Sequence record: MT446421.1
Origin: Escherichia virus TH55
Length of the DNA stretch: 64,000 nucleotides
Direction: 5' to 3' (one strand)
Both the position numbers and the translations under genes were made by a program. Shown here one piece after another: positions 1 to 64,000 of the stretch. Numbering within the stretch: position 1 is the first letter of the stretch; each line of letters starts with the position of its first letter. The notes below the pieces were generated by a model. That model searched no databases and was not told where the DNA came from. It saw nothing but the letters and a program-made list of their open reading frames with translations.

Positions 1-115
1 TTTGTTAAGGACTGAATAGAATGTATAAGGAAGGTTTAAGGAGCCCAGAAGGCTCCTGACGTGCATACAACCAGGGCATCGACCGACTTCTTCGGGGATA
101 CCATAGATTTCAATC

Positions 116-415
116 TTAGTCGAGTTTTGGCCCACAGGAAATCACTCCTTGGTAGTTCCAGGTTTTAATAACTTCTTCATCGCTGGCGGTTGCATACGGG
201 ACATAAACCTGAATAAGGAAACCTGTGTCATCGAAAGAGAAATAAACCGTCGGTTTGATTCCATGAATCTCAGATAGAGCATAGATATCTTTAAGGTCTT
301 CTTCTTTATCAGCAAAGAATTTCGGGTCCAAGTCACAGTCATGGAAGTACCATTCATCACCGAACTTGTCCCATGCGGTCCAATTAGTAGCTACATATTC
401 TTCGAAACGTTTCAT
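116..415 (-). CDS. hypothetical protein (99 aa)
   Basis: Minus-strand ORF in early gene block; 4-nt overlap with next ORF (412-651) suggests translational coupling; no recognisable motif. Confidence 0.5.
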   Translation of the reverse strand: MKRFEEYVATNWTAWDKFGDEWYFHDCDLDPKFFADKEEDLKDIYALSEIHGIKPTVYFSFDDTGFLIQVYVPYATASDEEVIKTWNYQGVISCGPKLD

Positions 416-651
416 TCTTTCACCTTCATCATTTTAGCAATAACACTATGGACAGCCTGGATTCGTTTGTCGAACTCAGACCCTTCAAGGCCCTTTTCAG
501 TACTCAGGGCACCAATCATCACAAACAGCAATCCAAATGGGATAACCAGGATTAAAAGGCACACAATAAACAGGACAAATGTAATATTGGCCAGGATATC
601 AGAAACAGCATTACGAAATTTATTCATATTTACCCTTAATTGATTAACCAA
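412..651 (-). CDS. small membrane protein (79 aa)
   Basis: ORF with long hydrophobic stretch (ITFVLFIVCLLILVIPFGLLFVMIGAL); co-oriented with flanking genes. Confidence 0.45.
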   Translation of the reverse strand: MVNQLRVNMNKFRNAVSDILANITFVLFIVCLLILVIPFGLLFVMIGALSTEKGLEGSEFDKRIQAVHSVIAKMMKVKE

Positions 652-741
652 GCATTGATAAGCACTAAACTATACTGCGAATAAAATTCTGGACCAAAAT
701 GAAAAATCATATCATTTATAGTATCCATAATATAATTAAAT

Positions 742-1212
742 TTAATCATGTTTCCACACCCCATCGGTATTTGACCAAAGTCGCTGATTATCTGACCCTC
801 GCCACAGTTTTTTGGTCGGAAGATTTTTCTCATACTTCCCATCAATAATAACATCAACATATTTAAGCATTTCTAGTTGTTTAATATCTTCAAACTTATA
901 TCCTGTCCACATCCAAATGCTTTTATTTGGATAAAGATTTTTAACAGTTTGAACCACAGAGTGAATAACATCTCGGTTATCAGGATAGAGAGGGTCTCCT
1001 CCAGTTATAGTTAATCCTTCTATATAATCATTATTCAAACATTCAATTAATTGTTCTAGTGTTTCACCAGTGAATGGAACCCCATTTCTAGCATTCCATG
1101 TTGATTTATTATAACACCCTTCACATTTATGCAAACAACCTGTAACGAAAAGAACGACCCTGCATCCAGGGCCATTCACAAAATCACAAGGATAAAATCT
1201 ATCATAATTCAT
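742..1212 (-). CDS. nrdG: anaerobic ribonucleotide reductase activating protein (radical SAM)
   Basis: 156 aa; radical-SAM Cys cluster CLHKCEGC; same length and position (immediately downstream of nrdD) as T4 NrdG; ATGA overlap with nrdD. Confidence 0.9.
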   Translation of the reverse strand: MNYDRFYPCDFVNGPGCRVVLFVTGCLHKCEGCYNKSTWNARNGVPFTGETLEQLIECLNNDYIEGLTITGGDPLYPDNRDVIHSVVQTVKNLYPNKSIWMWTGYKFEDIKQLEMLKYVDVIIDGKYEKNLPTKKLWRGSDNQRLWSNTDGVWKHD

Positions 1213-3026
1213 TGGTGTTTAACCCTATGCATGATTTCTTTATTTTTGCCGAGATTAAATCCACGTTCGTTCGGATTTCCCAAATAACCGCAAGTTCTTC
1301 TTATTGTGTTCATCTTTTTAGGGTCAGTTTCTCCACAAATAGAACAAACAAATCCGTTTTCAGTAGGAGTCATTTCATGGGTACTTCCACACGTAAAACA
1401 TTTATCTACTGGCATATTAACACCAAAATAATCTAAATGTTGCGCGGCATAATCCCATACAGCCTCAAGACCTTTTAAGTTATTTTTCATATCAGGAAGT
1501 TCAACATAAGAAATGTGACCACCTGTCGCAATGAAATGATATGGGGCTTCGCGAGAAATCTTTTCAAACGGAGTAATATTTTCTTCTACTGAAACGTGGA
1601 AACTGTTAGTGTACCATCCTTTATCGGTAACATCTTTTACACTTCCATATTTTTCAGTATCAAGTTTACAGAAGCGATAACAAAGGTTTTCAGCAGGTGT
1701 AGAATACAAACTAAAAGCAAAACCGGTTCTTTCAGTCCACTGCTTAAGACGAGCATTCATTTTAGTTAAAATTTCTTGCCCAATATCACGACCGGCAAGA
1801 ATATTCAATTCGTGAATACCAATGTATCCCAAAGACACTGAACTTCTACCGTTTTTAAATAACTCAATTATATCATCATCAGGTTTAAGACGAACCCCGA
1901 ATGCACCTTCTTGGTAAAGAATAGGAGCAACAGTCGCTTTAACTCCTTTTAAAGAACTAATTCTACACATCAAAGCTTCAAAACACAAATCCATTCGCTC
2001 ATTGAACAATTCGATAAATTTCTGTTCATTGAACTGTGTTCCAATATAAGAATCTAACGCAATGCGAGGAAGATTCAGTGTTACAACACCAAGATTATTA
2101 CGTCCATCAAGAATTTCATTACCAGTCGAATCTTTCCATACGCCCAAGAAACTACGGCAACCCATTGGAGAAACAGGAATAGATGAACCAGTGATAGCTT
2201 TATTGTTCTTAGCTGAAATAATATCAGGATACATTCTTTTGCTTGCACACTCTAGAGCAAGCTGCTTAATATCATAGTTCGGGTCGTCTTTATAAAGATT
2301 AACACCTTCTTCAACGAACATAACAAGTTTAGGGAAAATAGGAGTTATCCCATCGCGACCAAGACCTTTGATACGATTTTTCAGAATTGCTTTCTGAATC
2401 ATTCGTTCAGTCCAGTCAGTTCCCGTGCCAAACGTAATTGTCACAAAAGGCGTTTGCCCATTTGAACTAAAGAGCGTATTTACTTCATATTCATAAGCTT
2501 GGAATGCATCGTATACGTCTTTTTCTGTTTTAGATTGGGCATAATTCAATGCATCAGTGATTTGCCATTTTTCTGCATCTTCAATATGTTTTGCGTATGT
2601 ACGTTTAACATAAGGAGAAAATACTTTGTCTACATTAGCAAAAGTCGTTCCGCCATATTGGTGAGAAGCAACCTGTGCAGTAATTTGTGCCATAATTGCA
2701 GTAGCAACACCGATTGATTTAGGAGTTTCAATCTGTGCATTACCAAGCTTAAATCCGTTCTCAAGCATTCCTTTTAAATCTACTAAACAGCAATTAGTAA
2801 ATGGAAGAGCAGGGGAATAATCAATATCATGGAAATGAATAATTCCACTTTCATGTGCTTTCATAATAAAAGACGCGACCATATTTTTGGCAATGTGTTT
2901 AGATACAATACCAGCCATAAGGTCCCGTTGAGTTGGAAAAACACGAGAATCTTTATTAGCATTCTCGTTTAAAAGGTCTTTATTAGTTTTATGAATCAAT
3001 CCTTCAATTTCGTTTTCAATTGTCAT
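1209..3026 (-). CDS. nrdD: anaerobic ribonucleoside-triphosphate reductase large subunit
   Basis: 605 aa; C-terminal glycyl-radical motif RTCGYLG and zinc ribbon CFTCG...CSICG; length equals T4 NrdD; ORF uninterrupted. Confidence 0.93.
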   Translation of the reverse strand: MTIENEIEGLIHKTNKDLLNENANKDSRVFPTQRDLMAGIVSKHIAKNMVASFIMKAHESGIIHFHDIDYSPALPFTNCCLVDLKGMLENGFKLGNAQIETPKSIGVATAIMAQITAQVASHQYGGTTFANVDKVFSPYVKRTYAKHIEDAEKWQITDALNYAQSKTEKDVYDAFQAYEYEVNTLFSSNGQTPFVTITFGTGTDWTERMIQKAILKNRIKGLGRDGITPIFPKLVMFVEEGVNLYKDDPNYDIKQLALECASKRMYPDIISAKNNKAITGSSIPVSPMGCRSFLGVWKDSTGNEILDGRNNLGVVTLNLPRIALDSYIGTQFNEQKFIELFNERMDLCFEALMCRISSLKGVKATVAPILYQEGAFGVRLKPDDDIIELFKNGRSSVSLGYIGIHELNILAGRDIGQEILTKMNARLKQWTERTGFAFSLYSTPAENLCYRFCKLDTEKYGSVKDVTDKGWYTNSFHVSVEENITPFEKISREAPYHFIATGGHISYVELPDMKNNLKGLEAVWDYAAQHLDYFGVNMPVDKCFTCGSTHEMTPTENGFVCSICGETDPKKMNTIRRTCGYLGNPNERGFNLGKNKEIMHRVKHQ

Positions 3027-3496
3027 TTTAAACTCTTTCTAAGCTGCTTCTTAAATGAAGCCATTAATTGTGTTTTGGTGTCAGATTCATTATAAGTCAT
3101 ACCATTCAAAAGCATTTCCCGAATCATTTCTTCTTTCCCCAGACGACCGAACTCTTTGGCTTTGTCTGTTACAAAATTGGGGTGAATATTGTTTTCGGTA
3201 TAATCAGATTTCAGATAGACAAGCAAACTCTCTAACCATTCCAGGTAGTCAACATCGCGACTTTTCAGACCCGAACGGCTGAACTTATGCTTCATTTGTC
3301 CTTCTGTCCCATTGCACAGATTGCATAGTAACCCGCGAACCTTACCAGCTTTTGGCCCGTTCAATTCGTGGTCATGGTCAAGATGGTTGGCCTGAACATC
3401 GGAGTCCAAATCACGGTGGCAAATTGGACACTTACCAGCTTGTGCATCATAAAGTTTTTGTTTTTCTTCTTTGTATAATTTGCCAGTCAACAACAT
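3023..3496 (-). CDS. 49: endonuclease VII (Holliday junction resolvase)
   Basis: 157 aa; near-identical to remembered T4 gp49 (MLLTGKLYKEEKQKLYDAQ...CNLCN...); zinc-binding CxxC/H-N-H core; adjacent to nrdD as in T4. Confidence 0.93.
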   Translation of the reverse strand: MLLTGKLYKEEKQKLYDAQAGKCPICHRDLDSDVQANHLDHDHELNGPKAGKVRGLLCNLCNGTEGQMKHKFSRSGLKSRDVDYLEWLESLLVYLKSDYTENNIHPNFVTDKAKEFGRLGKEEMIREMLLNGMTYNESDTKTQLMASFKKQLRKSLK

Positions 3497-3704
3497 AATA
3501 AACCCTTACCATTATTAGATAAGGGTATTTATTAAATCTTATAAAACGCGCGGTGTAACCGTTTAAATTGACGAATCATCTTTTTAGTAGGACGAGTATA
3601 CAATCCTACACAGGTGGCCATAAACTGGTCGGTAGGACTTCCTTTAATAAGAAGTTTCCAGACCTTGACACCATTTAACTTTTCGGTATAGACTAATGCA
3701 GTTT

Positions 3705-4007
3705 TCATGCGACCTCAAATTCATTATCATCGTTAGTCCAAAAACACCAGAATGAAGCTTTAGTATCTTCAAACATTTCTTTAGTGTATTCGTATACCTT
3801 ACCATTGAATTCGATAGCAGTTACGCCAATGATTTCAGGATTGCCCCATGGAGAAATCTCCACCTTCAAGATTTTAACTTCAGCACCTTCACAGAGCTCG
3901 CCTGACTCAAAACCGCGATTGCCGTTTAATTCAGGCCAGTCAACATAATGGTCAACATCTTCTTCAGTAATACGAACAGTTTTACCTTCAAATTCAAATA
4001 AATTCAT
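3705..4007 (-). CDS. hypothetical protein (100 aa)
   Basis: Minus-strand ORF in 49-nrdC interval (region of pin/49.x small genes in T4); no motif recognised. Confidence 0.5.
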   Translation of the reverse strand: MNLFEFEGKTVRITEEDVDHYVDWPELNGNRGFESGELCEGAEVKILKVEISPWGNPEIIGVTAIEFNGKVYEYTKEMFEDTKASFWCFWTNDDNEFEVA

Positions 4008-4297
4008 CAGAAGGCCTCATCAGCAAAGCGAAGTTGAGCTTCAAGCCAATGGATATAATCCGCCGCGGCAAAAATTAAAGCAGATTCTTCATCAGGTAAC
4101 TTACGGGAATCCGACAGTTCATAAAGTGATTTTTCAATCAGGCGGCCTTTATGACGGCCAATTTCAATTTTGGTACTCATATCCAAACTCCATATCGATT
4201 AAATCATTGTTTGAAGGTTCATTATAATCTATTTCGGAATCGTTGTAAACAGGTTCCTCTGGCTCGACGGTTTCCCATCGAGCGGTATACCATGGTT

Positions 4298-4618
4298 TTA
4301 TAGCGTAATCCATTCTCTGATAGTTTGGGTTACGACACGTTCTTGGAGCTTAACCAGTTCAACAGTCGGGACCATATGGTCCCAGTCGGTATGATAAGAA
4401 CCGGTACGAGTTTCGTTTACAGCCACATGCACATTATGTTTTTTGCTGAAATAAATTGCCTGGCGATATTGGTATTTGCCGGTTTGTGTCCATTCGCCTA
4501 ATTCAACCGGAACCAGGTAGTCCGAAAATTCAAACTCGTATGATTCAGTAAACGCATCATGGTCTTCAATGATTTCGCTTAAAACAGCATCAACATCTAA
4601 TTCATTTTCAATAGTCAT
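4298..4618 (-). CDS. hypothetical protein (106 aa)
   Basis: Minus-strand ORF; ATGA-type overlap with upstream ORF 4615-4923. Confidence 0.5.
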   Translation of the reverse strand: MTIENELDVDAVLSEIIEDHDAFTESYEFEFSDYLVPVELGEWTQTGKYQYRQAIYFSKKHNVHVAVNETRTGSYHTDWDHMVPTVELVKLQERVVTQTIREWITL

Positions 4619-4923
4619 TGGTCACTCCAATAGCTTGATACTTCAAAATCAGGCTCGCCGTCGTCCCAGTACCAGGGACCCACCGGATGCCAATCGCCAT
4701 GCTTATCTTCTTCATATTCTATAGATTCAAGCCCAACGTATTGCCATTGGACTTCATAAGCAGTGCCACCAATTACAACAGTGTTCTCACCATACGGGTT
4801 AGCCACAGCAAAGTCAATACCTTCTTCCTTTGCCAGGGCGACCATGTATTCGTATAGTTTATATTCCAGGTCGTCTTCGTTGCCATCGCCCAGATAAATT
4901 GTTTGTCCGTCTAATTCACTCAT
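4615..4923 (-). CDS. hypothetical acidic protein (102 aa)
   Basis: Minus-strand ORF; acidic, Trp/Tyr-rich. Confidence 0.5.
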   Translation of the reverse strand: MSELDGQTIYLGDGNEDDLEYKLYEYMVALAKEEGIDFAVANPYGENTVVIGGTAYEVQWQYVGLESIEYEEDKHGDWHPVGPWYWDDGEPDFEVSSYWSDQ

Positions 4924-5096
4924 AATTCCACCATAAATTCAAATAACTGGTCGCGTACACAAGTATCAGTCCAACCCCATTCGTTGGCTTCTTCTTTTAA
5001 CCAATCCGGGAGATTTGCCAATACGGTTTCTTTACTAGGCGCAGGAGTATCAAACTCTCTTGCGCAGGTTTTATAAGCCATATCAAATTCGGTCAT
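4920..5096 (-). CDS. hypothetical small protein (58 aa, below ORF-track cutoff)
   Basis: Hand-translated: MTEFDMAYKTCAREFDTP...; start and stop both overlap neighbours (AAATGA / TTATGA coupling). Confidence 0.35.
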   Translation of the reverse strand: MTEFDMAYKTCAREFDTPAPSKETVLANLPDWLKEEANEWGWTDTCVRDQLFEFMVEL

Positions 5097-5260
5097 TTAA
5101 AGTTCCAGAATGAAGCACCAACCAGAAATAAAGGCCAACAAATCATAGACGTCAGCCACCAGCAAAAGTCACCTGCACCGAAATCATCTAATTTAGCTAG
5201 GGTCTTAGCATAACCAATACCGATGATAAGATACAAAACACCCAACGATAATTCAATCAT
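5093..5260 (-). CDS. hypothetical small membrane protein (55 aa, below ORF-track cutoff)
   Basis: Hand-translated: MIELSLGVLYLIIGIGYAK...; hydrophobic; start overlaps nrdC stop. Confidence 0.35.
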   Translation of the reverse strand: MIELSLGVLYLIIGIGYAKTLAKLDDFGAGDFCWWLTSMICWPLFLVGASFWNFK

Positions 5261-5520
5261 TTAAAATATTCTCGCAGTTGGTCAAAGCCGCCAATATGAC
5301 TTCCGTCAGGAGCAAATACTTGCGGCATGGTCAAACCAATTTGAGATTCGCGACCAAGTGCAGCCAGGAGTTGGGCAATCTTCTCATCATCAAACACACC
5401 TTTTTCTGGCATAACGTTGATGAACTCGTAAGGTTGTTTTTTAACATCCAAAAAACGTTTTGCATTATCGCAGAATACACAGCGATGAATAGATGAATCA
5501 TAACCATATACTTTAAACAT
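5257..5520 (-). CDS. nrdC: glutaredoxin/thioredoxin
   Basis: 87 aa; active site CVFCDNAK; near-identical to remembered T4 NrdC (MFKVYGYDS...GGFDQLREYFK). Confidence 0.9.
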   Translation of the reverse strand: MFKVYGYDSSIHRCVFCDNAKRFLDVKKQPYEFINVMPEKGVFDDEKIAQLLAALGRESQIGLTMPQVFAPDGSHIGGFDQLREYFK

Positions 5521-5521
5521 A

Positions 5522-5779
5522 TTATTCCTTAATTCCTAATACTTGTTTGAAGGTCTCAGTATAATCGGGGTATTGACCGGTTTGTTCTTTATGTTTGACC
5601 ATAATACCATAAACTTCTGAACGCATATTATTATATGAACGAGTTAAAGCAGATTTCAATACTGAATAACTATCCGGAAGTTTACCGTGTTCTTTATAAT
5701 AGGCCAGAGTTAATTCACGGACCGCCTTATCAGCAGTCTCAAGATATTCTTTACGCTTTGCCATTTTCGTCTCGCTCAA
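5522..5779 (-). CDS. hypothetical protein (85 aa or shorter)
   Basis: Minus-strand ORF immediately upstream of nrdC; start ambiguous (M1 or M6). Confidence 0.45.
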
Positions 5780-6044
5780 ATTTGTGTTTACAATGTCTGC
5801 ATTTGTAACGAAGAGTACTAGTCTGCCAATGGACTAACTGGACCTGTTCAGTTCCACATTCTGGACAGTTAGGAACGCTCTTAGAAGCACGTTCACGGCG
5901 GCGAACCATAGCCATTACCATATCCCAATCGGGAACCTGACTATAATCATCAGTCCAGTTTATAAGACCTTTATTAAACCCCGCTGCGGGGGTCCATTCT
6001 GGAAATGCAGTTTCTGCAATATCTTCAGCTAAACGTTGTTTCAT
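5751..6044 (-). CDS. zinc-ribbon protein (97 aa)
   Basis: CPECG...(17)...CRHCKHKF four-Cys zinc ribbon. Confidence 0.5.
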
Positions 6045-7030
6045 TTCAGTAGCTCCAGAGCCTGTTCCAGTTTATCCAGACGATTAGTTGATTCTTCCCA
6101 AAGTCGCTTGGCTTTGGTATAGTCTTCAGTTGCCTTTTTATTAACAGCAAGAGCTTTATTATACGCCATTTCCAGAGCAACAATTTCAGGCGCTTTTTGT
6201 TCCACTGGCTCATTATTCAGATTATCAATCAGGTCTTCAAGGGTGGTTTCTTGCGGAGCATTCATAATTTCCTCACTTTTCTTTTTATAAATTTCTGCAT
6301 CAGTTGGTTGTTTTGCGCATTTAACTTCGCGTAATGTCACCACAATTTTCCAACCTTTCCAACCATGAGTACTGGTGATAGGGTCTACTTTAATTTTTTC
6401 AACAGTGCGCATATAGTTAAGGGCGCACTGCATCTGTGAAGTAAGCGTGCTCGCGGCATCAAGATACTTTTTGACATTTTCTGGAGTAGCTACCGGCGTA
6501 AAGAATTCATACTTAACTGTAATAATTACCTGGTTTTCACCAGACTCTTTAACATTTATCATGTGCTCAGCCAAATGGGAGATAGTGCGATAATCGCTAC
6601 CCATCAATTTTGTCGCTGATTTGATGATAGACATTTTGTTATCTCTGAATTCACGAGCCCAGCAATTTGCGAATTCAGAAACAGTATAGCCTTGTTTATC
6701 AAGGTAGTATTTTTCAACATCACCAAACCAATGATATCCAATTGTACCTTTACCATGTCTGGATTCAACGCCAAACTTATTAAGAAGGTCTTTATTAACC
6801 AGGTATGCCAGGACTCGGGAACCTTTAAAAGTTTTCTTGATATCATCTTTACCGGCACGGCTCGCAATAGTCGCAATGTCTTTCTTGAAGCGCCCGGATG
6901 CAACAATCGTCGAGTCAATCTGATTTAACCAGTAATTGATAATTAAAAGGATAGCCGATTCACCTATTAATGGTTTTACTTTTGCATCGATAGTGGTGTT
7001 AAAGGCCTGGATATATTCGTTACGTGTCAT
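6041..7030 (-). CDS. hypothetical protein (329 aa) with C-terminal coiled coil
   Basis: Long minus-strand ORF, ATGA overlap with downstream gene; C-terminal heptad-like tail (...[13 protein letters not shown]). Confidence 0.55.
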   Translation of the reverse strand: MTRNEYIQAFNTTIDAKVKPLIGESAILLIINYWLNQIDSTIVASGRFKKDIATIASRAGKDDIKKTFKGSRVLAYLVNKDLLNKFGVESRHGKGTIGYHWFGDVEKYYLDKQGYTVSEFANCWAREFRDNKMSIIKSATKLMGSDYRTISHLAEHMINVKESGENQVIITVKYEFFTPVATPENVKKYLDAASTLTSQMQCALNYMRTVEKIKVDPITSTHGWKGWKIVVTLREVKCAKQPTDAEIYKKKSEEIMNAPQETTLEDLIDNLNNEPVEQKAPEIVALEMAYNKALAVNKKATEDYTKAKRLWEESTNRLDKLEQALELLK

Positions 7031-7088
7031 AGTGTTCTCCTCATAAAGTAGGAATTCATTATACTCCCTCCATCCTTGGAAGTAAACA

Positions 7089-7970
7089 TTATTTTAATGC
7101 TAAAATCGCCGCCTGCAATTTATTGCGTTGTGTTTCCATATTCTTGATGCGATTCAGAACATCCTGAATACCCTTTTTCTCATCTTCAATCAGACCGTTT
7201 AAGCGGTTGACTGATTCCTGGATAGCATCAGCATGATAGCTCTCAATAGGCTTCATTGGTGGGTTAAAGATTTCAAGAGAGCTGTTTGGCTGGATTTTCC
7301 ATTGATACATATTTTTAACTTCCAGTGGTGAAATTTTAGCCTGGTCGTAAGATTTAAACTGACCTGTAACTGCTGGGTTATATGTCGCAGTAGGGATATG
7401 TTCTGCCATTTCTGGTTCCTTTTTCTCTTGATAAGGTGCATAAGACAAAAGATATTCTTTAGTTAATTTAATATCAATGACTATAGTTTTAAGGAATTTT
7501 TCCGTTTGGTGGATATAATTTGTATCTTCTTCAAACGTGTATGCTTCAACAGCATGGCGCATATAAAACAGCGCGATACCCATAACCTCTTTAAAGGTAT
7601 CACAAAGAGCAACGTCGCCCTTGGTGGTTGGTTTGAACTTAATCTGTATACCATCATTCTTGATATTGATAATCAAGTTGTCAGAGTTAAAATTATAGTT
7701 CTTGATGTTAACCGGAGCCTTGCGAATACGAAGCCCGCCAGCCAGGATTTCCTTAATGCTCTTACGAACTGTGGCACCAAACAAAAACGCAGGGCGGCGG
7801 CAGTAATCATTCAGAGAGTTAATTCTTACAATACGTTGCCCATACCCCTGGGTGGCAGAACCTGATTTGATTTTACCAAAGTTAACCAGAGAATTCATCG
7901 CGATAAGACGGGTTGCACGACCTTCACGCTGTTCAAATCGAGAATATTCTTTACGTGTTTTAATGTTCAT
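7089..7970 (-). CDS. hypothetical protein (about 293 aa)
   Basis: ORF 7089-8021 trimmed to M18 (MNIKTRKEY) to avoid 50-nt overlap with upstream gene; C-terminal coiled-coil tail. Confidence 0.45.
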   Translation of the reverse strand: MNIKTRKEYSRFEQREGRATRLIAMNSLVNFGKIKSGSATQGYGQRIVRINSLNDYCRRPAFLFGATVRKSIKEILAGGLRIRKAPVNIKNYNFNSDNLIINIKNDGIQIKFKPTTKGDVALCDTFKEVMGIALFYMRHAVEAYTFEEDTNYIHQTEKFLKTIVIDIKLTKEYLLSYAPYQEKKEPEMAEHIPTATYNPAVTGQFKSYDQAKISPLEVKNMYQWKIQPNSSLEIFNPPMKPIESYHADAIQESVNRLNGLIEDEKKGIQDVLNRIKNMETQRNKLQAAILALK

Positions 7971-7971
7971 A

Positions 7972-8187
7972 TCATAATCCAAATAATTTTTTATAGAGTT
8001 TAGCAAAAGGCCAGGCCACACACATTATAACAGCGACTACCCAGAATATAGGCCAGCAAAATGTTGTGAACACCGCATCATACTCGTCCCCACTTTCGTA
8101 GGGACTATCAAACTTGTGAAGTAACAGGGTAGTAATAAAACCTATCACAAGATAACCAAAAATAATGCTGATAATCAAAATAGTCAT
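7972..8187 (-). CDS. small membrane protein (about 71 aa)
   Basis: Two hydrophobic segments; start placed at M8 to avoid overlap with 8189-9034. Confidence 0.4.
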   Translation of the reverse strand: MTILIISIIFGYLVIGFITTLLLHKFDSPYESGDEYDAVFTTFCWPIFWVVAVIMCVAWPFAKLYKKLFGL

Positions 8188-8188
8188 A

Positions 8189-9034
8189 TTAATCCTTAAG
8201 CAATTCAATAACGTTCATCAGTTTCTGACGTTCGGCTTTCGCCGCGTTATTCAGTCCCGACAGACGGAAAATTTCATCATCTTGCTGCTGGATGGTGATG
8301 TTAAGCTCTTCAATCTGTTTAGTGAAAAGCTCAATTTGCTCTGAATATTTTTCATTGCTTCGCACTGGAACAGGTTCCATTTTAGGAGCTTGTTCTGAAG
8401 GGCTGACTTCAAATTGGTCTTTAATTTGACATAGTTTAATACGCTGGACGCCTCCAGTTTTAACATCATAAAAGGTAAGAACACCATGGCATTCCAGTAC
8501 AGACAATGCCAAACGAAGATGGAATTTCCAATTATCATATTGACATCCACTAAAAGAAGAAATACTGTATTCACCTTCTTTTTGACCTTTAATAACATTA
8601 AATAGTTTATAATCTAAAGAATTATTGGTTTTAAAGGTCATTTGTTTATCTTGACCGCTTGCTAAACGAGCGCCTAATGCCAATAAACGGCGCTGGTTTT
8701 TCCAAAGGTCTTTAACCACTTCATCAAACGTCATGGTGCTAATCGCACGACCATAAAGGTCATAGCCTTTGTTATAATTTTTAAGTAGAATTTTGGCATT
8801 AGCACGAGACAACATACCTGAACGATGAAGAGATTTCATGACTCGGTCTTCTAATGTAAGAAGACCAGTGGTCTTTTCAAAGATTTTAGTGAATTCAGCG
8901 GAATTAGTACAAACATTGAACTTATTCCACATCATATATAGAACATTTAAAACCACATCTTTAGTGCTTGGAATACTGTTAAATTTAACAACTTTTTTAA
9001 CTTCAGAACGAATTTCATTAATTGCTTGTGACAT
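8189..9034 (-). CDS. hypothetical protein (281 aa)
   Basis: Long minus-strand ORF; C-terminal coiled-coil tail (...ERQKLMNVIELLKD). Confidence 0.55.
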   Translation of the reverse strand: MSQAINEIRSEVKKVVKFNSIPSTKDVVLNVLYMMWNKFNVCTNSAEFTKIFEKTTGLLTLEDRVMKSLHRSGMLSRANAKILLKNYNKGYDLYGRAISTMTFDEVVKDLWKNQRRLLALGARLASGQDKQMTFKTNNSLDYKLFNVIKGQKEGEYSISSFSGCQYDNWKFHLRLALSVLECHGVLTFYDVKTGGVQRIKLCQIKDQFEVSPSEQAPKMEPVPVRSNEKYSEQIELFTKQIEELNITIQQQDDEIFRLSGLNNAAKAERQKLMNVIELLKD

Positions 9035-9097
9035 AATAATTTCCTCAATAGATTAATCAAAGGTCAGAACCATTATACCATCCTTGGTATAAAGCGT

Positions 9098-9622
9098 TTA
9101 TGCGAGAACCGTCTTTAAACGCTCTTCAAACTTCTGAAGGAGTACCTGGCGCTCTGCTCTTTGTTTGGTATAGGTTTCAATACGCTCTGAAGTGAGATTG
9201 TATTGTTCATTAACTGATTCCCTCATGAATTCAGGAATCTCTTTACATGCTTTGATTTCATTGAACTTATCAAGCACCGCTTGTTGTTCAGCAATCAGAC
9301 CATCATAATATTGGATATCTGATTTGATGTTTTGTACATCAGATTCAGTAGGCATATTTTTCTTCGCTCTTGTCGCCTGATACTCAGCATTAGTCTCTCT
9401 TGACCAGAACAGGGAGCGGTTTTTATTGGTGTTTTTATACACATCAACAATACCAACTGAATCAACAGTCACAATCCAGTTCCAGGCGTTTTTATAAGTT
9501 TGACCACCTGATACTGTAATCTCACCCGCACAAGCAACATCATTAAAGAACTTGCTTTGTGCTTCTGATTTAAAATTACCATTATTGTAATTAATCAGAT
9601 TAAAGATTGATTTAGCTTCCAT
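9098..9622 (-). CDS. hypothetical protein (174 aa)
   Basis: ORF preceded by early promoter (9659-9687) and GGAG Shine-Dalgarno. Confidence 0.55.
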   Translation of the reverse strand: MEAKSIFNLINYNNGNFKSEAQSKFFNDVACAGEITVSGGQTYKNAWNWIVTVDSVGIVDVYKNTNKNRSLFWSRETNAEYQATRAKKNMPTESDVQNIKSDIQYYDGLIAEQQAVLDKFNEIKACKEIPEFMRESVNEQYNLTSERIETYTKQRAERQVLLQKFEERLKTVLA

Positions 9623-9658
9623 TTTATTCTCCAGTATTTGGTAACTCAGTATGGGAAC

Positions 9659-9687
9659 ATTATACGTCTATCCCCATACCATGTACA
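9659..9687 (-). promoter_or_regulatory. T4-type early promoter
   Basis: Minus strand: -35 TGTACA, 17-nt spacer, -10 TATAAT; upstream of gene 9098-9622. Confidence 0.6.
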
Positions 9688-9690
9688 CAT

Positions 9691-9993
9691 TTAATTAAAA
9701 GTTCTTTCAGTATTTTCACCACTGAACCAGACGCTCTTAACGGCTTGCTGGGCGCGATGGAGCTGCTCTGCCATATAAACACCAAGGGCCTCAGCTTTAC
9801 GTGCCCTGTGAGCTTCTGCGGCGACTATTTGCAACTTATCCATCATGATAAGAGCTTTACATTTCTCCTTCAGAGCATATCGCTTCTTCTCTTCTGGAGT
9901 TTTGACCATTCCTCTTAACTTGTGCATTTTCAACTTAAAATGGTCAGCAGATTTCAGACATGCGTCAGTCATGTCAAGTTCATACTTTTTCAT
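9691..9993 (-). CDS. hypothetical basic protein (100 aa)
   Basis: Minus-strand ORF, basic/helical. Confidence 0.45.
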   Translation of the reverse strand: MKKYELDMTDACLKSADHFKLKMHKLRGMVKTPEEKKRYALKEKCKALIMMDKLQIVAAEAHRARKAEALGVYMAEQLHRAQQAVKSVWFSGENTERTFN

Positions 9994-9999
9994 AATTCC

Positions 10000-10206
10000 T
10001 CACTTGCGACGACGTTTTGGTAATGGTTTAGGGAAGAACATTGCTTTACCTGCAGGGGTCAAAGTCACACGCAAAGCATTACCAATACCAAGGGATGCTT
10101 TAACCAGACCTTTGGCTTTTAACTCACCAAATGCTTGACGTTGTTCGGGGTCACGAGTGTTAACCATCAGACCTTTTTCACCAGCAGCTTTGATTAATTC
10201 TAACAT
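10000..10206 (-). CDS. small basic protein (68 aa), possible nucleic-acid binding
   Basis: Preceded by early promoter 10256-10284 and SD GGAG; C-terminal KRRRK tail. Confidence 0.5.
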   Translation of the reverse strand: MLELIKAAGEKGLMVNTRDPEQRQAFGELKAKGLVKASLGIGNALRVTLTPAGKAMFFPKPLPKRRRK

Positions 10207-10255
10207 TTTATTCTCCGTTTGTTCGTTTGTTTATTTGGTAACTCAGTATGGAATC

Positions 10256-10284
10256 ATTATGCATCATGACCATCTGGTTGTACA
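10256..10284 (-). promoter_or_regulatory. T4-type early promoter
   Basis: Minus strand: -35 TGTACA, 17 nt, -10 CATAAT; follows terminator 10299-10320. Confidence 0.6.
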
Positions 10285-10298
10285 CTACTTTTTAAAAT

Positions 10299-10320
10299 AA
10301 AAAAGGACCCCGAAGGGTCC
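10299..10320 (-). terminator. rho-independent terminator
   Basis: Minus-strand RNA GGACCC-UUCG-GGGUCC followed by U6; directly after stop of 10321-10563. Confidence 0.65.
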
Positions 10321-10563
10321 TTAGATTACACTCCAAAAATTATGGAAGCGGATATCATCGATAGCCCAGTTAACAAACATGCGAGTTTGTTTGGGTGTTG
10401 GTTTACATGAGTACTTGTTATTGACCCGACGACCAGTTTCTCGACAGACTGCTTCGAGATACCATCGGCGGCCTTTATGAGGTCTTCCGTATGATAAGAA
10501 GACCTTGATTTCTTTGTTAACGATAATAGGAATTGTGGTTGTCAAGGTATACCTCTTCAACAA
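10321..10563 (-). CDS. hypothetical protein (80 aa)
   Basis: ORF followed by hairpin+U-run terminator; overlaps upstream gene by 47 nt, start uncertain. Confidence 0.4.
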   Translation of the reverse strand: MLKRYTLTTTIPIIVNKEIKVFLSYGRPHKGRRWYLEAVCRETGRRVNNKYSCKPTPKQTRMFVNWAIDDIRFHNFWSVI

Positions 10564-11527
10564 ACTTGTCCCAGAACTTCATGTCCACCTTCACAGGCAT
10601 ACCATTCTTAGCAGCCTGGATGGCCAGAACTTCAACTAAATCGACAGTATCTTCAAGAAGTTCTTGAACTTCTTTAAATGGTAATTCACCAGCTTTAATC
10701 AGCTTAATGATAGAGGCTTCACGCAATGGGAATACCAAGTCACCTGTTTGGTAGATTTCCATCAATTGATACCCTGCACGATATGCATGGCTCAGTGCTT
10801 TCCAGTCAATACCTTCATTAGCTTCAGCCTTACGAGCACGTTCACCATATTCGGCGTCGAGTTTATTCAGAGATTGCTTGAGCTCGATTAATGATAGAGT
10901 AGTTTGGTATTTACGACCGAGGACAGTATAGAACGTTTGAGGACCTGTTTTCTCATGGTTATGAAATACCCATTCGCAGAACTCGTTTTCAGGGAGCCTG
11001 TGTTTGATATCTTCTACCTTAGTACGTCGTTGCTTAGTGGAACCATCTTCTTGATAATCAACCCATTGTTCAGGAATCTGGTTAACAATTTCCAATACAC
11101 CACGCAGTGCAGCCAATCGAGAACCTTTAACACCATATTTGGAAGCTTGCTTACGGACGTACCCCAAATAGGCTTTCATGTTAGTTGTATAGAACCGCGA
11201 ACGGTTGTCTTGAATAAACTTCCATACATCTGGTAAATCGGATTTGACTACCAGGTCAGCCGGTGTGTGAATCATATCCAGAGCAACGGTTTCGCCTTCG
11301 GCTGCCAGTTTAAAGAAATATTTCAGGCTATAAAGTTCATGGTCAACATCATCTTTTGTATTTTTGGTAGCCGTGTTATTCGTGTTCAGGTTGGTATGGT
11401 TCATCGCGGTTCCGAGCAGGATATCTCGCGGATGAGGAACAAAGATTTCTTTAAAATCAACATCAGATTCCGGAGTGCTTGTTCCATAAAGATGGCTACC
11501 GAAGTAGCCTTTCATAACTGTTCTCAT
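10517..11527 (-). CDS. putative pol-beta-superfamily nucleotidyltransferase-like protein (336 aa)
   Basis: N-terminal hG[GS]-x10-DhDh signature (FGSHLYGTSTPESDVDFKEIF) typical of minimal nucleotidyltransferase fold; rest helical; family not identified. Confidence 0.5.
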   Translation of the reverse strand: MRTVMKGYFGSHLYGTSTPESDVDFKEIFVPHPRDILLGTAMNHTNLNTNNTATKNTKDDVDHELYSLKYFFKLAAEGETVALDMIHTPADLVVKSDLPDVWKFIQDNRSRFYTTNMKAYLGYVRKQASKYGVKGSRLAALRGVLEIVNQIPEQWVDYQEDGSTKQRRTKVEDIKHRLPENEFCEWVFHNHEKTGPQTFYTVLGRKYQTTLSLIELKQSLNKLDAEYGERARKAEANEGIDWKALSHAYRAGYQLMEIYQTGDLVFPLREASIIKLIKAGELPFKEVQELLEDTVDLVEVLAIQAAKNGMPVKVDMKFWDKFVEEVYLDNHNSYYR

Positions 11528-11976
11528 TTCTTCGCCTCAAAATGGATTACCGGGCACATCTTAGATTTACGAGCTTTGATATATTGAATGAAAACGTTTT
11601 CTTTAATTTCCTTTCCTTCGCGTTTGGCTAGAATGCGTTGCCATTCCTTTTCTTCTTTACGTAAATCATACCAGGACCATAAATTCATTAGACCGTACAT
11701 AATGCCAAAGGATACCACTAGAATAAGGGCCAGTGTAGCCAGTCCTAAAATAAATCCTAAGCTTAAACCAACCGGCATGCTTAATACAAAGAAATGCTCT
11801 AATACACCAGCCCCCGCGACAGTTAATCCAAAAACCATACTACCGATAAAAACGGCACAAACAAAACAAGCCCAAACCATTTTCCAGAAGTAAGCACACA
11901 AAGAGTGTGGTCGAGAATGACGGTCATAAAAACGGTCGTGTAATTTAACGTGCCAAGAGTTTGCATTGATAATCAT
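11524..11976 (-). CDS. membrane protein (150 aa)
   Basis: Three hydrophobic helices (e.g. VWACFVCAVFIGSMVFGLTVAGAGVL). Confidence 0.5.
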   Translation of the reverse strand: MIINANSWHVKLHDRFYDRHSRPHSLCAYFWKMVWACFVCAVFIGSMVFGLTVAGAGVLEHFFVLSMPVGLSLGFILGLATLALILVVSFGIMYGLMNLWSWYDLRKEEKEWQRILAKREGKEIKENVFIQYIKARKSKMCPVIHFEAKK

Positions 11977-11986
11977 AATATTTTCC

Positions 11987-12547
11987 TTAAGAGTTCATAG
12001 TTGGGATAACAGAGTTCAGATAAGAGACTAAAACTTTTAGCTCGTCCTTAGTAAATACCACTTCATTAAAACCATCGTGTACTTGGGTAATACATAGTTG
12101 GTCACGACCGTCATGTTGAACAACAGTCAGTTCAGTATTATAATTTAATTCTTCTTCGTCGCCGTCAAAGGTTTCGCTGGAGCGAATCAGTGCATCTTGG
12201 CCTGGTACTTTCCATTCGACTTCTGGCTTACATTCTTCCTGGAACAGTTTGAAAATACAATCAAAGAATTTATCAGAATCGCTAATGCTCAGACATTTTT
12301 CATCTGTTTCAATATTAAACCCACCATCGTGCTTATAAATGCGAGCGCATACATCATCGTTAATATCAAATACACCACTAAAACTACCGCTAAGATAATC
12401 CTGTTTATCTAAAACCTTTAAAGCATAAAGTGGTTTAATATCTTGGATAGTCAGTACGATTTTATCGTCTTCTTGACAAAGCTCAATTGCATTATTAACT
12501 ACTTCAGCGGTCAGTTCGCCAAACAATTCAGTTGTTTCAATAATCAT
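11987..12547 (-). CDS. hypothetical acidic protein (186 aa)
   Basis: Minus-strand ORF; strongly acidic. Confidence 0.5.
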   Translation of the reverse strand: MIIETTELFGELTAEVVNNAIELCQEDDKIVLTIQDIKPLYALKVLDKQDYLSGSFSGVFDINDDVCARIYKHDGGFNIETDEKCLSISDSDKFFDCIFKLFQEECKPEVEWKVPGQDALIRSSETFDGDEEELNYNTELTVVQHDGRDQLCITQVHDGFNEVVFTKDELKVLVSYLNSVIPTMNS

Positions 12548-12557
12548 TTTCTGTTCC

Positions 12558-12842
12558 TCAACGGTTATGTTTTAAAATACTATAAAGTGCTTCTACTTGG
12601 CTTGCATCCAGGTAAATAACATCATCATCTTGCTCAATGGAAATCCCACCGGTATTACCTTTAACAAAATTACATTCGCATACTTCAACTGGGCGGTATA
12701 CGTCACCAACTGGATGCTCAGGCTCCAGAACAATCACACCATTTTCAGAATTGCCGCTTGGGTCATATAACATTACATTTTCCTCACTAACCACGAAAAG
12801 AATAAACCGATTAAAATAGGACCTATAATCATTGTTGACCAA
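12558..12842 (-). CDS. hypothetical protein (94 aa)
   Basis: Minus-strand ORF. Confidence 0.45.
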   Translation of the reverse strand: MVNNDYRSYFNRFILFVVSEENVMLYDPSGNSENGVIVLEPEHPVGDVYRPVEVCECNFVKGNTGGISIEQDDDVIYLDASQVEALYSILKHNR

Positions 12843-12864
12843 GCCCAGGGTTCTAAGTAATAAA

Positions 12865-13122
12865 TCATCTCATGCTCCTGTGCCAACAATTTCTTGGTTC
12901 ACGTTTAAAAATTTCATCATGCATTGATTGACAACCAACACAATATATCACACCTTTAATCGCTTGTCTCCGCGCTTCAGGAATTTTTTCGTCGCAGTCA
13001 AAACAGAATTCAGCAGACTCCCTTTCAACTGCAACTTGTGCTCGTGCGTGAACGATAGCGGCTTGGACAACCGCTTCCATCTCTAACTGTTCAGCACCAT
13101 CTTTTGCAAATCCAACAGCCAT
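12865..13122 (-). CDS. TraR/DksA-type C4 zinc-finger protein (85 aa)
   Basis: CFDC-x17-CVGC four-Cys motif at C-terminus preceded by helical region. Confidence 0.5.
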   Translation of the reverse strand: MAVGFAKDGAEQLEMEAVVQAAIVHARAQVAVERESAEFCFDCDEKIPEARRQAIKGVIYCVGCQSMHDEIFKREPRNCWHRSMR

Positions 13123-13304
13123 TATTCTTTCAACTCATTCAGATAAGCAATTAATTCTTCTTTAGAACTATTCAAATCACGCTTGCACTGTTCTATTCCA
13201 GAATATGAATAACCTTCACAATATTCAACAGCCAGGTCATTGGATGCATTTTCAATGTGCCAGGCGAGTTTGATAATTTTTTCAATCTGTTCAGTAGTTA
13301 ACAT
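13122..13304 (-). CDS. hypothetical protein (60 aa)
   Basis: Short ORF with 1-nt stop/start overlap with neighbour. Confidence 0.4.
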   Translation of the reverse strand: MLTTEQIEKIIKLAWHIENASNDLAVEYCEGYSYSGIEQCKRDLNSSKEELIAYLNELKE

Positions 13305-13308
13305 AATA

Positions 13309-13545
13309 TCACCAGTATTTTTTGATAGTAGAAATTAATTCTTGGACTTGAGTGGTCTTCAGCTTACACCCACAACCTTTTAAGGTGTCTTTAAGGAGCC
13401 ATGGCTCTTTGAGCTCATCCTTTTCCAGGCGAATTCTATATCCGCGGTAATCAGCAAATATGCTTCCGTCATCAAATATCTTAATTTCAAGAATATGATT
13501 ATTGGTTTCATATTCCAATGAAACCATGGTATTTGTAAGTTTCAT
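13309..13545 (-). CDS. hypothetical protein (78 aa)
   Basis: Short ORF with stop/start overlap with neighbour. Confidence 0.4.
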   Translation of the reverse strand: MKLTNTMVSLEYETNNHILEIKIFDDGSIFADYRGYRIRLEKDELKEPWLLKDTLKGCGCKLKTTQVQELISTIKKYW

Positions 13546-13748
13546 TATTCCACCACATATGATAATGAGAAAATTGCTGATGAAAGATGAGTAGCATCTT
13601 CTTCACACAGTTCAAATGGAGCTTTCTGCAAGAGTTCAACAACTTCTTCATCAGTGGCACTGTCCATAAAGATTGCATAATCATTAAGATAGATAACAAC
13701 CTCATCACCAGTATTAACTGCATCAATCTTGATATTTTTAATTCTCAT
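13545..13748 (-). CDS. hypothetical protein (67 aa)
   Basis: Preceded by early promoter 13777-13806 and SD GGAG. Confidence 0.45.
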   Translation of the reverse strand: MRIKNIKIDAVNTGDEVVIYLNDYAIFMDSATDEEVVELLQKAPFELCEEDATHLSSAIFSLSYVVE

Positions 13749-13776
13749 TGTATTCTCCTCAGTAGTTGATGGGATA

Positions 13777-13806
13777 ATAGTACACCCTTTTTATGAGGAT
13801 GTAAAC
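13777..13806 (-). promoter_or_regulatory. T4-type early promoter
   Basis: Minus strand: -35 GTTTACA, 17 nt, -10 TACTAT; follows terminator 13816-13841. Confidence 0.6.
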
Positions 13807-13815
13807 CCCTAAATG

Positions 13816-13841
13816 AAAAAAGGCCCACCCGAAGGCAGACC
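13816..13841 (-). terminator. rho-independent terminator
   Basis: Minus-strand RNA GGUCUGCC-UUCG-GGUGGGCC (with G-U pairs) followed by U6. Confidence 0.6.
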
Positions 13842-13848
13842 TTTTGAA

Positions 13849-14232
13849 TTACTCTAGTGTTAACAGATACTTAGTCTGAAAGAAAACTCCAACGATATCG
13901 TCCAGAGTCGATTGAATAGCCTTAGGTACAACTTTATAGACTCTTTCCGAGCTTTTAATCATTTCATCTAAAAACAAAATTGTATCTTTCGGCAAGTCCG
14001 AGGCGGACGGTAATGCAGCTTTGTATTGTTTCCCGCTGTAACCTAACCATTGCTCACTGAACTGGTCGAGTGGACCTTGGATTTCTGTGAAGTAGAAATC
14101 ATAAGCTTTATGGCGGGCGTAACTTTTGGTTTCAAGATGGGCGGATTTAAAATAAGCCAAAGAGACTAACAACCACCCAATATATGAATCCACCTCAGAC
14201 CCACGACCCGTTACGAAATCATCAAATTTCAT
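13849..14232 (-). CDS. hypothetical protein (127 aa; position of T4 rI.-1)
   Basis: ORF directly downstream of rI, followed by UUCG-hairpin terminator. Confidence 0.5.
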   Translation of the reverse strand: MKFDDFVTGRGSEVDSYIGWLLVSLAYFKSAHLETKSYARHKAYDFYFTEIQGPLDQFSEQWLGYSGKQYKAALPSASDLPKDTILFLDEMIKSSERVYKVVPKAIQSTLDDIVGVFFQTKYLLTLE

Positions 14233-14515
14233 CTTCCAATTTTACCTTCATTAATTTAGCGTATTCGACTGCAGCAGCACGGCCATCAATTTGACATGTG
14301 ATTTCATTTACACATTGACTCTTATTGTTCCATTCAGTTTTAATAAAAGCCCAAAATTGTTCGGACTGCTCGACGCTGGGTTCTTTGAATTGCGAATAGA
14401 TTTGCATCGCACTATCTGCATACTGGGTAAATTTACCATCTGTCGCAGAGGACATATTTGGGCCTAAACAGCCCATTAGTAATAGACTTAGAGAAAGTCC
14501 TCGAATAAGGTCCAT
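14222..14515 (-). CDS. rI: lysis inhibition regulator rI (membrane-anchored antiholin)
   Basis: From M17, 97 aa (same as T4 RI); signal-anchor then SVEQSEQFWAFIKT / AKLMKVKLEDE matching remembered T4 RI; minus-strand TATAAATA at 14587-14594. Confidence 0.7.
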   Translation of the reverse strand: MDLIRGLSLSLLLMGCLGPNMSSATDGKFTQYADSAMQIYSQFKEPSVEQSEQFWAFIKTEWNNKSQCVNEITCQIDGRAAAVEYAKLMKVKLEDEI

Positions 14516-14586
14516 AAAGGACTCCTTATTGTTGGTCATGATTACGCTTTGCAGCCTTAACATAGCGGAATACTAGTTAGTAACTG

Positions 14587-14594
14587 TATTTATA
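14587..14594 (-). promoter_or_regulatory. late promoter TATAAATA (rI)
   Basis: Exact T4 late consensus on minus strand between rI and upstream gene. Confidence 0.5.
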
Positions 14595-14865
14595 ATCTTT
14601 TAAATTTGAAACAATACATTGCAAATAAATCAGAAAAATGTCTATCAACCCATATTCTTTGCACTGGACTAGTCACAGTCAGCATATAATGTGATTTTTG
14701 TAAATTTATTCCATTTTTATTCGGGCATTCTTTATTAACAGAATGGTACGTGCTTGCTACTATTTCAATTTCCCTTTCATATCTCTCGCTATCTGTTTGT
14801 GTGGGAATAAATGCAATTCCAGCAATAACAAAAATAGAGATATACGTCCAAACCTTGTATACCAT
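14590..14865 (-). CDS. hypothetical membrane-anchored protein (91 aa)
   Basis: N-terminal hydrophobic segment; between tk and rI. Confidence 0.45.
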   Translation of the reverse strand: MVYKVWTYISIFVIAGIAFIPTQTDSERYEREIEIVASTYHSVNKECPNKNGINLQKSHYMLTVTSPVQRIWVDRHFSDLFAMYCFKFKRL

Positions 14866-14872
14866 GCGAACC

Positions 14873-15445
14873 TCAGCTTGTTAATTCGAGCCAGTGTTTT
14901 CTGCATAAAGATACGTACGATTCATTCCCACCGACTAACACTTGCTCGCCGTCCTTTACAGCAGCACCGTCGATTACTCTCGCGGTCATGGTTGCTTTCC
15001 GGCCGCAATGACAGACGCCCTTTAATTCAACCAGTTTATCCGAAATAGCCAGAAGTCTGGCTGAACCGGGAAATAATTGACCCCGAAAATCTGTTCTTAA
15101 CCCGTAACACATAACGGGGATATTGTAATTATCAACCACTTGAGCTAACTGGTCAATTTGCTCTGGTAACAAAAATTGAGCTTCATCGACCAGGACACAA
15201 TGGATATCCTTTTGAGACTCGGCCCATTTATAGAATTCAAACAGGTTCATGTCGGCCGTTACCAGGTTTGCTTCCTGGCTAATACCAATACGTGATTTAA
15301 TTTCAGATTCCGAGTCCCGATTATCAATAACAGGTTTTAGCAAAAGCACACTCATTCCACGCTCTTTATAGGAATAAGCTGCAGTCAGCAATGAAGCTGT
15401 TTTGCCTGCATTCATTGCTGCGTAATGATAAATTAAACTCGCCAT
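14873..15445 (-). CDS. tk: thymidine kinase
   Basis: 190 aa; P-loop NAGKTASL, C-terminal zinc Cys pairs (CHCG...CRKHW); T4 order rI-tk. Confidence 0.92.
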   Translation of the reverse strand: MASLIYHYAAMNAGKTASLLTAAYSYKERGMSVLLLKPVIDNRDSESEIKSRIGISQEANLVTADMNLFEFYKWAESQKDIHCVLVDEAQFLLPEQIDQLAQVVDNYNIPVMCYGLRTDFRGQLFPGSARLLAISDKLVELKGVCHCGRKATMTARVIDGAAVKDGEQVLVGGNESYVSLCRKHWLELTS

Positions 15446-15454
15446 ATCACCTTC

Positions 15455-15640
15455 TTAAAGCGTATTCACATAAGCTATTAATTCGTTTTCTTTCGCATCA
15501 AATCGATTAGCAAATTCTTCTTGCTGTTCGGGAGATAGCGGGCCATATTCATCGTAAAAAGCGTTTGCTTCTGTATGCTCATCCAAAAGCTCATGGATAA
15601 GCTCAAACAATCTACTTTTCTGACTAATACTTAAACTCAT
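15455..15640 (-). CDS. hypothetical acidic protein (61 aa)
   Basis: Short ORF, stop/start overlap with next gene. Confidence 0.4.
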   Translation of the reverse strand: MSLSISQKSRLFELIHELLDEHTEANAFYDEYGPLSPEQQEEFANRFDAKENELIAYVNTL

Positions 15641-15843
15641 TTCGGTTCACCATATCGCACAAATTTAGGATGTTCGCAATAACCAGAATGAAAACCTTCA
15701 CCCTTATGATTAGAACATCCTTTATTAGAACAGTACCACCAGTAATCAAATTCACATTCCATTTCGTCGTTGCATAAAGCTGCGATTACTGGCCATTCGC
15801 ATTTTTCACATTTGGCCGTTTTAAGAATTCGGGCTTGACTCAT
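15637..15843 (-). CDS. Cys-rich small protein (68 aa), probable zinc binding
   Basis: Cys/His pattern CEKCEW...CNDEMEC...CSNKGCSNH...CEH. Confidence 0.45.
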   Translation of the reverse strand: MSQARILKTAKCEKCEWPVIAALCNDEMECEFDYWWYCSNKGCSNHKGEGFHSGYCEHPKFVRYGEPK

Positions 15844-16016
15844 AATTCAATTCCATCCATAACCAAAATTCTTTTTCGTTGGGTCTTGAGAGCTTCGTTA
15901 GCCCGGTCATAATCTTCTTGACTACCGCTAGGCTGTAAAGCCGCTACCTTTTTGGCCAAGTGAATAAGCTTATCCAAGTTTTCAACAATACGTTCTTGTT
16001 CTTCATTCAGGCTCAT
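15840..16016 (-). CDS. hypothetical small protein (58 aa, below ORF-track cutoff)
   Basis: Hand-translated MSLNEEQERIVENLDKLIH...; stop overlaps next start (TTATGA). Confidence 0.3.
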   Translation of the reverse strand: MSLNEEQERIVENLDKLIHLAKKVAALQPSGSQEDYDRANEALKTQRKRILVMDGIEL

Positions 16017-16467
16017 AATCCACCACTATTAAATCAATATCAGGAGTAAACATGTCGATTAATTTAGAAACCTTTTCCCAATCTCCACCTGCAATACCAC
16101 AACCAATGCGAGGAATGTAAATTACCGGTTTAAACAAAAGGGTTTCTGCTTGTAGATTTAATTCTATCATACAATTTACTAAAGCACCATAATCAAGATT
16201 AGGGCCCGGTTCATATTGAGTGTACAAATTATAACACATACCAAACCCAGTAGGTTTATGTTTAAAAACAATAGACATATCGCCTAATTTATCACGAGAA
16301 CCATATTCAGTGGTGGTTTTATCTATTTCTAAAACTTTTGGATAGGCCTTCGCCAACTGTCCAGCTACACCAGAACCCATTGTGTGGAAGCAGTTACAAC
16401 CATGAGCAATAATATTGCCTTGAAGAAAGAGGGCGACGATATCGCCCTTAATATACTGGGTAATCAT
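16003..16467 (-). CDS. macro-domain protein (ADP-ribose binding / hydrolase fold)
   Basis: 154 aa; N-terminal GDIV...AHGCNC...MGSGVAGQL and C-terminal IPRIGCGIAGGDW match macro-domain motifs. Confidence 0.6.
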   Translation of the reverse strand: MITQYIKGDIVALFLQGNIIAHGCNCFHTMGSGVAGQLAKAYPKVLEIDKTTTEYGSRDKLGDMSIVFKHKPTGFGMCYNLYTQYEPGPNLDYGALVNCMIELNLQAETLLFKPVIYIPRIGCGIAGGDWEKVSKLIDMFTPDIDLIVVDYEPE

Positions 16468-16823
16468 TTAGAGTTCAATCCTCTATTATATGAATCCACT
16501 AACCTGTCAACCATACTGGTGCAGGCCGCCTTATATTTTGCACTTGAAAGAATGCAATCCATTTCAAATAATTTCTTTTCATATTTGTTGGATAATACAT
16601 TCTTTTTCAAAAGTGTATGTTCAACATCATTTTGGCCATCTTTATATGCCGCGGTGAGCTTGGCGCTGAACTGGATTACACAATCCACATTGCTTGGTGC
16701 GCAATAATCTTTAGCCGTCCTCGTTGCATATTCTATGATGCTGTTGTTGTCATCGCTCTGTACTGAAGCTATTCCTCCCATGCTGAATACTAACCCTATG
16801 GCTAAAGTGATAACTCTTACCAT
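16464..16823 (-). CDS. secreted/periplasmic protein (119 aa)
   Basis: N-terminal signal-peptide-like segment (MVRVITLAIGLVFSMGGIASVQS); four Cys. Confidence 0.5.
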   Translation of the reverse strand: MVRVITLAIGLVFSMGGIASVQSDDNNSIIEYATRTAKDYCAPSNVDCVIQFSAKLTAAYKDGQNDVEHTLLKKNVLSNKYEKKLFEMDCILSSAKYKAACTSMVDRLVDSYNRGLNSK

Positions 16824-16825
16824 TT

Positions 16826-17368
16826 TTAATCCACCGTTTTTAATAGGCCTCGTGATTTTAAGTAGTTAGCTTTTTCTAGGACCTGTGAAGCATACGTATT
16901 ACCAGCTTTCACATTCCATCCTGCGTTATATGATGATAGTGTTTTCCTTATATCCCCCTTATGAATATTCAACCAGTATGAAAGCTCAATGTAAGCCCAG
17001 CGTGCACTGTTCTCTCTCTTGCTTATCATTTTGATTATTTCTTTATCTGTCATTGTCCACCCAACCTGTTTCACGCGTTCGCGCACGGTTGGAAGATAAT
17101 TTTGGAATATACCATATGCATGATGCTTATCTTTATTTAATCCAGTATTAATCCCAGCAGAACTCTCCTGCCAGGTTAAACCAGCCATGATATATCCCAA
17201 ACCATTATGTTGGTGCGGATTTTCTTTGTACTTACCATTTTTCTGGAACTGTTCTCCAAACGCATAAGCATATTGGAGGTTTTCCATTTGTTCATTACTG
17301 AAAGTAGGCTCTACGCTATGGGCAGACATACTAACTGTCAATAGTAAGGTGGCGATTACTTTTTTCAT
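16826..17368 (-). CDS. periplasmic lytic transglycosylase-like protein (SLT family)
   Basis: Signal peptide (MKKVIATLLLTVSMSAHS); SLT motifs WQESSAG...AYGIFQ...SYNAGW. Confidence 0.6.
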   Translation of the reverse strand: MKKVIATLLLTVSMSAHSVEPTFSNEQMENLQYAYAFGEQFQKNGKYKENPHQHNGLGYIMAGLTWQESSAGINTGLNKDKHHAYGIFQNYLPTVRERVKQVGWTMTDKEIIKMISKRENSARWAYIELSYWLNIHKGDIRKTLSSYNAGWNVKAGNTYASQVLEKANYLKSRGLLKTVD

Positions 17369-17378
17369 GAATTCCCCA

Positions 17379-17837
17379 TTAGATATAAATCACTTTTGTG
17401 CTAATTTTTCCTTCCAGACGATTAGAGTTAACAAACGCCATACGACAACACATGGTCGGAGACTTCCCAGGAATAGCGGGGTTAACTGTCATTCCTAACC
17501 ATAGGTTCTTGTCCGTGATTTCCAGACGAAGTGGACGGTAGTTCACATTCGGGTCAATTTGTGCTTCAACTTCCGGGAGTGGTTTCATCTCCAAGAATTC
17601 AACGATTTCTTTTACATGTGGTGTGATTTTTCCAAACAAGTCAAAAACATATTGTTCATCAATTTCACGCTGGATTGCACGGTCCAACAGGTGTGGACTG
17701 TACTTAATGAAGAATGCCTCAAGGCCTGCTTCTTTACAAGCCTTGTTGATAGCATTATTAATTTTGAGGAACTCCGTTTCAAAAATGCGACGAAGTTTAT
17801 TGCGGCGAATGTAAACACTTGAATCGATAGTAGTCAT
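17379..17837 (-). CDS. regB: endoribonuclease RegB (cleaves GGAG in early mRNAs)
   Basis: From M20 (MTTIDSS), about 152 aa; close match to remembered T4 RegB (VYIRRNKLRR...LLDRAIQREIDE...RPLRLEITDKNLWLG); promoter lies inside the longer ORF-track frame. Confidence 0.88.
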   Translation of the reverse strand: MTTIDSSVYIRRNKLRRIFETEFLKINNAINKACKEAGLEAFFIKYSPHLLDRAIQREIDEQYVFDLFGKITPHVKEIVEFLEMKPLPEVEAQIDPNVNYRPLRLEITDKNLWLGMTVNPAIPGKSPTMCCRMAFVNSNRLEGKISTKVIYI

Positions 17838-17864
17838 GATTATCTCCTTTTGTTTGATGGGATA

Positions 17865-17893
17865 ATCATAACTCATTTCAATCTGCTTGTACA
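17865..17893 (-). promoter_or_regulatory. T4-type early promoter (regB)
   Basis: Minus strand: -35 TGTACA, 17 nt, -10 TATGAT; 28 nt upstream of regB ATG. Confidence 0.55.
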
Positions 17894-18473
<580 letters not shown>

Positions 18474-18477
<4 letters not shown>

Positions 18478-18692
18478 TTCACTTCCTCATCAGATGCAAT
18501 ATCATATTCTACAAAACGAAGGCCATCATATCCACCCCGAACAGAGATATACGTAGTCGGGTAAACAATTTCTTTACCATTCCATTGGCCACCGTCCCAA
18601 CATTCCATAAAGCCTTGTTCGCCCTGTTCGTGGAACCAGTCAACAAACATCTTCAGAGCTTCTTCAGAACCTTCAATAGTCAATTTAGACAT
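18474..18692 (-). CDS. hypothetical protein (72 aa)
   Basis: Minus-strand ORF, ATGA coupling. Confidence 0.45.
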
Positions 18693-18981
18693 ATTTTTTC
18701 CAGTCAGAAATCATGTGAATCTCCTGGTCATATGCCAGGAGACTGCGAGTAATAATACCCTTACAAGGTCCAGAAATAAATTCCAGAGTAAAGTAAGGAA
18801 CCTGTTTCATTAATCGGATACTTGGAGCATGACATCTAAAACGAGAGCCCTTAAAGGGCCCTGACATGAATACATATTCTAATGGATAGAAATAAGCATA
18901 TTCAAAATTAACGGTAAGGTCCTCTCTTCGGACCTTACGTGAGAAATAGCAAAACTCAAAAAGTTCTTCATCAGTCATCAT
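18685..18981 (-). CDS. hypothetical protein (98 aa)
   Basis: Minus-strand ORF. Confidence 0.45.
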   Translation of the reverse strand: MMTDEELFEFCYFSRKVRREDLTVNFEYAYFYPLEYVFMSGPFKGSRFRCHAPSIRLMKQVPYFTLEFISGPCKGIITRSLLAYDQEIHMISDWKKYV

Positions 18982-19505
18982 TGCATTCCTATCACAAAGA
19001 ACAACGGCAAAGGCTTATCACCTTGACACATAAATTTATTCATCATTACCTGATAAGCTTCATAGAACTTATCCATTGCAGGGAGGCGAATAGGTTCTTC
19101 AATAATGATTAAAAGACGCGTAAAACGCAATCCACGGTACTTATGGAAATTATCTTCATCAAGGAAACTGCGTACAGTATCATAGACAACGAATCCAGGT
19201 CGTTCAACTTGAAGATGTGGTTGTGCCTTAGAAACCCGCTTTATTATATTACAGATTTCTCGTGAGCGATGCGAAGAACTCGACATAACAATCACATCAT
19301 TACCTTTAGAAACCCAATCCGCAGCAAACTGCGCAATAGCACTTGTTTTACCTGTTTGTCTTCCACCATCAAGTCTAAGAGTACCAAACTCTTGCATTCT
19401 TGAAGCGGGTTCATACCAGGTGTATTGGTCTGAATCTAAACGTTCAATGGCGCGTTCAGCGAAGGCGTGCATTAAGGTTAGATAAATGGGAGTTAAAAAT
19501 TTCAT
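18978..19505 (-). CDS. small P-loop NTPase-like protein (175 aa)
   Basis: Walker A GGRQTGKTS and Walker-B-like LLIIIEEP; possible early promoter at 19541-19570. Confidence 0.5.
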   Translation of the reverse strand: MKFLTPIYLTLMHAFAERAIERLDSDQYTWYEPASRMQEFGTLRLDGGRQTGKTSAIAQFAADWVSKGNDVIVMSSSSHRSREICNIIKRVSKAQPHLQVERPGFVVYDTVRSFLDEDNFHKYRGLRFTRLLIIIEEPIRLPAMDKFYEAYQVMMNKFMCQGDKPLPLFFVIGMQ

Positions 19506-19540
19506 AGTTGTCTCTTAATTGTGGGGCCATTCCTTGGCAC

Positions 19541-19570
19541 ATTAATTCGTCCATGTATCCGTATGTAAAC
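19541..19570 (-). promoter_or_regulatory. possible T4-type early promoter
   Basis: Minus strand: -35 GTTTACA, 17 nt, -10 ATTAAT (weak); in 161-bp ORF-free gap upstream of 18978-19505. Confidence 0.4.
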
Positions 19571-19666
19571 CCTTTACCGCACTTGGGCTCGACCTTATTA
19601 CAGGTAGGGAAAGGTCCATCACTCAGAGGACGCGACGTTCATGAGGAGAGGGCCGGCTTGCCTTTA

Positions 19667-19966
19667 TTAGAAAGAACCAGAACCTTTAATTGTGTTCTGG
19701 CGACCTTTATTTTCTAATTCAGAATGGTCGATTTCGTATGCTTGTGCTACACCAAAGGCCTTTTTAACTTTAGCTAAAGAGCCTTTAGATGTGACAATAT
19801 TAAAAGTATTGCCTTTAGTAAAATCAACCAAATCCACTTGTACACCCTGTTTACCGAGGCTTGCTACAATAGCATCAACATATTGTTGGTCTAAATTGCC
19901 CTGGACTCCGATTTGAAATGCTTTGGGAGCTTTGGCTTCAGTAATAAATTCTTGATAAGTTTTCAT
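19667..19966 (-). CDS. internal-protein-like capsid-targeted protein (about 99 aa)
   Basis: Start at M14 gives N-terminus MKTYQEFITEA, the capsid targeting sequence of T4 internal proteins; early promoter 19997-20026 upstream. Confidence 0.6.
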   Translation of the reverse strand: MKTYQEFITEAKAPKAFQIGVQGNLDQQYVDAIVASLGKQGVQVDLVDFTKGNTFNIVTSKGSLAKVKKAFGVAQAYEIDHSELENKGRQNTIKGSGSF

Positions 19967-19996
19967 TTTATATTCCATTGTTTGGTTAATAAAATC

Positions 19997-20026
19997 ATTA
20001 TACAACCTTTTTAGTTAAGCGTACAC
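19997..20026 (-). promoter_or_regulatory. T4-type early promoter
   Basis: Minus strand: -35 TGTACG/GTGTAC, 17-18 nt, -10 TATAAT; upstream of MKTYQEF start at 19966. Confidence 0.5.
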
Positions 20027-20431
20027 AGCTTTCCCATAGTATTTGTACCAAGCAGGCTTTTGAGAAATTTTCTCATTCAGTCTAGCTTGACTGATTTCAA
20101 TTGACCAGATTGATGGTTGATAATCATTCTTCCATTCATCAGGAATATCAGTTAAATCTTGGGTAGAAATATCTTTTATGTTAAACCCTCGCTTTAAACA
20201 TTCCGCAATAAGTTCTTGATGCCGGTTTTTAAGGAACAAAAGCTTATCATAAAAGAAGGTGACATGACCAGTCCCTAAAAGGAAAGATGATGGGATTTTA
20301 AAGTCAGAAACCTTTTTACCATTTTGTACATGCTTACGAACAGCACCAAACACGCGAGGAAGCTCACGATATTCAGCCATAAGATGTTGGTCAGCGAGTT
20401 CAGATACCAGGGTTAAGTTAATGCGAGTCAT
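20015..20431 (-). CDS. denV: endonuclease V (pyrimidine dimer DNA glycosylase)
   Basis: 138 aa; near-identical to remembered T4 DenV ([35 protein letters not shown]...[11 protein letters not shown]). Confidence 0.95.
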
Positions 20432-20457
20432 GTTTGTTCTCCGTAGTTGATAGGGTC

Positions 20458-20486
20458 ATTATAACCCTATCATTTGGAGATGTACA
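20458..20486 (-). promoter_or_regulatory. T4-type early promoter (denV)
   Basis: Minus strand: -35 TGTACA, 17 nt, -10 TATAAT lying in loop of palindrome ATAGGGT/ACCCTAT. Confidence 0.6.
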
Positions 20487-20756
20487 TCATTTCTTAGAGT
20501 ATTGACCCATAAGTTTAGCGATATCACCCAATTTCTGATTAAACAAATAATCCACTTCTTTGCCAGATTTATCTACAATTTGCCACTGACCATTTCCTTT
20601 GTTGCCAAAGGTCCAATCACCGACTTTAAATGAAGTTCCATTAACTTTTTTAATAGAAGTAAACTCAAAGCCTTCTTTCTTAGCTAAAAATGCCATGCGG
20701 CTTTCATCTGATTCATTTAATACAGATTCAGCCAAAAATTCTTGATACGTTTTCAT
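20487..20756 (-). CDS. internal protein II-like capsid-targeted protein
   Basis: 89 aa; N-terminal MKTYQEFLAES capsid targeting sequence; between denV and e as ipII/ipIII in T4. Confidence 0.7.
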   Translation of the reverse strand: MKTYQEFLAESVLNESDESRMAFLAKKEGFEFTSIKKVNGTSFKVGDWTFGNKGNGQWQIVDKSGKEVDYLFNQKLGDIAKLMGQYSKK

Positions 20757-20764
20757 ATTTTACC

Positions 20765-21256
20765 TTATTTGTATGCGTCAAAAGTTCCGGTGCGGAAAGT
20801 TTCAATAACTCGTTTAGCCCGGTTCGGAGTCTGGACTTTATACCATCTTGAGTCTGCCAGTTCCTTGGCAGCCGCTTCCCATGATTTAGCCTTCAGCAAT
20901 CGCATACCCTTAGGAAAACCCGCAACACCAGCAACACCCATCTGGAATACCATATTAATGAGTGCACAACGACGAACTTCATCAAGTACATCATAAACAG
21001 GTTTTAAGACAGGATGTCTCAAGATTCCGGCTTTAGCCTTTTCGACCGAACGGTTAAACAGTGTTTCGGCTTCGTGTTGGGTTATACGACCATTACAGAC
21101 GCGACCCATGAGCTTATCGAGCTCGGCGCGAGCAACATCTTTAGATGGGTTCTTAGTTATCAGTTGCCCGATGCCAATGGTCCAATAGCCTTCAGTATCT
21201 TTATACAAATCCAACTTACAACCTTCATCTATGCGTAACATTTCGAATATATTCAT
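20765..21256 (-). CDS. e: lysozyme (endolysin, T4 e)
   Basis: 163 aa; [12 protein letters not shown]...[13 protein letters not shown]...[12 protein letters not shown]...[19 protein letters not shown] matches T4 lysozyme. Confidence 0.95.
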
Positions 21257-21282
21257 AATACCCCCTTATATAGGGGTATTTA

Positions 21283-21741
21283 TTATCCGAAAATTTGAGT
21301 CATTACCTTGTACATCGATTTGCCCATCACATACTGCCATTGACTCGGTTTAATCAGAGCAAATGCATCGAACTCTGGAACCGAACTACCATCCGGGAAG
21401 GTATGATAGGCAGAGCATTTACTATGTCTAAACTGCTCATGCTCAACCGGAACCGTGTACAAAAACAGGTGAAGATTTTTGTTATCTGAATAACGGAACT
21501 CACCCAGGTCCTTTAAGAATGCCGGGTCGTATTGGGTAAACCCGGTTTCTTCTTCGGTTTCACGGATAGCCGCTTCAATCGGGGATTCACCAGCTTCAAC
21601 ATGGCCCTTAGGGATGTCCCATTTATGTGCAGGCATACCTGGTTTACGAGAACAAGTCACACGACCCATGAATAACTCTTTATCTTCAGTCATGAAAATA
21701 ATGCCAGCAGATAATTCTTTCACCTTGTTTTTCTTACTCAT
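21283..21741 (-). CDS. nudE: Nudix hydrolase
   Basis: From M12 about 152 aa; Nudix box GHVEAGESPIEAAIRETEEETG; position downstream of e as T4 nudE. Confidence 0.8.
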   Translation of the reverse strand: MSKKNKVKELSAGIIFMTEDKELFMGRVTCSRKPGMPAHKWDIPKGHVEAGESPIEAAIRETEEETGFTQYDPAFLKDLGEFRYSDNKNLHLFLYTVPVEHEQFRHSKCSAYHTFPDGSSVPEFDAFALIKPSQWQYVMGKSMYKVMTQIFG

Positions 21742-21970
21742 CGTCACGTTTCCATGATTGGTTAAAAATATCACTCATTAAAAATTCAAGTCTATTTTCC
21801 AATGAAGGGCTTTCACTACTAGAAACTTGAACCATGTAGTCGGAAATAGGTCGGAACATATCCAAGTCAGTTTCTAAATCATCTTTGATTTTCTCTTCTG
21901 ATGTACCTGTATCATAGGAATACAGATAAGAATCACATGACTCTGATTTAATATAAATTGCAATACTCAT
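21734..21970 (-). CDS. hypothetical acidic protein (78 aa)
   Basis: Minus-strand ORF, ATGA coupling. Confidence 0.45.
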   Translation of the reverse strand: MSIAIYIKSESCDSYLYSYDTGTSEEKIKDDLETDLDMFRPISDYMVQVSSSESPSLENRLEFLMSDIFNQSWKRDDE

Positions 21971-22554
21971 TTACGGCATTCCTCAATAAAGGAGTTCAAT
22001 GTATTTTTCTTAGTGATATCGTCATATACCTTTTTAACTTTAGAAATACGAAAAGGTACTTCAATAACCATAGTCCATAAAAATGATGCAATAAGTCCAG
22101 CAAGAGCAGTAGAAAAGCACGCACCCATTACAGCTACGGGTGCTTCATTTTTGCCTGTCAAGAAAAACCACAGGAATGGTAAAAATAAGATTCCAGCCCA
22201 GGCATAAAACCTGGAACAAATTAACTTATCAAATTCATCACTCCAGGTACGAAATCCATATTTCTTGCTATAAGAAATTAATGGGTCGGGTGTCTGTTCT
22301 TTGAGTGGTTCTGGTTGATACCCATTAATGATATATCCCATTTTATATTCCTTAATTAAAAGCTCTTTCACATGACGATTGCATCGCGACCAATCAACAT
22401 TTTCCACCTTGATTCCTTCATCACCATCATCAAGGTTCGCCCAATATTTTTTGGTAATCATAAATTCATCTCTTGATACAATTATACCTGCATTTTCCGA
22501 CCGACGGATGAAGTTTACATCAACACCCATACAACCCGGCTCATAAAGGGCCAT
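21967..22554 (-). CDS. membrane protein with C-terminal FIEECRK tail (195 aa)
   Basis: Two TM helices in C-terminal half; C-terminus ...NTLNSFIEECRK shared with three other ORFs here. Confidence 0.5.
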   Translation of the reverse strand: MALYEPGCMGVDVNFIRRSENAGIIVSRDEFMITKKYWANLDDGDEGIKVENVDWSRCNRHVKELLIKEYKMGYIINGYQPEPLKEQTPDPLISYSKKYGFRTWSDEFDKLICSRFYAWAGILFLPFLWFFLTGKNEAPVAVMGACFSTALAGLIASFLWTMVIEVPFRISKVKKVYDDITKKNTLNSFIEECRK

Positions 22555-23240
22555 TACCAGCCCTCCATAGGGAATTCCAGATATACTTGAGCATTAACGC
22601 GGATTTCATTTGTAATCTTTTTAACACGGTCGGTATTACGAGACACACGACCAAACCAGCGCCAACCGTTACTTACTGCGCGAGAACCTGTATGCCATGT
22701 CTGCCAATCAAACTGGAGCAACGTGCGGTCAGGAGCATCCCACTTGGCTAATTCATTGGACTCAATTTTTTCCAGAACTTCTTTATGCCACTGACGATAG
22801 ATAAGTTCGCCTTCAGGAATCTGACTAAATTGTGCAGTTCCGGTTGCAAAATAAGTAGGACACACATCAGCGTTAACAAGACCAAGAATATGTTCAGAAT
22901 GGTAACGAGGATTATCATAATCAGGTTGCCCTGCAGTAATAAAGTGTTGACCAACCGGAATATCCGGGCGTGGTACATCGTCATGGTGATAACCTGGGAT
23001 AGCAGGATACCAACCAGGCATCAGCATATGAACCCGAGAATCAAATACAACCTGGTCGGTGTTCCAATCATCCGGCAGACTCATAATAAAGCTACGAGTA
23101 ATAGGACCGCCATTGTCAAAAGCGAAAGCCAATGAGCTGTTGAAGAACATAGTTTCGTTTTTGATTTTATCATTAGAAATTTTACCAGCGAAACTGCCTA
23201 CTGCATGAGCTTGAGAATTAAAAGTTTTTGGACCGTTCAT
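22554..23240 (-). CDS. hypothetical protein (228 aa)
   Basis: Minus-strand ORF; His/Trp/Pro-rich; possible weak early promoter upstream. Confidence 0.5.
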   Translation of the reverse strand: MNGPKTFNSQAHAVGSFAGKISNDKIKNETMFFNSSLAFAFDNGGPITRSFIMSLPDDWNTDQVVFDSRVHMLMPGWYPAIPGYHHDDVPRPDIPVGQHFITAGQPDYDNPRYHSEHILGLVNADVCPTYFATGTAQFSQIPEGELIYRQWHKEVLEKIESNELAKWDAPDRTLLQFDWQTWHTGSRAVSNGWRWFGRVSRNTDRVKKITNEIRVNAQVYLEFPMEGW

Positions 23241-23299
23241 AATATTTTCCTCATTGATTGTGGGACCATTGTGTCATAGTCCCACTTGGATGTACACAC

Positions 23300-24280
23300 T
23301 TATTTTTCGAAAGGACGAATTAAATGTTGGTTAGCCTTGAAACGTTTAACATAGTCTTCGTGACCCAGGGTGTTGTACATATTAACCACTTCCTGGTAAT
23401 GTTCCCAGGCATACTCGCGGAACCATCCAGAAGTAATGGAGGTGCAGACTTTTTCCAGCGCAATATGGAAGCTCACGGATGGAGAGATATTGAACTCATT
23501 GGGAACCTGCGAACGCTCCAGAGCGAGTACACATGCTTCTTCATAAACCCCTGCCAGTTTAATAATCTCAGGGAGTGCTTCAAATTTTTCACGCGAGGTC
23601 ATAACTTCTGAATCATCTTTCATATAGAACTTATATGCAGGCTTATCAGCAAGCGCCACGGCCTCGTGGATGGAGTCATGGTCAAGGGTATAGATTGTAT
23701 CATTAAAGAAAGTTTTCTTGCCCACGTCTAGTTTAGGGTGACTATATGACAATGTTTCTGCCTGGCGCTGCAGCATGATTTTATGCAGTTCGTCATTAAG
23801 AACAACCCCCTTATTGCGAAGGTAATTAATATGACTCATGGTCTTCAGGAAGAATGGATTGTTCTTCAGGTAACGATGAGACAATTTAATTGCCAGACAA
23901 ATATCAGGAGTCGCCCAGTAAAAACCAGATAGACGGTCTTTCTGAATATTTGCCTTCGCATATTTGAGTAAACGATAACTGGAGGTAAAATCTTCCTCTT
24001 GTAGCTCATCAGTCAGCTCACGAACACTTGTCAATGCGCGGACGATGTACGCTTCAAAATAGGTTTCTTTACCATTGTGCATACATTTAAAAGCTTGAAC
24101 ATCTGGGTTATCCACATGCACATGTTGTCCCATCATCTGGGTTTTAAAGCTATTCCAGGAGCCCTGGTCAGCGATAAAGTCCCAATCAGAGTTTTCAATT
24201 TTCTGACTTTCAATCAGACCAGCGTTATGTAATGCACGAGAACCAATAACTAACATCATAATATTTTCCTCAAATAACAC
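23300..24280 (-). CDS. hypothetical protein (326 aa), weak nucleotidyltransferase-like N-terminus
   Basis: N-terminal LVIGSRALHNAG...SDWDF loosely resembles GS...DxD nucleotidyltransferase motif (spacing atypical). Confidence 0.5.
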   Translation of the reverse strand: MLFEENIMMLVIGSRALHNAGLIESQKIENSDWDFIADQGSWNSFKTQMMGQHVHVDNPDVQAFKCMHNGKETYFEAYIVRALTSVRELTDELQEEDFTSSYRLLKYAKANIQKDRLSGFYWATPDICLAIKLSHRYLKNNPFFLKTMSHINYLRNKGVVLNDELHKIMLQRQAETLSYSHPKLDVGKKTFFNDTIYTLDHDSIHEAVALADKPAYKFYMKDDSEVMTSREKFEALPEIIKLAGVYEEACVLALERSQVPNEFNISPSVSFHIALEKVCTSITSGWFREYAWEHYQEVVNMYNTLGHEDYVKRFKANQHLIRPFEK

Positions 24281-24511
24281 TTAAATTTCAGCAGCAGAGA
24301 TATTAGATTCATCTATCATCTCAGAGGCGGACCCCTTAACGATAGGAACCAATTTGCCATAGAGGTCTTCATTATAAGGGTCGTTGATACAGTGTGCATC
24401 TTCAAAACGAACACCGTAATCAGACTTCTTATAAACGAGACCGTAAATCTTTGTAAACTTAGCACGACTAATTTTTACAGGCTCATCAGTCATTGGGGCG
24501 TAATACCACAT
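24281..24511 (-). CDS. hypothetical protein (76 aa)
   Basis: Preceded by early promoter 24540-24568 and SD GAGGA. Confidence 0.45.
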   Translation of the reverse strand: MWYYAPMTDEPVKISRAKFTKIYGLVYKKSDYGVRFEDAHCINDPYNEDLYGKLVPIVKGSASEMIDESNISAAEI

Positions 24512-24539
24512 AATGTTTTCCTCATTAGTTGACGAAATA

Positions 24540-24568
24540 ATGATACTACATTTCTTTAGGCTTGTACA
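24540..24568 (-). promoter_or_regulatory. T4-type early promoter
   Basis: Minus strand: -35 TGTACA, 17 nt, -10 TATCAT; upstream of 24281-24511. Confidence 0.55.
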
Positions 24569-24614
24569 CTAAATTTCTGCACATAAGTCCTCCTATCACA
24601 TCCTTGTGATTAAA

Positions 24615-24842
24615 TTATTTTCCTAACGAAATACGAGTAGGTTTTTTACCGAAATATTCTTCATAGGAACCATCTAAACGACCTGCTTTAGACCGACAGT
24701 ATGAATCATACTTTTTGTAATAAGTCAACTCTGTATTGTAACGTGGATGTCTATCAGCCATAATAATACTTAACGGCCAGCCTTTAGCATAATCGATAAG
24801 ACCATTTATTTTACGAATATATCTTTTCTTTAATTTTAGCAT
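24615..24842 (-). CDS. hypothetical basic protein (75 aa)
   Basis: Minus-strand ORF. Confidence 0.4.
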   Translation of the reverse strand: MLKLKKRYIRKINGLIDYAKGWPLSIIMADRHPRYNTELTYYKKYDSYCRSKAGRLDGSYEEYFGKKPTRISLGK

Positions 24843-25069
24843 GAGCTTGGGTACCAGATTTTACCATCGGCACGAGCAACGAAGGTGCGACCAGCTTCTT
24901 CACCATAACAAGAGCTGTTCAACCAGTCTTCAAGACGGACTTCGCCGTCATAATCATCAAGCTCGACACCGAAATCTTGAGCAGAAGCCATATCTTTTAC
25001 TTTCTTATACAGCGCGGCCAGTTCAAGGGCAGCTTTTTCTAATTCAGCATGTTCAACAGCAGTAGTCAT
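24836..25069 (-). CDS. small acidic protein, C-terminal W-x-SS-C family member A (77 aa)
   Basis: Ends ...GKIWYPSSC; first of five tandem paralogues. Confidence 0.5.
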   Translation of the reverse strand: MTTAVEHAELEKAALELAALYKKVKDMASAQDFGVELDDYDGEVRLEDWLNSSCYGEEAGRTFVARADGKIWYPSSC

Positions 25070-25078
25070 TTTATCACC

Positions 25079-25309
25079 TTAGCAAGTCATAGAGGAGTTA
25101 AACCAGAAACCCTGGCCATCATTGATGCCGTAATCACTGCGAATCCAGTCATATTCTTCATATTCTTCGCTAGAAGCCGGAATATAACGTTGGAAACGGT
25201 CTGCGGCGTGTAAATTAAAAATTTCACCGGTTTTATCGGCTAACTGCTCACCTTCACAGATTAGTGCACGGATTTGGTCTTCAATTTCTTTAACAGTTTT
25301 AGTAGTCAT
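25079..25309 (-). CDS. small acidic protein, W-x-SS-x-C family member B (76 aa)
   Basis: Ends ...GFWFNSSMTC; helical acidic N-terminus similar to neighbours. Confidence 0.55.
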   Translation of the reverse strand: MTTKTVKEIEDQIRALICEGEQLADKTGEIFNLHAADRFQRYIPASSEEYEEYDWIRSDYGINDGQGFWFNSSMTC

Positions 25310-25318
25310 TTTATAACC

Positions 25319-25516
25319 TTAGCATTCATAAGAGGAGGACACCCAAGAGGTACCGCTAATAGTAATACAACCATTATAAAGCGTAATATGTTGTTCCAGA
25401 TTACGCTGACCGTCAATATAGATATCAGCTTCTTCGCGTTCTTCTTTGCAAATCTGGATAACGTTTTCAATAGCTGCCGCGGCAGTACGGATTGCACAAT
25501 CTAATTCACGAGACAT
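25319..25516 (-). CDS. small acidic protein, W-V-SSS-x-E-C family member C (about 65 aa)
   Basis: Ends ...TSWVSSSYEC; start placed at second ATG preceded by AAGGA. Confidence 0.55.
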   Translation of the reverse strand: MSRELDCAIRTAAAAIENVIQICKEEREEADIYIDGQRNLEQHITLYNGCITISGTSWVSSSYEC

Positions 25517-25524
25517 ATAATTCC

Positions 25525-25806
25525 TTAACATTCAGAAGAGGAGGACACCCAACCGCCATTTTCTAGGTCGGTTGTGTAGTCATGAGTATTAACAATAGCC
25601 CATTCAGGATGACCATCTTCTTCCCAATGAGCAAGGTCAGCTTTCAAGGCGCCAGGAGAATAATAGTCACCGCCCATACCGCGAGCAGGGTATATATTAA
25701 AATGAGTCTCATATTTGTCTGCAATTTCCTCAGCACGGCGAATGGCTTCATGGATTTCTTTTACTGCGGCCAGAAGCTCTGGTTGGTTATGGTTATCATT
25801 CATCAT
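25525..25806 (-). CDS. small acidic protein, W-V-SSS-x-E-C family member D (about 93 aa)
   Basis: Ends ...GGWVSSSSEC; ORF-track frame (160 aa) trimmed to M68 because upstream gene ends at 25808. Confidence 0.55.
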   Translation of the reverse strand: MMNDNHNQPELLAAVKEIHEAIRRAEEIADKYETHFNIYPARGMGGDYYSPGALKADLAHWEEDGHPEWAIVNTHDYTTDLENGGWVSSSSEC

Positions 25807-25807
25807 A

Positions 25808-26098
25808 TTAGCACATCTCAGAAGAGGAAACCCAGGCACCAACAGTAACAACGCCGTTTTCAACTCGCCCGCCGTTGTTTTCAATATGGTGAGCGAACCA
25901 TTCGGAACATTCATAACCAACTGGATGATATGTACGGCCGGTGCCGTAATCACCAGTGCTGAATTCGATACCATATTCATCTGCGATTTCTTCACAGTGT
26001 TTTTCAATTTCAGAGGTCTTATTTAGAAGAGAATAGATGGCTTTTTCTGCAGATTTCTCATCATAATACTTGGGGATAGCAATTTCAATTTTATTCAT
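25808..26098 (-). CDS. small acidic protein, W-V-SSS-x-E-C family member E (96 aa)
   Basis: Ends ...GAWVSSSEMC; shares EEIADxY...F block with member D. Confidence 0.55.
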   Translation of the reverse strand: MNKIEIAIPKYYDEKSAEKAIYSLLNKTSEIEKHCEEIADEYGIEFSTGDYGTGRTYHPVGYECSEWFAHHIENNGGRVENGVVTVGAWVSSSEMC

Positions 26099-26448
26099 GA
26101 TTTACATTCCTTAATAAAGGTTTCAAGGTCATTACGTTTTGTTTTGTCTAGGAACTTATTATACTCAGCCATTGCCAAAGCGTATCTCTTTCGGCTGGGA
26201 GCATTCACGGCATTTGTGTGACAGATATCATACACAACCGGGATAAAATAAGCCACAACAGCCGGAGCAATTATCATAAAGAAGCCCATCTCAATAGGCA
26301 TGACTCCCTCGATTGCAGCCATAACCGTGGTCATTACCAGACCAACCAAACCACCAAGCATGGCAGTGACAATCCCCAATAATAAATTGCCGCCAATATC
26401 ATATTCAGCCAATTGATAAACATGTGATGCAAGACTAGGCCGTTCCAT
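26095..26448 (-). CDS. membrane protein with C-terminal FIKECKS tail (about 117 aa)
   Basis: Two TM helices; C-terminus ...NDLETFIKECKS; start at M32 to limit overlap. Confidence 0.45.
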   Translation of the reverse strand: MERPSLASHVYQLAEYDIGGNLLLGIVTAMLGGLVGLVMTTVMAAIEGVMPIEMGFFMIIAPAVVAYFIPVVYDICHTNAVNAPSRKRYALAMAEYNKFLDKTKRNDLETFIKECKS

Positions 26449-26794
26449 TACGAACCTCCTTAATAAATTCTTCGGCACATTTAATTTTGTGCTCTTCTTG
26501 TAGGGAAACACATTTTTGTTCCCACTCTTTAACTCGTCCACGGTATCCTTTATTCATATGATTTTGATGCCACACATTTATCAAAATCATACTCAGGACT
26601 GTAATAAAAGGAGCTGCGATTATTAGCGCCCAGGCAACTCCAACACTAATGATACTCATATCCCCACAAAGCACCATCATTATAACCCCAACGATGCATA
26701 TGGACAGGGCCCCAAATGCTGGCATAAGGTCTTTATCAATTTTGTCTGCGTATACAAATTTTTCTGGTTTACTTGGCAGATATAACGTTCGCAT
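26435..26794 (-). CDS. membrane protein with C-terminal FIKEVR tail (about 119 aa)
   Basis: Two TM helices; C-terminal ...CAEEFIKEVRNGTA; start ambiguous. Confidence 0.45.
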   Translation of the reverse strand: MRTLYLPSKPEKFVYADKIDKDLMPAFGALSICIVGVIMMVLCGDMSIISVGVAWALIIAAPFITVLSMILINVWHQNHMNKGYRGRVKEWEQKCVSLQEEHKIKCAEEFIKEVRNGTA

Positions 26795-27341
26795 TTTGAA
26801 CCCCTTTAGCATATTCACGACATTCAGCAATAAAACGATTAAGCTTACGTTTCCGTTTACGACCCTCTAATGTATACTCAGCCGCCAAATCAAGAAGCTC
26901 ATCTTTATCATAATTTTTAATATCAGTATAAGTTGGGCGGCGGTCAACCATTCCAAAGTGGTCACCATTTTCCAACATCAAATAACACACCAAATGGTCA
27001 TCATCGTCCGCATTAATAAGCTGCTTATAATCACTTGGTTCATTTAACGCATACACAGAATAACTCAGCCCAGCGAATTCCACTCGTTGAATACCCAGAT
27101 TTACGTCAATAATTTCCAAGGCATCTGCAAAAGAAAGGTCTTCAGCTAAAGCAAAAATAAAAGGCAATTTGGTAGTATCGCCGCGACTTGTTGTTCTTCT
27201 TAAGAAATCATTGGAATAGCCCAAGTCGCGGCGGATTCTATAAAGAACTGTGTTAGTTTCAGTGGCAAGACCACTACCGCCAAACCATTCCACATTTGAT
27301 AAAAGATTATCATATAAAGTCATAATTTTCTCCTCTCCCAA
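26769..27341 (-). CDS. hypothetical protein with C-terminal FIAECR motif (190 aa)
   Basis: Soluble; C-terminal ...RKRKRKLNRFIAECREYAK... Confidence 0.5.
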   Translation of the reverse strand: MGEEKIMTLYDNLLSNVEWFGGSGLATETNTVLYRIRRDLGYSNDFLRRTTSRGDTTKLPFIFALAEDLSFADALEIIDVNLGIQRVEFAGLSYSVYALNEPSDYKQLINADDDDHLVCYLMLENGDHFGMVDRRPTYTDIKNYDKDELLDLAAEYTLEGRKRKRKLNRFIAECREYAKGVQNANVISAK

Positions 27342-27365
27342 TTAGGGGGCTTTGCCCCCTTTATC

Positions 27366-27959
27366 TTACTTAAGTGAATTGATGTATTCTTCAATGTCAG
27401 CGGACGTGGTATCCACACCAACCTGTGGACCTTTGAAGGTTTCAACACGCATCAAGGTGTCTTCAATATCAATCTTAGTCAATGCAGCGATTTCAACAAC
27501 ATCATCTGCAGTCGCAATACCCAGGGCAGATACCTTACGGGTTTCGCGGATGTATTCCAGTTTAACAGCTAGTTCCTGACGAGAATCATCCAGCTCTTTA
27601 ACTTTCAATTTAATTTCATTACGCATTTCAACATAATCGTCTGCCTTCTTACGAAGTTGTTTAGCAGTGCGACGATACAGGAGACCCAGTTTAGCATGGA
27701 CCTGGACATCAGCACCATCAGCAATCAGTTTGCGGATTTCACGCTCTTTTGAGGCGGCGAGTTGGTCTTTTTCATTCGCTAACTCGCGGATGCGTTTTTC
27801 TTCATTAACAGACTTAACGTGGGCGGTCTGGAGCTCAGTAATCTTGTCAATCAGGGTAGACGCCGCTTGAGTATATTGGTCTTCAATAGACAGGTTTTTT
27901 GCCATTGCAGTACCCAGTTTGGAGCGGATGAATTCAACAAGTTTCTTTAAAGTATTCAT
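27366..27959 (-). CDS. coiled-coil protein (197 aa), possibly PspA/IM30-like
   Basis: Almost entirely heptad-rich helix; resemblance to PspA is impressionistic only. Confidence 0.5.
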
Positions 27960-28031
27960 GGTATTTCCTTCAGTTGGTTAATGTTTTATTATCCAGGGAA
28001 CATACTATCATGTTCCCATTAAAGCACTAAT

Positions 28032-28337
28032 TTAGATTTTGTTTTCCTGCACACCATAGTAAAGTTCATCAGACACAATATCCAGGATGCGGCGAACATA
28101 TTCATCATGGTATTGGCAGTCAAAATCAAATGCAACAGTAGTTTCCGCTTCACGAGTGAATTTAACTTGCACATTCAGGTGATTAACAACGTTAGTTAAT
28201 TTATCAGTAAAGAACTCTTTTGCTACCGCCTGTTGGACTTGTACTTTGAACTTGGTGTTGCGAATCATATTTTCAGCAGATGCGAAATTACCAGTTTTAT
28301 CAAAGTCAACAAGCGCCAGGTTGATGATGAATTTCAT
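28032..28337 (-). CDS. hypothetical protein (101 aa)
   Basis: Preceded by promoter-like element 28379-28407 and SD GGAG. Confidence 0.5.
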   Translation of the reverse strand: MKFIINLALVDFDKTGNFASAENMIRNTKFKVQVQQAVAKEFFTDKLTNVVNHLNVQVKFTREAETTVAFDFDCQYHDEYVRRILDIVSDELYYGVQENKI

Positions 28338-28378
28338 TTTATTCTCCAGTGTTTTATTTGGTAACTCAGTATGGAATC

Positions 28379-28407
28379 ATTATGCCTTAAAGCAGGGGGC
28401 TTGTATA
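28379..28407 (-). promoter_or_regulatory. T4-type early promoter-like element
   Basis: Minus strand: -10 CATAAT plus conserved leader; -35 TATACA (weaker); adjacent G5/C8 hairpin 28395-28415. Confidence 0.45.
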
Positions 28408-28423
28408 CCCCCCCCTTTTTGAA

Positions 28424-28867
28424 TTAAATTTCAAATTCTTTGCGGAAGTTGGAAGCATAAGACTGAACTGATGCTTTGTTGAACCCAAACTCACGCACAA
28501 TCATATCAATAACAGCTCTGCGAGCAGCACCATTAGACATATTAACAGTTTTGAACATATCATAGCATAAATCTTTGTTGCTCATACCGGAGCGTTTAGG
28601 TGCCTTACGTTCAGCTTTTGGTTCAGCTTTAGGAGTAGGTTTAACTTCTGGTTTAACCTGTCCATCATTCAGACCTTTAAAAATTTTACCTGCCAGAGTT
28701 GCCAGTTTAGCAGCTTCGCCACGAGTGATACCAAATACTGCCGGGTTAAATGAAATACCTTCAGCTGTCAGACGTTTGAAGAACATACGGGCTGCGGATT
28801 GTGCTTCAGCTTCAGAAGAGTTGTTTAATGCCAGTTTAACGTACTTAACCAGTTTTGAAGTTTTCAT
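28424..28867 (-). CDS. hypothetical protein, paralogue pair member 1 (about 147 aa)
   Basis: Start at M18 (MKTSKL) downstream of promoter 28910-28938; C-terminal block NGAARRAVIDMIVREFGFNKASVQSYASNFRKEF shared with 28951-29376. Confidence 0.5.
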   Translation of the reverse strand: MKTSKLVKYVKLALNNSSEAEAQSAARMFFKRLTAEGISFNPAVFGITRGEAAKLATLAGKIFKGLNDGQVKPEVKPTPKAEPKAERKAPKRSGMSNKDLCYDMFKTVNMSNGAARRAVIDMIVREFGFNKASVQSYASNFRKEFEI

Positions 28868-28909
28868 TTTATTATCCCGTTTGTTTATTTGGTAACTCAG
28901 TATGGGATA

Positions 28910-28938
28910 ATTATACATTATCCCACCTGGAAGTAAAA
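28910..28938 (-). promoter_or_regulatory. T4-type early promoter-like element
   Basis: Minus strand: -35 TTTTAC, 17 nt, -10 TATAAT plus conserved leader. Confidence 0.45.
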
Positions 28939-28950
28939 CACTTTTCTCAA

Positions 28951-29376
28951 TTATTTTTGAGCTTTGCGGAAGTTGGAAGCATATGACTGAACAACAGTCT
29001 TTTTGATATCATGGGTGTTAACCAGAACATCAATCAGAGCGCGACGAGCTGCACCATCTGCCATATCAATTTCTGCAAATGCCTGGAAGCAAATGTCACG
29101 AGCATTACCAGATTTTGACTGGATTTTTTCTTCTTTAACTTCTTCAATTGGGAATTCAATCATTTCAGCTTGGATTAATTCAATGATAGATTCTTTTGAC
29201 TGTTTGGTGTTTACCTTCAGTTCAGAATTAAGGGACTTGGCGATGGCAACAATCTGGGTTGAAGTCAGATGAATAAGTGCATCTTCACGAATGCAGATTT
29301 CACATACTTCATCGGCAACCATTTTGTTGGTGATGCGGGTAACAGAGAATGCAGAGGTCAGGGTCAGGAAGTTCAT
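28951..29376 (-). CDS. hypothetical protein, paralogue pair member 2 (about 141 aa)
   Basis: Start at M28 downstream of promoter 29428-29456; C-terminal DGAARRALIDVLVNTHDIKKTVVQSYASNFRKAQ. Confidence 0.5.
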   Translation of the reverse strand: MNFLTLTSAFSVTRITNKMVADEVCEICIREDALIHLTSTQIVAIAKSLNSELKVNTKQSKESIIELIQAEMIEFPIEEVKEEKIQSKSGNARDICFQAFAEIDMADGAARRALIDVLVNTHDIKKTVVQSYASNFRKAQK

Positions 29377-29427
29377 TTTATTTCTCCAAAGTTTTGTTTG
29401 ATTCAGTGTGTAACTCAGTATGGAATC

Positions 29428-29456
29428 ATTATGCATCCAGTCAATTCGGATGTACA
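29428..29456 (-). promoter_or_regulatory. T4-type early promoter
   Basis: Minus strand: -35 TGTACA, 17 nt, -10 CATAAT; follows terminator 29495-29516. Confidence 0.6.
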
Positions 29457-29494
29457 CTACTTTTTGAAGAAAATTTCAAATTTATTCGGGGTAT

Positions 29495-29516
29495 AAAAAA
29501 GCCCGCAATGCGGGCT
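29495..29516 (-). terminator. rho-independent terminator
   Basis: Minus-strand RNA AGCCCGC-AUU-GCGGGCU followed by U6. Confidence 0.65.
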
Positions 29517-29517
29517 G

Positions 29518-30072
29518 TTAGTTCTTATAAAAGCGGAACGGATTTATATGAAAGGCGAGCATAGCCTTAGGGATTGGTCGGGACAGAAGGCTCTTGAGCT
29601 TCCAACCACAATAAACGCGCAGATAAAAGGTGATTCCACCGACCTTGAGATAAGGAACAGAAGCAAAAACACCCCAGGCATTATCCGTCCACATCCAGAG
29701 CCATCCGTGATGAGCTTTATCCGGGGAACCGGATTCAACATCAGGATTGCCTTTATAATGGAATTCTGAATTGCAATCACGACCGAGCTTGTGGTAAGCA
29801 AAATTGTATGCTTTGTTTCGCCAGAGCCAAGCTACTCGTTGGAAGTAAACACCTAACGGCCATTTTCGGATTTTTGACCAACGTTTGACATGACCCCGGT
29901 CACCATCAATCGGATTATCATAAGTCATCATCCAATCAAACCCGAACGGAAGTTTACCAGTCTTTTTATTATAGAATGGAACTACAAATGGAGCCAGGAT
30001 AACGGCCAGAATCATGGAGATAAAATCCAGTGGAACTAACAGAATCCAACTCAAATATTTTAACAGTTTCAT
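29518..30072 (-). CDS. membrane-anchored protein (about 184 aa)
   Basis: Start at M27 (MKLLKYLSWILLVPL...) because a terminator lies at 30095-30124 inside the longer ORF-track frame; N-terminal TM; Trp-rich. Confidence 0.5.
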   Translation of the reverse strand: MKLLKYLSWILLVPLDFISMILAVILAPFVVPFYNKKTGKLPFGFDWMMTYDNPIDGDRGHVKRWSKIRKWPLGVYFQRVAWLWRNKAYNFAYHKLGRDCNSEFHYKGNPDVESGSPDKAHHGWLWMWTDNAWGVFASVPYLKVGGITFYLRVYCGWKLKSLLSRPIPKAMLAFHINPFRFYKN

Positions 30073-30094
30073 ACGTTTCTCTTTAGTTGATTTA

Positions 30095-30124
30095 TAAAAA
30101 AGCCCCAACCTTTCGGAAGGGGCT
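30095..30124 (-). terminator. rho-independent terminator
   Basis: Minus-strand RNA AGCCCC...GGGGCU stem with internal loop followed by U6; between 30162 stop and ATG at 30072. Confidence 0.55.
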
Positions 30125-30161
30125 ATACCTTGTCGGGGTTCCACCTGCAAGGCAAGTGTTC

Positions 30162-30545
30162 TTATCCGCGAGCGAATGCCATTGCAGCGCGTTCGTTAGC
30201 ACGGTCGGTGATGTTCAAGAATTTATCACGAGCGATTTCGATTGGAGCACCAACCCAGTCAGCAGCACCATTACCTGGAGACTGTTTAGGGCGAACCATA
30301 TAAGTTGAAACTTTGGAACCGGCTAGTTTGGCACCAGGTGCCGCGGCATTTTTAACGTCTTTAGCTTTGATGCCAAACCCAGTTACGATACCCCAAGAAA
30401 CGCCATTAACTGGTTTCTTGAACATAACACGGTCACCAATTGAAACACCGGCTTTTTCTGGAGCCACTAAAGAAAATTTACCAGCTTCAGTCAGTACGGA
30501 TTCGGTGATGGTATTGCGATTTAAAAATTCTGCATATGTAAGCAT
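30162..30545 (-). CDS. putative capsid-targeted (internal-protein-like) protein (about 127 aa)
   Basis: N-terminus MLTYAEFLNRNTITE resembles CTS (MKTYQEF..E); minus-strand TATAAATA at 30576-30583; start could be 30557. Confidence 0.5.
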   Translation of the reverse strand: MLTYAEFLNRNTITESVLTEAGKFSLVAPEKAGVSIGDRVMFKKPVNGVSWGIVTGFGIKAKDVKNAAAPGAKLAGSKVSTYMVRPKQSPGNGAADWVGAPIEIARDKFLNITDRANERAAMAFARG

Positions 30546-30575
30546 TTTGTTTTCCATTATTAGGGTTGTTGTTAA

Positions 30576-30583
30576 TATTTATA
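30576..30583 (-). promoter_or_regulatory. late promoter TATAAATA
   Basis: Exact late consensus on minus strand just upstream of CTS-like gene 30162-30545. Confidence 0.5.
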
Positions 30584-30590
30584 TTCCATA

Positions 30591-30650
30591 GTACCGGATG
30601 CACCATCCGCTCGGATTTCTCATACTACCGGACGCACCGTCCGCTCTGGA
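30591..30650. repeat. tandem pair of 34-bp units each forming a 6-bp hairpin
   Basis: TACCGGATGCACCATCCGCTCGGA / TACCGGACGCACCGTCCGCTCTGGA; stems CGGATG-CAC-CATCCG and CGGACG-CAC-CGTCCG differ by a compensatory T-A to C-G change. Confidence 0.55.
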
Positions 30651-30781
30651 AAAACTCCGTAAAAGGGTGCGCCGTTTCAGCTGTGATATAAGGGGGCATC
30701 AACAAATCGTAAAGATTTATTAATGCCAGTCCTTAAACAGGGAACTTCAGTCCGACGACTTACCGGTAGCGACCCGGTTTC

Positions 30782-31021
30782 TCATTCAATTGTAATAGCT
30801 AATTTGACTTTAACAACCTTATAATTGGAATCAAGGTCATTGAATTCCATAAAATTTGTTGCTAATCTGCGAGTCGGGAAACTTAGATATTTATTATGCT
30901 CAGGTGGAGCGGTTAATGCAAACCATGGGACTTGTTTATCATTTTCATCAAACTCATCAAAGCTATAAACCAACTCGTTGTTGGTTATATCCATAACTGC
31001 ATATGATTCACTAATAACCAT
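30782..31021 (-). CDS. hypothetical acidic protein (about 79 aa)
   Basis: ORF trimmed to M16 so it does not overlap tRNA-Arg. Confidence 0.4.
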   Translation of the reverse strand: MVISESYAVMDITNNELVYSFDEFDENDKQVPWFALTAPPEHNKYLSFPTRRLATNFMEFNDLDSNYKVVKVKLAITIE

Positions 31022-31036
31022 AATATCCTCGGTAAT

Positions 31037-31113
31037 TGGTCGGGGTGGTGGGATTCTAACCCACAACCTACGGTTTAGAAGACCGTTGCTCTATACAATT
31101 GAGCTACACCCCG
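31037..31113 (-). tRNA. tRNA-Arg (anticodon UCU)
   Basis: Hand-folded cloverleaf: 7-bp acceptor CGGGGTG/CACCCCG, D-stem GCTC/GAGC, anticodon stem ACGGT/ACCGT with loop CUUCUAA, T-stem GTGGG/CCCAC, encoded CCA; T-loop is UUAGAAU (A at conserved C56 position). Confidence 0.75.
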
Positions 31114-31189
31114 GGTGGCCCCATCCGGACTTGAACCGGAAACCTGCCAGTTATGAGCCGGATGCTCTAACCAATTGAGCTACAGGGCC
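31114..31189 (-). tRNA. tRNA with CAU anticodon (Met, or Ile if lysidine-modified)
   Basis: Hand-folded: acceptor GGCCCTG/TGGGGCC (two G-U pairs), D-stem GCTC/GAGC, anticodon loop CUCAUAA, T-arm TCCGG-TTCAAGT-CCGGA; abuts tRNA-Arg with no spacer. Confidence 0.75.
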
Positions 31190-31194
31190 TAAAA

Positions 31195-31464
31195 TTAAAT
31201 TACAAATCCAGCGGGAGCATTATCATCTTTAACCATATGCTGAATTGTATGATAAGTCATTTCTTCTGGTGCAACCAGATAAGCCGCAGTGTTAACCAAC
31301 GGGATTAATTTGACTTTATTGAATGTTGAACAACCAATTGACATAAAGGTTTCGCCTGTTGGATGCTGAATTTCGCCAAATTGGCACTCATACGAAATAG
31401 AGCAACGTTTGGTAGTGGTTGTCTTTGTTTTAGGGTCGTAAAAAGCTAATTTTAATACTAACAT
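31195..31464 (-). CDS. hypothetical protein (89 aa)
   Basis: Minus-strand ORF just upstream of tRNAs. Confidence 0.4.
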   Translation of the reverse strand: MLVLKLAFYDPKTKTTTTKRCSISYECQFGEIQHPTGETFMSIGCSTFNKVKLIPLVNTAAYLVAPEEMTYHTIQHMVKDDNAPAGFVI

Positions 31465-31584
31465 AACACCTCAAATAAAATTAAGTAAAGTAAGTTTGAT
31501 TAATAGCACATGCTATTATGAAAGGTTCTTTGAGGGAAGAACCTTTGGTAATAGAGGGTACTTATTAATAATAACGCGTTTTTA

Positions 31585-32067
31585 TTAAAGCATATCAAGC
31601 GCTTTAACAGATGGGATTTGGATTTCTTCTTCGATTATATATAGCTTAACATAAGAAATTACACGCATGAAATCACCATCATTTTCACAAGCCATGCCTA
31701 AAAGTTCGGTCAGGGCTTCATTCAGGTAGTATTCTTCATCATCGCCATTTAGCAATGCATCTAAATCTTCTACACCCAGAACCTTACTTAAAAATTCATG
31801 GGTTAACTGACCAGATTTTACACCAGATGCAATGTAGTCGATAACCAAGTGTTTAACCACATCCCATTCTGAATTACCACATTTGTTGCGGTTATTGCAA
31901 TGCGAACCATAGAAAAGTTCCAGGATATATTTGTACTGTTGTATTTCTTGTTCTTCTACACCAAATACAGTCTGGGTTTTATAATTATCACCATCATTTT
32001 CCCAGGTTTCAATTTCAATCACATAACCTTTAGGGATGGTCTGACCAAATTTGATATTCATTCGCAT
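31585..32067 (-). CDS. hypothetical acidic protein (160 aa)
   Basis: Minus-strand ORF. Confidence 0.5.
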   Translation of the reverse strand: MRMNIKFGQTIPKGYVIEIETWENDGDNYKTQTVFGVEEQEIQQYKYILELFYGSHCNNRNKCGNSEWDVVKHLVIDYIASGVKSGQLTHEFLSKVLGVEDLDALLNGDDEEYYLNEALTELLGMACENDGDFMRVISYVKLYIIEEEIQIPSVKALDML

Positions 32068-32495
32068 GTTCCTTCATCAACAATAGTATGCGTATTGGCA
32101 TTAACAATCTGCCACCAGTCAAAACGGTTGGAACCATAACAAGGCTTCTTCTCGTTTTCTTTAATGATATCACGCAGTTCATCTTCAGTCGCAGCTTTTG
32201 CAATTAAGTCAGCATAACCGCCACGAGGATAATAGCTATCACCAGCAAAGAGCAAAAAGTTTGTTTTGATATTCTTGAATTCTTCAAGAGTAATAACTGT
32301 TCCACCCGGTTGAACAATATCCACATAACTATACCCTAATTCCTGGGCTTTATCTACTGCTTCAAGCAGGGTGTCATACGCCCACCCAATTTGGCAATCT
32401 GATTTTTCAGATGGATTTGCCTGATAATCCGCATACACTTTATACATTTTACTCACCTTTGGAGATTTTATCCATAACGAAAGAGATTGAACCAA
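32058..32495 (-). CDS. hypothetical protein (145 aa or shorter)
   Basis: Minus-strand ORF; start ambiguous (M1 or M17). Confidence 0.45.
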   Translation of the reverse strand: MVQSLSLWIKSPKVSKMYKVYADYQANPSEKSDCQIGWAYDTLLEAVDKAQELGYSYVDIVQPGGTVITLEEFKNIKTNFLLFAGDSYYPRGGYADLIAKAATEDELRDIIKENEKKPCYGSNRFDWWQIVNANTHTIVDEGTCE

Positions 32496-32634
32496 TTAAA
32501 AATGCAACTACTAAAGAGATTATATTCTCAGAAGTTGAAAGCATATTCAACATAAAGCCAGCAAACATGCTAAAACCAAAAACGGTAACAGCAACAAGGG
32601 CAGTAACATTTCTAATTAATTCACAACGTTTCAT
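32449..32634 (-). CDS. small membrane protein (61 aa)
   Basis: Two hydrophobic segments; early promoter 32663-32691 and SD GAGGAG. Confidence 0.45.
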   Translation of the reverse strand: MKRCELIRNVTALVAVTVFGFSMFAGFMLNMLSTSENIISLVVAFLIGSISFVMDKISKGE

Positions 32635-32662
32635 TTTATTCTCCTCAGTAGTTGATGGGATA

Positions 32663-32691
32663 ATTATACGCTATCCCATTCAAAAGTACAC
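32663..32691 (-). promoter_or_regulatory. T4-type early promoter
   Basis: Minus strand: -35 GTGTAC, 17 nt, -10 TATAAT; leader TATCCCATCAACTACTGAGGAG. Confidence 0.5.
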
Positions 32692-32946
32692 TTATTTTTT
32701 AGGGATACGATAGTAACGCATCTCAACATCTTTCTGCTTGTGCCACTTTTTGATAAGGTCTTCAGAACCTTTAATAGTAACGATGTCATAGCGACCATCA
32801 TGCGATACTTCAGCACTTAACTGCATGAAGTTGTCTAGTGAACGGCGCAATTCCTCATTAGAAAAACTACCACGCGGGGAACCAACATAAGCAAACTCAA
32901 CTTTTGCATCTGCGGCTTCGTTAATAAATTCTTGATAAGTTTTCAT
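32692..32946 (-). CDS. internal-protein-like capsid-targeted protein (84 aa)
   Basis: N-terminus MKTYQEFINEA (CTS). Confidence 0.6.
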   Translation of the reverse strand: MKTYQEFINEAADAKVEFAYVGSPRGSFSNEELRRSLDNFMQLSAEVSHDGRYDIVTIKGSEDLIKKWHKQKDVEMRYYRIPKK

Positions 32947-32971
32947 GTTGTCTCCAGTAGTTGATGAGATA

Positions 32972-33001
32972 ATTATACTGCAGTTATCCCATCGCGTATA
33001 C
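32972..33001 (-). promoter_or_regulatory. possible early promoter
   Basis: Minus strand: -10 TATAAT, -35 GTATAC at 18-nt spacing; same leader motif. Confidence 0.4.
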
Positions 33002-33002
33002 T

Positions 33003-33245
33003 TTATTTTAAGTCTTCCAGACGTTTTTTCATCTTGGTGCCATTCTTAGCAATCTCGCCGGCATCAGAACAAAGAGCAAGGAGAGCTTTAACTTTACCCT
33101 GGTCGCCTTTAAAAGATGATGCATCTACTGAATCAGCAAGTTCTTTGATACGTGCAAACAGGCGCTCTGCTTCAGCAAGGGCTTGACCAAGTTTAACTTC
33201 CATACCATGGGAAGATTCTGTTATAAATGTTTGATAAGTTTTCAT
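33003..33245 (-). CDS. internal-protein-like capsid-targeted protein (80 aa)
   Basis: N-terminus MKTYQTFITES (CTS-like). Confidence 0.6.
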   Translation of the reverse strand: MKTYQTFITESSHGMEVKLGQALAEAERLFARIKELADSVDASSFKGDQGKVKALLALCSDAGEIAKNGTKMKKRLEDLK

Positions 33246-33253
33246 TTGAAATC

Positions 33254-33526
33254 CTATTTTAGATAAATTGCATATTTTTTATAACCAGCCGTCTCATGGC
33301 GAAGACCCTTGTCATTGGCAAAACGCTCAATGTTATTAATTTGGTTCTGGTCAAGTTCTGAAATGTCAAACGCAAAAAAGTTGCGTTTGTTACCAATTGT
33401 TATATGGTCAGTTAAGTCAATGCTATACAGGTGATTGATATTGTCAATCATAGCTTTGACTGCTTTACTAATTTTTACTTCTTCATTCAGTTGTGACTCG
33501 TTGAAAAATTCATTGAAAGTTTTCAT
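33254..33526 (-). CDS. internal-protein-like capsid-targeted protein (90 aa)
   Basis: N-terminus MKTFNEFFNES (CTS-like). Confidence 0.55.
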   Translation of the reverse strand: MKTFNEFFNESQLNEEVKISKAVKAMIDNINHLYSIDLTDHITIGNKRNFFAFDISELDQNQINNIERFANDKGLRHETAGYKKYAIYLK

Positions 33527-33534
33527 AAGAAACC

Positions 33535-33867
33535 TTATTTATAAAGTTTTGCCAGTTCTTTACGTCCGCGTGCAGACATAATAAATTGTTCATCGCCAAT
33601 TTTAAAATAAGCCATACCGCCGTCAACAGCGATACCAATTTCTTTAGTACCTTCTTTGCCTTTCCACTTGCCACCAGATTTCAGGACAGCTTCAACTGCA
33701 GCTTTGGAATATTTGGACGTTTGAAAACGTTCATTACCAATCTGAAAGAAAACACCATCTGCATTTTTGGTTAAACCAAATTTCAGAGAGCCTTCACTAT
33801 CATCAATTGATTTGGTCTCATTGATGGCGGATTCGGCTAAAAACTCGTTGTAAGTTTTGATGTTCAT
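33535..33867 (-). CDS. internal-protein-like capsid-targeted protein (110 aa; position of T4 ipI)
   Basis: N-terminus MNIKTYNEFLAES (CTS-like); early promoter 33903-33931; adjacent to 57B as ipI in T4. Confidence 0.6.
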   Translation of the reverse strand: MNIKTYNEFLAESAINETKSIDDSEGSLKFGLTKNADGVFFQIGNERFQTSKYSKAAVEAVLKSGGKWKGKEGTKEIGIAVDGGMAYFKIGDEQFIMSARGRKELAKLYK

Positions 33868-33902
33868 ATTGACTCCGTTTGTTCATTCGTTGGTGTAGGA
33901 AC

Positions 33903-33931
33903 ATAATACTGCACCTACACTTATTTGTACA
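33903..33931 (-). promoter_or_regulatory. T4-type early promoter
   Basis: Minus strand: -35 TGTACA, 17 nt, -10 TATTAT; upstream of internal-protein-like cluster. Confidence 0.55.
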
Positions 33932-34622
<691 letters not shown>

Positions 34623-34623
<1 letters not shown>

Positions 34624-35300
34624 TATATTACCTTATTAATTTTATCAAAAAGTTCTTCGAGTGTGCCATTGTTTTTAATAACAATGTCACTAGCTAGTGG
34701 TGGAAGTCCAGCTTCCGTAATGTGTGTATCGGTAGAATGATTTGCTTCATCGCGTTCTACAAAGATTATTGTAGCACCCATCGCCCGAAGCGAATCAAGT
34801 TCGTTCTTTTGACGAACATCTGGGACAACGTAATATTTATATCCAGAATAGAGGTTGTCAAGATAATCGCACGCAAAAGTTTTAATCCAAAACATGCTGT
34901 CGAACTCTGTACAAACGATGTCAGTTCCAAGGGTCTGCATGAAACGTCTAACTGTCCAGGGCTCAACATTATTTAGTGTGTGAAATTCAATGATTTTACG
35001 AACCATATCTGGATTCGGAAGGTCAAGATTGTATTGTTGTTTCAACCATTCAAGAGCATCAACCAGAAGAATATAAGCTTCGGTGTTGTTCATTATCAAG
35101 GTTTTTTCACGGTCATAACCTTGTCCATCAAAATTTTCCAGGGTCAAATTGTGTGGCAGGTCTTGACGAATCCACGCTTTATAAAGCGCTTCTTTAATCG
35201 GACCTGCAAGCTGCCACTTTGTTCCGTTTTGACTAATAACATAATCAGCAGTCGTATCTTTACCACTGCGTTTTTTACCCACAATCGCAATTAATTTCAT
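34623..35300 (-). CDS. 1: deoxynucleoside monophosphate kinase
   Basis: 225 aa; P-loop GKKRSGKDTTADY...QLAGPIKEAL and C-terminal DTHITEAGLP match remembered T4 gp1. Confidence 0.9.
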
Positions 35301-35896
35301 ACGTTTCTCATAGATGGATGCATTGACTTAGACCTGATTTCCTGTTGCATTGCTGCATTACTATCAATCTGTGGTCTACCTTCTATTATTATACCATCAA
35401 TTTCTACAGCAAAAGACTTAAAGTTAAAAGTTGCTGTTGCATTGATAGCCGGGTCAGAATCTTCTTTATATGAATACTGAATCTCTGACAGGTCGGACGG
35501 CCATGCTCCATAGTAATGGATTGACATGACAATTTTGTCCTTGTTGTTATCTAAGATATGAAGCGTGACCGCTTCGGGACGACCCTTCGGATGCCATGCT
35601 TTTGATTCGTGTGTGATGTAGTTGTTGAGCGAGAGCATCCATTTATAAATGTCAAGCCATGCTCTTAGGTCTTTGTCACACAGAAAGTTAACAATCAGTG
35701 GGTCGAATTCTATTGTACTACCAGGAAGACTGGAGCGATTTATACCTTGTGTTCCCCCAGGAACATCTGTCACAGGGATGTGAACACCAGGGAGGGTAAC
35801 GTCTTGAACGTTGAGTTTAAAGGTCTGTGTGAGGTTTGAATCGCTTACCTCTAATATAAAGTTAGTCGTGTTAGTTTGATTATATAAACCTGACAT
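35297..35896 (-). CDS. 3: tail completion / sheath stabiliser protein (gp3-like)
   Basis: 199 aa ORF in position of T4 gene 3; ATGA overlap with gene 1; assigned by synteny. Confidence 0.65.
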   Translation of the reverse strand: MSGLYNQTNTTNFILEVSDSNLTQTFKLNVQDVTLPGVHIPVTDVPGGTQGINRSSLPGSTIEFDPLIVNFLCDKDLRAWLDIYKWMLSLNNYITHESKAWHPKGRPEAVTLHILDNNKDKIVMSIHYYGAWPSDLSEIQYSYKEDSDPAINATATFNFKSFAVEIDGIIIEGRPQIDSNAAMQQEIRSKSMHPSMRNV

Positions 35897-35981
35897 AATG
35901 CACCTTGTTTGCTTTAAAACAATCAGTGTTATAATGGTTCTAGACCTTTTGTCCTTACCAATAACACTGACCGATAATAGA

Positions 35982-36656
35982 TTATTTTATTAATGTGTTA
36001 AGTCTTAGCTTAGTCATAAACGGATAACGTTCCAACATTGGCTTTACCCAGTATCGAGGATGCAATTCCTTTTTATATGCTAAGACCAACTCTCGAGCTT
36101 GCTCGACGGTATCAACTCCGAAGTTTTTACACATTTCTTGCCTATCTTTTTCCCACCGGCGCTTTCTCAATTCATCCTGAATCTCTTTATTTTTAAAATG
36201 ACCATTATTGCGAGAATGTTTTGTACCCTTGGTTGGACTGTAATGTCTTCCTTTGACAAACCCATCCGGAATATTTTCCCATGGAAATAGTTTTATCGAT
36301 TTGACACCATTATTAAAGTAAACTTTACCGGTTTGACTTTTAGAAATATTGTCAGCGTGTCTACGTCTTAACCAACCAAATAATTTATTATTGCGTTTCA
36401 AATACTTGCTTGACTGGCACATGGATGTAGCAGCAAAACTTAAACCTGGATTTGTAGGATATATTTTAACCAATAGTTGATGGGCTACATAATGTTCCTC
36501 AGGAGTCAAATCGACCAGATTATCTGGGTCATTTGAACCACCCATACATTTCGGAATGATGTGATGAGATTCTTTATATGAAATCAGGACCCTGTTACGG
36601 GCCCTTTCAATTAACGATGAATATATAAACTGATAATTCAAAGTGAATTTCTCCAT
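35982..36656 (-). CDS. free-standing HNH homing endonuclease
   Basis: 224 aa; HNH core [29 protein letters not shown]; inserted between genes 3 and 2. Confidence 0.75.
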
Positions 36657-37465
36657 ACTTTCTGGGAAGAATATCTTTTGCCTTTTGAAAAAAACTGCTG
36701 AAGGGGGAGTAATACCACATTTGCCCAGTCGCTGGGCTTGATTTCAGTGATAGTACCTTTTATATTGCCGGGTATATATGCTTTAATCATCTGGTCAGCC
36801 CCTTTAAATCCCTTCACCTTTGACCAATCAATCTTCAGATGAGTCTTGTTTGTAATCGTAGGAGTATTAGCATATTGCTTAAGAAGTTCCTCAAGGAACT
36901 CTTGACGTGCCTTCGGTGGAATATAGTGCAAGTTCAAACCGTACATCAAATTATGCTTACCTAGACCAAGATAAATGATTAACGGATATTTGTCCCAGTA
37001 TGGAAGAGTATCCTTATGCTTTGCATCATAGATATAAGCATAAAGTTTACCTGGTTGAGGTTTAGCCGTTACGTGGCCGCGAACTGATTTCTTAATTGTC
37101 TCTGCGAACCATCTGGCAGATTTGGTGTTGCTTGCAGCGCCTTCGTTAGCAATCTTATCTCTTATGCTCTTCCTAAAGCTATTCACCATTATCAGCTGGC
37201 GTTCAGCCTTCGTAAGTTTACCAGCAGGTTTCTTTTTGAGCTTGGATACTTTATAAGCAGTCTGAATTCTTGAATGATACCTCGACATGCTTTTGGTAAA
37301 GGTCGAATAGTTGATTCCTTTCTCTTCAGCAAACTTCTTCGAGGTCATTCCTTTTTCTTTTGCTGTATAAAATTCAACCCCTATCTCAACCCATTGTTGT
37401 TCTGATTTACTGGGTTTCGGACCTGGTTTATCTGCAGATTCATTGATAAATGTAAAAATACTCAT
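36638..37465 (-). CDS. 2: DNA end protector protein gp2
   Basis: About 275 aa from MSIFTF; position between 3 and 4; ATGA coupling with gene 4; assigned by synteny and length. Confidence 0.7.
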
Positions 37466-37911
37466 CCTTTCCATCCTAATTTTTTCAGGCCGTTTTCGGT
37501 TAGAATGCGAAATGTAATACCCATTTTATCTGCGGTAGCTTGTGCAGCTTTCCACTTATCCCTGTTCACAGAATAAGTGTACATTTCGTTTATATAACGT
37601 TTCTTACTGGCTGCTGTATTATTTACAGGAATTTTTGGGGGCTGTGTTTCTTTGAATGGTTTTATTTCAATAAAAAATTGCTGGCCGGTATCAAATTTAC
37701 ACCATATATCCATATAGTAACGGCGCTTTTTGCCATCAGCATTGCTAAAATATGGAATAACAACAGTCTCAGAACCCCATTGAACAACATTGGGGTGAGT
37801 GTCGAGCCACTTGAACATATATGCCTCCCAACTCGACCTGTACTGTATTTTCTTCCAATCACCTTTATATTTTTCTAGATTTGTTGGTTTAAACTTCCCG
37901 GAGTACGCCAT
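37462..37911 (-). CDS. 4: head completion protein gp4
   Basis: About 149 aa from MAYSGKFKP (T4 gp4-like N-terminus and length). Confidence 0.75.
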
Positions 37912-38596
37912 TTTTAAGTACCTTACAATTTTCACCATGCCAACGTTTATAGTTGCCTGGATTTGTTATTTTTCCACAGTGTTCACAGGTGTGACGGGGA
38001 GCATTTTTATTAAGCTCTGATAAACGTTTTCTGACATCATCAGTAATACCTTGCTTTATTTTCTCGCTATGATTTACCAAAACTCTTTCTTTATTTGCCT
38101 TGGATATTTTTGCTCGCCAATCATCTGTAAACACTCTTTCTGATAATTTCTTACAATGTTCTTCAGAGAACTTTTTACCCTTTGCTGCTTCTGACAACTT
38201 TTTGCAATGCTCTTCAGAGCGCGGGCCATATTTCTTACCTTTAAGAGCTTTTGAAATATTTTCACATGTTTGTTTTGAACGTTTACGTCCAGTGTGAAAC
38301 TTAATGGAAGTCTCAACAGCGCGGATGCGCACCCATTCAAATTGTTTGTTATTGTAATTGTTGGAACCCATTAGAATTTTCGCAGCATGTGCTAACGAGT
38401 GATTATCTGGATAAATTTTAACCAATAACAGGTGGGCGACAAAATGTTCAGGAGCGGTAAGCTCGACTAAATTTTCATCAGTATCTAATCCGCCCATACA
38501 TCTTGGAATAATGTGATGTTTCTCTTTGTAACCATCAATGGGTGCTCGATTTTTAGCTCGTTGGATTAAGTTATTGTAATGTTTTAGATAGTTCAT
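37889..38596 (-). CDS. free-standing HNH homing endonuclease with NUMOD3-like repeats
   Basis: 235 aa; HNH core HHIIPRCMGGLDTDENLVELTAPEHFVAH; two repeats SEEHCKKLSEAAKGKK; C-terminal CxxC; minus-strand TATAAATA at 38615-38622; inserted between 4 and 53. Confidence 0.75.
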   Translation of the reverse strand: MNYLKHYNNLIQRAKNRAPIDGYKEKHHIIPRCMGGLDTDENLVELTAPEHFVAHLLLVKIYPDNHSLAHAAKILMGSNNYNNKQFEWVRIRAVETSIKFHTGRKRSKQTCENISKALKGKKYGPRSEEHCKKLSEAAKGKKFSEEHCKKLSERVFTDDWRAKISKANKERVLVNHSEKIKQGITDDVRKRLSELNKNAPRHTCEHCGKITNPGNYKRWHGENCKVLKNGVLREV

Positions 38597-38614
38597 TTAT
38601 ATTTTCCTCATATG

Positions 38615-38622
38615 TATTTATA
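38615..38622 (-). promoter_or_regulatory. late promoter TATAAATA (HNH endonuclease gene)
   Basis: Minus-strand TATAAATA 19 nt upstream of HNH ORF start; overlaps the divergent plus-strand late promoter of gene 53. Confidence 0.5.
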
Positions 38623-38626
38623 AATA
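38619..38626 (+). promoter_or_regulatory. late promoter TATAAATA (gene 53)
   Basis: Exact late consensus 41 nt upstream of gene 53 ATG. Confidence 0.65.
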
Positions 38627-38666
38627 GAGTATATCATACTTAAACCATATTGTAAATGGAGGCTTT

Positions 38667-39269
38667 ATGCTTTTTTCATTTTTTAACCCAATTGATTATG
38701 ATGCTAAAACAATCAGAAAAAACTCGGCATCATTAACGAAAGAAGATGTCTTAAGCATCCCAATGACTGACATCTTCAGAAACTATCGTGCATATTTTGA
38801 TAAGGTCGCGGTTAATTATACACCGAAAACATATTACATCGCCGGAGCTCCGAGACCTGAAGAACTTGCATATCAGCTCTATGGTAATACTCAACTCTAT
38901 TGGGTTCTCCTTATGCTTAATAATATCTATGACCCGTATTATGGTTGGATATGTTCACAAGAATCATCATATCAGGCATCAATTCAACGCTATTCGAATA
39001 TAGGTGGTAATCAGGTTCTTTATCATGTAAATGAAGATGGTGAAAAATTCTGGAATCTTGTTTCTTATCCTGATAATCCATACACATGGTATGATAAAGG
39101 TGATAAGAACAAATTATACCCACAGTATGAAGGCCCATTAGCTGCAGTGGATATCTACGAAGATGCTATTCGCAAAAATGAATATAAACGAGAAATAAAG
39201 ATAATCGACCCTAATGATATCGAATCATTTATTTCGGCATTAATCCGCGAGATGGAGAAGGCGCTATGA
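38667..39269 (+). CDS. 53: baseplate wedge protein gp53
   Basis: 200 aa; first gene of plus-strand late cluster, late promoter 38619-38626; ATGA overlap with gene 5. Confidence 0.75.
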   Translation: MLFSFFNPIDYDAKTIRKNSASLTKEDVLSIPMTDIFRNYRAYFDKVAVNYTPKTYYIAGAPRPEELAYQLYGNTQLYWVLLMLNNIYDPYYGWICSQESSYQASIQRYSNIGGNQVLYHVNEDGEKFWNLVSYPDNPYTWYDKGDKNKLYPQYEGPLAAVDIYEDAIRKNEYKREIKIIDPNDIESFISALIREMEKAL

Positions 39270-41008
39270 TTAATATGTCAGATAGTGTAAGTTGGTTCGT
39301 CGGTGTTGTCGAAGACCGAATGGACCCACTTCAACAAGGTCGTGTTCGTGTTCGTGTATGGGGTATGCATCCATATGAGAAATCGCAAGGGCCTGTAAAA
39401 GGTATCAGAACTGAAGACCTGCCCTGGATGTCTGTATTGATGCCAACATCATCTGCATCGGTTTCCGGTATTCAAACTGCCATGACTGGTATGGTCCCGG
39501 GTACTCAAGTATATGGTCACTTTTTGGACAAGTGGAAGCTCAATGGATTAGTCCTTGGTACATATGGCTCAGCATCAAGACAGAAGGCAAACACAACAGA
39601 AGGTTTTAGTGACCCCACAGGGCAATATCCGCTTTATGTGGGCAATGATGCTGCTGCGCTTAACCGAGGCGGTGAGGTCGGTTATGATGACACTTCAAAC
39701 GTAATACAAGATGCAAACACTGATGTAGGTATTAATCCAGACGGGTTAGATTTAAGCCAAGTTAAGCCTGATGATAATCCTAATTTCACAATAGAAAACA
39801 TGCTTCACCGCGATGAAGGTCTTCGTCTGAAAGTATATTGGGACACTGAAGGTTATCCTACTATAGGTATAGGACACTTAATTACACCACAACCTATTAG
39901 AGATATGAATCAGATAAACAAAATATTATCCAATCAAATAGGCCGTGAAGTTAAAGGTAACCCTGGTGCAATATCAATGGACGAGGCTTCTAAGTTATTC
40001 CAAGAAGACCTTAAAAAAGTCCAAAATGATATAGGTAGACATAGTGTTGTAGGTCCGGTTTACAATAAAGAAAACCGTTCAAGACAAATGGCTCTTGAAA
40101 ACATGGCTTTCCAAATGGGATTAGGTGGACTTGCTAAATTTAAAACGATGCTCGCTGCAATGTTAGCCGGAGATTATAAGAAAGCATTTGATGCCGCTCG
40201 TGATTCTGTATGGTTTAACCAAACTAAAGGCCGTGCATCAAGGGTATCAATGATTATCCTCACAGGTAACATGGAATCATATGGTATTATGGCCCCTAAA
40301 GAAAGGTCATTTAAAGGGCGTTCATACAGGATGATTCAAACCTTTGTGGCCCCTACAAATTCCGACCCGGCCGACCCGTGGACTCCAGAAGATACGAGGA
40401 TTCTATTTAAAGAGCCAGAATCAAGTTACAAAGGTGAATATCCTTACGTGCAGACAATGCAAACTGAAGGCGGTCATATTCAGGAATTTGATAACACTCC
40501 AGGACAAGAACGTTATCGACTGATTCATCCGACCGGTTCCTATGAGGAAGTTGCACCAGATGGTCGTAAGACTTCGAAGACGGTAGCCGATGGCTATTAT
40601 ATGACCCAGGGCGATTCAAGCACTTATGTTGGTGGGAATAATAAAGTCAACGTTGGTGGTGATGAAACCTATTACAATATGGCTAACGTTCGTCGTCAGA
40701 CCGATGGAAACGAAACCATCCATATTCGTGGTAACGAAGAGAAAACTGTAGAAGGTAATGGAACACTCAGAGTTAAAGGCAACGTTACTGTTATTGTTGA
40801 AGGAAATGCTGATGTTACTGTTAAGGGTGATGCGACTACCTTAGTAGAAGGTAATGAAACTCGCACGACTAATGGTAATTTAAACTGGACTGTAAATGGT
40901 ACCGTATCTTGGACTTGTGCAGGTGCTTGGTCCGAGACTATGGCTTCAATGAGTTCTATTGCATCTGGTCAATATACTATTGATGGTTCGAGGATTGACA
41001 TTGGCTAA
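39266..41008 (+). CDS. 5: baseplate hub + tail lysozyme (cell-puncturing device) gp5
   Basis: 580 aa; central lysozyme domain DEGLRLKVYWDTEGYPTIGIGHLIT; C-terminal VxGN beta-helix repeats. Confidence 0.92.
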   Translation: MINMSDSVSWFVGVVEDRMDPLQQGRVRVRVWGMHPYEKSQGPVKGIRTEDLPWMSVLMPTSSASVSGIQTAMTGMVPGTQVYGHFLDKWKLNGLVLGTYGSASRQKANTTEGFSDPTGQYPLYVGNDAAALNRGGEVGYDDTSNVIQDANTDVGINPDGLDLSQVKPDDNPNFTIENMLHRDEGLRLKVYWDTEGYPTIGIGHLITPQPIRDMNQINKILSNQIGREVKGNPGAISMDEASKLFQEDLKKVQNDIGRHSVVGPVYNKENRSRQMALENMAFQMGLGGLAKFKTMLAAMLAGDYKKAFDAARDSVWFNQTKGRASRVSMIILTGNMESYGIMAPKERSFKGRSYRMIQTFVAPTNSDPADPWTPEDTRILFKEPESSYKGEYPYVQTMQTEGGHIQEFDNTPGQERYRLIHPTGSYEEVAPDGRKTSKTVADGYYMTQGDSSTYVGGNNKVNVGGDETYYNMANVRRQTDGNETIHIRGNEEKTVEGNGTLRVKGNVTVIVEGNADVTVKGDATTLVEGNETRTTNGNLNWTVNGTVSWTCAGAWSETMASMSSIASGQYTIDGSRIDIG

Positions 41009-41042
41009 TATACTTCCGATGAGCACTGACCTAGGAGACTCC

Positions 41043-41540
41043 ATGGAAGGAGCCTCAATCGATGTTACGTTTACAGCTCAATTAGAAACAAACGAAACAT
41101 TAGTCGAAATAAATATAACTGAATATGAGGTCACCCCTGGCGTTAATGTTGAGGGAAATCATCTTTATGGTGTTTATGAATCCGTGTTTGGATTTGCAGA
41201 TGATGCACTTAAATATCGGCTTAATGATGAATTTAAAACTGCTGGTTCATGGGAAGACCTTCCTACCGATAAGAGTACTCAATTGTATCTCTGGAGGGCC
41301 CCATCGAGCCTCCAGAAGGTCTTTTCATACACGGTAACCCTAACCTATGATTTTCAAGAAGAGAGCTCTGGCGGAGACACAGGGAACTCTGGTGGCAGTA
41401 ATAGCCGTACAGGTAATGAGACCGACCCACCTCCTGCTCCAGTAAGAAAGACAATGACAAAAGTTTACACAAAAACTATCGTTGGCAACTGGTCAAGATG
41501 GGCCGATAAATTGCGTTCATACGTATACGCGAGGGATTAA
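41043..41540 (+). CDS. hypothetical protein between 5 and 5.4 (about 165 aa)
   Basis: ORF 40959-41540 trimmed to ATG at 41043 preceded by AGGAGA; Gly/Ser-rich C-terminus. Confidence 0.5.
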
Positions 41541-41833
41541 TGGCTGGATTAAGTTTTAATCAATGTGTTACAGCAGGCCACGAAGCATGGCCGCCGACTG
41601 TAATTAATGCAACTCAAGGTAAAGTATTCACCGGGGGAATTCCAGTATTAGTCGCCGGAGACCCTATTACCGAGCATACCGAAATTAAAAAACCATATGA
41701 AACCCACGGCGGAGTAACACAACCGCGTACATCAAAGGTATTTGTTACTGGTAAGAAAGCTGTTCAAATGGCAGACCCGATTTCATGTGGTGATACTGTG
41801 GCTCAAGCCTCATCAAAAGTCTTTATAAAATAG
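41540..41833 (+). CDS. 5.4: PAAR-repeat spike tip protein gp5.4
   Basis: 97 aa (same as T4 gp5.4); PAAR-like; between 5 and 6. Confidence 0.75.
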
Positions 41834-41841
41834 GAAATAAA

Positions 41842-43788
41842 ATGGCTACTCCTACGAATTACCAATTAACAAGAACCGTTAACGCTATCCCAAAAGTATT
41901 TGTGGGAGCTACGTTTGAAGAAATTAAAAAGAATATCATCGACTGGTTATCAAGCCAGGATGAATTTAAGGATTATGATTTCGTAGGTTCGCGAATGAAT
42001 ATCCTGATTGACATGCTTGCATATAATACATTGTATATGCAGCAGTTTGCTAATACAGCGGTTTATGAATCATTTATTGGAACTGCAAACTTAAGGTCTT
42101 CAGTTGTTCAGGCTGCGCAGGATAATGGATATCTTCCATCTTCTCGCTCGGCTGCAAAGACTTCGGTTATGTTGACATGTTCTCATGCTTTGCAGCCGTC
42201 GAATATTGAAATCCCACGAGGAACTAAATTCCTGGCTTATGCTCGTGATACATCAGCTGACCCTTATGTTTTTGTTACCACGGAAAACGTTATCGCGGTT
42301 AAAGATATTAACAACCAATACCTTCCGATTGTATCTCTGGCACAGGGTCGTATTATTCGTACGGAACTTTTATATGACCCGAAACAACCTATTCTTATCC
42401 GCGACCCGGATATTGACCGCAAAGAAGTTAAGTTATATGTGAATGGTGTTGAGTGGGATGACTGGACGAACAAATCAATGGTTCACGCTGGTTCGACTTC
42501 CACCATATTTTATATGCGTGAAACAATCGATGGCTATACCGAATTTTTCTTCGGTGAAGGCGAATCCACCAAATCTGTGGCCGGTGGCGTTATGGAAGCC
42601 AACTATATTGGCGGTCTTAAACCTGTGCAAGATTCAACAATTGTTATTGAGTATCTTCGTACTTCCGGGGCAGATGCAAACGGCGCTGTCGATTTCAGTT
42701 ATGCTGATACGTTGTCTTATATCACAGTGGATAAGATTACTGAAAACTACAATAATGACCCTGATTATGTCGGTGCTGATGGTGGTGGTGACCCAGAAGA
42801 TATCGAACGTATCCGTGAACTGGCTGTTGTTAAACGTGAAGCGCAGATGCGTGCTGTCACCGGAACAGATTATGATACCTTCGTATCCGAAAGATTTGGG
42901 TCAATTGTACAAGCCGTGCAGACGTTTACAGACGCTAATAAACCTGGATATGCGTTTATATCAGTTAAGCCTAAATCGGGCTTGTATCTCACTGCAGTGC
43001 AGCGTGAGGACATCCAGAACTACCTTAGCGAGTTCAACGTATCAACAATTACACCATCGGTAATTTCTCCGGATTATTTGTTCCTTAAACATAATATCAA
43101 AGTGTCTTATGCGCTGAACAAATTGCAAGAATCTGAACAATGGTTGCAAGCACAAATCATTAATCAGATTGACCGTTATTATATCGATGAAGTTGAAATC
43201 TTTAACAGAAGTTTTGCTAAGTCAAAAATGCTTACATATGTGGATAATACCGACCATAGTATTCTTGGCTCGTCTGCAACCATTTCGATGGTGCGTGAAG
43301 TCCTGAACTTCTTTAAGACTCCGGAATCCGGCATTAAATACTATAACCAGTATGGCAACCGTTCAGTCGAATCAAGCGAATTTGAATTTGTTCCGACTAC
43401 GGGTGAAGCCTATAACGTTCGCATTGTTGCAACTGATAAAGATTCTCGCGGTGATGGCAAAATGGTAATTGGTCCATTCCGTCCGGGTGATGTTATCGAA
43501 AACGTAAACATCCAGCCTTACCTCCAAGATGACTTTAATAAAATGGAAGCTCCGGCTGACCAAACAGTTTATTACGCAATTGGCGAAATTGACTATTACT
43601 CTGATTATATTTTTTGGGATATCGCCGCGATTGGATTGACCTCCGAGCGCTTTGAAGTTCAATCAATCGAACTTTATGCAAGTCCCAACCAAGATAATAT
43701 ATACACGCAAGATGGTTCACTGATTGTATTTGAGAATGACCTTCGTCCGCAATATACAAAGATTGACCTTGAACCGATTACACTATAA
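41842..43788 (+). CDS. 6: baseplate wedge protein gp6
   Basis: 648 aa; synteny 5.4-6-7; hairpin terminator 43788-43807. Confidence 0.85.
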   Translation: MATPTNYQLTRTVNAIPKVFVGATFEEIKKNIIDWLSSQDEFKDYDFVGSRMNILIDMLAYNTLYMQQFANTAVYESFIGTANLRSSVVQAAQDNGYLPSSRSAAKTSVMLTCSHALQPSNIEIPRGTKFLAYARDTSADPYVFVTTENVIAVKDINNQYLPIVSLAQGRIIRTELLYDPKQPILIRDPDIDRKEVKLYVNGVEWDDWTNKSMVHAGSTSTIFYMRETIDGYTEFFFGEGESTKSVAGGVMEANYIGGLKPVQDSTIVIEYLRTSGADANGAVDFSYADTLSYITVDKITENYNNDPDYVGADGGGDPEDIERIRELAVVKREAQMRAVTGTDYDTFVSERFGSIVQAVQTFTDANKPGYAFISVKPKSGLYLTAVQREDIQNYLSEFNVSTITPSVISPDYLFLKHNIKVSYALNKLQESEQWLQAQIINQIDRYYIDEVEIFNRSFAKSKMLTYVDNTDHSILGSSATISMVREVLNFFKTPESGIKYYNQYGNRSVESSEFEFVPTTGEAYNVRIVATDKDSRGDGKMVIGPFRPGDVIENVNIQPYLQDDFNKMEAPADQTVYYAIGEIDYYSDYIFWDIAAIGLTSERFEVQSIELYASPNQDNIYTQDGSLIVFENDLRPQYTKIDLEPITL

Positions 43789-43807
43789 GCCTCTTCGGAG
43801 GCTTTTT
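43788..43807 (+). terminator. hairpin terminator after gene 6
   Basis: GCCUC-UUCG-GAGGC followed by U5. Confidence 0.55.
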
Positions 43808-43816
43808 AAGGAAACC

Positions 43817-46800
43817 ATGATGAGTGTTAAAGCCCCTTATGTAACCAGCTTACGGATTGATAAACTATCTGCTAACCAGGTTAGCATAAAATGGGATAAT
43901 GTTGGCGCCAACTTTTATTATTTTGTTGAGATTGCTACGACAAAAGAAAATGGTGTTGCTATTCCAGAAGAAAATCTGTTATGGAGGAATTTAGGTTATA
44001 CTCCAGACAATGAATGGTTCGAACAAGATTTTATTCGTCCAGTATCATTTTACAAAATGCGTGTTGCTGTTGCAGCAATGGGTTTTGAACAATCTGATTG
44101 GGTTTATACCGAAGAATTTGAAACCTTTGCAACTAACGCATACACATTTGAGCACATGCGTGAATTTACATTAACAAATAAATTCATCGAAGAAAAATTT
44201 ACAAACAATAACCAAGCTTATATCAACTTTAATAATGATGCAATTATGGCATCGCTGATGTCTGAAGATTTTAGCTTTACTCCTGCGTATTCTCATTTGT
44301 CTTCAATTTCAAACTATGTATTAAAAGAAGACCAATACCACGAAATCCAGGGTAGCATTCAGCCGGTATGTAACGATGTTAATCGTACAATGATTGCTGA
44401 ACTCGGTGGCGTACTGTATTTGTTTGAACGATTCCAGACAACTGTCAAAGTCTCCAATGATAAAGGGCAGAACTGGTATTATGTAAAATTGTTTAATGAC
44501 CGTATCGGTAACCCAGTATCGCGCACAATTTATTATCAATCAGATACGACAACTTACGTACTCGGGTATGACCGAATTTTTTACGGCCGCAAATCAAGTG
44601 ACATAAGATGGTCTGCTGATGATGTTCGATTCAGTTCCCAGGATATAACATTTGCAAAAATTGGTTCGGATATCAATCTTGGATTTGATATTGAAATATT
44701 TGGCACATACGCAAGACTTCCTGCTTATATCTCGACAATTGCTGAAGCAATCACTACGACCGATTCCATGATTTACGTTGCCGGGCGCGACCGTGTGTAC
44801 AAAGCTAAATCTTCTGATGCTCCAATTGATAACGACCCCAACTCCCCAACATTCGGTGAAAAATTATTTGAAGCTGGATATAGCACAATAAGTGGTAATC
44901 CAAAAGCTGTTTGTTATAAGATGGATGCAATTGATGGTGAAGTATTTGCATTAATCACGGGGGAAGTAAAAGAAGAGCGACAAGACCCGACTAAACCTGA
45001 AAACGTTGTCGATTCGTTATCTAAGGGCGTTTATAAATTAAATGCTGACACCGATACATGGACACGAGTTTTTGGTAACACAGAGGATGAACGTCGACGT
45101 ATTGAACATGGTTACACAAGCATGTCAACCGACGGAATTGAACTTTTTATCAGTTCAAGTAACTTCCGTTATTCCGTAGAGCCGGATACTGAACTCCCTG
45201 CTAAGTATCCTGAAGAAGTTAATGAAGCAGTCAAATATGTGTATGACGAACAATGGATACATGACAAGCATTATTTGATGATGAGTTTTAGGTCGAATAA
45301 AGATTCAGGTTGGGAAGAGTTTAAACCTGGCCGTATGTCATATTACGCTGAACCGTTCTTTAACTGGTCTCGTCGTGATGATACTCGTTGTTGGATTACT
45401 ACGTCAGACAGAGCTCTGGTTGTATATAATGACATGCTGTATCAAAAGATTATCGATACCTTTGGTGGTTCATCCCCTGAACGTATTGTACACGAATACT
45501 GGAATAAAGGTCAAGTAAAAGTTACTTCTCCTAACATCGAATTCAATGGCTTTAAAAAATACGCCTCGGGTATTATGTTACACAAAAATACTGGAGAGCT
45601 TATTGGCTATTTTGAATTTGACTATCGTAGGCGTGATGAAGTTAGATTAATCTGGAAACCGAAAGAAGTTATGTTCACTGCAGAATTACAGAACCAGGAA
45701 CATGATATTCCATGGACACCAGATAATGACGAACAAGAGAAAGACCCAGACTTGCGTCCTCTTTTAACAAAGATGGTTCCAGATAGTTATTTGCTCCAGG
45801 ATAGCAACTTTGAAAAATTCTGTGAATATTATTTGCAGTTTATCAGTGATGGCTCTGGTACATATTATAACAACCTTTTGAACTTAATTCGCAACCAGTA
45901 CCCGCGCGAGGAAGATGCATGGGAATACCTTTGGAGCGAAATGTACAAAAGAAATATATATTTGTCAAAGACCAAGCGTGACGAAGTAGTTCGTTTCTTT
46001 GAAGCAAGACAGTCTGATTTTTGGGCCACTAAGGGTACTGAAGCATCCTATAAATTTTTGTTCAAATTGTTATATAATGAAGACGTTGAAATCGATATTG
46101 AATCCAAGAACGGAACCGAGTATGACATAATCGTCGAATCTGATAACATCAGCGAAGATATTGTTGGACAAACAATTTACACACCAACTGGTCGCAGTAA
46201 CGTTACTTATATGGAACGTGACTACAAACAGGGTAAATTGAGATGGCGTATCACGATTCATAACTTACTTGGTCGCTTTATTGTTGGGCAAGAAATTAAA
46301 TCCGAAAGGACTTCCTTTGAAGGTATGATTGTTCAGGGTGTTCGTGGGAAAGAATTACTTAGCAACAACATCGATTATATCAACCGAAATCGTTCTTACT
46401 ATGTAATGACCATTAAATCAAGTCTCCCAACATCTCGTTATCGTAATGACGTATTGCGATTTGTTCATCCGGTTGGATTTGGATTCGTTGGAATTACATT
46501 ATTGACAATGTTTGTTAATGCTGGTCTGTCATTAAAACATACCGAAACTATTATCAATAAACTGAACAACTATCGTTGGTCGTCAGGTATTCCGTCAGAA
46601 TGGTGCGACCGTATCGCAGTTATTGGGGCCGATGGAAACATTGAGCGTAGTCCTGTTACAGGTGAAGCGGTATATAATATTGCTCCTAATGCAGGTTTAC
46701 CATTCCCATTACCAGCAGATTATGATGCCGAAAACGATTTTTCAGATTTTCATGGGACTCTCCCGTCTGAACGTCGTAAAAAATACAGTCCATTGTTTGA

Positions 46801-46915
46801 CCAGTCTGCCGTGACTTTTGCTAACTGGCGCAATTTGGTTAATCAACGTCTTAAGGATGATATTGGTAATCCACGCGACCCGAAAGAACCCACACAGGTA
46901 AAGGTAAATGAATAA
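43817..46915 (+). CDS. 7: baseplate wedge protein gp7
   Basis: Start at ATG 43817 (SD AAGGA) gives 1032 aa, the T4 gp7 length; ORF-track frame starts earlier inside gene 6. Confidence 0.85.
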   Translation: MMSVKAPYVTSLRIDKLSANQVSIKWDNVGANFYYFVEIATTKENGVAIPEENLLWRNLGYTPDNEWFEQDFIRPVSFYKMRVAVAAMGFEQSDWVYTEEFETFATNAYTFEHMREFTLTNKFIEEKFTNNNQAYINFNNDAIMASLMSEDFSFTPAYSHLSSISNYVLKEDQYHEIQGSIQPVCNDVNRTMIAELGGVLYLFERFQTTVKVSNDKGQNWYYVKLFNDRIGNPVSRTIYYQSDTTTYVLGYDRIFYGRKSSDIRWSADDVRFSSQDITFAKIGSDINLGFDIEIFGTYARLPAYISTIAEAITTTDSMIYVAGRDRVYKAKSSDAPIDNDPNSPTFGEKLFEAGYSTISGNPKAVCYKMDAIDGEVFALITGEVKEERQDPTKPENVVDSLSKGVYKLNADTDTWTRVFGNTEDERRRIEHGYTSMSTDGIELFISSSNFRYSVEPDTELPAKYPEEVNEAVKYVYDEQWIHDKHYLMMSFRSNKDSGWEEFKPGRMSYYAEPFFNWSRRDDTRCWITTSDRALVVYNDMLYQKIIDTFGGSSPERIVHEYWNKGQVKVTSPNIEFNGFKKYASGIMLHKNTGELIGYFEFDYRRRDEVRLIWKPKEVMFTAELQNQEHDIPWTPDNDEQEKDPDLRPLLTKMVPDSYLLQDSNFEKFCEYYLQFISDGSGTYYNNLLNLIRNQYPREEDAWEYLWSEMYKRNIYLSKTKRDEVVRFFEARQSDFWATKGTEASYKFLFKLLYNEDVEIDIESKNGTEYDIIVESDNISEDIVGQTIYTPTGRSNVTYMERDYKQGKLRWRITIHNLLGRFIVGQEIKSERTSFEGMIVQGVRGKELLSNNIDYINRNRSYYVMTIKSSLPTSRYRNDVLRFVHPVGFGFVGITLLTMFVNAGLSLKHTETIINKLNNYRWSSGIPSEWCDRIAVIGADGNIERSPVTGEAVYNIAPNAGLPFPLPADYDAENDFSDFHGTLPSERRKKYSPLFDQSAVTFANWRNLVNQRLKDDIGNPRDPKEPTQVKVNE

Positions 46916-47912
46916 TTCATCTGTAGTTTATCGTTCGATAATTACCTCGAAATTTCGAACTGAAAAAATGTATAACTTTTATAAAATGATTGGTAACGAG
47001 CCTGACCAGAATACGATGTATGTAACATTCGGTCGGGCTGAACCCTGGGCTTCGAATGAGAATGACCCGGGGTTCGCCCCTCCTTATCCGGTTGATACAG
47101 CACAAGGTGTTGAAGATACTTGGACCAATATGATGGGGGCAGTCAAAGTTTATAAGTCAATGCTTGATTGTGTTGTCCCACGTAAAGACTGGGGCGATAT
47201 CAGATATCCTAATCCGCTTAACTTCCAGGTAGGGGAAATTGTTGTAGCTAACAGTGCTCCATATAACCGAACTGATGTTGGTAAAGGTTGGATGGTTTAT
47301 CGTTGCGTGGATGTTCCTGATGTTGGGACTTGCTCCATTTATTCCATTATCAATAAAGAAGAGTGCTTAAAACTCGGTGGTAAATGGACGGCAGAATATA
47401 ACTCGACGAGAGCTCCAGCAGGGACTGGCGACACTGAAGGACGAGTTGATATGGGCGATGGTTATCTCTGGGAATATTTGTATGAGATTCCGCCTGATGT
47501 ATCCATCAACCGTTGTACTAACGAATATATTGTTGTTCCATGGCCTGAAGAAATCGAAGAAGACCCGTCACGCTGGGGTTACAAAGATAATATCAGCTGG
47601 CAACAAGATGATTTCGGTTTAATATATAGAATCAAAGGATATACAATCAGATTTAAAGCATTTATGGATTCCATTTACTTCCCGGAATTCAGTCTCCCGG
47701 GAAACAAAGGCTTCCGACAGCTGTCGATTATATCCAACCCACTTGAAGTTAAAGTACATCCTAATGACCCAAATATCAAAGCAATCAAAGAATACTACGA
47801 TGCAATTGATTTGGACCGTCATTCTGGGGAAATGATTTATATGGAAAACCGCCCACCAATTATTCGTGCAATGGACCAGACAGAAGAAGTTAACATTATT
47901 TTTGAATTCTAA
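46908..47912 (+). CDS. 8: baseplate wedge protein gp8
   Basis: 334 aa (same as T4 gp8); overlaps gp7 end; terminator and late promoter follow. Confidence 0.85.
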   Translation: MNNSSVVYRSIITSKFRTEKMYNFYKMIGNEPDQNTMYVTFGRAEPWASNENDPGFAPPYPVDTAQGVEDTWTNMMGAVKVYKSMLDCVVPRKDWGDIRYPNPLNFQVGEIVVANSAPYNRTDVGKGWMVYRCVDVPDVGTCSIYSIINKEECLKLGGKWTAEYNSTRAPAGTGDTEGRVDMGDGYLWEYLYEIPPDVSINRCTNEYIVVPWPEEIEEDPSRWGYKDNISWQQDDFGLIYRIKGYTIRFKAFMDSIYFPEFSLPGNKGFRQLSIISNPLEVKVHPNDPNIKAIKEYYDAIDLDRHSGEMIYMENRPPIIRAMDQTEEVNIIFEF

Positions 47913-47915
47913 CTA

Positions 47916-47937
47916 GGGACCTTCGGGTCCCTTTTTT
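47916..47937 (+). terminator. rho-independent terminator after gene 8
   Basis: GGGACC-UUCG-GGUCCC followed by U6. Confidence 0.7.
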
Positions 47938-47941
47938 ATTC

Positions 47942-47949
47942 TATAAATA
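47942..47949 (+). promoter_or_regulatory. late promoter TATAAATA (gene 9)
   Basis: Exact consensus between terminator 47916-47937 and gene 9 start. Confidence 0.65.
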
Positions 47950-47976
47950 TAGCTATATCAATAACGAGGCTTACCT

Positions 47977-48846
47977 ATGATTAATCAAACCCCAAAATTA
48001 TTAGTAGACATCGGCGAGATTGGTAACGCTAGCACCGGTGATATTCTATATGAAGGCGGTCGTAAACTGAACGTGGATTTAGACAGTTTGTATAATACAT
48101 TTGGCGACCAACGTCTGTACTCTGTGAACAATGGAGAAAACACCCAGGTCCTTCATGCGACTGGGTACTATCAAAAAGCTACAAATATCATCGAATGGAA
48201 CTCAACTGTTGCTCTCGGTTCTATGCGTGATGTCAATACTGCCGAAGGTGTTATCACCGCAAGAATTGCAAAAGGTAAAGCAGGCGAAGGTGTTATCTTT
48301 ATTAACTCCAATGGTTCATTATCTACCTCGATGCCTCTGGAAGTTGAACTACAAGGCACGGATTCATTCCTGACCGCTGCAACGAACAAAATGAAATTTA
48401 CTCAGCCTTATACAAAAATTACATTGTGGTGTATTGACGATGCTAACGGCGTAGGGACCTGGGACTACAAAATTGAAAGTATGTTTGGTAACCAATCTGT
48501 ATTGCTCGACAAAACATACAATATGAGCTCGGTTGTTCGTGATATTCCAATCGCTTACCGCGCAGATTATAAAACTATCAAATTGATGCTTACGGCTATT
48601 TCAACAGACGAAACTAAATACAAAGCATCAGAAATGTTACTTTACATCGACCTTAAGGACCGCAAGGTATATAGCACAGAATACGCTGTAATCAGACGTG
48701 GACAAGCTAACGACGATGATGAGATATATGCTATCGATTTTAGAATTGATAACCAGGACATCATACAGGCGGCTATAAGCTCACCCACTGCCATGAAGCT
48801 CGCTATTAAAGTAATTTCCGCCCAAACAATCGGAGTACCGGTATAA
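47977..48846 (+). CDS. 9: baseplate wedge / long-tail-fibre socket protein gp9
   Basis: 289 aa; late promoter 47942-47949 upstream. Confidence 0.85.
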   Translation: MINQTPKLLVDIGEIGNASTGDILYEGGRKLNVDLDSLYNTFGDQRLYSVNNGENTQVLHATGYYQKATNIIEWNSTVALGSMRDVNTAEGVITARIAKGKAGEGVIFINSNGSLSTSMPLEVELQGTDSFLTAATNKMKFTQPYTKITLWCIDDANGVGTWDYKIESMFGNQSVLLDKTYNMSSVVRDIPIAYRADYKTIKLMLTAISTDETKYKASEMLLYIDLKDRKVYSTEYAVIRRGQANDDDEIYAIDFRIDNQDIIQAAISSPTAMKLAIKVISAQTIGVPV

Positions 48847-50657
48847 TGAAACAGAATTTAAAAATTGGCAATATGGTTGATGATGGTACTGGTGATTACC
48901 TTCGTCTCGGCGGTCAAAAAATAAATAATAACTTTGATGACCTTTATTATCAGCTAGGGGACGGTGAAAATCCCCATGCAGCTGGTGCATGGAAAACTTG
49001 GACTACGCAAGAAGGTACCGAGTTGTCCGCTGTTATGGGCCGAAGCTATACCATCGATACATCAGCGGGTGCCGTTCGAGTCGTCCTTCCGAAAGGAACA
49101 ACTCAAGAATACAATTATGTAATTCGCTTGCGTGATGTGTTTGCTACCTGGCAAATCAACCCGGTGACAATTGTTCCTGCAGTCGGGGATACGATTAAAG
49201 GCTCACCGAATCCAGTAGAAATTAAACGCAACTTAGCTGACCTTGAACTTGTATATTGTTCACCAGGTCGTTGGGAATATATCGATAATAAACAAGTCGA
49301 TAAAATTTCAAATAACGACGTTGCCACAGTTGCATCCCAACAGTTTATTGCCACCGAAGGACAAACTGACTTTATCAATGTGTTTGGTGCTATTCCATAT
49401 AGCGTATCGAACTTAGAAGTCAAACATCGTGGTAACGACCTGTTTTATGGTAAAGATGATATTTTTGACCCGGTGAATGCTGAATTTGGTTCCCCTGGTG
49501 CAAACCCTGGTGAAATCGTTGCGCTTGATGGTAAAAGCATCCGTCTGAAAATGCCATGTGCTGAAGGTGATACTGTTATCATCCGAACATTTAATGATGG
49601 TATTGCTCAATGGCGTAGTTCGTATAATCGTCGTGATATACTTGTTCGTAGTCAAGACAGGACCAAAGAAACAACAATTAATGGTTCTTTGATTGTTACA
49701 GATTTGACAACCAAACACACCTTTACAATTGAAGAACTTGGTATTTCTCCTGGTAGCCCAATTAACCCAAACGCATGTCAGGTATTCATTAACAGTATTT
49801 TGCAACATCAAGCTGGTACTGCGGGAACTCCAGTATTTTATTGTGAAGGTGCACAAGGTTCTACTGCTGCAGAATGTAGTGCAAATGGTGGTAGCTGGTC
49901 TGAATCAAACCAGGATTATTTGCTGCAATTTGATGATGATAACCGTATCGAAGGCATTAGCATTTACCGTGAATTTGAAGACGGTGATATTCTGTCAGTC
50001 ATTTGGTACAATAACGATATCGGCACAACTATGACCATGGATGAAATCCGTGATGAGACTGATACTCTTTATGTTTCTCAGGGAAATACGTTGAGCCTAA
50101 CCGGTCGTGTGCGTATTACAGATTTTGATAATCCGTTTGCACCAAACGTTGAACCAGTCGGTCTTCAGGAAGTTGTTCCATCTTCTGTTGGCGTTATCTT
50201 TGAATTATTCTATCCGGTCGGTACAATTTACGAAAATACGGTTAACCCAAATAACCCGGTTACTTATATGGGATTTGGTTCATGGAAACGTTTGAAAGAA
50301 CGTGTAATTGTTGCCTGGTCAGACGACCCTGCCTCAAACTTCCATACAAACAATAATGACCTGGATTCTGGTGGTAACCCACAAGCGACAGCAGGTGGTA
50401 CAGGTGGTAGCGTTGAAGTTCATATTAAAGATATAAACGTACCTAAACTTGAAACTGATGAGAAGGTTTTAGTTGTTGATGATAATGGCCCGATTGTTGT
50501 CGGTGGTTGTCAGGTAGACCCAGATGCACAAGGTCCAGCCTATACCAAATACAGAGAAGACAAAGCCACCATTAATCAGGCGCAAGACCCTCAAGCTCAA
50601 CCGGTTTATACAATGCCTCCATATTTGATTGCTCATCGCTGGGTAAGGATTGCTTAA
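48846..50657 (+). CDS. 10: baseplate wedge / short-tail-fibre attachment protein gp10
   Basis: 603 aa (T4 gp10 about 602); ATGA coupling. Confidence 0.85.
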   Translation: MKQNLKIGNMVDDGTGDYLRLGGQKINNNFDDLYYQLGDGENPHAAGAWKTWTTQEGTELSAVMGRSYTIDTSAGAVRVVLPKGTTQEYNYVIRLRDVFATWQINPVTIVPAVGDTIKGSPNPVEIKRNLADLELVYCSPGRWEYIDNKQVDKISNNDVATVASQQFIATEGQTDFINVFGAIPYSVSNLEVKHRGNDLFYGKDDIFDPVNAEFGSPGANPGEIVALDGKSIRLKMPCAEGDTVIIRTFNDGIAQWRSSYNRRDILVRSQDRTKETTINGSLIVTDLTTKHTFTIEELGISPGSPINPNACQVFINSILQHQAGTAGTPVFYCEGAQGSTAAECSANGGSWSESNQDYLLQFDDDNRIEGISIYREFEDGDILSVIWYNNDIGTTMTMDEIRDETDTLYVSQGNTLSLTGRVRITDFDNPFAPNVEPVGLQEVVPSSVGVIFELFYPVGTIYENTVNPNNPVTYMGFGSWKRLKERVIVAWSDDPASNFHTNNNDLDSGGNPQATAGGTGGSVEVHIKDINVPKLETDEKVLVVDDNGPIVVGGCQVDPDAQGPAYTKYREDKATINQAQDPQAQPVYTMPPYLIAHRWVRIA

Positions 50658-51322
50658 TGAAAACATTAACGAATAAAAAGGCTGGAGTAATTTCCCGCCT
50701 TGCTAGTTGCTTAGAATTTCAAAATACATCAAAAAATATTACGGCTGTCATGGGTCAACGAGCAATCGGCGGCCCATCCGCAACACAAACAACCGAAGGT
50801 ATTTTTTATCCAACAGTTCAGAGCGCAATAGATGATATTGCGTTTCGATATGAGCTTCCGGTTGGCAGTGTAATTACTAATACGAATAACCTTTCTCCTG
50901 CAGCAATCAGTCAGTCGGATAAAATTAAATTTACCGGGTCTATTTCTGGTGCTGGGGTTGGTGATACTGTTTTATTTTTCATTTTTGGTATTCCAGTTGA
51001 GGTTATTGTCGGGGATTCGGCTGTATTAGTTGCTTCCAAGGTTAACGATGCTTTGCTGGCGGCTGTTGCTGATAGTTTAATTGTGTCAAGCTCTGCAATT
51101 GATAGTGTAGACCAGTCTATATTAAATATTACATATAACGACTATCAAAACCATAATTTTGCACCTTTTGCTCAATATGGTTGTACGCTTAGCCAGACTA
51201 TTATACAGCAACCGCGCGGTGGTTATGGTTCCTGGGAATATCTTGGAACTTCAACCCAGACATTATCAGGTGGCACAGCAGATGGCGCAATTTCACTTTA
51301 CCATTATAAGCGAGTATCGTAA
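50657..51322 (+). CDS. 11: baseplate wedge protein gp11
   Basis: 221 aa; synteny 10-11-12. Confidence 0.85.
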   Translation: MKTLTNKKAGVISRLASCLEFQNTSKNITAVMGQRAIGGPSATQTTEGIFYPTVQSAIDDIAFRYELPVGSVITNTNNLSPAAISQSDKIKFTGSISGAGVGDTVLFFIFGIPVEVIVGDSAVLVASKVNDALLAAVADSLIVSSSAIDSVDQSILNITYNDYQNHNFAPFAQYGCTLSQTIIQQPRGGYGSWEYLGTSTQTLSGGTADGAISLYHYKRVS

Positions 51323-52872
51323 TGACAACGACTAACACGCTAAAACACATTAGCGATAAATCCGAATATAAAACATTCGACCCGACGGGAACAGCTTTCC
51401 CGTCGACTGTTACCAACGTGCAAGAGGCTTTAGGGTCTCTTAATAAAATTGCGTTAGATGGATATATCCCAGCCTCATCCGAAACGACCGCAGGACTCAT
51501 CAGGCTAGCCACCACACAAGAAGTTATTGATGGTATTAGTCCAGACTCTGCAGTTACTCCAGCGACCTTAAAAGCTCGTTTAGACATTCCTACGCAAGCT
51601 ACAGAAACTTATGTAGGTATTACCCGTTATGCAACCAATGCCGAAGCAATTGCCGGGACAGTAACCGATGCAGCTATTGTTCCATCTTCATTAAAAGCAA
51701 CAATTGATGATGTTTTTACTGTTCGTGTTGGTACTGAAAATAACCTGGGTGTTCTTCGTATTAGTACCGAGGATGCAGCTTTAGCTGGCACAGATGACAC
51801 AACCGCTATGTCTCCGTTGAAAGTTGCTCTGGCAATTGGCAAAGCAACAGCGGCGCTTCCAACTTATTCAACTGCCACACAAACTGTTTCTGGTTTAGTA
51901 CGAATTGCTACAAATGCTGAAGTGCAAGCAGGAACCCTGGGTGACGGTGTAGCAATTTCTCCAGCAGGTTTAAATGCTCGTACAGCAACACAAGACCGCG
52001 CTGGGATTATTCGTCTTGGTAATCAGTCAGAGATTAATAACAGTGCTGATGGTGTTGCGGTAACTGGCGCAACTCTTAATGGTCGTGGAGCCACAACCGA
52101 TAATCGCGGCGTCGTTAGATTAACTACTCAGGCTGGGGTTGCTCCTGGTGGTGATGGTGCCGGTGCACTGGCTTGGAATGCTGATGTAATCAACACTCGC
52201 GGTGGTCAACGAATTAATGGAAGTCTTTCTTTAGATTATATTTCCACCGGCAATTTTGATTCCAATACAGCTCATATGGGCGGTCAATTACTTTCTACAC
52301 AGCGTTATGCTTCTGAACGGGTTCCAGTTGGAACGGTGATGATGTTCGCAGGTGATAGTGCTCCTCCTGGCTGGATTATGTGTCACGGCGGCACCGTTAA
52401 TGGTGACCAATTCCCTGACTATCGAAATACTGTTGGAACTCGTTTCGGTGGCGATTGGACCAACGTCGGTATTCCTGATATGCGTGGTTTGTTTGTTCGT
52501 GGTGCTGGTACCGGTGGACATATTCTGAATAACCGCGGTCAAGATGGTTATGGCAAAGACCGTTTGGGTGTTGGTTGTGATGGTTCATGGGTCGGTGGTG
52601 TACAAGCTCAGCAAATGTCATATCATAAACACGCGGGTGGTTGGGGTGAATACCAACGTAACGAAGCTCCATTTGGTGCATCAGTTTATCAAGGTTATCT
52701 GGGTACAAGAAAATATGCAGACTGGGATAACGCTTCATATTTTACTAACGATGGATTTGAACTCGGTGGCGGCAGAGATGCTTTAGGTACGTTAAACCGT
52801 GAAGGTCTTATTGGTTATGAAACTCGCCCATGGAATATGTCTTTAAACTATATTATCAAAATTCATTACTAA
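51322..52872 (+). CDS. 12: short tail fibre protein gp12
   Basis: 516 aa; repetitive beta-rich N-terminus, His-rich C-terminal head domain (HKHAGGWGEYQ). Confidence 0.85.
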   Translation: MTTTNTLKHISDKSEYKTFDPTGTAFPSTVTNVQEALGSLNKIALDGYIPASSETTAGLIRLATTQEVIDGISPDSAVTPATLKARLDIPTQATETYVGITRYATNAEAIAGTVTDAAIVPSSLKATIDDVFTVRVGTENNLGVLRISTEDAALAGTDDTTAMSPLKVALAIGKATAALPTYSTATQTVSGLVRIATNAEVQAGTLGDGVAISPAGLNARTATQDRAGIIRLGNQSEINNSADGVAVTGATLNGRGATTDNRGVVRLTTQAGVAPGGDGAGALAWNADVINTRGGQRINGSLSLDYISTGNFDSNTAHMGGQLLSTQRYASERVPVGTVMMFAGDSAPPGWIMCHGGTVNGDQFPDYRNTVGTRFGGDWTNVGIPDMRGLFVRGAGTGGHILNNRGQDGYGKDRLGVGCDGSWVGGVQAQQMSYHKHAGGWGEYQRNEAPFGASVYQGYLGTRKYADWDNASYFTNDGFELGGGRDALGTLNREGLIGYETRPWNMSLNYIIKIHY

Positions 52873-52880
52873 GGACCAAA

Positions 52881-54506
52881 ATGATTAATAAACTCAGTCT
52901 CAAAGAACTGCCGTATAGCATCGGTATTCCAGACGAAGGTCAACAGAGAATTCGTTGGATACAAAACGGCGATTGTATGACTGCGGCCAGTACCAAATAT
53001 GGTCATGATGGTAATTTGAACGCCGCTGCAGTTGGCGTTCAAACAAACGTAGATACACTCGACGACAACTCAAATGCATCTAAAGAAAAAATAAACGAAA
53101 TTATTGATAACGTCAATAATATTCAGGAAGCTTTGAATATAACAACTAACACGGAAGTTGTTAAACAAATTGAAAAAAACCGTACGGATATTCTTGACCT
53201 TGATGAACGTCAATTTAATACCGAATTGTTATCAAGCGAAACATCTGAAGACCTTAAAAAGTTAAAAGAAGATGTTGGTGTTTATGACCCGTTAACCGAT
53301 TCATATTATCGCACAGTTCGTAATGACCTCGTATGGATTAAAAATGAATTAGGCCAGTATGTTGACCAAGATATAAATGGTCTCCAGGTTATCGGCAATC
53401 CGTCAAAAGGCATGAAACGCCGCATCATCGATAACAGTTCGGCTATTGTTGCTCATGGAGTTCGTATTAAGACTCTTGAAGATAACTATCATGATTCTGA
53501 TGTTGGTTCTCTTAACGTAAAAGTAATTAAAATTCGTGAAGAATTAGGTGAGTCTACTTTAGCAACAGGTAAACCGGCTGTATTTGTTCGACTGAATACT
53601 CTTGATGGTAAAGCAGTTGAAATTGACGAAGATATTGCCAACATTCAAGAAGCTATTGGTTTTGGTACCGGACTTGCAATTACAACTCGCGTTGAAAATC
53701 TTGGTGGACGTGTTTCGGTCAATGAAACAGATATTGTGGATATCAAACCAAGACTTGCTAAGGTTGAAGCTGATATCGGCACCGCTCTGGAACCGTTAAC
53801 AATTAATGGTCGAATCAGTGCTTTGCGTTCGGATGTTAATGGCTTACAGGTTGTTGTTGGCCAGGATTCAAGCTCTGGTTTACGCGGAACCACTGCATGG
53901 CTTTCTCAGAGAATCGGTACAGAGCAATCTCCGGAGCCAAACACTATCACGTATAAGTTGAATGCGACCACTACACTGGCTAACGAAACTGCATCAGGCC
54001 TTCAGGATGTACAGGCCGAAATCGGTACAAATAACACTGGTATGAAAGGCTCTATTTTGACTTTAACTAGCCAGATGAATGGTACAAACCCTAACGGTGC
54101 TACCGTGGCTGAACGTGGTGTTCTTCCGGTTGTAATTAACTTGGATATGCTGATGGCGTCCAAGCTGAACGACGCACCATTGGACAATAAGTTATATGGT
54201 CGCAAGCAAGGAAACTGGACTGAAATTATCGATACCAGAACCGAGATTGATGCAATTAAACTCGATACTGCAAAAATTGCACCATTAACCACTCGCGTGA
54301 CAACCCTTGAAGGTACAGTAACTCCGCTCCCTGGTCGCCTGGATGCGGCCGAGGCGAAGATAACTACTTTAGAAGGTAAAGTATCAGCCTTAGAAACAGA
54401 GCTCGCCAAAAGGCCTCCTGTCGCTCCTGCAGCTGATGGTCTCCCTTATGTGCTCGTTGATAATGCATGGGTTCTTTTGTCTACATTCGTGACTGTTGGA
54501 CCATAA
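52881..54506 (+). CDS. wac: fibritin (whisker antigen control)
   Basis: Start at ATG 52881 (SD AAGGA) gives 541 aa; N-terminus LPYSIGIPDEGQQRIRWIQNG and C-terminal foldon-like DGLPYVLVDNAWVLLSTF resemble T4 fibritin. Confidence 0.85.
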   Translation: MINKLSLKELPYSIGIPDEGQQRIRWIQNGDCMTAASTKYGHDGNLNAAAVGVQTNVDTLDDNSNASKEKINEIIDNVNNIQEALNITTNTEVVKQIEKNRTDILDLDERQFNTELLSSETSEDLKKLKEDVGVYDPLTDSYYRTVRNDLVWIKNELGQYVDQDINGLQVIGNPSKGMKRRIIDNSSAIVAHGVRIKTLEDNYHDSDVGSLNVKVIKIREELGESTLATGKPAVFVRLNTLDGKAVEIDEDIANIQEAIGFGTGLAITTRVENLGGRVSVNETDIVDIKPRLAKVEADIGTALEPLTINGRISALRSDVNGLQVVVGQDSSSGLRGTTAWLSQRIGTEQSPEPNTITYKLNATTTLANETASGLQDVQAEIGTNNTGMKGSILTLTSQMNGTNPNGATVAERGVLPVVINLDMLMASKLNDAPLDNKLYGRKQGNWTEIIDTRTEIDAIKLDTAKIAPLTTRVTTLEGTVTPLPGRLDAAEAKITTLEGKVSALETELAKRPPVAPAADGLPYVLVDNAWVLLSTFVTVGP

Positions 54507-54509
54507 CAA

Positions 54510-54529
54510 AAGGGCTTCGGCCCTTTTTT
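54510..54529 (+). terminator. rho-independent terminator after wac
   Basis: AAGGGC-UUCG-GCCCUU followed by U-run. Confidence 0.7.
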
Positions 54530-54531
54530 CG

Positions 54532-54539
54532 TATAAATA
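54532..54539 (+). promoter_or_regulatory. late promoter TATAAATA (gene 13)
   Basis: Exact consensus directly after terminator 54510-54529. Confidence 0.65.
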
Positions 54540-54557
54540 CAGTAAAGAGGAAAACAT

Positions 54558-55496
54558 ATGGCAACTGAATCATACAACCCGAAACAATTAAAAGATGCAA
54601 TCCTTCGACGTCTTGGTGCTCCAATTACGAATATCGAAGTTACGACCGAACAGGTCTATGATTGCATCCAGCGTGCATTAGAATTATATGGCGAATATCA
54701 TTATAATGGTTATAACAAAGGTTATCAGGCTTTTTATATCGGTCATGATGACGTTTCACAACAGAAATTTCGCGATGGTGTTTTCGATTTAAAAGGCCGT
54801 AATATTTTTGCAGTAACGCAGATTATTCGTACTAACGTCGGTTCATTAACTTCGATGGATGGTCAAGCTACATATCCATGGTTCACAGATTTTGTTCTGG
54901 GACTGGCCGGGATTAACGGTGGAATGGGTAGCTCATGTAACAGCTTTGGTCCAAATGCTTTTGGTGCAGACCTTGGTTATTTTACACAGCTTATGCAATA
55001 TCGTTCAATGATGCAAGACCTGATGGTTCCGCTTCCGGATTACTGGTATAATGACGATACTGAACAACTTAAAATTATGGGCAACTTCCGTCAGGGAGAT
55101 GTGATTGTAATTGAAGTTTATACCAAATCGTATAACGGCGTGGATTCAATGGTAGGTAATACAGCTGGATATGGTTTTGCTTCGGCCGATTGTGATAATC
55201 CGTGGAATGCTGGCGCACAGTGGGATAACCCGGCACGCAGAATAAGCGGCATGAGAGCAGGTGAGGACCTTGGACTTCAAGATGGCGCATACAACAACCG
55301 TTGGGTGAAAGACTATGCCACGGCGCTCGTTAAGGAAGTTAACGGCAACGTATTGGCTAAACACCAGGGGATGATGATGCCAGGTGGTACCACGGTTGAT
55401 GGTGTTCGTTTAATTGAAGAAGCTCGTATGGAAAAAGAACGTCTTCGTGAGGAACTTGACCTGCTGGATGCACCGACTCCTATATTGGTGGGCTAA
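54558..55496 (+). CDS. 13: neck protein gp13
   Basis: 312 aa; late promoter 54532-54539; synteny wac-13-14. Confidence 0.85.
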
Positions 55497-56281
55497 TGGC
55501 TACTTATGACGCAAGATTATTCGCCCGGCTCGAAGACGGGACCGGGTATGACAATACCAATGCTACAGAGATATTGAACCCTTATGTAAACTTTATGCAT
55601 CATGAAAATACCCAGACTTTAGCCGATGCTATTGTTGCTGAAAGTATTCAGATGCGCGGAATGTCTCTTTATTATATCCCAAGGCAATTCGTTAAACCGG
55701 ATTTGTTATTTGGTGAAGACCTCCAGAGTAAATTTGATAAAGCATGGAAATTTGCTGGATATCTGGATACGTTCGATGCATATCAGGGTGATGGTTCTAT
55801 CTTTAGTAAATTCGGTATGACTGTGAACGATGAAATTACAATATCCATTAACCCTAATCTGTTTAAACACCAATGCAATGGAACTGAACCTATTGCCGGG
55901 GATTTGATTTATTTCCCTCTTGATAACAGCCTGTTCGAAATTACATGGGTGCAACCTTATGACCCATTCTATCAGGTAGGTCAAAATGCTATCCGTAAAA
56001 TCACCGCGAGCAAATACATTTACTCCGGAGAAGAGCTTAAACCCGAATTGCAACGAAATGAAGGTATTAATATTCCAGAATTCAGTGAGCTCGATTTACA
56101 ACCAATCCACAATATCGATGGTCTTACAGATATCAGCGATATCCCTTATGCTGAATCCAATGAGATTAACGCAGAAGCAGCTGAATATGTTAAACCATAT
56201 TTTGTGCAGAATGGTCGTGGACTTGAGGCTCCACCTAAGGCAAAACAGGATAGCTTTGACGATAGTTTCTTTGATGAATAA
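55496..56281 (+). CDS. 14: neck protein gp14
   Basis: 261 aa; ATGA coupling with 13. Confidence 0.85.
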
Positions 56282-56324
56282 ATACATTTATTAATGCGCC
56301 CGAACTGGGCGCCTGGAGGTTACT

Positions 56325-57196
56325 TTGTTTGGGCATTTTTATAATTCGTCTCTGCGTCGCTATATCGTTTTAATGGGCGATTTATTTTCCCATGTACAAG
56401 TGGCCAGAACCAGAGAAGACACTGGACTTAAATATATTAAGGTCCCTATTTCTTATGCTTCAAAAGAAAAATTCATGATGCAGCTTGGAAAATGGACCGC
56501 TATTCAGAATACACCGACTCCTGACATGTCACCACAAGAACGTGCTGCTCAGAAGGCTAAAATCGAGACCATATTGCCCCGTATGAACCTACATATGGTT
56601 GACTTGATGTATAATGGGCAATATAAAACGGCTCTCCAGAATCACACACAGGCGCGATTTGCTAATAACGACCCTCGCAAGCAGATATCTCAATATTCTC
56701 CTGTACCGGTCAAAATGATTTTCGAGCTTGGAATATATACAAGGCATCAAGATGATATGTTCCAGATTATCGAACAAATCATGCCTTACTTCCAGCCACA
56801 TTTTAATACAACCATCACTGAACTTTATACGAATGAAATTACGTTCGAACGTGATATAAGAATCGTATTGCAGTCCATAGCAATGGATGAGCAAATTGAA
56901 GGTGATGCAATGACTCGTCGTAGACTCGAATGGTCCATTATGTTCGAAGTTAACGGTTGGTTATATCCACCGGTCAAGGAAGTAGCCGGGGAAATCCGTA
57001 CTATCTATCTTGACTTCTTTGCAAATTCCAGAGAGCTTGCACCGGAGGGCAATTTCGAATCTGTTGACTCGGAAGCTGTTCCACGAGACGTCGACCAAGA
57101 AGACTGGCAAGGTGAATCTGTTCAAACATATTCGCAGGATATTCCTGTACCGGTTGACCCAGCACCGCCAGCCCCAAGAAAAAATAGGGTACCACT

Positions 57197-57200
<4 letters not shown>
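56325..57200 (+). CDS. 15: tail sheath stabiliser / tail terminator gp15
   Basis: 291 aa; ORF-track start is a TTG at 56325 preceded by GGAGG (56314-56318). Confidence 0.8.
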
Positions 57201-59507
<2,307 letters not shown>

Positions 59508-59536
59508 AAGTAAAGCAAACTATTAGAGGACTCAAA

Positions 59537-61516
59537 ATGGCTTTATTATCCCCGGGCATTGAGCTCAAAGAAACAACGGTACAAAGCACTGTTGTTCGTA
59601 ACGCGACGGGTCGTGCGGCGCTGGTTGGTAAATTCCAGTGGGGCCCAGCTTTCCAGGTAACTCAAATTACAAACGAAGTTGAACTTGTTGATTTGTTTGG
59701 TGGTCCGAATAATGAAACAGCAGATTACTTTATGAGTGGGATGAACTTCCTGCAATATGGTAACGACCTCCGTACTGTACGTGTTGTTAACCGTGACGAA
59801 GCTAAAAACGCATCCCCTATTGCTGGCAATATTGAAACTACCATCGTAACTGCTGGTACAAACTATGCTGTCGGTGATGTTATTCAGGTTAAACACAACC
59901 AGACTGTTGTTGAACCGGCTGGCCGTGTGACCAAGGTCGACGTTGATGGTAAAATTCAGGCAATCTTTATTCCTACCGATAAGATTATTGCATTTGCCAA
60001 AACTATTAACCAGTATCCTAATTTAGGTAGTGCATGGACTGCAGAAGTTACAACCACTTCTTCTGGCGTATCTGGTACCATCACCGTTGGGAAAATTGTT
60101 ACCGATTCTGGCATTCTGTTGACTGAAGCAGAAAATAGTGAAGAAGCAATTACTTCTCTGGAATTCCAGGCATCATTAGCAAAATATGCAATGCCAGGTG
60201 TTGTTGCTCTTTATCCAGGTGAAATCGGTTCGACTCTGGAAGTTGAAATCGTATCTAAAGCTGAATTTGAAAAAGGCGCAGCTGCAAATCTGAATATTTT
60301 CCCGGGCGGCGGAACGCGTGCTTCTGTGGCTCGTGCCGTGTTTAACTATGGCCCACAGTCTGAAAACCAATATGCAATTATCGTTCGCCGCGATGGTGCA
60401 ATCGTCGAAAACGTTGTTTTGTCTACCAAGCAGGGCGAAAAAGATGTTTACGGTAATAACATTTACTTGGATGACTACTTTGCAAAAGGTACTTCCAACT
60501 ACATCTATGCAACATCTCGCAACTGGCCTGCAGGCTTCAGTGGTATCATCAATCTGTCAGGTGGTATTTCTGCAAACGATAAGATTACCGCTGGTGATTT
60601 GATGCAAGGTTGGGACCTGTTTGCTGACCGTGAAGCACTGCATATTAACCTGCTTATCGCTGGTGCAGTAGCTGGTGAAGGTGATGCAACCGCTTCCACT
60701 GTTCAGAAACACGTGGTTTCTATTGCTGACGAACGTCAGGATTGTCTGGCATTTATTTCCCCGCCGAAAGGTCTGTTGGTTAACGTTCCTCTGACCCGTG
60801 CAGTGGATAACCTGATTGACTGGCGTACAGGTGCTGGCGCATTTGATACTGATAACATGAATATCAGCACGACTTATGCAGCGATTGATGGCAACTATAA
60901 ATATCAGTATGATAAATATAATGACGTTAACCGTTGGGTTCCTCTGGCAGCTGATATGGCTGGTCTGTGTGCTCGTACTGATGATGTTTCTCAGCCTTGG
61001 ATGTCTCCGGCTGGTTATAACCGCGGTCAGATTCTGAACGTTCTGAAATTGGCTGTTGAACCACGTCAGACCCAACGTGACCGCATGTATCAAGAAGCTA
61101 TCAACCCGGTTGTTGGTTTCGCAGGTGGTGATGGTTTTGTTCTGTATGGTGATAAGACTGCAACTAAAGTTCCATCTCCGATGGACCATATTAACGTTCG
61201 TCGTCTTACGAATATGCTGAAGAAAAATATCGGTGATGCATCCAAATATAAACTGTTTGAGCTTAACGATAACTTCACTCGTGCATCATTCCGTATGGAA
61301 ACTTCTCAATACTTGGATGGTATTCGTGCACTTGGTGGCATTTATGAAGGTCGTGTAGTTTGTGATACTACTAACAACACCCCGTCGGTCATAGACCGAA
61401 ATGAGTTTGTTGCTAGCATTTATTTTAAACCTGCGCGCAGCATCAACTACATCACTCTTAACTTCGTAGCCACTAGCACTGGTGCTGATTTTGATGAGCT
61501 GATTGGGCCACAATAA
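59537..61516 (+). CDS. 18: tail sheath protein gp18
   Basis: 659 aa (same as T4 gp18); late promoter 59500-59507. Confidence 0.93.
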   Translation: MALLSPGIELKETTVQSTVVRNATGRAALVGKFQWGPAFQVTQITNEVELVDLFGGPNNETADYFMSGMNFLQYGNDLRTVRVVNRDEAKNASPIAGNIETTIVTAGTNYAVGDVIQVKHNQTVVEPAGRVTKVDVDGKIQAIFIPTDKIIAFAKTINQYPNLGSAWTAEVTTTSSGVSGTITVGKIVTDSGILLTEAENSEEAITSLEFQASLAKYAMPGVVALYPGEIGSTLEVEIVSKAEFEKGAAANLNIFPGGGTRASVARAVFNYGPQSENQYAIIVRRDGAIVENVVLSTKQGEKDVYGNNIYLDDYFAKGTSNYIYATSRNWPAGFSGIINLSGGISANDKITAGDLMQGWDLFADREALHINLLIAGAVAGEGDATASTVQKHVVSIADERQDCLAFISPPKGLLVNVPLTRAVDNLIDWRTGAGAFDTDNMNISTTYAAIDGNYKYQYDKYNDVNRWVPLAADMAGLCARTDDVSQPWMSPAGYNRGQILNVLKLAVEPRQTQRDRMYQEAINPVVGFAGGDGFVLYGDKTATKVPSPMDHINVRRLTNMLKKNIGDASKYKLFELNDNFTRASFRMETSQYLDGIRALGGIYEGRVVCDTTNNTPSVIDRNEFVASIYFKPARSINYITLNFVATSTGADFDELIGPQ

Positions 61517-61573
61517 TTATCATCGCTTAGAATGAATTAATCAGTTAGAAACCGTAGAACCATTATACAGTGA

Positions 61574-61581
61574 TATAAATA
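61574..61581 (+). promoter_or_regulatory. late promoter TATAAATA (gene 19, distal)
   Basis: Exact consensus in loop of inverted repeat CCGTAGAACC/GGTTCTACGG (61552-61602). Confidence 0.5.
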
Positions 61582-61660
61582 AAAGCATAATCGGTTCTAC
61601 GGGCTCCTGTGGTTGATTCTGGGAAGCCATTATCTTGAGATGATGAATCATATTACCTAG

Positions 61661-61668
61661 TATAAATA
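61661..61668 (+). promoter_or_regulatory. late promoter TATAAATA (gene 19, proximal)
   Basis: Exact consensus about 53 nt upstream of gp19 start at 61721. Confidence 0.6.
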
Positions 61669-61720
61669 CATGCATCAGGGACGCGTTCGCGCGACCTGTG
61701 TCTATAAAGAGGATTCCTTA

Positions 61721-62212
61721 ATGGAGTTGACCGATATCACACGCGCTTTCGAATCCGGCGACTTTGCTCGCCCTAACCTGTTCGAAGTCGAAATCCCATT
61801 CCTGGGTAAAAACTTTGCTTTCCATTGTAAAGCAGCCCCGATGCCAGCAGGCATTGTAGAAAAAGTTCCTGTCGGTTACATGAACCGTAAAATCAACGTT
61901 GCGGGCGACCGTACATTTGATGACTGGACTATTACGATTTATAACGACGATGCTCATAAAGTTCGTCAAGCAATTGTTGATTGGCAAAACCTGTGTCACG
62001 GTATGACTAACGAAATCACCGGTGCAGCTCCTGCTGATTATAAGAAAACCGCTACTGTTCGTCAGTTCCATCGTGATGGTAAGACCGTTACGAAAGAAGT
62101 TGTTATTACCGGCATGTGGCCAACCAACGTTGGGGAAGTCCAGATGGATTGGGACAGTAACAACGAAATTGAAACGTTCGAAGCAACGTTCGCAATTGAC
62201 TGGTGGGAATAA
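61721..62212 (+). CDS. 19: tail tube protein gp19
   Basis: Start at M18 (MELTDITRAF, SD AAAGAGGA) gives 163 aa = T4 gp19; the ORF-track ATG at 61670 abuts the late promoter. Confidence 0.88.
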   Translation: MELTDITRAFESGDFARPNLFEVEIPFLGKNFAFHCKAAPMPAGIVEKVPVGYMNRKINVAGDRTFDDWTITIYNDDAHKVRQAIVDWQNLCHGMTNEITGAAPADYKKTATVRQFHRDGKTVTKEVVITGMWPTNVGEVQMDWDSNNEIETFEATFAIDWWE

Positions 62213-62213
62213 G

Positions 62214-62221
62214 TATAAATA
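62214..62221 (+). promoter_or_regulatory. late promoter TATAAATA (gene 20)
   Basis: Exact consensus directly after gp19 stop; followed by UUCG hairpin 62230-62247. Confidence 0.6.
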
Positions 62222-62229
62222 AAGTTATT

Positions 62230-62247
62230 ATGAGGCTTCGGCCTCAT
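62230..62247 (+). other. UUCG-tetraloop hairpin in gene 19-20 intergenic leader
   Basis: AUGAGGC-UUCG-GCCUCAU, 7-bp stem; only a short U-rich tail follows. Confidence 0.45.
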
Positions 62248-62269
62248 TTCCCAAACTTCGGAGACTCTA

Positions 62270-63844
62270 ATGGCAGGTTTTAACACAATACTAAATTTTC
62301 TTAAGCCTTGGGCTAAAGAAGATGAACAAGAATATAAGCAACAAGAAAAAAATAATTTAGAGTCAATGACCGGGCCGAAGTTTGACGATGGGGCTCGCGA
62401 AATTGAGTCACAAGAACAAAACGTCCCGTATAATGCATTGATGCAACAGATGTTCGGGAGTAATGAACCTGAAGTAAAAAATACCAGGGAATTAATTGAC
62501 ACCTACCGCAACTTACTAAATAATTATGAAGTTGATAACGCGGTGCAAGAAATTGTGTCTGATGCTATCGTTTTTGAAGACGGTAAAGATGTTGTAGCTC
62601 TTAATCTTGATGCTACCGAATTTAGTCAGAAAATTAAAGACCGAATCCTCGAAGAATTCGCGGAAGTTAATAACCTCCTTAATTTCGAGCGTAAAGGTTC
62701 TGACCACTTTAAACGTTGGTATGTGGATTCTCGAATTTTCTTCCACAAAATTATCAACCCTTCAAAACTTAAAGATGGAGTTCAAGAACTTCGTCGCCTT
62801 GACCCAAGACAAATCCAGTTCATCCGTGAAATCGTTACACGCATGGAAAATGGCACAAAAATTGTCGACGGTTACAGAGAATATTTTGTATACGATACTG
62901 GCCACGAAAGTTATTGTGCCGATGGTCGTATATATGAAGCAGGTACTAAAATAAAAATTCCTCGTGCGGCGATTGTATATGCGCATTCTGGATTACTCGA
63001 TTGCTGTGGCAAGAATATCATCGGATACTTACAACGAGCAATTAAACCTGCAAACCAATTAAAACTATTAGAAGATGCTTTAGTCATTTATCGTATAACT
63101 CGTGCCCCAGACCGCCGAGTCTTTTATATCGATACTGGGAATATGCCGTCTCGTAAAGCAGCAGCACACATGCAACATATTATGAATACGATGAAAAACC
63201 GTGTCGTATATGATGCAACCACGGGTAAAATCAAAAACCAACAGCACAACATGTCAATGACAGAAGACTATTGGTTGCAACGTCGTGATGGTAAAGCAGT
63301 CACCGAAGTTGATACACTCCCGGGTGCACAAGGCATGTCGGATATGGACGATGTTCGCTGGTTTAAGAACAACCTATATCAGGCTCTCCGAATTCCATTA
63401 TCTCGTATCCCTAATGACCAAAACAGCGGCGTTATGTTTGATGCGGGCGCGACAATTACTCGCGATGAATTGAATTTCTCTAAATGGATTAGGCAGCTAC
63501 AGAATAAATTTGAAGAAGTTTTCCTCGACCCGCTTAAAACCAACCTTATCCTGAAAAAAATTATTTCAGAAGAGGAATGGGAAAAGGAACTAAATAATAT
63601 TAAAGTTACGTTCAACCGTGATAGCTATTTCACCGAAATGAAAGACGCAGAAATCATGGAACGCAGAATCAATATGCTAACGATGGCTGAACCGTTTATC
63701 GGTAAATATATTTCGCATCAAACGGCTATGAAGGACTTCCTCCAGATGTCTGATGAAGAAATTAATCAAGAAGCTAAGCAAATTGAATTGGAGTCCAAAG
63801 AGGCTCGTTTCCAAAACCCTGAAGAAGAAGAAGAGGATTTCTAA
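62270..63844 (+). CDS. 20: portal vertex protein gp20
   Basis: 524 aa (same as T4 gp20); late promoter 62214-62221, SD GGAG. Confidence 0.93.
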
Positions 63845-64000
63845 TGGATGATTTATTTGAAGCCATTAAATCAAACGACCTCGTAGCCGTTCGCAAATAT
63901 TTTGCTGAAAACATTGGCCCAGTATGCGGTAGTTTGATTGAAGAACGTAAGATTGAAATTGCACGTTCCATCATGATTGAAGGCGAAGAGCCTAAAGAAG
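63844..64000 (+). CDS. 67: prohead core protein gp67 (5-prime partial, runs off window)
   Basis: ATG overlapping gp20 stop (TAATG); [23 protein letters not shown]...IEGEEPKE resembles T4 gp67. Confidence 0.75.
   Translation, partial: MDDLFEAIKSNDLVAVRKYFAENIGPVCGSLIEERKIEIARSIMIEGEEPKE

Follow-up and report, generated by a model that had tools for sequence, protein, structure and literature searches.

T4-like phages possess a leader-plus-cargo system, by which ready-made proteins are delivered before any phage gene is expressed, and which has also been put to use in engineering to package foreign proteins. Ip1, Ip2, and Ip3 of T4, each of which is injected and inhibits a different GmrSD type IV nuclease (PMC12373910), are the only cargoes with known targets and the only ones for which anti-restriction has been demonstrated. 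For ip4-10 (by numbering, a set that includes Ip5, Ip6, and Ip9), no reproducible inhibition was observed across 15 GmrSD groups. It has been reported that the residues important for targeting are positions 4 and 7 of the leader and those for processing are positions 8 and 10 (PMC9026906). A four-gene ip array located between 57B and tRNA.4 was already present in the GenBank deposit of phage RB15 from 1994, and the concept of PeSL (promoter-early stem-loop) cassettes, mobile regulatory elements of T4-type phages, has been described for variable small genes (PMC4122927, PMC2839356).

The stretch of DNA analyzed here (64,000 nucleotides, hereafter the window) is 100% identical to the Escherichia phage UPEC07, a member of Gaprivervirus. 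A first-pass annotation had pointed out four tandem genes with leader-like N-termini, all of which were recovered on the minus strand with the coordinates and N-termini that it gave (Table 1). With a probability of roughly 0.82, these genes represent an internal-protein (ip) cassette array that a T-even-type phage carries at its hypervariable ipI locus. The observations on which this reading is based are the leader motif, the synteny of the locus, the family membership of the proteins, the protease and core genes that the phage encodes, and the breakpoints of exchange. The feature itself was described in 1994, and as a discovery the array brings nothing new to the literature that has appeared since then. 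What is added here comprises the breakpoints of cassette swaps, a repeat and fold prediction for ipD, a candidate further internal protein (orf131), and a caveat about GmrSD-type targets that arises from a missing hmC pathway.

Table 1. Positions of the array genes, leader-coding segments, spacers, flanking genes, and further leader-bearing genes in the window.
Feature	Position	Strand	Description
ipD	33535..33867	minus	110 aa; leader MNIKTYNEFLAE, then predicted cut, S; first gene past 57B
ipC	33254..33526	minus	90 aa; Ip9 family; leader MKTFNEFFNE, then predicted cut, S
ipB	33003..33245	minus	80 aa; Ip5 family; MKTYQTFITE, predicted cut, SSHGMEV...
ipA	32692..32946	minus	84 aa; divergent Ip6 type; MKTYQEFINE, predicted cut, A
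Leader (CTS)-coding segment, ipD	33832..33867	minus	direct-repeat family D1
Leader-coding segments, ipC / ipB / ipA	33497-33526 / 33216-33245 / 32917-32946	minus	D1 copies
57B-ipD spacer	33868..33931	minus	sigma70-like match TGTACA-17-TATTAT overlapped by hairpin, -13.9 kcal/mol; PeSL-like
Spacer 5' of ipA	32947..33002	minus	PeSL-like; TATAAT within 10-bp hairpin; 31-nt repeat D6
Spacer 5' of trna.4-like gene	32635..32691	minus	PeSL-like; downstream array boundary
T4 late-promoter match, perfect, TATAAATA	33536..33543	minus	9 nt 5' of ipC ATG; overlaps last ipD codons
Gene 57B (Acb1 anti-CBASS phosphodiesterase)	33932..34387	minus	upstream flank; Pfam PF23474, E 1.2e-59; 83% to T4 57B
trna.4-like gene	32449..32634	minus	downstream flank; 61-aa membrane protein; 66% to T4 Trna.4; phrog_1692
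ipE	20487..20756	minus	fifth CTS gene; 89 aa; MKTYQEFLAE, predicted cut, S; second IP locus, immediately following lysozyme gene e
ipF	19667..19966	minus	sixth CTS gene; 99 aa; MKTYQEFITE, predicted cut, A; after denV; Ip7 family
orf131	30162..30557	minus	candidate seventh internal protein; unannotated

Array Genes and Their Leaders

The ip genes occupy the ipI slot of T4, from 57B/Acb1 to trna.4, and the gene order is as in T4 (trna.4, ip genes, 57B, 57A, 1, 3, 2, 4). All four genes have a ribosome-binding site of the GGAG/AGGA type 5-7 nt 5' of the ATG. The mature products have predicted masses of 7.5-10.7 kDa and are basic in three of the four cases (pI 8.8-9.3). By searching the PHROG profiles, three array products could be labelled 'internal head/virion protein'; Pfam and NCBIfam scans with all four proteins returned sub-threshold noise only, and PDB sequence searches nothing meaningful.

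The leader motif, K-[TS]-[YFW]-x-x-F-[ILMFV]-x-E, was searched in all six reading frames of the translated 64 kb window, and 200 dinucleotide-preserving shuffles of the window served as the null. Six matches were detected, each within three residues of an initiating Met; the shuffles averaged 0.05 matches and never gave more than 1. A chance resemblance of the N-termini, or ORFs that are not genes at all, would be in line with the short ORF length and with nothing else, and it has next to no probability in view of the excess of motif matches, the ribosome-binding sites, the strong PHROG matches, and homologues that are conserved in hundreds of phage genomes. A chance or non-coding origin is refuted by the shuffles together with the conserved homologues. 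Moreover, the four leader-coding segments constitute the largest direct-repeat family (D1) between positions 29500 and 34500, with copies of 38 nt that are 63-74% identical and spaced by 299, 281, and 335 nt.

The targeting determinants are present in all four leaders (Y4/F7 in ipA and ipB, F4/F7 in ipC, and the Y/F equivalent in ipD), and the gp21 motif (Ile/Leu8, Glu10) fits ipA (INE-A), ipB (ITE-S), and ipD (LAE-S). The leader of ipC ends in FNE-S, its position 8 being Phe and not Ile/Leu, and this protein might also be cleaved at a second site, LNE-E (residues 13-15). Genes for the gp21 prohead protease and the gp22/gp67/gp68 core are located in UPEC07 at record positions 72524-74695, 0.1-1.5 kb past the end of the window. 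The earlier recognition of these N-termini as T4-type capsid-targeting sequences is thus backed by motif statistics, synteny, homology, leader determinants, and the protease and core genes. The leader it had quoted for the T4 internal proteins, MKTYQEFIAE, proved right for IPII and IPIII and wrong for IPI, which has a 19-residue leader (MKTFKEFTSTTTPVSTITE).

The least regular leaders raise a distinctly unlikely alternative, in which ipC and/or ipD carry drifted relics, are neither packaged nor cleaved, and act in the infected cell after ordinary expression. The leader of ipD is displaced by two residues (MNI-KTY...), since ATC now stands in place of the ancestral ATG. At position 8 of ipC there is Phe, where 17 homologues mostly have Ile, and its VR26 copy has Leu at position 7. 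Early expression, as suggested by the PeSL-like sigma70 promoters described below, would point in the same direction. However, ipD retains the remainder of its leader, KTYNEFLAES, unchanged, and over its full length it is at least 99% conserved in 30 records. Residues 4 and 7, the main targeting determinants, are kept in both proteins, the leader of T4 IPI likewise combines Phe at position 4 with a non-canonical position 8, and a perfect late promoter precedes ipC.

For the reading as an ip cassette array, the following mechanism is proposed. A capsid-targeting sequence of 10-12 residues at the N-terminus of each product would bind the gp22 scaffolding core during head assembly, and the protein would thereby be built into the prohead. 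The gp21 prohead protease would cleave after the terminal Glu of the leader, with predicted new N-termini at A11 (ipA), S11 (ipB), S11 or possibly E16 (ipC), and S13 (ipD). The freed mature protein would stay in the DNA-filled head, be injected with the DNA, and act before the expression of any phage gene. If Ip1, Ip2, and Ip3 of T4 are taken as a guide, it most likely inhibits a host defence nuclease with narrow specificity. We infer packaging, cleavage, injection, and an anti-defence role for all four proteins, and all tests run are in agreement with the proposal that they are a set of diversified proteins for packaging and injection. On virion proteomics or processing in these four families or in Gaprivervirus phages, the literature searched contained nothing usable.

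Families and Predicted Folds of the Cargoes

As the first-pass annotation had proposed, the mature parts are unrelated to each other: the best pairwise score among them is 18.5 bits, which is not significant, and the alignment of the ipD and ipC profiles is confined to 17 leader columns. No similarity in sequence or fold to IPI*, Ip2, or Ip3 could be detected beyond the leader either. Two of the cargoes are close to proteins of RB15, with 82% identity between ipB and Ip5 and 79% between ipC and Ip9. The product of ipA, annotated as 'hypothetical protein' in the source record, shares approximately 47% identity over 68 aa with the T6-type Ip6 and matches phrog_8111 ('internal virion protein') with an E-value of 1.6e-15. 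Only 14 phage records are at least 90% identical to it, and a word-indexed homologue search returned only three clusters. The ipD family is unnamed (phrog_3966, 'unknown function'), and nearly all of its members carry the leader. No leaderless cellular relative of the ipD mature domain was found among 1.84 billion representatives, and hence there is no evidence of cargo capture from a host gene.

For ipC, the fold search yielded generic two-layer alpha/beta domains only (HAD cap, EpsM/PulM-like), with no functional signal. The product of ipD is an internal tandem repeat, in which two b-b-b-b-a repeats make up one domain, and its fold is predicted to be Whirly/PUR-like from a structure model of moderate confidence. 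Unlike the Whirly, PUR-alpha, and MRP1-MRP2 proteins, ipD has no Pfam profile match: no PUR/Whirly sequence-profile match was obtained, and none of 12 ipD-family members examined hit any Pfam family at a meaningful E-value. SsgA has the same fold as the Whirly/PUR group, yet it is no nucleic-acid binder.

These properties bear on the possibility that the proteins are packaged internal proteins with a mainly physical or morphogenetic role, such as neutralization of DNA charge, head assembly and packaging speed, or DNA exit. Such a role would suit the three basic mature parts and the predicted ipD fold, which is typical of nucleic-acid-binding proteins, as well as the failure to find a reproducible GmrSD target for ip4-10. 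Each internal protein of T4 is present in approximately 300 copies, at low salt these proteins bind to DNA, and the rate of head assembly is halved without IPIII (PMC9026906); lysines of internal proteins also touch DNA phosphates (PMC3012670). However, T4 lacking all three internal proteins is viable on laboratory hosts (PMC9026906), and ipC is not basic, its mature part being near neutral (pI 6.8). A physical role also leaves unexplained the strict one-to-one specificity of Ip1, Ip2, and Ip3 and the extreme turnover of mature domains, which comprise 18 families or more, a locus having 0-5 genes. It is considered unlikely.

Spacers, Putative Promoters, and Proposed Cassette Exchange

The turnover was examined in 28 IMG/VR loci and reference phages, in which 57B is followed by 0-5 CTS ORFs whose mature parts belong to at least 18 families distinct in sequence. 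In comparison with VR26, VR25, and VR20, breakpoints lie inside or just after the leader-coding segments; when P8 is included, the sites are the leader-coding segment, the ends of genes, and the PeSL-like repeat. Phage P8 has an additional 73-aa Ip cassette inserted at the PeSL-like repeat 5' of the trna.4-like gene. Cassette exchange would diversify the array, in that recombination in leader-coding DNA and PeSL-like spacers may swap, add, and remove mature domains.

In all three spacers (Table 1), a hairpin encloses the -10 box, with weak -35 matches and fold z-scores of only -1.2 to -1.8; ipB has no promoter-like spacer of its own. The 31-nt repeat D6 in the ipA spacer is 87% identical to a copy at 32639-32669, and the same promoter-hairpin architecture is found in T4 5' of ipI and trna.4. 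The promoter-like spacers 5' of ipD and ipA resemble early signals of the sigma70 type, which would be unexpected for components of the prohead unless these are provided by late read-through. Among the four array genes, ipC alone is directly preceded by a perfect late promoter.

Further Leader-Bearing Genes

Besides the array, two more genes in the window carry the leader motif. The product of ipE matches phrog_8765 ('internal virion protein') with an E-value of 5e-37, and also the ipD family phrog_3966 over residues 1-61 (E 1.5e-10; hhalign probability 92%). The product of ipF matches phrog_2667 with an E-value of 8e-43 and is 49% identical to RB15 Ip7.

The sequence of orf131 suggests that it is likely an extra internal protein with a long leader. 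When read from Met5 (30545), it begins with MLTYAEFLNRNTITE, followed by a predicted cut and S, which resembles a long-type leader; of the first 16 residues of RB15 Ip5 (MKTFKEFATKTTITES), 9 are matched by it, and position 4 is aromatic. The sequence TATAAATA occurs 18 nt 5' of the first ATG of orf131. It was found in only 15 Gaprivervirus-type records, always annotated as 'hypothetical', and no match was obtained in Pfam, PHROG, or NCBIfam.

Possible Targets and DNA Modification

At the syntenic positions of UPEC07, gene 42 and beta-gt are both absent from the imm-uvsX interval, and alpha-gt is absent from the interval between 55 and 47. Gaprivervirus reportedly lacks dCMP hydroxymethylase and keeps dCTPase, denA, denB, and alc. 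Because the hmC pathway is missing in the genus, a GmrSD-type target cannot be assumed, and the paradigm in which glucosyl-hmC is the substrate of the GmrSD nuclease may not be applicable here.

A tentative and rather improbable extension is that the six or seven injected leader-tagged proteins, including ipD and orf131, target other first-minute defences, or nucleic acids directly, instead of GmrSD-type nucleases. As an example of direct action, they would coat or imitate single-stranded DNA or RNA during entry. If true, the internal-protein system would extend beyond anti-type-IV restriction. Ip5, the Ip6-like protein, Ip9, and the ipD family are reasonable candidates for screens for new anti-defence activities, especially in this genus.

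Comparison with Known Systems

Head-packaged proteins that are delivered with the DNA, as predicted for the array, are also known as Dar in phage P1 and as the ejection proteins of phiKZ/SPN3US-like jumbo phages, and in the latter propeptides are removed by the prohead protease. Unlike the array, these systems use unrelated proteins and signals and do not have a short portable leader of 10 residues.

The array spacers resemble PeSL cassettes (Arbiol et al. 2010; Comeau et al. 2014) in that a TATAAT/TATTAT -10 box lies inside a hairpin, variable small ORFs are flanked by the spacers, and indel junctions are found within them. They differ in their weak -35 matches and modest fold z-scores, and their promoter activity is putative.

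With IPI (IPI*), IPII, and IPIII of T4, the array and the further ip genes share a CTS ending in Glu (cut by gp21 in T4 and predicted to be cut here), small and mostly basic proteins, and the same two genomic loci (57B-trna.4 and e-denV), although the array proteins have no detectable sequence similarity to them beyond the leader.

The closest counterpart is the RB15 array. It belongs to a Tequatrovirus and not to Gaprivervirus, consists of Ip5, Ip9, Ip7, and Ip8 in place of the ipD-family, Ip9, Ip5, and Ip6-like proteins found here, and has an Ip5 leader of 15 residues compared with 10 in the present array. Both arrays occupy the same 57B-trna.4 slot with four tandem genes, combine a conserved leader with unrelated mature parts, and have the Ip5 and Ip9 families in common.

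Leader-Bearing Genes in the Window

A six-frame translation of the whole window contained six matches to the leader pattern K-[TS]-[YFW]-x-x-F-[ILMFV]-x-E, each of which opens an ORF; in 200 dinucleotide-preserving shuffles, the count averaged 0.05 and peaked at 1. Four belong to consecutive genes, here called ipA to ipD, whose coordinates and N-termini had been given exactly in the first-pass annotation, and the other two open ipE and ipF. A ribosome-binding site of the GGAG/AGGA type lies upstream of each of ipA-ipD, and in the DNA the region's largest family of direct repeats consists of the four leader-coding segments. Judging from family membership, this capsid-targeting leader would direct the packaging of the four products and be cleaved, and the products would then be injected. 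For all four being internal proteins that are packaged and processed, the estimated probability is roughly 0.8-0.85.

Features of the internal-protein loci and their surroundings
Feature	Position	Strand	Description
ipF	19667-19966	minus	leader pattern at ORF start; after denV
ipE	20487-20756	minus	leader pattern at ORF start; after lysozyme gene e
Putative holin ORF	29518-30150	minus	'holin' in UPEC07 record
orf131	30162-30557	minus	131 aa; reads MLTYAEFLNRNTITE/S from second Met (Met5)
Late promoter	30576-30583		perfect TATAAATA, just upstream of orf131
tRNA genes	31037-31189	minus	Arg-TCT and Met-CAT
31-nt repeat	32639-32669, 32948-32978		copies 87% identical, in intergenic spacers
PeSL-like spacers	32635-32691, 32947-33002, 33868-33931		-10 box (TATAAT/TATTAT) inside hairpin
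ipA	32692-32946	minus	84 aa; N-terminus MKTYQEFINEA
ipB	33003-33245	minus	80 aa; N-terminus MKTYQTFITES
ipC	33254-33526	minus	90 aa; N-terminus MKTFNEFFNES
ipD	33535-33867	minus	110 aa; N-terminus MNIKTYNEFLAES
ipD start region	33859-33867	minus	ATG AAC ATC AAA...
57B	33932-34387	minus	directly upstream of array
Homing-endonuclease ORF	35982-36656	minus	HNH motif
Homing-endonuclease ORF	37889-38596	minus	

Over the segment 32400-34400, identity is 100% to Escherichia phage UPEC07 (MW250787.1; Straboviridae, Tevenvirinae, Gaprivervirus) and 95-99% to some twenty related phages. Genes are arranged in the order trna.4-like, the four ORFs, 57B, 57A, gene 1, gene 3, (homing endonuclease), gene 2 and gene 4, with flanks that are clear T4 orthologues (83% identity for 57B and 66% for Trna.4). 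Since both the gene order and the flanks correspond, the array fills the slot of ipI, the one gene lying between trna.4 and 57B in T4. ipE and ipF adjoin lysozyme gene e and denV, which is the second internal-protein locus of T4 (ipIII, ipII).

Several features of the surroundings were also recorded. 57B is an Acb1 anti-CBASS phosphodiesterase (Pfam PF23474, E 1e-59), and the array therefore adjoins another anti-defence gene. The two homing-endonuclease ORFs interrupt the series of conserved genes 3, 2, and 4, at positions where T4 has no such gene. Only two tRNA genes are present, whereas the corresponding T4 region holds eight tRNAs, rnaC/rnaD, and segB. The putative holin ORF matches only phrog_2143, a PHROG of unknown function, and its label looks doubtful.

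Leader Determinants and Processing

Mutants of T4 IPIII have demonstrated that packaging needs no more than the first 10 residues, that residues 4 and 7 chiefly govern targeting and residues 8 and 10 govern processing, and that gp21 cuts after Glu (summarised in PMC9026906). Tyr4, Phe7, Ile/Leu8, and Glu10 are present in ipA, ipB and, after a two-residue offset, ipD. The ipC leader carries Phe4 (as does T4 IPI), Phe7, and Glu10; its position 8 is Phe, with Ile in nearly all of 17 homologues, and a second putative cleavage site (LNE/E) lies five residues downstream of the first. Homologues of ipD in other genera start with ATG AAA... and have the canonical MKTY.EFLTES. In ipD, ATC apparently now stands in place of the ancestral start codon, and a new ATG two codons upstream is used, which explains the offset; the same shift is present in the listed Gaprivervirus-type copies. 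The gp21 protease, gp22, gp67, and gp68 are annotated just past the window end, indicating that the required machinery is encoded by the phage.

The sequence MKTYQEFIAE, previously ascribed to T4 internal proteins in general, holds for IPII and IPIII but not for IPI, whose leader is the 19-residue MKTFKEFTSTTTPVSTITE. Members of one family may also differ in leader length: the leader is the 15-residue MKTFKEFATKTTITE in RB15 Ip5 and 10 residues long in ipB, and the mature start SSHGMEV is identical in both despite this difference. The start of orf131 resembles these long-type leaders of RB15 Ip5 and T4 IPI, with 9 of 16 positions of MLTYAEFLNRNTITE/S matching MKTFKEFATKTTITE/S and an aromatic residue at position 4. 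This ORF occurs in 15 records only, all Gaprivervirus-type and all labelled 'hypothetical', and a search for its family yielded no match. Based on its leader-like start, orf131 is a plausible seventh internal protein, recognised in no annotation.

Cargo Families and Predicted Folds

Both ipB (PHROG 3499, E 2e-41; 82% identity to RB15 Ip5) and ipC (PHROG 7673, E 2e-56; 79% identity to RB15 Ip9) match families labelled 'internal head protein', and only these two carry that annotation in the UPEC07 record. ipA matches PHROG 8111 'internal virion protein' (E 1.6e-15), with about 47% identity to T6-type Ip6, and close copies (>=90%) were found in 14 phage records only. The PHROG matched by ipD, 3966, bears the label 'unknown function'. 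The phage records that contain ipD number 55 and span several genera, with the gene beside 57B in some and beside the endolysin gene in others. Most of the listed records name it 'hypothetical', two from Edwardsiella phages use 'ipI', and one uses 'profilin'. Outside the array, ipF is Ip7-like (49% identity to RB15 Ip7), and ipE matches the ipD family profile over residues 1-61 (E 1.5e-10; hhalign probability 92%), suggesting that it may be a one-repeat relative of ipD.

The mature parts of the four had been described as unrelated to each other, which is borne out at the sequence level: pairwise BLAST gave nothing above 18.5 bits, and the alignment of the ipD and ipC family profiles is confined to 17 leader columns. 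The exception to a complete lack of relationship among leader proteins is ipE with the ipD family. None of ipA-ipD resembles T4 IPI, IPII, or IPIII outside the leader.

An AlphaFold2 model of ipD (12-sequence alignment; mean pLDDT 76.7, core 82-89) predicts two tandem beta-beta-beta-beta-alpha units, and the two halves are homologous by sequence (score 48 vs 21+-4 in shuffles, with 0 of 2000 as high). Human PURA ranked top in Foldseek (E 4e-3); because no Pfam profile matched ipD, the likeness of the model to Whirly/PUR proteins is at the fold level only. The ipC model (pLDDT 75.8) is a small alpha-beta-beta-alpha-beta-beta domain with generic matches only in a fold search, and the two models suggest that ipD and ipC differ in structure too. 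No leaderless or cellular relatives of the ipD family were found among 1.84 billion representative proteins.

Diversification of the Array

By examining 28 IMG/VR loci (retrieved via 57B) and reference phages, 0 to 5 leader-bearing ORFs per locus were found after 57B, with mature parts in at least 18 sequence-distinct groups. Families also shift between the two loci: ipF-type (Ip7) genes adjoin 57B in other phages, and the ipD-type genes next to endolysin are a second example. Close relatives reveal the sites of exchange. VR26 is colinear with the window from ipD through ipC and ipB into ipA, up to nt 46 of that gene; an Ip6 body follows in its place, and colinearity resumes at the ipA stop. 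Similarly, colinearity with VR25 and VR20 extends to the first 8 nt of ipB, gives way to a different insert, and returns at the ipB stop. In phage P8, an additional 73-aa ip cassette is inserted at the 31-nt repeat.

Three array spacers resemble PeSLs (promoter-early stem-loops, mobile regulatory cassettes of T4-type phages) and share the -10-box-in-hairpin design found in T4 upstream of ipI and trna.4; the match is partial, with weak -35 elements and modest fold z-scores (-1.2 to -1.8). Upstream of ipC, at a distance of 9 nt, is a perfect late-promoter sequence, TATAAATA. As a separate observation, the final ~35 residues of Ip9 (…NQFNNIQRFANDKGLRHE..YKKYAIYLK) are common to the 'ip7 protein' of Escherichia phage OLB35, whose N-terminal part differs from that of ipC; judging from these sequences, this is a mosaic within mature domains, beyond whole-cassette exchange.

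Possible Functions and DNA-Modification Context

It has been reported that T4 Ip1, Ip2, and Ip3 each inhibit a single GmrSD-type type IV nuclease, different for each protein and without cross-protection, and that ip4-10 gave no reproducible inhibition of representatives of 15 GmrSD groups (PMC12373910). By analogy with Ip1-Ip3, the ipA-ipD products may act as effectors, and the odds that inhibition of specific host defences is their main role are about even; GmrSD enzymes as the targets are clearly less probable. In a part of UPEC07 beyond the window (MW250787.1 138500-162000), a dCTPase gene is present; no gene 42 (dCMP hydroxymethylase) or beta-glucosyltransferase was found between imm and uvsX, and the interval from gene 55 to gene 47 has no alpha-glucosyltransferase. 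Both the ip4-10 result and this gene content weaken a direct transfer of the T4 analogy. Two comparative studies described Gaprivervirus as lacking dCMP hydroxymethylase and retaining dCTPase, denA, denB, and alc, a combination that implies an unknown base modification; according to the literature, Gaprivervirus DNA probably carries one.

Comparison with Known Internal Proteins

The array itself is of low interest, and modest residual interest lies in the cargo families without known targets, the predicted Whirly/PUR-like fold of ipD, and the hmC-less genus context. The feature is real, and its first-pass reading, T4-type capsid-targeting leaders on a diversified packaged cargo set, is the textbook one and correct as far as sequence evidence goes. 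The phenomenon has been described before: ten or more ip genes have been recognised via the characteristic N-terminal signal directing packaging (PMC12373910), and evolution may have used the leader as a device to load a variety of proteins into capsids (PMC9026906).

Follow-up and report, generated by a model that had tools for sequence, protein, structure and literature searches.

The open reading frame (ORF) on the minus strand at positions 35982–36656 of the window (the whole 64,000-nucleotide stretch of Escherichia virus TH55 that was analyzed) most probably encodes, at about 85% by our estimate, a free-standing homing endonuclease of the T4 'Mob' type, which sequence comparison places as an ORF-only cassette at the stop codon of gene 2 within the late 4-2-3 unit. 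That T4-like phages carry free-standing HNH endonuclease genes of the 'Mob' kind is textbook knowledge. The identity of this particular gene as a homing endonuclease was also already public (GenBank entries RB32ORF146c, VR7ORF161c and QUL77593.1), and what we add here is the anatomy of the cassette (a stop-codon swap and a conserved start), the breadth of the lineage, a linked patch in gene 2 and a coding hairpin shared with mobE.

Cassette anatomy at the gene 2 stop codon

The 2.4-kb stretch around the endonuclease gene was 100% identical to Escherichia phage UPEC07 (GenBank MW250787.1; genus Gaprivervirus), in which the identical ORF (QUL77593.1) carries the label 'homing endonuclease'. In its longest form the ORF (35982–36656, minus strand) was intact, comprised 224 aa from an ATG at 36656, as given in the ORF list, and contained the HNH motif quoted in an earlier note on this DNA; in the form conserved across the family it comprised 219 aa (35982–36641, minus strand) and started with a TTG at 36641–36639. 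Downstream on the minus strand lies gene 3 (tail completion and sheath stabilizer; 35297–35896), identified by the Pfam tail tube family Phage_T4_gp19 and by annotation, and upstream lies gene 2 (DNA end protector; 36638–37465, or to 37474 in the ORF list), identified by the annotation of the identical record, as a Pfam search with gene 2 gave no match. Beyond gene 2 follow gene 4 (TnsA-like nuclease fold) and, further on, gene 1 (dNMP kinase), according to Pfam and MW250787.1. The earlier note had placed the ORF at the junction of genes 3 and 2 and mentioned a short spacer between them in T4; the neighbors were confirmed by Pfam and the identical GenBank record, and the spacer measured 85 nt in Gaprivervirus genomes without the endonuclease and 106 nt in the T4-type phage RB14. 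Gene 4 and gene 2 were listed mechanically as ORFs of 158 and 278 aa, while relatives conserve 149–150 and 275 aa, respectively; the UPEC07 annotation retains the long gene 4 (37462–37938 region), which overlaps a second HNH gene by 50 nt.

Searching for Gaprivervirus relatives at an identity of at least 90% returned 33 records. Eight of these were filled and represented six phages (UPEC07, TH22, VR25, VR7, fPSFA and P479), while the 25 empty records matched in two pieces, with genes 2 and 3 adjacent and the endonuclease gene missing. Aligning the junction, as the earlier note had proposed, revealed a clean 659-bp difference exactly at the gene 2 stop codon, which we mapped by an anchored comparison of 13 genomes to 35985–36643 (or equally 35986–36644, given a 1-nt ambiguity) on the minus strand. 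The block is a single ORF, lies between genes 2 and 3 and shares their strand; it occurs sporadically among close relatives, and the empty junctions were identical, with RZ, ECML-359, SP18 and others reading ...GAGAAATTCA/TAATCTATTATCGG across the empty site (the slash marks the insertion point). Nor was the gene present in all T4-like genomes, since only 84 of ~2008 records matching gp2 and gp3, and 37 of the 504 T4-type records, were filled. The insertion proposed in the earlier note was therefore borne out.

In the inserted block, 'CT' precedes 219 sense codons, and the endonuclease frame brings no stop codon of its own. The coding strand of the empty allele reads ...TGG AGA AAT TCA TAA TCTATTATCGG... 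and that of the filled allele ...TGG AGA AAT TCA CTT TGA ATT ATC ... AAA TAA TCTATTATCGG.... Gene 2 thus takes a new TGA stop from the insert (36638–36640, minus strand), which forms a TTGA stop/start overlap with the endonuclease, and gp2 gains one Leu codon (...WRNSL* versus ...WRNS*). The native gene 2 TAA (35982–35984, minus strand) now serves as the stop codon of the endonuclease, and the sequence from this TAA onwards is identical in filled and empty genomes. The same swap was seen in T4-type phages, in which gp2 is encoded by 828 nt with an ATGA overlap in the filled RB32 but by 825 nt in the empty RB14, with identical sequence past the TAA; the ATGA geometry at the gene 2 stop was found in RB32, Pinarejo and Konradin. 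A search against Rfam yielded no known RNA family over 35000–39000 and no intron family at E≤1. The 6-nt sequence ATTATC, repeated at the two ends of the insert, is most simply explained as a by-product of conserved Asn-Tyr codons. Separately, the intergenic region between genes 2 and 3 carries a strong hairpin (35920–35973, minus strand; −23.9 kcal/mol, z=−3.6) followed by UUGUUUU. This hairpin begins ~15 nt downstream from the point of insertion and does not differ between filled and empty genomes; termination and mRNA stabilization between the two genes are possible roles.

To define the start codon, we relied on the homologues of the protein. Among 27 full-length homologues in a collection of 5.8 billion proteins, 26 start with MNY, the M aligning with codon 6 of the 224-aa ORF, and the Mob relatives likewise begin at the residue equivalent to this codon. 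Codon 6 is TTG in all five Gaprivervirus copies and ATG in other genera, and the genes of VR25, P479 and fPSFA are annotated in the 660-nt form. Because the homologues start at codon 6, the conserved arrangement is a 219-aa protein with a 4-nt TTGA overlap, the stop/start overlap being ATGA or TAATG elsewhere. That the ORF overlaps gene 2 at its 3' end, as noticed earlier, is thus correct; counted from the conserved TTG the overlap is 4 nt long, and counted from the ATG at 36656 it would be 19 nt. This ATG adds 5 codons, and we rejected it as the conserved start since it sits in native gene 2 sequence that is also present in empty genomes, VR7 has TTG in its place and 26 of the 27 homologues lack it; UPEC07 may nevertheless use it. 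A Shine-Dalgarno-like GGAG (36651–36654, minus strand) is located 9 nt upstream of the TTG, within the last gene 2 codons (W-R), and in T4-type phages the filled allele reads TGGAGC here, with the GGAG, and the empty one TGGTCA. A stop/start overlap of this kind has been discussed for the translational coupling of T4 mobE (PMC2988022).

The nearest upstream T4-type late promoter motif, TATAAATA, was found by pattern search at 38615–38622 (minus strand), and no further TATAAATA occurred on this strand from 38615 to 34841. Lacking a late promoter motif of its own, the endonuclease gene is best described as a passenger without a promoter in the late 4-2-3 unit, a status reported for several T4 mob and seg genes (PMC2988022). 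In the interval separating gene 53 from the second HNH gene, TATAAATA motifs overlap on the two strands (38615–38626), as expected for divergent late promoters of the 4-2-3 and 53-5 units. On the plus strand, we noticed a perfect MotA-box-plus-minus-10 motif (TGCTTTA, 13 nt, TATAAT; 35910–35935), which is antisense to genes 3 and 2 and starts 10 nt from the gene 3 ATG. The same arrangement occurs in the T4-type phages RB14 and RB32 and in Acinetobacter phage Konradin, and a TATAATGG element occurs in several other genera; the motif may equally be a sense-strand element (CCATTATA).

Further endonuclease genes were observed in the same block. A second Mob-type HNH gene (37889–38596, minus strand) encodes 235 aa including a NUMOD3 motif, shares 45% identity with the first over 137 aa and was inserted downstream of the leftward late promoter, between the divergent late promoters and gene 4 (37462–37911), whose start it overlaps. 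VR7, VR25, SP18 and ECML-359 lack it, and phage 212 carries it. The gene 4 sequences of UPEC07 and phage 212 share 98.7% identity, whereas identity to the gene 4 of genomes without the second HNH gene is only ~79%, against 95–99% for the rest of the block, which points to a whole-gene allele replacement linked to the second endonuclease. A third site, between genes 4 and 2, is occupied in P479, RZ, Yersinia phage P8 and fPSFA by endonuclease genes of a different family (PHROG 314, with a weak match to TIGR01453 'group I intron endonuclease'), located outside the window in the retrieved loci L010 (4763–5410), L016 (4104–4832), L017 (4104–4751) and L011 (3763–4491). In Konradin, another endonuclease gene likewise lies between gene 4 and gene 2. 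As the three sites are filled in differing combinations among relatives (3/2 and 4/53 in UPEC07, 3/2 and 4/2 in P479, 4/2 only in RZ and 4/53 only in phage 212), they appear to assort independently.

The protein and its site-specific lineage

The ORF is real rather than a chance reading frame, with tblastn matches to its N-terminal ~100 residues in 1073 phage records and a best non-self full-length match at E=1e-94. Its best T4 sequence match was MobB (49.5% identity over residues 6–107, E=1e-23, tblastn), and the mobE product of RB3 was 48.5% identical over residues 4–101 (tblastn). The protein also matched PHROG 655 'homing endonuclease' at E=8.9e-59. The Pfam HNH family (PF01844) scored 19.5 bits, below its gathering cut-off of 21.4, and HNH_5 scored 17.0 against a cut-off of 27.5, the sub-threshold score reflecting the divergence of the Mob subfamily from the Pfam seed; NCBIfam gave nothing beyond a sub-threshold IscB HNH match. 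The nuclease core of the beta-beta-alpha-metal type maps to 36462–36578 (minus strand), that is, residues 22–60 of the 219-aa form. Indeed, across 117 homologues the residues H26, H27, N41, E49 and H54 (219-aa numbering) were invariant and H50 was at least 90% conserved. In a profile search of PDB sequences, which gave marginal HNH-motif matches alone (E 0.016–0.4), these catalytic residues aligned with HNH motifs in three proteins: McrA, a group II intron maturase and Cas8-HNH. An AlphaFold model (mean pLDDT 91) predicted the strand-strand-helix order of the core fold at residues 24–60, and among the predicted viral structures of BFVD it clearly matched T4 MobB (P13329, 7e-12, the best named match) and MobC. 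Membership in the HNH/Mob family is therefore supported by sequence, by the invariant catalytic residues and by the predicted fold. Together with the precise empty sites, this supports the earlier reading of the gene as an intron-less, mobile HNH endonuclease insertion.

The C-terminal half (35985–36341, minus strand; ~residues 101–219) is specific to the lineage. It was confidently modeled and matched no known DNA-binding fold, and we presume, by analogy with the paradigm of Mob proteins, I-HmuI and I-TevI (PMC2988022), that it is the DNA-binding module conferring target specificity. An N-terminal HNH domain homologous to MobA-E joined to a distinct C-terminal region is the layout by which Mob-type proteins are defined (PMC2988022), and this is what we found here.

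When the C-terminal half alone was used in tblastn, it hit 77 phage records, at one place each, as opposed to 1073 for the whole protein. A chimeric query joining the gp2 C-terminus, the endonuclease C-terminus and the gp3 N-terminus was covered contiguously in 84 records, while ~1900 others matched gp2 and gp3 without the endonuclease. The order gene 2-endonuclease-gene 3 was present in all 14 inspected loci, which covered nine named genera: Gaprivervirus, Tequatrovirus (RB32, plus phage Pinarejo), Dhakavirus, Kanagawavirus, Lazarusvirus, Karamvirus, Winklervirus, Hadassahvirus and Gualtarvirus, in addition to unclassified Serratia and Citrobacter phages. Scanning IMG/VR with the orthologue alignment mostly retrieved relatives of the N-terminal domain with other C-termini, and full-length loci numbered four. 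The GenBank record of RB32 from 2006 had already described its gene (RB32ORF146c) as 'similar to mobB; not conserved from T4 position'.

Linked gene 2 patch, coding hairpin and history of the cassette

In the 3' coding region of gene 2, 35–72 nt from the insertion point, we observed a polymorphic patch (36678–36717, minus strand). Between UPEC07 and the empty genome of ECML-359, 13 of its 40 positions differ, a clustering that none of 2000 shuffles reproduced, compared with ~7 of 1363 positions in genes 1 and 3 and ~1% in most of gene 2; the substitutions in the patch are mostly synonymous. Three haplotypes were distinguished in the 13 genomes: the first in the filled UPEC07, VR25, fPSFA and P479 and in the empty RZ, the second in VR7 (filled) and SP18 (empty), and the third in six empty genomes and no filled one. 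The tie between patch and element is thus not strict, given that RZ carries the first haplotype without the gene and that VR7 shares its patch with the empty SP18. The homologous patch also differs between RB32 (filled) and RB14 (empty), and it is bimodal among T4-type records, with the RB32 type in 53 and the other type in ~451. Querying the 504 T4-type records with the patch together with the 5' end of the endonuclease gene identified 37 filled records and, at an identity of at least 95%, 53 records, precisely the number found with the patch. As both counts are 53, all 37 filled records are of the RB32 type, 16 records of this type are empty, and the ~451 records of the other type are all empty.

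We consider the patch a candidate for the recognition or nicking region of the endonuclease or, alternatively, for a co-converted marker. Linkage over 35–72 nt is expected from hitch-hiking alone, and the patch therefore need not be the target. An equally open candidate is the junction itself (...GAGAAATTCA/TAATCTATTATC), which the insert splits; directly after the gp2 stop, TAA-TCTATTATC is conserved in three genera. As to the origin of the patch, a single contiguous co-conversion tract was discarded because the 35 nt between patch and insert are of the local, empty-genome type, and patchy repair may be the source. A comparable polymorphic block surrounds the nick site of MobE in nrdB (PMC2790892), which the gene 2 patch mirrors.

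Within the ORF itself, a terminator scan detected a GC-rich hairpin with a 7-bp stem and a 6-nt loop (36586–36605, minus strand), positioned 37 nt into the ORF on the codons R-A-R-N-R-V-L and followed by GAUUUCAUAU. Hairpins of 6–8 bp on the R-A-x-x-R codons, with differing compensating stems, recurred in 11 orthologue lineages, and the native hairpin proved more stable than 1000 synonymous-codon shuffles per lineage at p≤0.01 in 8 of the 11, the others ranging at 5–15%, which indicates selection on the nucleotide sequence. The paralogue at 37889–38596 lacks the hairpin. In T4 mobE, an internal terminator that stops 30–50% of transcripts has been mapped 27 nt past the AUG (PMC2790892), and it lies on the same codons as the endonuclease hairpin. 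The U-tract is poor (there is none in RB32), which makes a role as terminator uncertain. Judging by the sequence pattern and the analogy to mobE, the hairpin is probably a weak terminator or attenuator of endonuclease expression, and may thus represent a conserved self-limiting element.

How the cassette would spread can be outlined by analogy to MobE (PMC2790892, PMC2988022). When a relative without the endonuclease gene infects the same cell, the protein would nick or cut that relative's allele close to where gene 2 ends, and recombinational repair would then copy the cassette and flanking gene 2 markers into the cut genome. The carrier would itself be protected either by the substitutions in the patch or by the insertion, which splits the site, while translational coupling to gp2, the weak TTG start and the internal hairpin would keep expression low.

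The selective record bears on whether such a protein still functions. The dN/dS ratio was 0.09–0.18 overall (0.04–0.14 for the N-terminal and 0.19–0.37 for the C-terminal half), and none of the nine copies checked contained an internal stop, which argues for a protein that is functional now or was so recently. A decaying or inactive relic, that is, a frame that stays open through linkage to the essential genes 2 and 3 but neither cuts nor moves, is accordingly improbable, even though the life cycle of homing endonucleases predicts such stages. Some features would suit it: Shigella phage CT01 (OK018184.1, 74215–74343) retains only a C-terminal remnant corresponding to 36% of the query, adjoined by an RB32-type gene 2 patch; the 16 empty T4-type records mentioned above (e.g. 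RPN226, F26 and EC128) carry the linked patch without the gene; and the Gaprivervirus copies start with a weak TTG. Yet purifying selection is evident in both halves, also between two Gaprivervirus variants, the catalytic residues are invariant and the hairpin is maintained by compensatory changes, all of which speak against it for the gene studied here. The CT01 fragment and the 16 patch-only records are themselves candidates for stages of decay and loss or, alternatively, for co-conversion without the gene.

With respect to its history, endonuclease identity tracked the identity of gp2/gp3 (r=0.85 over 55 pairs; means of 58% versus 61.5%), suggesting that for most of its history the gene stayed within lineages, being lost and regained there, and did not often jump from one genus to another. 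This tracking, along with the purifying selection and the constant position beside the gene of the DNA end protector, might also be expected of an ancestral resident gene that was lost many times, or of a domesticated nuclease (e.g. for DNA-end or head completion near gp2 and gp4), but we give such scenarios very little credence, since >90% of genomes in each group lack the gene and their empty sites are identical to the nucleotide, a repeated exact 659-bp deletion that restores the original stop is hard to obtain, paralogues occupy unrelated T4 loci (e.g. mobB and mobE), and individual pairs are incongruent. Indeed, the endonucleases of the Acinetobacter phages Konradin and Morttis (loci L007 and L102), which belong to different genera, are 98% identical within flanks that are 89% identical (gp2 92%, gp3 86%), as if the cassette had recently been transferred laterally, while those of UPEC07 and VR7 are 89% identical within flanks of 97–100% identity. 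Overall, the history of this mobile endonuclease gene is consistent with the cycle of invasion, fixation, decay and loss expected of its kind.

A more far-reaching version of the homing endonuclease reading has three parts, and we hold it only tentatively, as we consider it somewhat doubtful that all of them apply together. First, the lineage would have resided at the gene 2 stop throughout the divergence of Tevenvirinae and Twarogvirinae. Second, the endonuclease would drive recurrent allele replacement of the last ~25 gp2 codons, the patch being its recognition or nicking site under cut-or-escape selection. Third, the coding hairpin would be a family-wide self-limiting switch derived from a common ancestor with mobE.

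Outside annotation quality, the importance of these observations is slight. As by-products, they provide a nucleotide-exact pair of empty and filled sites, susceptible-looking and resistant-looking gene 2 alleles in three haplotypes, with RZ as a 'resistant-type but empty' genome, and a conserved hairpin placed on the mobE terminator codons, so that the lineage offers a convenient second test case for target choice by nicking Mob enzymes and for self-limited expression. They also mark gene 2, gene 4 and neighboring markers in this block as unreliable for fine-scale phage phylogeny.

Comparison with known systems

The intron-encoded endonucleases I-HmuI and I-TevIII share the HNH chemistry and the two-module layout of nuclease and DNA-binding parts (PMC2988022), a likeness that is predicted for the protein studied here. 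These enzymes lie in group I introns, whereas the present endonuclease is intron-less, its inserted block being exactly an ORF, and a profile search of PDB sequences returned no significant match to the solved structures of I-HmuI or I-TevIII.

Closer relatives are the annotated orthologues RB32ORF146c and VR7ORF161c, which are located at the same junction and which, like QUL77593.1, are known from annotation only. The RB32, VR7 and UPEC07 entries give no boundaries, start-codon choice, linked polymorphism or hairpin, and our literature search found no paper on the endonuclease lineage between genes 2 and 3. The GenBank notes on the VR7, VR25 and RB32 genes describe them as 'similar to MobB', in line with the best T4 match obtained here. 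MobB differs, however, in its locus, the alpha-gt region (PMC2988022, Table 1), and in its C-terminal part, and it is itself a putative endonuclease whose activity has not been demonstrated (PMC2988022).

The most instructive comparison is with MobE, which is encoded between nrdA and nrdB of T4 (Wilson & Edgell 2009, PMC2790892) and for which nicking, termination and homing have been demonstrated, while the endonuclease between genes 2 and 3 is known from its sequence. The two differ in their C-terminal halves and in their sites, the present one lying between genes 2 and 3 in a late structural operon and that of MobE at the nrd genes. The hairpin described here is also followed by a poorer U-tract, and, unlike for MobE, our pattern search found no compensating promoter for the downstream gene inside the endonuclease ORF. 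Conversely, both proteins have homologous N-terminal HNH domains, both are encoded by promoterless cassettes with a start that overlaps the preceding gene's stop, both carry a hairpin over R-A-x-x-R codons ~30–37 nt into the ORF, and in both cases a polymorphic block in a conserved neighboring gene separates carriers from non-carriers (PMC2790892).

Follow-up and report, generated by a model that had tools for sequence, protein, structure and literature searches.

A Mob-type HNH endonuclease gene between genes 4 and 53 of Escherichia virus TH55, and the palindromic late-promoter motif beside it

In the 64-kb stretch of Escherichia virus TH55 DNA analyzed here (record MT446421.1; "the window" means this whole stretch), an open reading frame of 235 codons separates gene 4 from gene 53. 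What does this frame encode, how did it come to lie there, and what transcribes it? A preliminary description, made from the letters alone, had proposed an inserted HNH endonuclease with NUMOD3-like repeats and a C-terminal CxxC, driven by one face of a 12-bp element that might also serve gene 53. Over its whole length the window matches Escherichia phage UPEC07 (Gaprivervirus) and TH22 at 100% identity, and in UPEC07 the frame already carries the GenBank label "homing endonuclease" (QUL77590.1).

The frame itself is as described, at 37889..38596 on the minus strand with an ATG start. To its right, gene 53 (baseplate wedge; 38667..39269, plus strand; Pfam Phage_gp53, E 1.6e-73) opens the rightward late operon. 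To its left is the endonuclease-linked allele of gene 4 (head completion; 37462..37911, minus strand; Pfam Tn7_TnsA-like_N, E 1.7e-20). The best start of gene 4 is the ATG at 37911 (MAYSGKF...), with the first 23 nt of the gene (37889-37911) overlapping the end of the endonuclease frame and a weak AAGG ribosome-binding site (37921-37924) lying inside it. The endonuclease gene is free-standing, bounded by gene 4 and by the gene 53 spacer; an Rfam scan of the window found no intron family and nothing in the endonuclease region.

The encoded protein

The protein matches PHROG 655 (E 6.6e-61) and, by BLASTP, the T4 proteins MobE, MobB, MobD, and MobC (E 6e-30 to 1e-16). Its N-terminal HNH domain is 70% identical to amino acids 1-63 of MobE (E 6e-30) and 49-52% identical to the corresponding domains of MobB and MobD. 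All four T4 proteins share with it the N-terminal signature MNYxKxY...ExHHIIPRCMGG...NLV.LT..EH..AH. Invariant columns, a family profile, and an AlphaFold model together place the nuclease domain at about residues 1-62 (38411..38596, minus strand). Within it, Y23, E25, H27, H28, P31, G36, N42, H51, and H55 are invariant in 43 homologues.

Pfam HNH (PF01844) is matched by 33 of these 43, most of them only at an E of 0.01 or better, and its threshold is missed by the window protein taken alone (13.9 versus 21.4 bits, E 0.063). Because of this, it is the Mob and PHROG matches that place the protein in the HNH superfamily. An NCBIfam search of the protein matched no family. A PDB search with the single sequence returned McrA alone, at E 0.41, and a family profile was therefore needed; this matches the HNH domains of McrA (E 2.3e-4) and of a group II intron maturase, both known from solved structures. 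The AlphaFold model (pLDDT 90.9 overall, 97-98 in the HNH region) has beta strands at 25-28 and 43-46 and a helix at 48-61, which is the beta-beta-alpha arrangement.

Behind the nuclease domain come NUMOD3-type helical repeats, at about residues 104-171 (38084..38287, minus strand). The window protein just passes Pfam NUMOD3 (PF07460; 21.3 bits against a cut-off of 20.4), a family matched by 36 of the 43 homologues with a best E of 1.6e-14, and by tblastn the region resembles the NUMOD3 regions of T4 I-TevII and SegA. The twofold repeat that had been reported here stands in part: the ten residues SEEHCKKLSE do occur twice, at 127-136 (38189-38218) and 144-153 (38138-38167), in copies identical at 23 of 30 nt, but AAKGKK follows only the first.

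The C-terminal CxxC is found as C204-E-H-C207. Homologue alignment adds H220 and C224 to make a CCHC zinc knuckle (37925..37987, minus strand), which is kept in at least 90% of the 43 homologues. Here the resemblance shifts from MobE to I-TevIII, the HNH enzyme with a C-terminal zinc finger from the RB3/T4 nrdB intron. The C-terminus is 47% identical over 34 residues to that of I-TevIII (E 7e-7); in the T4 I-TevIII remnant the similarity, at residues 194-226 of the window protein, is confined to the zinc-finger tail, and I-TevIII is intron-encoded whereas the window gene is free-standing. The knuckle region also matches, by tblastn, the T4 nrdB.1 frame that adjoins mobE. The C-terminal half as a whole, with four NUMOD3-like units and the knuckle, cannot be aligned to annotated MobE; its only matches are the nrdB.1 frame and I-TevIII.

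The HNH identity proposed earlier is thus upheld, and made more specific, as a Mob-family protein with NUMOD3 repeats and a zinc knuckle. This is, of course, a further Mob-type HNH homing endonuclease besides the many known from T4-like phages, and one that GenBank had already labeled. The gene is real, its product is probably active, and its type, well known from T4, is ordinary. Taken alone, it is of little importance.

A cassette that includes gene 4

Where the window has 738 bp (37912-38649), relatives with an empty site have 31 bp of spacer, and the BLAST junctions, at 37911 and 38650, are clean. Among about 27 distinct Gapriverviruses the distribution is sporadic: three carry the endonuclease gene, 18 are empty, with a 48-bp spacer between genes 4 and 53, and six have a different endonuclease gene elsewhere. 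The foreign tract extends beyond the inserted gene. In a 50-nt identity profile against the empty-site phage ECML-359, identity is 98-100% outside the tract and 68-84% inside gene 4, which sets the bounds of an imported cassette of about 1.17 kb (37475..38649) that holds the gene 4 allele, the endonuclease gene, and the promoter region.

The flanks of this cassette, genes 2 and 53, are 98-100% identical to ECML-359 (the gene 53 product at 100% of its amino acids), but gene 4 between them has a dS of 1.83 against the same phage. This combination speaks for recombinational import, not for deletion from an ancestor. With the 18 empty spacers, it bears out, within the genus, the earlier proposal that the gene was inserted.

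At 98.7-100% identity, the window gene 4 allele is confined to the three phages with the endonuclease gene, and the best match outside them is 79% at the nucleotide level; among 50,697 phage records it is always accompanied by the endonuclease gene. One of its carriers, phage 212, has the same cassette at 95-99% identity in another background, where gene 53 is only 88% identical. Between the two cassettes, the endonuclease genes differ by 31 synonymous and four non-synonymous changes. The resulting dN/dS of 0.029 is as low as that of gene 53, and the protein is under strong purifying selection.

Quite probably, these observations reflect the copying into a Gaprivervirus of a homing endonuclease gene that stands free and belongs to the T4 Mob family; a gene 4 allele of foreign origin and a remodeled promoter region would have come with it. 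The T4 Mob genes offer the parallel. They too are free-standing frames squeezed between conserved genes, sporadically distributed, and inherited with the polymorphisms that flank them. MobE, which lies at nrdA/nrdB rather than at gene 4/53, nicks its neighboring gene, and flanking sequence is co-converted (PMC2790892). By analogy with T4 MobE, SegF, and SegG, the enzyme would, in a mixed infection, nick or cut endonuclease-free genomes in or near gene 4, and repair would then copy the endonuclease gene and a resistant gene 4 allele into the recipient. Both the nuclease activity and the target in gene 4 are inferred from this analogy; for MobE itself, strand-specific nicking of T2 nrdB is documented (PMC2790892). 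As it stands, the locus is a clean natural example of an entire essential gene 4 allele traveling with an endonuclease gene.

Strong purifying selection might instead mean that the protein is no longer selfish, or not only so, and is kept because it benefits the phage, by excluding co-infecting relatives, by processing DNA late in infection, or by regulating the shared promoter as I-TevI does in its autorepression. A dN/dS as low as that of gene 53 favors this, as does the persistence of the lineage at a single locus in at least seven genera, where its divergence is like that of core genes. A place between an essential promoter and essential genes also favors retention (PMC2988022). Yet the gene is absent from 24 of the roughly 27 distinct Gapriverviruses and from about 100 Jiaodaviruses, and it is therefore dispensable. 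Furthermore, the cassette structure and its occurrence in two backgrounds are what homing classically leaves behind, and no copy of a target sequence that resembles an operator came to light. We regard a retained benefit as unlikely.

More doubtful still is a reading in which the ancestor of the Gapriverviruses already had the gene here and most descendants lost it, the diverged gene 4 then being no more than an old allele. The support for this reading is the homologues in other genera. At least seven genera have one close upstream of gene 4, and it is the immediate neighbor in Tegunavirus, Tulanevirus, Jiaodavirus, Karamvirus, Gualtarvirus, ELT4, and three metagenome contigs; most of these homologues follow a T4-like late promoter and leader of gene 4. 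Between genera, the endonuclease is 57-61% identical and core genes are 54-72% identical. Because the two diverge alike, long vertical residence with frequent loss is, at this depth, as compatible with the data as frequent homing, and at this deeper phylogenetic level the endonuclease lineage is old at the gene 4 locus. Within the Gapriverviruses, ancestry is opposed by the near identity of genes 2 and 53 to those of ECML-359 around so divergent a gene 4, and by the empty sites, which retain an intact T4-like 48-bp spacer with both of its promoters.

The palindrome and late transcription

The imported cassette includes the promoter region. The 12-bp sequence TATTTATAAATA at 38615..38626 is exactly as first reported, a perfect palindrome in which two T4 late-promoter octamers overlap by 4 bp, so that TATAAATA is read on both strands. 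The palindrome occurs once in the window, where 0.02 copies are expected, and the octamer 14 times, against 5.7 expected. All of the octamers point the way of the genes around them, and it is precisely at the palindrome that the strand changes. Phage 212 has kept TATTTATAAATA, and the same 12-mer stands upstream of the KP182 homologue. A literature search found no paper on the palindrome.

A T4 late-promoter octamer occupies positions -13 to -6 and needs no -35 element (PMC1524935). By this rule, transcripts are predicted to start at G38609 from the leftward octamer (38615..38622, minus strand) and near 38632 from the rightward one (38619..38626, plus strand). The leftward octamer is the sole upstream [A/T]ATAAATA for the minus strand of 34842-38614, with none other in between, and the rightward octamer is the only one on the plus strand up to 41108. 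Neither the endonuclease-4-2-3 genes to the left nor the 53-5 genes to the right thus have any late-promoter consensus but the palindrome. A rightward transcript would give gene 53 a leader of 35 nt, with GGAGG before its ATG.

Precedent for a two-way element exists in T4 itself, where the identical palindrome (T4 116450-116461) separates the divergently oriented late genes 26 and 51. The distances to the start codons are 21 and 17 nt there, and 18 and 40 nt in the window. In T4 the palindrome serves two baseplate genes, whereas in the window its leftward face would meet a mobile endonuclease gene before a structural gene. With this precedent, and as the sole consensus in either direction, the 12-bp element is a plausible two-way late promoter, as had been suggested, and late transcription from both of its faces may be inferred from the motif.

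It is less a promoter of the endonuclease gene than one that the gene has come to use. At the corresponding junction, where neither T4 nor the empty-site relatives carry an endonuclease gene, there are two octamers, separate and crossing. The leftward octamer is best read as the late promoter of genes 4-2(-3), behind which the endonuclease gene was inserted, not as a private promoter. The gene would lie exactly between that promoter and the gene 4 start codon, as the first cistron of a predicted endonuclease-4-2 message. Since it stands behind the 4-2(-3) promoter, it would be transcribed late only, with the leftward half of TATTTATAAATA recognized by gp55-RNA polymerase, while the rightward half would serve genes 53, 5, and those that follow. 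In T4, mob and seg cassettes commonly use upstream phage promoters in this way, displacing the promoter of the host gene and having none of their own (PMC2988022), although the T4 Mob genes are expressed early or middle and the window gene, as predicted here, late. The locus would also be a clean natural example of a free-standing endonuclease gene hijacking an essential late promoter, which keeps the gene from being deleted together with that promoter.

A separate late promoter for gene 4 was looked for inside the endonuclease frame and none was found, the only near match being TATAAATG, which overlaps the endonuclease ATG. A search of 37300-38800 for terminator-like sites was also negative.

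Translation of the endonuclease gene may be poor. Its GAGG ribosome-binding site (38606..38609, minus strand), 9 nt before the ATG at 38596, is at the extreme 5' end of the predicted late mRNA, which would start at the first base of that site and have a leader of 13 nt. A structural gene at 54558 in the window shares the same 18-nt promoter-to-ATG geometry. Hairpins that sequester the ribosome-binding site are known from I-TevI and from Aeh1 mobE. None was found for the window gene, whose 5' region is unstructured (MFE -4.4 kcal/mol, z 0.64), with the ribosome-binding site and AUG unpaired.

It is very improbable that the leftward TATAAATA is not the driver, with early transcription coming from a sigma-70/T4-early-like TTTACA-17-TGaTATACT (38656-38628, minus strand) or the gene being essentially silent: this candidate, just upstream of the palindrome within imported DNA, matches at 10 of 12 positions with an extended -10 TG, and T4 mob genes usually use early or middle upstream promoters (PMC2988022), but such matches occur in the window at chance level (3 observed versus 2.5 expected), all downstream genes on the minus strand are late structural genes, and the late octamer is perfect and has T4-like spacing.

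Gene 4 as a possible target

If the imported gene 4 allele is a resistant one, where might its resistance lie? Alignments of gene 4 from endonuclease-bearing and endonuclease-free phages revealed no single discriminating cluster that would pinpoint a target site; the substitutions between the two kinds of allele span the whole gene and form several equally dense clusters. At 37810-37822, 8 of 13 nt are substituted in the window allele.

A separate observation concerns the other genera. Several lineages with an endonuclease homologue have a conserved +1 frameshift at codon 31 of gene 4, a 1-nt insertion that turns TAC into TTT C; gene 4 of the window is in frame. A scan of metagenomes for this pattern found nothing, and a search of the literature found no paper on a gene 4 frameshift. 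The insertion would force either a +1 ribosomal frameshift or a split of gp4 into two polypeptides. If its tie to the endonuclease lineage is confirmed, this would be a new case of recoding, or of a split gene, linked to mobile DNA, and the side observation could outweigh the endonuclease gene itself in importance.

It is possible, as a tentative proposal, that this Mob-like lineage is specific for gene 4, with a target in the conserved stretch encoding W-E-x-(Y/W/F)-x-M-(K/R)-W-L-D at codons 28-37, and that self-immunity comes from recoded gene 4 alleles, through substitutions in the window and through the codon-31 insertion elsewhere. The model here is T4 mobA and the 50-nt bypass of gene 60, where a Mob-family endonuclease gene likewise travels with an altered adjacent essential gene. 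There, the bypass insert protects against nicking by MobA (bioRxiv 10.1101/2022.08.31.505936, citing Bonocora et al. 2011). The likeness is closest in the other genera, whose endonuclease homologues are linked to the +1 frameshift. Unlike the gene 60 bypass, the window gene 4 remains in frame, and immunity, if any, would rest on its substitutions; recoding of gene 4 is in any case a prediction drawn from the nucleotide sequence. If the proposal is true, mobA and the gene 60 bypass would gain a natural counterpart, the second instance in which a homing endonuclease has driven an essential phage gene into translational recoding.

The wider region is also a crowded one. Four independent endonuclease insertion sites, between genes 3 and 2, 2 and 4, 4 and 53, and 53 and 5, fall within one 5-kb morphogenesis segment.

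The endonuclease gene and its protein

The window comes from a T4-like coliphage of the genus Gaprivervirus, and across 37300-39400 its sequence matches that of Escherichia phages UPEC07 and TH22 at 100% identity. Here, between gene 4 and gene 53, the minus strand carries an open reading frame for 235 amino acids (37889-38596), already annotated in UPEC07 as a "homing endonuclease." The preliminary description, made from the sequence alone, had placed an HNH protein of this length between these genes, and both frame and neighbors are as it said. To the right, gene 53 runs on the plus strand (38667-39269). To the left lies gene 4, for head completion, on the minus strand (37462-37911); from comparison with T4 and its relatives, its true start is judged to be ATG 37911 (MAYSGKF...). 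Gene 4 is overlapped by the last 23 nt of the endonuclease frame, and its sole Shine-Dalgarno-like element (AAGG, 37921-37924) lies inside that frame. The product of this partner gene is itself nuclease-like, having a Pfam TnsA-like endonuclease N-terminal domain (E 1.7e-20). Two adjacent tRNA genes are found on the minus strand at 31040-31189 (Rfam, 73.7 and 62.2 bits).

The protein is a predicted endonuclease of a known kind, a member of PHROG 655 "homing endonuclease" (E 6.6e-61). Direct comparison with the proteins of T4 puts MobE first, at 70% identity over residues 1-63 (E 6e-30), followed by MobB, MobD, and MobC (E 4e-24 to 1e-16). Its central part resembles the NUMOD3 regions of T4 I-TevII and SegA. 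The last 34 residues resemble the zinc-finger tail of I-TevIII (E 7e-7), and also match nrdB.1, an ORF adjoining mobE. Across 43 aligned homologues, Y23, E25, H27, H28, P31, G36, N42, H51, and H55 are invariant, while C204, C207, H220, and C224 are kept in at least 90%, bearing out the C-terminal CxxC noticed earlier. The repeats noticed at the same time are partly real: SEEHCKKLSE is duplicated (residues 127-136 and 144-153), but AAKGKK follows the first copy only.

Searched against solved structures, the profile of this alignment finds the HNH domain of McrA (E 2.3e-4), as well as those of a group II intron maturase and of Cas8-HNH fusions. Pfam HNH is matched by 33 of the 43 homologues and NUMOD3 by 36; the window protein by itself falls under the first cut-off and barely passes the second. 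A confident AlphaFold model (pLDDT 90.9) has strands at 25-28 and 43-46, then a helix at 48-61, then a run of short helices; as modeled, this order shows the beta-beta-alpha arrangement of HNH nucleases. Whole-chain fold searches were uninformative. The other Mob-like gene in the window, between genes 3 and 2 (35982-36656, minus strand; PHROG 655, E 8e-58), encodes a protein 45% identical over the HNH domain and without the zinc knuckle.

Insertion together with a gene 4 allele

Among about 27 distinct Gapriverviruses, the endonuclease gene is present in three (UPEC07, TH22, and phage 212), the site is empty in 18, and six have instead a different endonuclease gene, of the GIY-YIG type, between genes 2 and 4. 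In ECML-359, the empty spacer between genes 4 and 53 is 48 bp long. Because similarity between the window and ECML-359 ends exactly at the gene 4 ATG (37911) and restarts at 38650, 738 bp replace 31 bp. The diverged tract exceeds this insert, however: over its whole length, gene 4 shows only 68-84% identity to ECML-359 (dS 1.83), between genes 2 and 53 that are 98-100% identical. With such clean junctions, and a diverged gene between conserved flanks, the earlier view of the endonuclease gene as inserted stands, and the gene came with gene 4.

Among 50,697 phage records, only the three phages with the endonuclease gene carry this gene 4 allele (at least 98.7% identity); no other record comes closer than 79%. 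A third allele, about 70% identical, occurs in the Gapriverviruses that have the GIY-YIG gene. Phage 212 matches the window at 98.7% in gene 4, 94.9% (nucleotides) and 98.7% (amino acids) in the endonuclease gene, and 98.6% in the spacer, but reaches only 88-89% in genes 53 and 5. We have, therefore, one cassette in two different backgrounds. The two endonuclease genes differ at 35 nucleotides, 31 synonymous and four non-synonymous (dN/dS 0.029); selection is thus acting on the protein, which is not decaying. Gene 53 of phage 212 (comparison segment L005, 1871-2470) has no annotation beyond a misc_feature, "similar to baseplate wedge subunit"; despite this pseudogene-like annotation, it aligns gap-free to gene 53 of the window (88% nucleotide, 95.5% amino acid identity).

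In the Gaprivervirus segment from gene 3 through 2, 4, and 53 to gene 5 (window about 35900-39270), endonuclease genes occupy four insertion sites independently of one another: 3/2 (HNH), 2/4 (GIY-YIG with NUMOD3), 4/53 (HNH), and 53/5 (SegE-like GIY-YIG with NUMOD3). Endonuclease genes at these sites in comparison segments, each in its own coordinates, are at L003 663-1310, L004 663-1310 and 2413-3048, and L006 1763-2398. In the records seen, the 2/4 and 4/53 genes never occur together, and each goes with a gene 4 allele of its own. The 3/2 HNH gene is sporadic: eight of 38 matching records have it, and phage 212 and ECML-359 lack it. With flanks that remain 96-98% identical, it brings no diverged neighbor along.

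The predicted shared late promoter

The T4 late promoter is the octamer TATAAATA at -13 to -6, with A often replacing its first T in relatives of T4 (PMC1524935). Perfect octamers number 14 in the window, where 5.7 are expected, and all are co-oriented with the local genes. The switch of strand falls exactly at TATTTATAAATA (38615-38626), read correctly in the preliminary description, a perfect 12-bp palindrome expected 0.02 times in the window. On the minus strand, the palindrome is the only [A/T]ATAAATA between 34842 and 38614, so that the endonuclease gene, gene 4, gene 2, the 3/2 HNH gene, and gene 3 have no other consensus late promoter. Nor have genes 53 and 5 on the plus strand, where it is the single match before 41108. 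By the -13 to -6 rule, leftward transcripts are predicted to start at G38609, with a 13-nt leader that opens with a GAGG ribosome-binding site and is unstructured; rightward transcripts would start near 38632, with a leader of 35 nt. A structural gene at 54558 has the same 18-nt geometry from octamer to ATG as the endonuclease gene. At 33536-33543 (minus strand), just 9 nt separate a perfect TATAAATA from the ATG downstream of it (TATAAATAaggtttcttATG); if the rule holds, that distance is too short for a normal leader.

That one element might serve gene 53 rightward and the endonuclease gene leftward had been proposed from the outset. The proposal is supported, the palindrome being the only predicted consensus site in both directions, but needs refinement: its leftward half is gene 4's, not the endonuclease's own. 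In T4 and the empty-site relatives, the spacer between genes 4 and 53 contains two separate, crossing octamers; a junction comparison with T4 finds one fused palindrome in their place in the window. The palindrome lies within imported DNA, and the ancestral gene 4 octamer beside gene 53 is destroyed (TTATAAAT to TTGTAAAT, 38650-38657). Correctly read, the endonuclease gene lies between the predicted late promoter of the gene 4 operon and gene 4, and rides on that promoter. The T4 mob and seg cassettes harness host promoters in the same arrangement (PMC2988022). Neither an embedded late promoter nor a terminator was found inside the endonuclease frame, so the endonuclease message must also serve gene 4.

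The same fused palindrome occurs exactly once in the T4 genome (AF158101, 116450-116461; segment L014). There it separates two divergent late genes, 26 and 51, whose start codons are 21 and 17 nt away. A 12-bp late promoter facing both ways is, therefore, an established kind of layout among T4-like genomes, and no oddity. The palindrome also stands upstream of the homologue of the endonuclease gene in KP182. A sigma-70/T4-early-like site in the imported DNA just upstream of the palindrome (TTTACA-17-TGaTATACT, 38656-38628, minus strand) was rejected, as such sites are at chance level in the window (three observed, 2.5 expected).

Gene 4 as partner in other genera

Homologues at 40-64% identity lie directly upstream of gene 4, mostly overlapping it, in Tegunavirus (phiR1-RT, TG1), Jiaodavirus (two variants), Karamvirus, Gualtarvirus, phage ELT4, Pectobacterium phage PM2, and three metagenome contigs. 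The same holds for Tulanevirus (Aeromonas phage 25), where the homologue comes after 5.1. Most are preceded by a spacer of T4-like length (46-55 bp) with two crossing octamers, and some by a leader like gene 4's own in empty-site phages. Because gene 4, not gene 53, is the constant partner, a target for the enzyme in or beside gene 4 is suggested. Between genera, the endonucleases are 57-61% identical, a divergence similar to that of gp4, gp53, and gp2 (54-72%); the lineage is therefore old at the gene 4 site. Within genera it is sporadic (about 100 of 141 Jiaodavirus records lack a homologue).

In T2, which lacks the endonuclease, MobE nicks nrdB, and flanking sequence is co-converted (PMC2790892). 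By analogy, the enzyme would be made late and, in a mixed infection, would nick or cut endonuclease-free genomes in or near gene 4. Recombinational repair would then copy the endonuclease gene together with a resistant gene 4 allele.

Several endonuclease-bearing lineages share the same 1-nt insertion at codon 31 of gene 4 (TAC to TTT C): phiR1-RT and TG1 (L008 about 2270; L025 about 6090), KP182-type (L010 about 2275) and UTI-K1-type (L019, L020; UTI-K1, Mexia) Jiaodaviruses, PM2 (L024 about 5800), and two metagenome contigs (L021, L022). Where Mineola, without the endonuclease, has TGG GAA CAG TAC ATG ATG CGT TGG, carriers read ...CAG TTT C ATG ATG..., ...CAG TTT C GTA ATG..., or ...GCC TTT TTT C ATG AAG..., and the frames on both sides stay conserved. 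In an unbiased pattern scan of IMG/VR, the endonuclease gene was upstream of two of two frameshifted gene 4 copies and of three of 102 in-frame copies. A +1 slip on UUU_C would restore a complete gp4 with exactly the normal length. Alternatively, gp4 may be made as two pieces, with separate initiation at the following ATG, because that ATG follows a GGAG-like element. The arrangement resembles the T4 mobA/gene 60 bypass cassette, whose insert confers protection from MobA. A literature search for this frameshift found no paper describing it; it merits separate study, the endonuclease gene itself being of modest interest.

In PM2, the frameshift is retained though the endonuclease gene looks broken. 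That copy (L024 5186-5724) lacks residues 115-146, aligns in two parts that lie in different frames, and is probably degenerate. In the window, gene 4 is in frame. Compared with endonuclease-free alleles, its homologous spot (37810-37822) differs at eight of 13 nt and in four consecutive amino acids, but clusters just as dense occur elsewhere in the gene.

Follow-up and report, generated by a model that had tools for sequence, protein, structure and literature searches.

A TTG codon as the very probable start of gene 15 in Escherichia virus TH55, and recurrent start-codon switching at this gene in T4-like phages

In the structures of phage T4 the tail is capped by a hexameric ring of gp15, which binds gp14, gp3 and gp18 (PMC12929629). 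As tail terminator, gp15 closes off the sheath and docks the tail to the neck. Five salt bridges join gp15 to gp14 in the T4 virion, and one of them links R11 of gp15 to E227 of gp14 (PMC12929629). T4 gene 15 starts with ATG and has no strong upstream hairpin, whereas the locus described here has a TTG codon at the corresponding position, preceded by a hairpin. In E. coli, UUG falls with AUG and GUG in the class of codons that initiate at 10-100% of AUG, and about 3% of E. coli genes use it (bioRxiv 10.1101/063800). What these and other bacterial UUG genes have in common with the present locus is an initiation region led by a Shine-Dalgarno (SD) sequence, a near-cognate codon and the initiator tRNA. 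Switches from AUG to UUG are generally under strong negative selection (PMC5622118). Gene 15 of the T4-like phages runs contrary to this rule, having left AUG repeatedly.

The locus lies on a 64,000-nt stretch of Escherichia virus TH55 (MT446421.1), called the window below. A TTG start for gene 15 is already in the databases, but annotation is inconsistent among records. Gene 15 of VR7 (HM563683, ADR32553.1) is annotated from TTG with a product of 291 aa, and an exact-sequence look-up found this form in VR7, VR20, VR26, P479, CJ20 and many automatically called contigs. The same look-up found a 275-aa form, starting at Met17, in UPEC07 (MW250787), SP18 (GQ981382) and P8; MN01 (MT129652) and the RefSeq record of RZ (NC_070780) also start gene 15 at Met17. 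The initiation region of VR7 and other Gaprivervirus gene 15 sequences is identical to that of the window, and nothing material differs. SP18, UPEC07, P8, MN01 and RZ also have the same DNA as the window, with the Met17 truncation annotated on it. For the window the matter is thus one of annotation only, and its correct gp15 would be the 291-aa protein read from TTG. The 275-aa records are without 16 conserved residues, including the counterpart of the T4 residue R11 that contacts gp14.

Truncated annotation extends to more distant relatives. An internal codon serves as the annotated gene 15 start in RB43, Miller, Taquito, HMGUkp1, KLB25, JC03 and phiP4-3, that is, in every relative checked with an ATT start or an insert-linked TTG start. 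The records concerned are MG696114 (phiP4-3), AY967407 (RB43), KM236237 (Miller), PQ096441, PV683289, MW767161 and PP556864, and in RB43 the annotated gene begins only at codon 29. The TTG or ATT start was missed in these records, which costs them at least 16 conserved N-terminal residues.

Gene 15 and its surroundings

The 451 nt around the site are 96-100% identical to 32 Gaprivervirus phage genomes (VR7, VR20, SP18, UPEC07 and others), and the window belongs to this genus, in the VR7/SP18 group of T4-like phages. The gene order 13-14-15-16-17-18 is the T4 order, and it is found likewise in VR7, SP18, T4 and CIP9. By sequence similarity, the open reading frame at 56325-57200 encodes gp15, the tail sheath stabiliser or tail terminator. 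It matched Pfam PF16724 (T4-gp15_tss) with E=6.8e-101 and 337 bits against a cut-off of 25, the match spanning residues 4-271 and positions 1-244 of the 245 in the model. A phmmer search of the PDB returned T4 gp15 (3j2m_A/4hud; E=5e-103), with query residues 1-285 aligned to chain residues 1-271, residue 1 to residue 1. The features of the region are as follows.

55496..56281, + strand: gene 14, neck protein (Pfam PF11649, E=6.2e-104), with its TAA stop at 56279-56281
56277..56284, + strand: AATAAATA, which agrees at 7/8 positions with the T4 late-promoter motif TATAAATA and overlaps the stop codon of gene 14; putative function
56296..56312, + strand: GC-rich hairpin of 6 bp, GCGCCC-GAACT-GGGCGC, found by folding, between the gene 14 stop and the SD
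56315..56319, + strand: SD sequence GGAGG, 5 nt upstream of TTG
56320-56324, + strand: 5-nt spacer TTACT between GGAGG and TTG
56325..56327, + strand: TTG start codon of gene 15, presumably decoded as fMet; nearest start-type codon downstream of an in-frame TAA
56325..57200, + strand: gene 15 coding sequence for gp15, tail sheath stabiliser / tail terminator, 291 aa, with its TGA stop at 57198-57200
56373..56375, + strand: internal ATG (Met17), from which several database records begin the gene; an internal methionine that is conserved but unlikely to be the start
57197..57688, + strand: gene 16, small terminase (Pfam PF11053, E=1.9e-72), its ATG overlapping the gene 15 stop as ATGA

On the + strand the site reads GCGCCCGAACTGGGCGC CT GGAGG TTACT TTG TTT GGG CAT. 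From 56279 to 56330 the layout is the TAA stop of gene 14, ATACATTTATTAAT, the hairpin GCGCCC-GAACT-GGGCGC, CT, GGAGG, TTACT, TTG and then TTT GGG CAT. Upstream, TAA at 56292-56294 closes the gene 15 frame, and no in-frame ATG, GTG or TTG comes between it and the TTG at 56325. The 43 nt between genes 14 and 15 are the sole real gap in this run of genes; the neighbouring junctions are tight, with TAATG at 13/14 and ATGA at 15/16.

The window and T4 proteins (PF16724; PDB 4HUD, 3J2M and later cryo-EM entries) have family, gene neighbourhood and N-terminal sequence in common. They differ in length, the window gp15 having 291 aa against 272 aa in T4. About 11 of the extra residues lie at residues 62-76 or thereabouts (window 56505-56555), and the C-terminal tail is also longer. 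By alignment, the extra residues 62-76 would fall in the loop 28-74, which contacts gp14 in the T4 virion. AlphaFold run on the single 291-aa sequence gave a pLDDT of 41, and the model was unusable.

Where translation of gene 15 begins

Translation of gene 15 very probably starts at TTG 56325, giving a 291-aa protein. A preliminary description of this DNA had proposed the TTG start, and the proposal is borne out by the N-terminal alignment, the constraint on codons 2-16, the SD sequence and the conservation of the codon in 11 of 11 Gaprivervirus sequences. It had also given the N-terminus as MFGHFYNSS in a protein of the expected length; translation from TTG does yield 291 aa, which align from residue 1 with T4 gp15. 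The alignment with gp15 orthologues that it suggested as a check agrees, with homology beginning at the TTG codon.

The N-terminal sequence of T4 gp15 is MFGYFYNSSFRRY, and its R11 is conserved in the window. In 74 viral-contig loci the homologous position opens MFG[HY][FW]YNSS[LIF]RRY, and of 46 orthologous loci, 29 have ATG as codon 1. When the first 112 residues were used as a tblastn query, 1549 phage records matched, 1545 of which cover at least 80% of the query. Among the 50 matches listed, which reach down to about 30% identity, the alignment runs from query residue 1, or from residue 3-4 in three distant phages; the listed matches that start at residue 1 include cyanophages with about 30% identity.

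The codons between the TTG and Met17 evolve as coding sequence. In the comparison with locus L034, 14 of the 15 codons from 2 to 16 differ, with 14 synonymous changes and no non-synonymous ones. The other TTG lineage (L010/L012) differs by 8-9 synonymous changes and one non-synonymous change. Compared with loci outside Gaprivervirus, codons 2-16 have an ungapped identity of 0.58-0.84 and the upstream 45 nt one of 0.18-0.44. This pattern of substitution indicates that codons 2-16 are under protein-level selection and that homology collapses upstream of codon 1.

These results bear directly on the start used in about half of the annotated relatives checked, the internal ATG at 56373. There gene 15 would begin at Met17 and encode 275 aa, the 16 upstream codons being untranslated leader. 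ATG is the preferred start codon, and five GenBank or RefSeq records (UPEC07, SP18, P8, MN01 and RZ) use this one. An untranslated leader is, however, at odds with the coding pattern of codons 2-16, which is seen even between two TTG lineages. The first 16 residues are also among the best-conserved stretches of the protein, with a mean consensus fraction of 0.90 against 0.65 overall in a 40-sequence alignment, a figure biased by a set chosen partly on these residues. A scan for consensus-like SD sequences found none in the 20 nt before Met17 (TGCGTCGCTATATCGTTTTA). A protein starting there would lose R11, which is present in the window gp15 and is a contact residue in T4, and most gene calls on raw assemblies are of 291 aa. 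We consider a Met17 start very unlikely. The preliminary description had placed the first in-frame ATG far inside the protein, which overstated the distance, as the ATG is codon 17 and only 16 codons in.

Both codons might instead be used, giving long and short gp15 isoforms. TTG 56325 and ATG 56373 share one frame, UUG is the weaker start, and an SD scan sees only consensus-like sequences, leaving room for SD-independent initiation at Met17. Against a second isoform stand the lack of an SD before Met17 and the conservation of this methionine, which is just as strong in orthologues with ATG at codon 1, as expected of an ordinary internal residue. The structural paper on T4 gp15 mentions no second isoform (PMC12929629). 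Dual initiation seems highly improbable, and initiation at TTG 56325 is the preferred reading.

The TTG might also be a sequencing or assembly error for ATG, or the start might lie further upstream. For an error there is only the rarity of TTG starts: in the curated VR7 record the first 105 CDS (first 50 kb) include 3 that start with TTG and 4 with GTG. Against it, the TTG of the window recurs in ten other Gaprivervirus genomes, so that all 11 sequences read from the genus have it, and also in metagenome contig L149. Polymorphisms nearby are few within Gaprivervirus and spare the hairpin stem, the SD and the TTG codon. The sole other near-cognate codon between TAA 56292 and the TTG is CTG 56313, which is in frame. 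This CTG overlaps the SD and has only the hairpin before it, and the four extra residues that it would add have no counterpart in any orthologue. The chance that either an error or the CTG accounts for the start appears negligible.

Initiation at TTG 56325 is also favoured by its SD. The duplex of GGAGG with the 3' end of 16S rRNA has a predicted energy of -10.0 kcal/mol, which ranks it with the stronger ones in a set of 39 gp15 initiation regions. The preliminary description was thus right to call GGAGG strong but put the TTG 6 nt after it; five bases intervene, and six is reached only by counting from the last G. The bare arrangement GGAGG-N5-TTG carries no weight of its own. It occurs twice in the window against 1.29 expected, with at least two matches in 37 of 100 shuffles, and we rejected it as evidence at this near-chance frequency. 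The argument therefore rests on its position at the conserved gp15 N-terminus.

We propose an ordinary SD-led start at a near-cognate codon. GGAGG (56315-56319) would position the 30S subunit, and fMet-tRNA would initiate on the UUG at 56325-56327, giving a predicted product of 291 aa that begins Met-Phe-Gly-His-Phe-Tyr-Asn-Ser-Ser. By the established methionine aminopeptidase rule, the initiator methionine is probably retained, residue 2 being Phe. UUG may be expected to lower initiation relative to AUG. The strong SD and the low copy number of gp15, six per virion, would make it tolerable. In the literature searched we found no N-terminal peptide, ribosome profiling or toeprint for any Gaprivervirus, nor any paper that deals with a non-AUG start in gene 15 or with the virion proteome of a Gaprivervirus.

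Start-codon changes and mobile genes at the 14/15 junction

To compare starts across T4-like phages, viral contigs were scanned with a pattern that is blind to the start codon, matching codons 2-7, 13 and 17-18. The 46 gp15 loci (L083-L138) had 29 ATG, 12 TTG, 5 ATT and no GTG. A replicate scan of metagenome contigs (L144-L162) gave 16 ATG, 2 TTG and 1 ATT, in the same lineages. Fitch parsimony on a neighbour-joining tree of 40 distinct gp15 proteins required at least about nine start-codon changes, and the window TTG appears from its placement to be independent of the TTG of Kanagawavirus (CIP9). Genes 13, 14, 16, 17 and 18 of these loci contributed about 110 well-aligned starts, all of them ATG once four offsets had been resolved. 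These four, apparent non-ATG starts in gp14 (L084, L127), gp17 (L121) and gp18 (L115), were really ATG shifted by one or two codons. Start-codon switching is thus recurrent and specific to gene 15.

The conserved codon 1 is ATT, preceded by a good SD, in RB43, Miller, Taquito, HMGUkp1, KLB25, phiP4-3, L103, L105 and L108. The AUU-initiated E. coli genes infC and pcnB resemble these ATT relatives only, as the window uses TTG, and there is no ground for supposing the IF3-dependent autoregulation of infC in them. Taken together, the orthologues could serve as a natural series for weak start codons in phage late genes, and for the footprints of homing endonucleases on their neighbours.

A stronger SD does not reliably accompany the weaker codons. 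The median SD energy was -9.35 kcal/mol for non-ATG regions against -7.3 kcal/mol for ATG regions (one-sided Mann-Whitney p=0.046, relatedness ignored). Only about four of seven sister-lineage contrasts ran in the expected direction, and SD compensation was rejected as a robust effect. The predicted unpaired probability of the SD and start did not differ between ATG and non-ATG regions (0.47 vs 0.48, p=0.93).

T4-like phages carry free-standing homing endonucleases of the MobE and Seg types, together with target-site immunity polymorphisms. In 13 Pseudotevenvirus/Slopekvirus genomes or contigs, the insert upstream of gene 15 and the start codon of gene 15 were perfectly associated. A MobE-type endonuclease gene directly upstream went with ATT in six of six cases (L139, RB43; L163, Miller; L164, Taquito; L165, HMGUkp1; L168, KLB25; and L160). 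An inserted ORF with a CapR domain went with TTG in three of three (L167, JC03; L091; L094). Where there was no insert the start was ATG, in four of four (L166, GuL6; L124; L110; L118). The MobE-type genes of the RB43 group have a NUMOD3 motif (HNH/NUMOD3 type), and no more than 3 nt separate their ends from the start of gene 15.

The insert classes share haplotypes of gene 15 downstream of its start codon: KLB25, with MobE and ATT, matches L118, with no insert and ATG, over that part. Substitutions in the RB43 group cluster in about 15 nt around the start codon, and they include the change from ATG to ATT. This distribution suggests target-site immunity or co-conversion.

Similar genes were found directly upstream of gene 15 in two other clades. 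In L105 (1469) an HNH MobE-like gene stops 1 nt before the ATT of gene 15, and in L108 (6888) one overlaps gene 15 by 53 nt, the start again being ATT. In the Dhakavirus-like L112 (start from 4993, minus strand) an HNH MobE-like gene overlaps gene 15 as TAATG and the ATG is kept. From these arrangements the 14/15 junction looks like a recurrent insertion site.

Mobile genes are a partial explanation of the non-ATG starts. No insert was found in the other non-ATG lineages, namely Kanagawavirus, L083/L100, L084, L095, L103 and phiP4-3. Nor did the 32 close relatives of the window have an insertion at the junction, each aligning in one piece over 99% or more of the 451-nt query. The window itself differs from the endonuclease-linked cases in having no endonuclease gene between genes 13, 14 and 15. 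The likeness to the free-standing homing endonuclease systems thus extends to relatives only, and even there L112 is a counterexample that keeps ATG. In the window, genes 13 and 14 abut as TAATG without an insert; SP18 (L002 216-851) has the homing endonuclease gene segC between them, and its gene 14 is annotated shorter.

Three causes may be put forward for the window TTG. If the 14/15 junction is a recurrent endonuclease target, the TTG might be a resistance allele or the leftover of a past encounter, which we regard as unlikely. A second candidate is neutral drift, tolerated thanks to a strong SD and a six-copy protein. The third is selection for low expression of a protein needed at six copies per virion. 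Were either the endonuclease trace or the selected down-tuning true, the window TTG would not be a neutral oddity.

The region upstream of gene 15

The sequence AATAAATA upstream of the hairpin departs from TATAAATA only in its first T, matching 7/8, and is a putative late promoter. The first T of the late-promoter motif is poorly conserved in T4-like phages (PMC1524935). Exact copies of TATAAATA precede gene 13 (54532), gene 18 (59500) and two more starts (61661 and 62214), and a related ATAAATA motif recurs at the position of AATAAATA in relatives. An active motif would put the transcript start near 56290, so that AATAAATA would act as a late promoter and the hairpin would form an RNA structure in the 5' leader.

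The 50-nt segment that contains the hairpin folds at -16.2 kcal/mol (z=-2.95). Of 38 distinct orthologous intergenic regions, 24 have a hairpin of -8 kcal/mol or lower here, with differing sequences; T4 has none. Natural variants within Gaprivervirus change the hairpin in its loop only. A search of Rfam gave no match for the hairpin. A role as an intrinsic (Rho-independent) terminator was rejected, the hairpin being followed by CTGGAGGTTACT with no T-run, and no terminator-like site was found in 55400-57800.

ViennaRNA also predicted a longer helix, pairing 56298-56305 with 56327-56334 (GCCCGAAC/GUUUGGGC), that would partly enclose the SD and the UUG. Its energy is -17.7 kcal/mol against -12.4 kcal/mol for the simple hairpin, with a pair probability of about 0.95, and the two natural variants A56303G and C56305T would both keep its pairing through G-U. 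Outside the genus no conservation of this helix was seen. The 101-nt fold around the start had no extra stability over shuffled sequences (z=-0.06), and the predicted accessibility of the window initiation region (0.49) is typical of gp15 initiation regions. Because of both results we claim no regulation from the longer helix.

The order of late-promoter motif, GC-rich hairpin, SD and start recurs elsewhere in the window, at 61661-61730 and 62214-62280. A GC-rich palindrome comes after TATAAATA at 61661, and at 62214 the motif is followed by GAGGCTTCGGCCTC, which has a CUUCGG loop.
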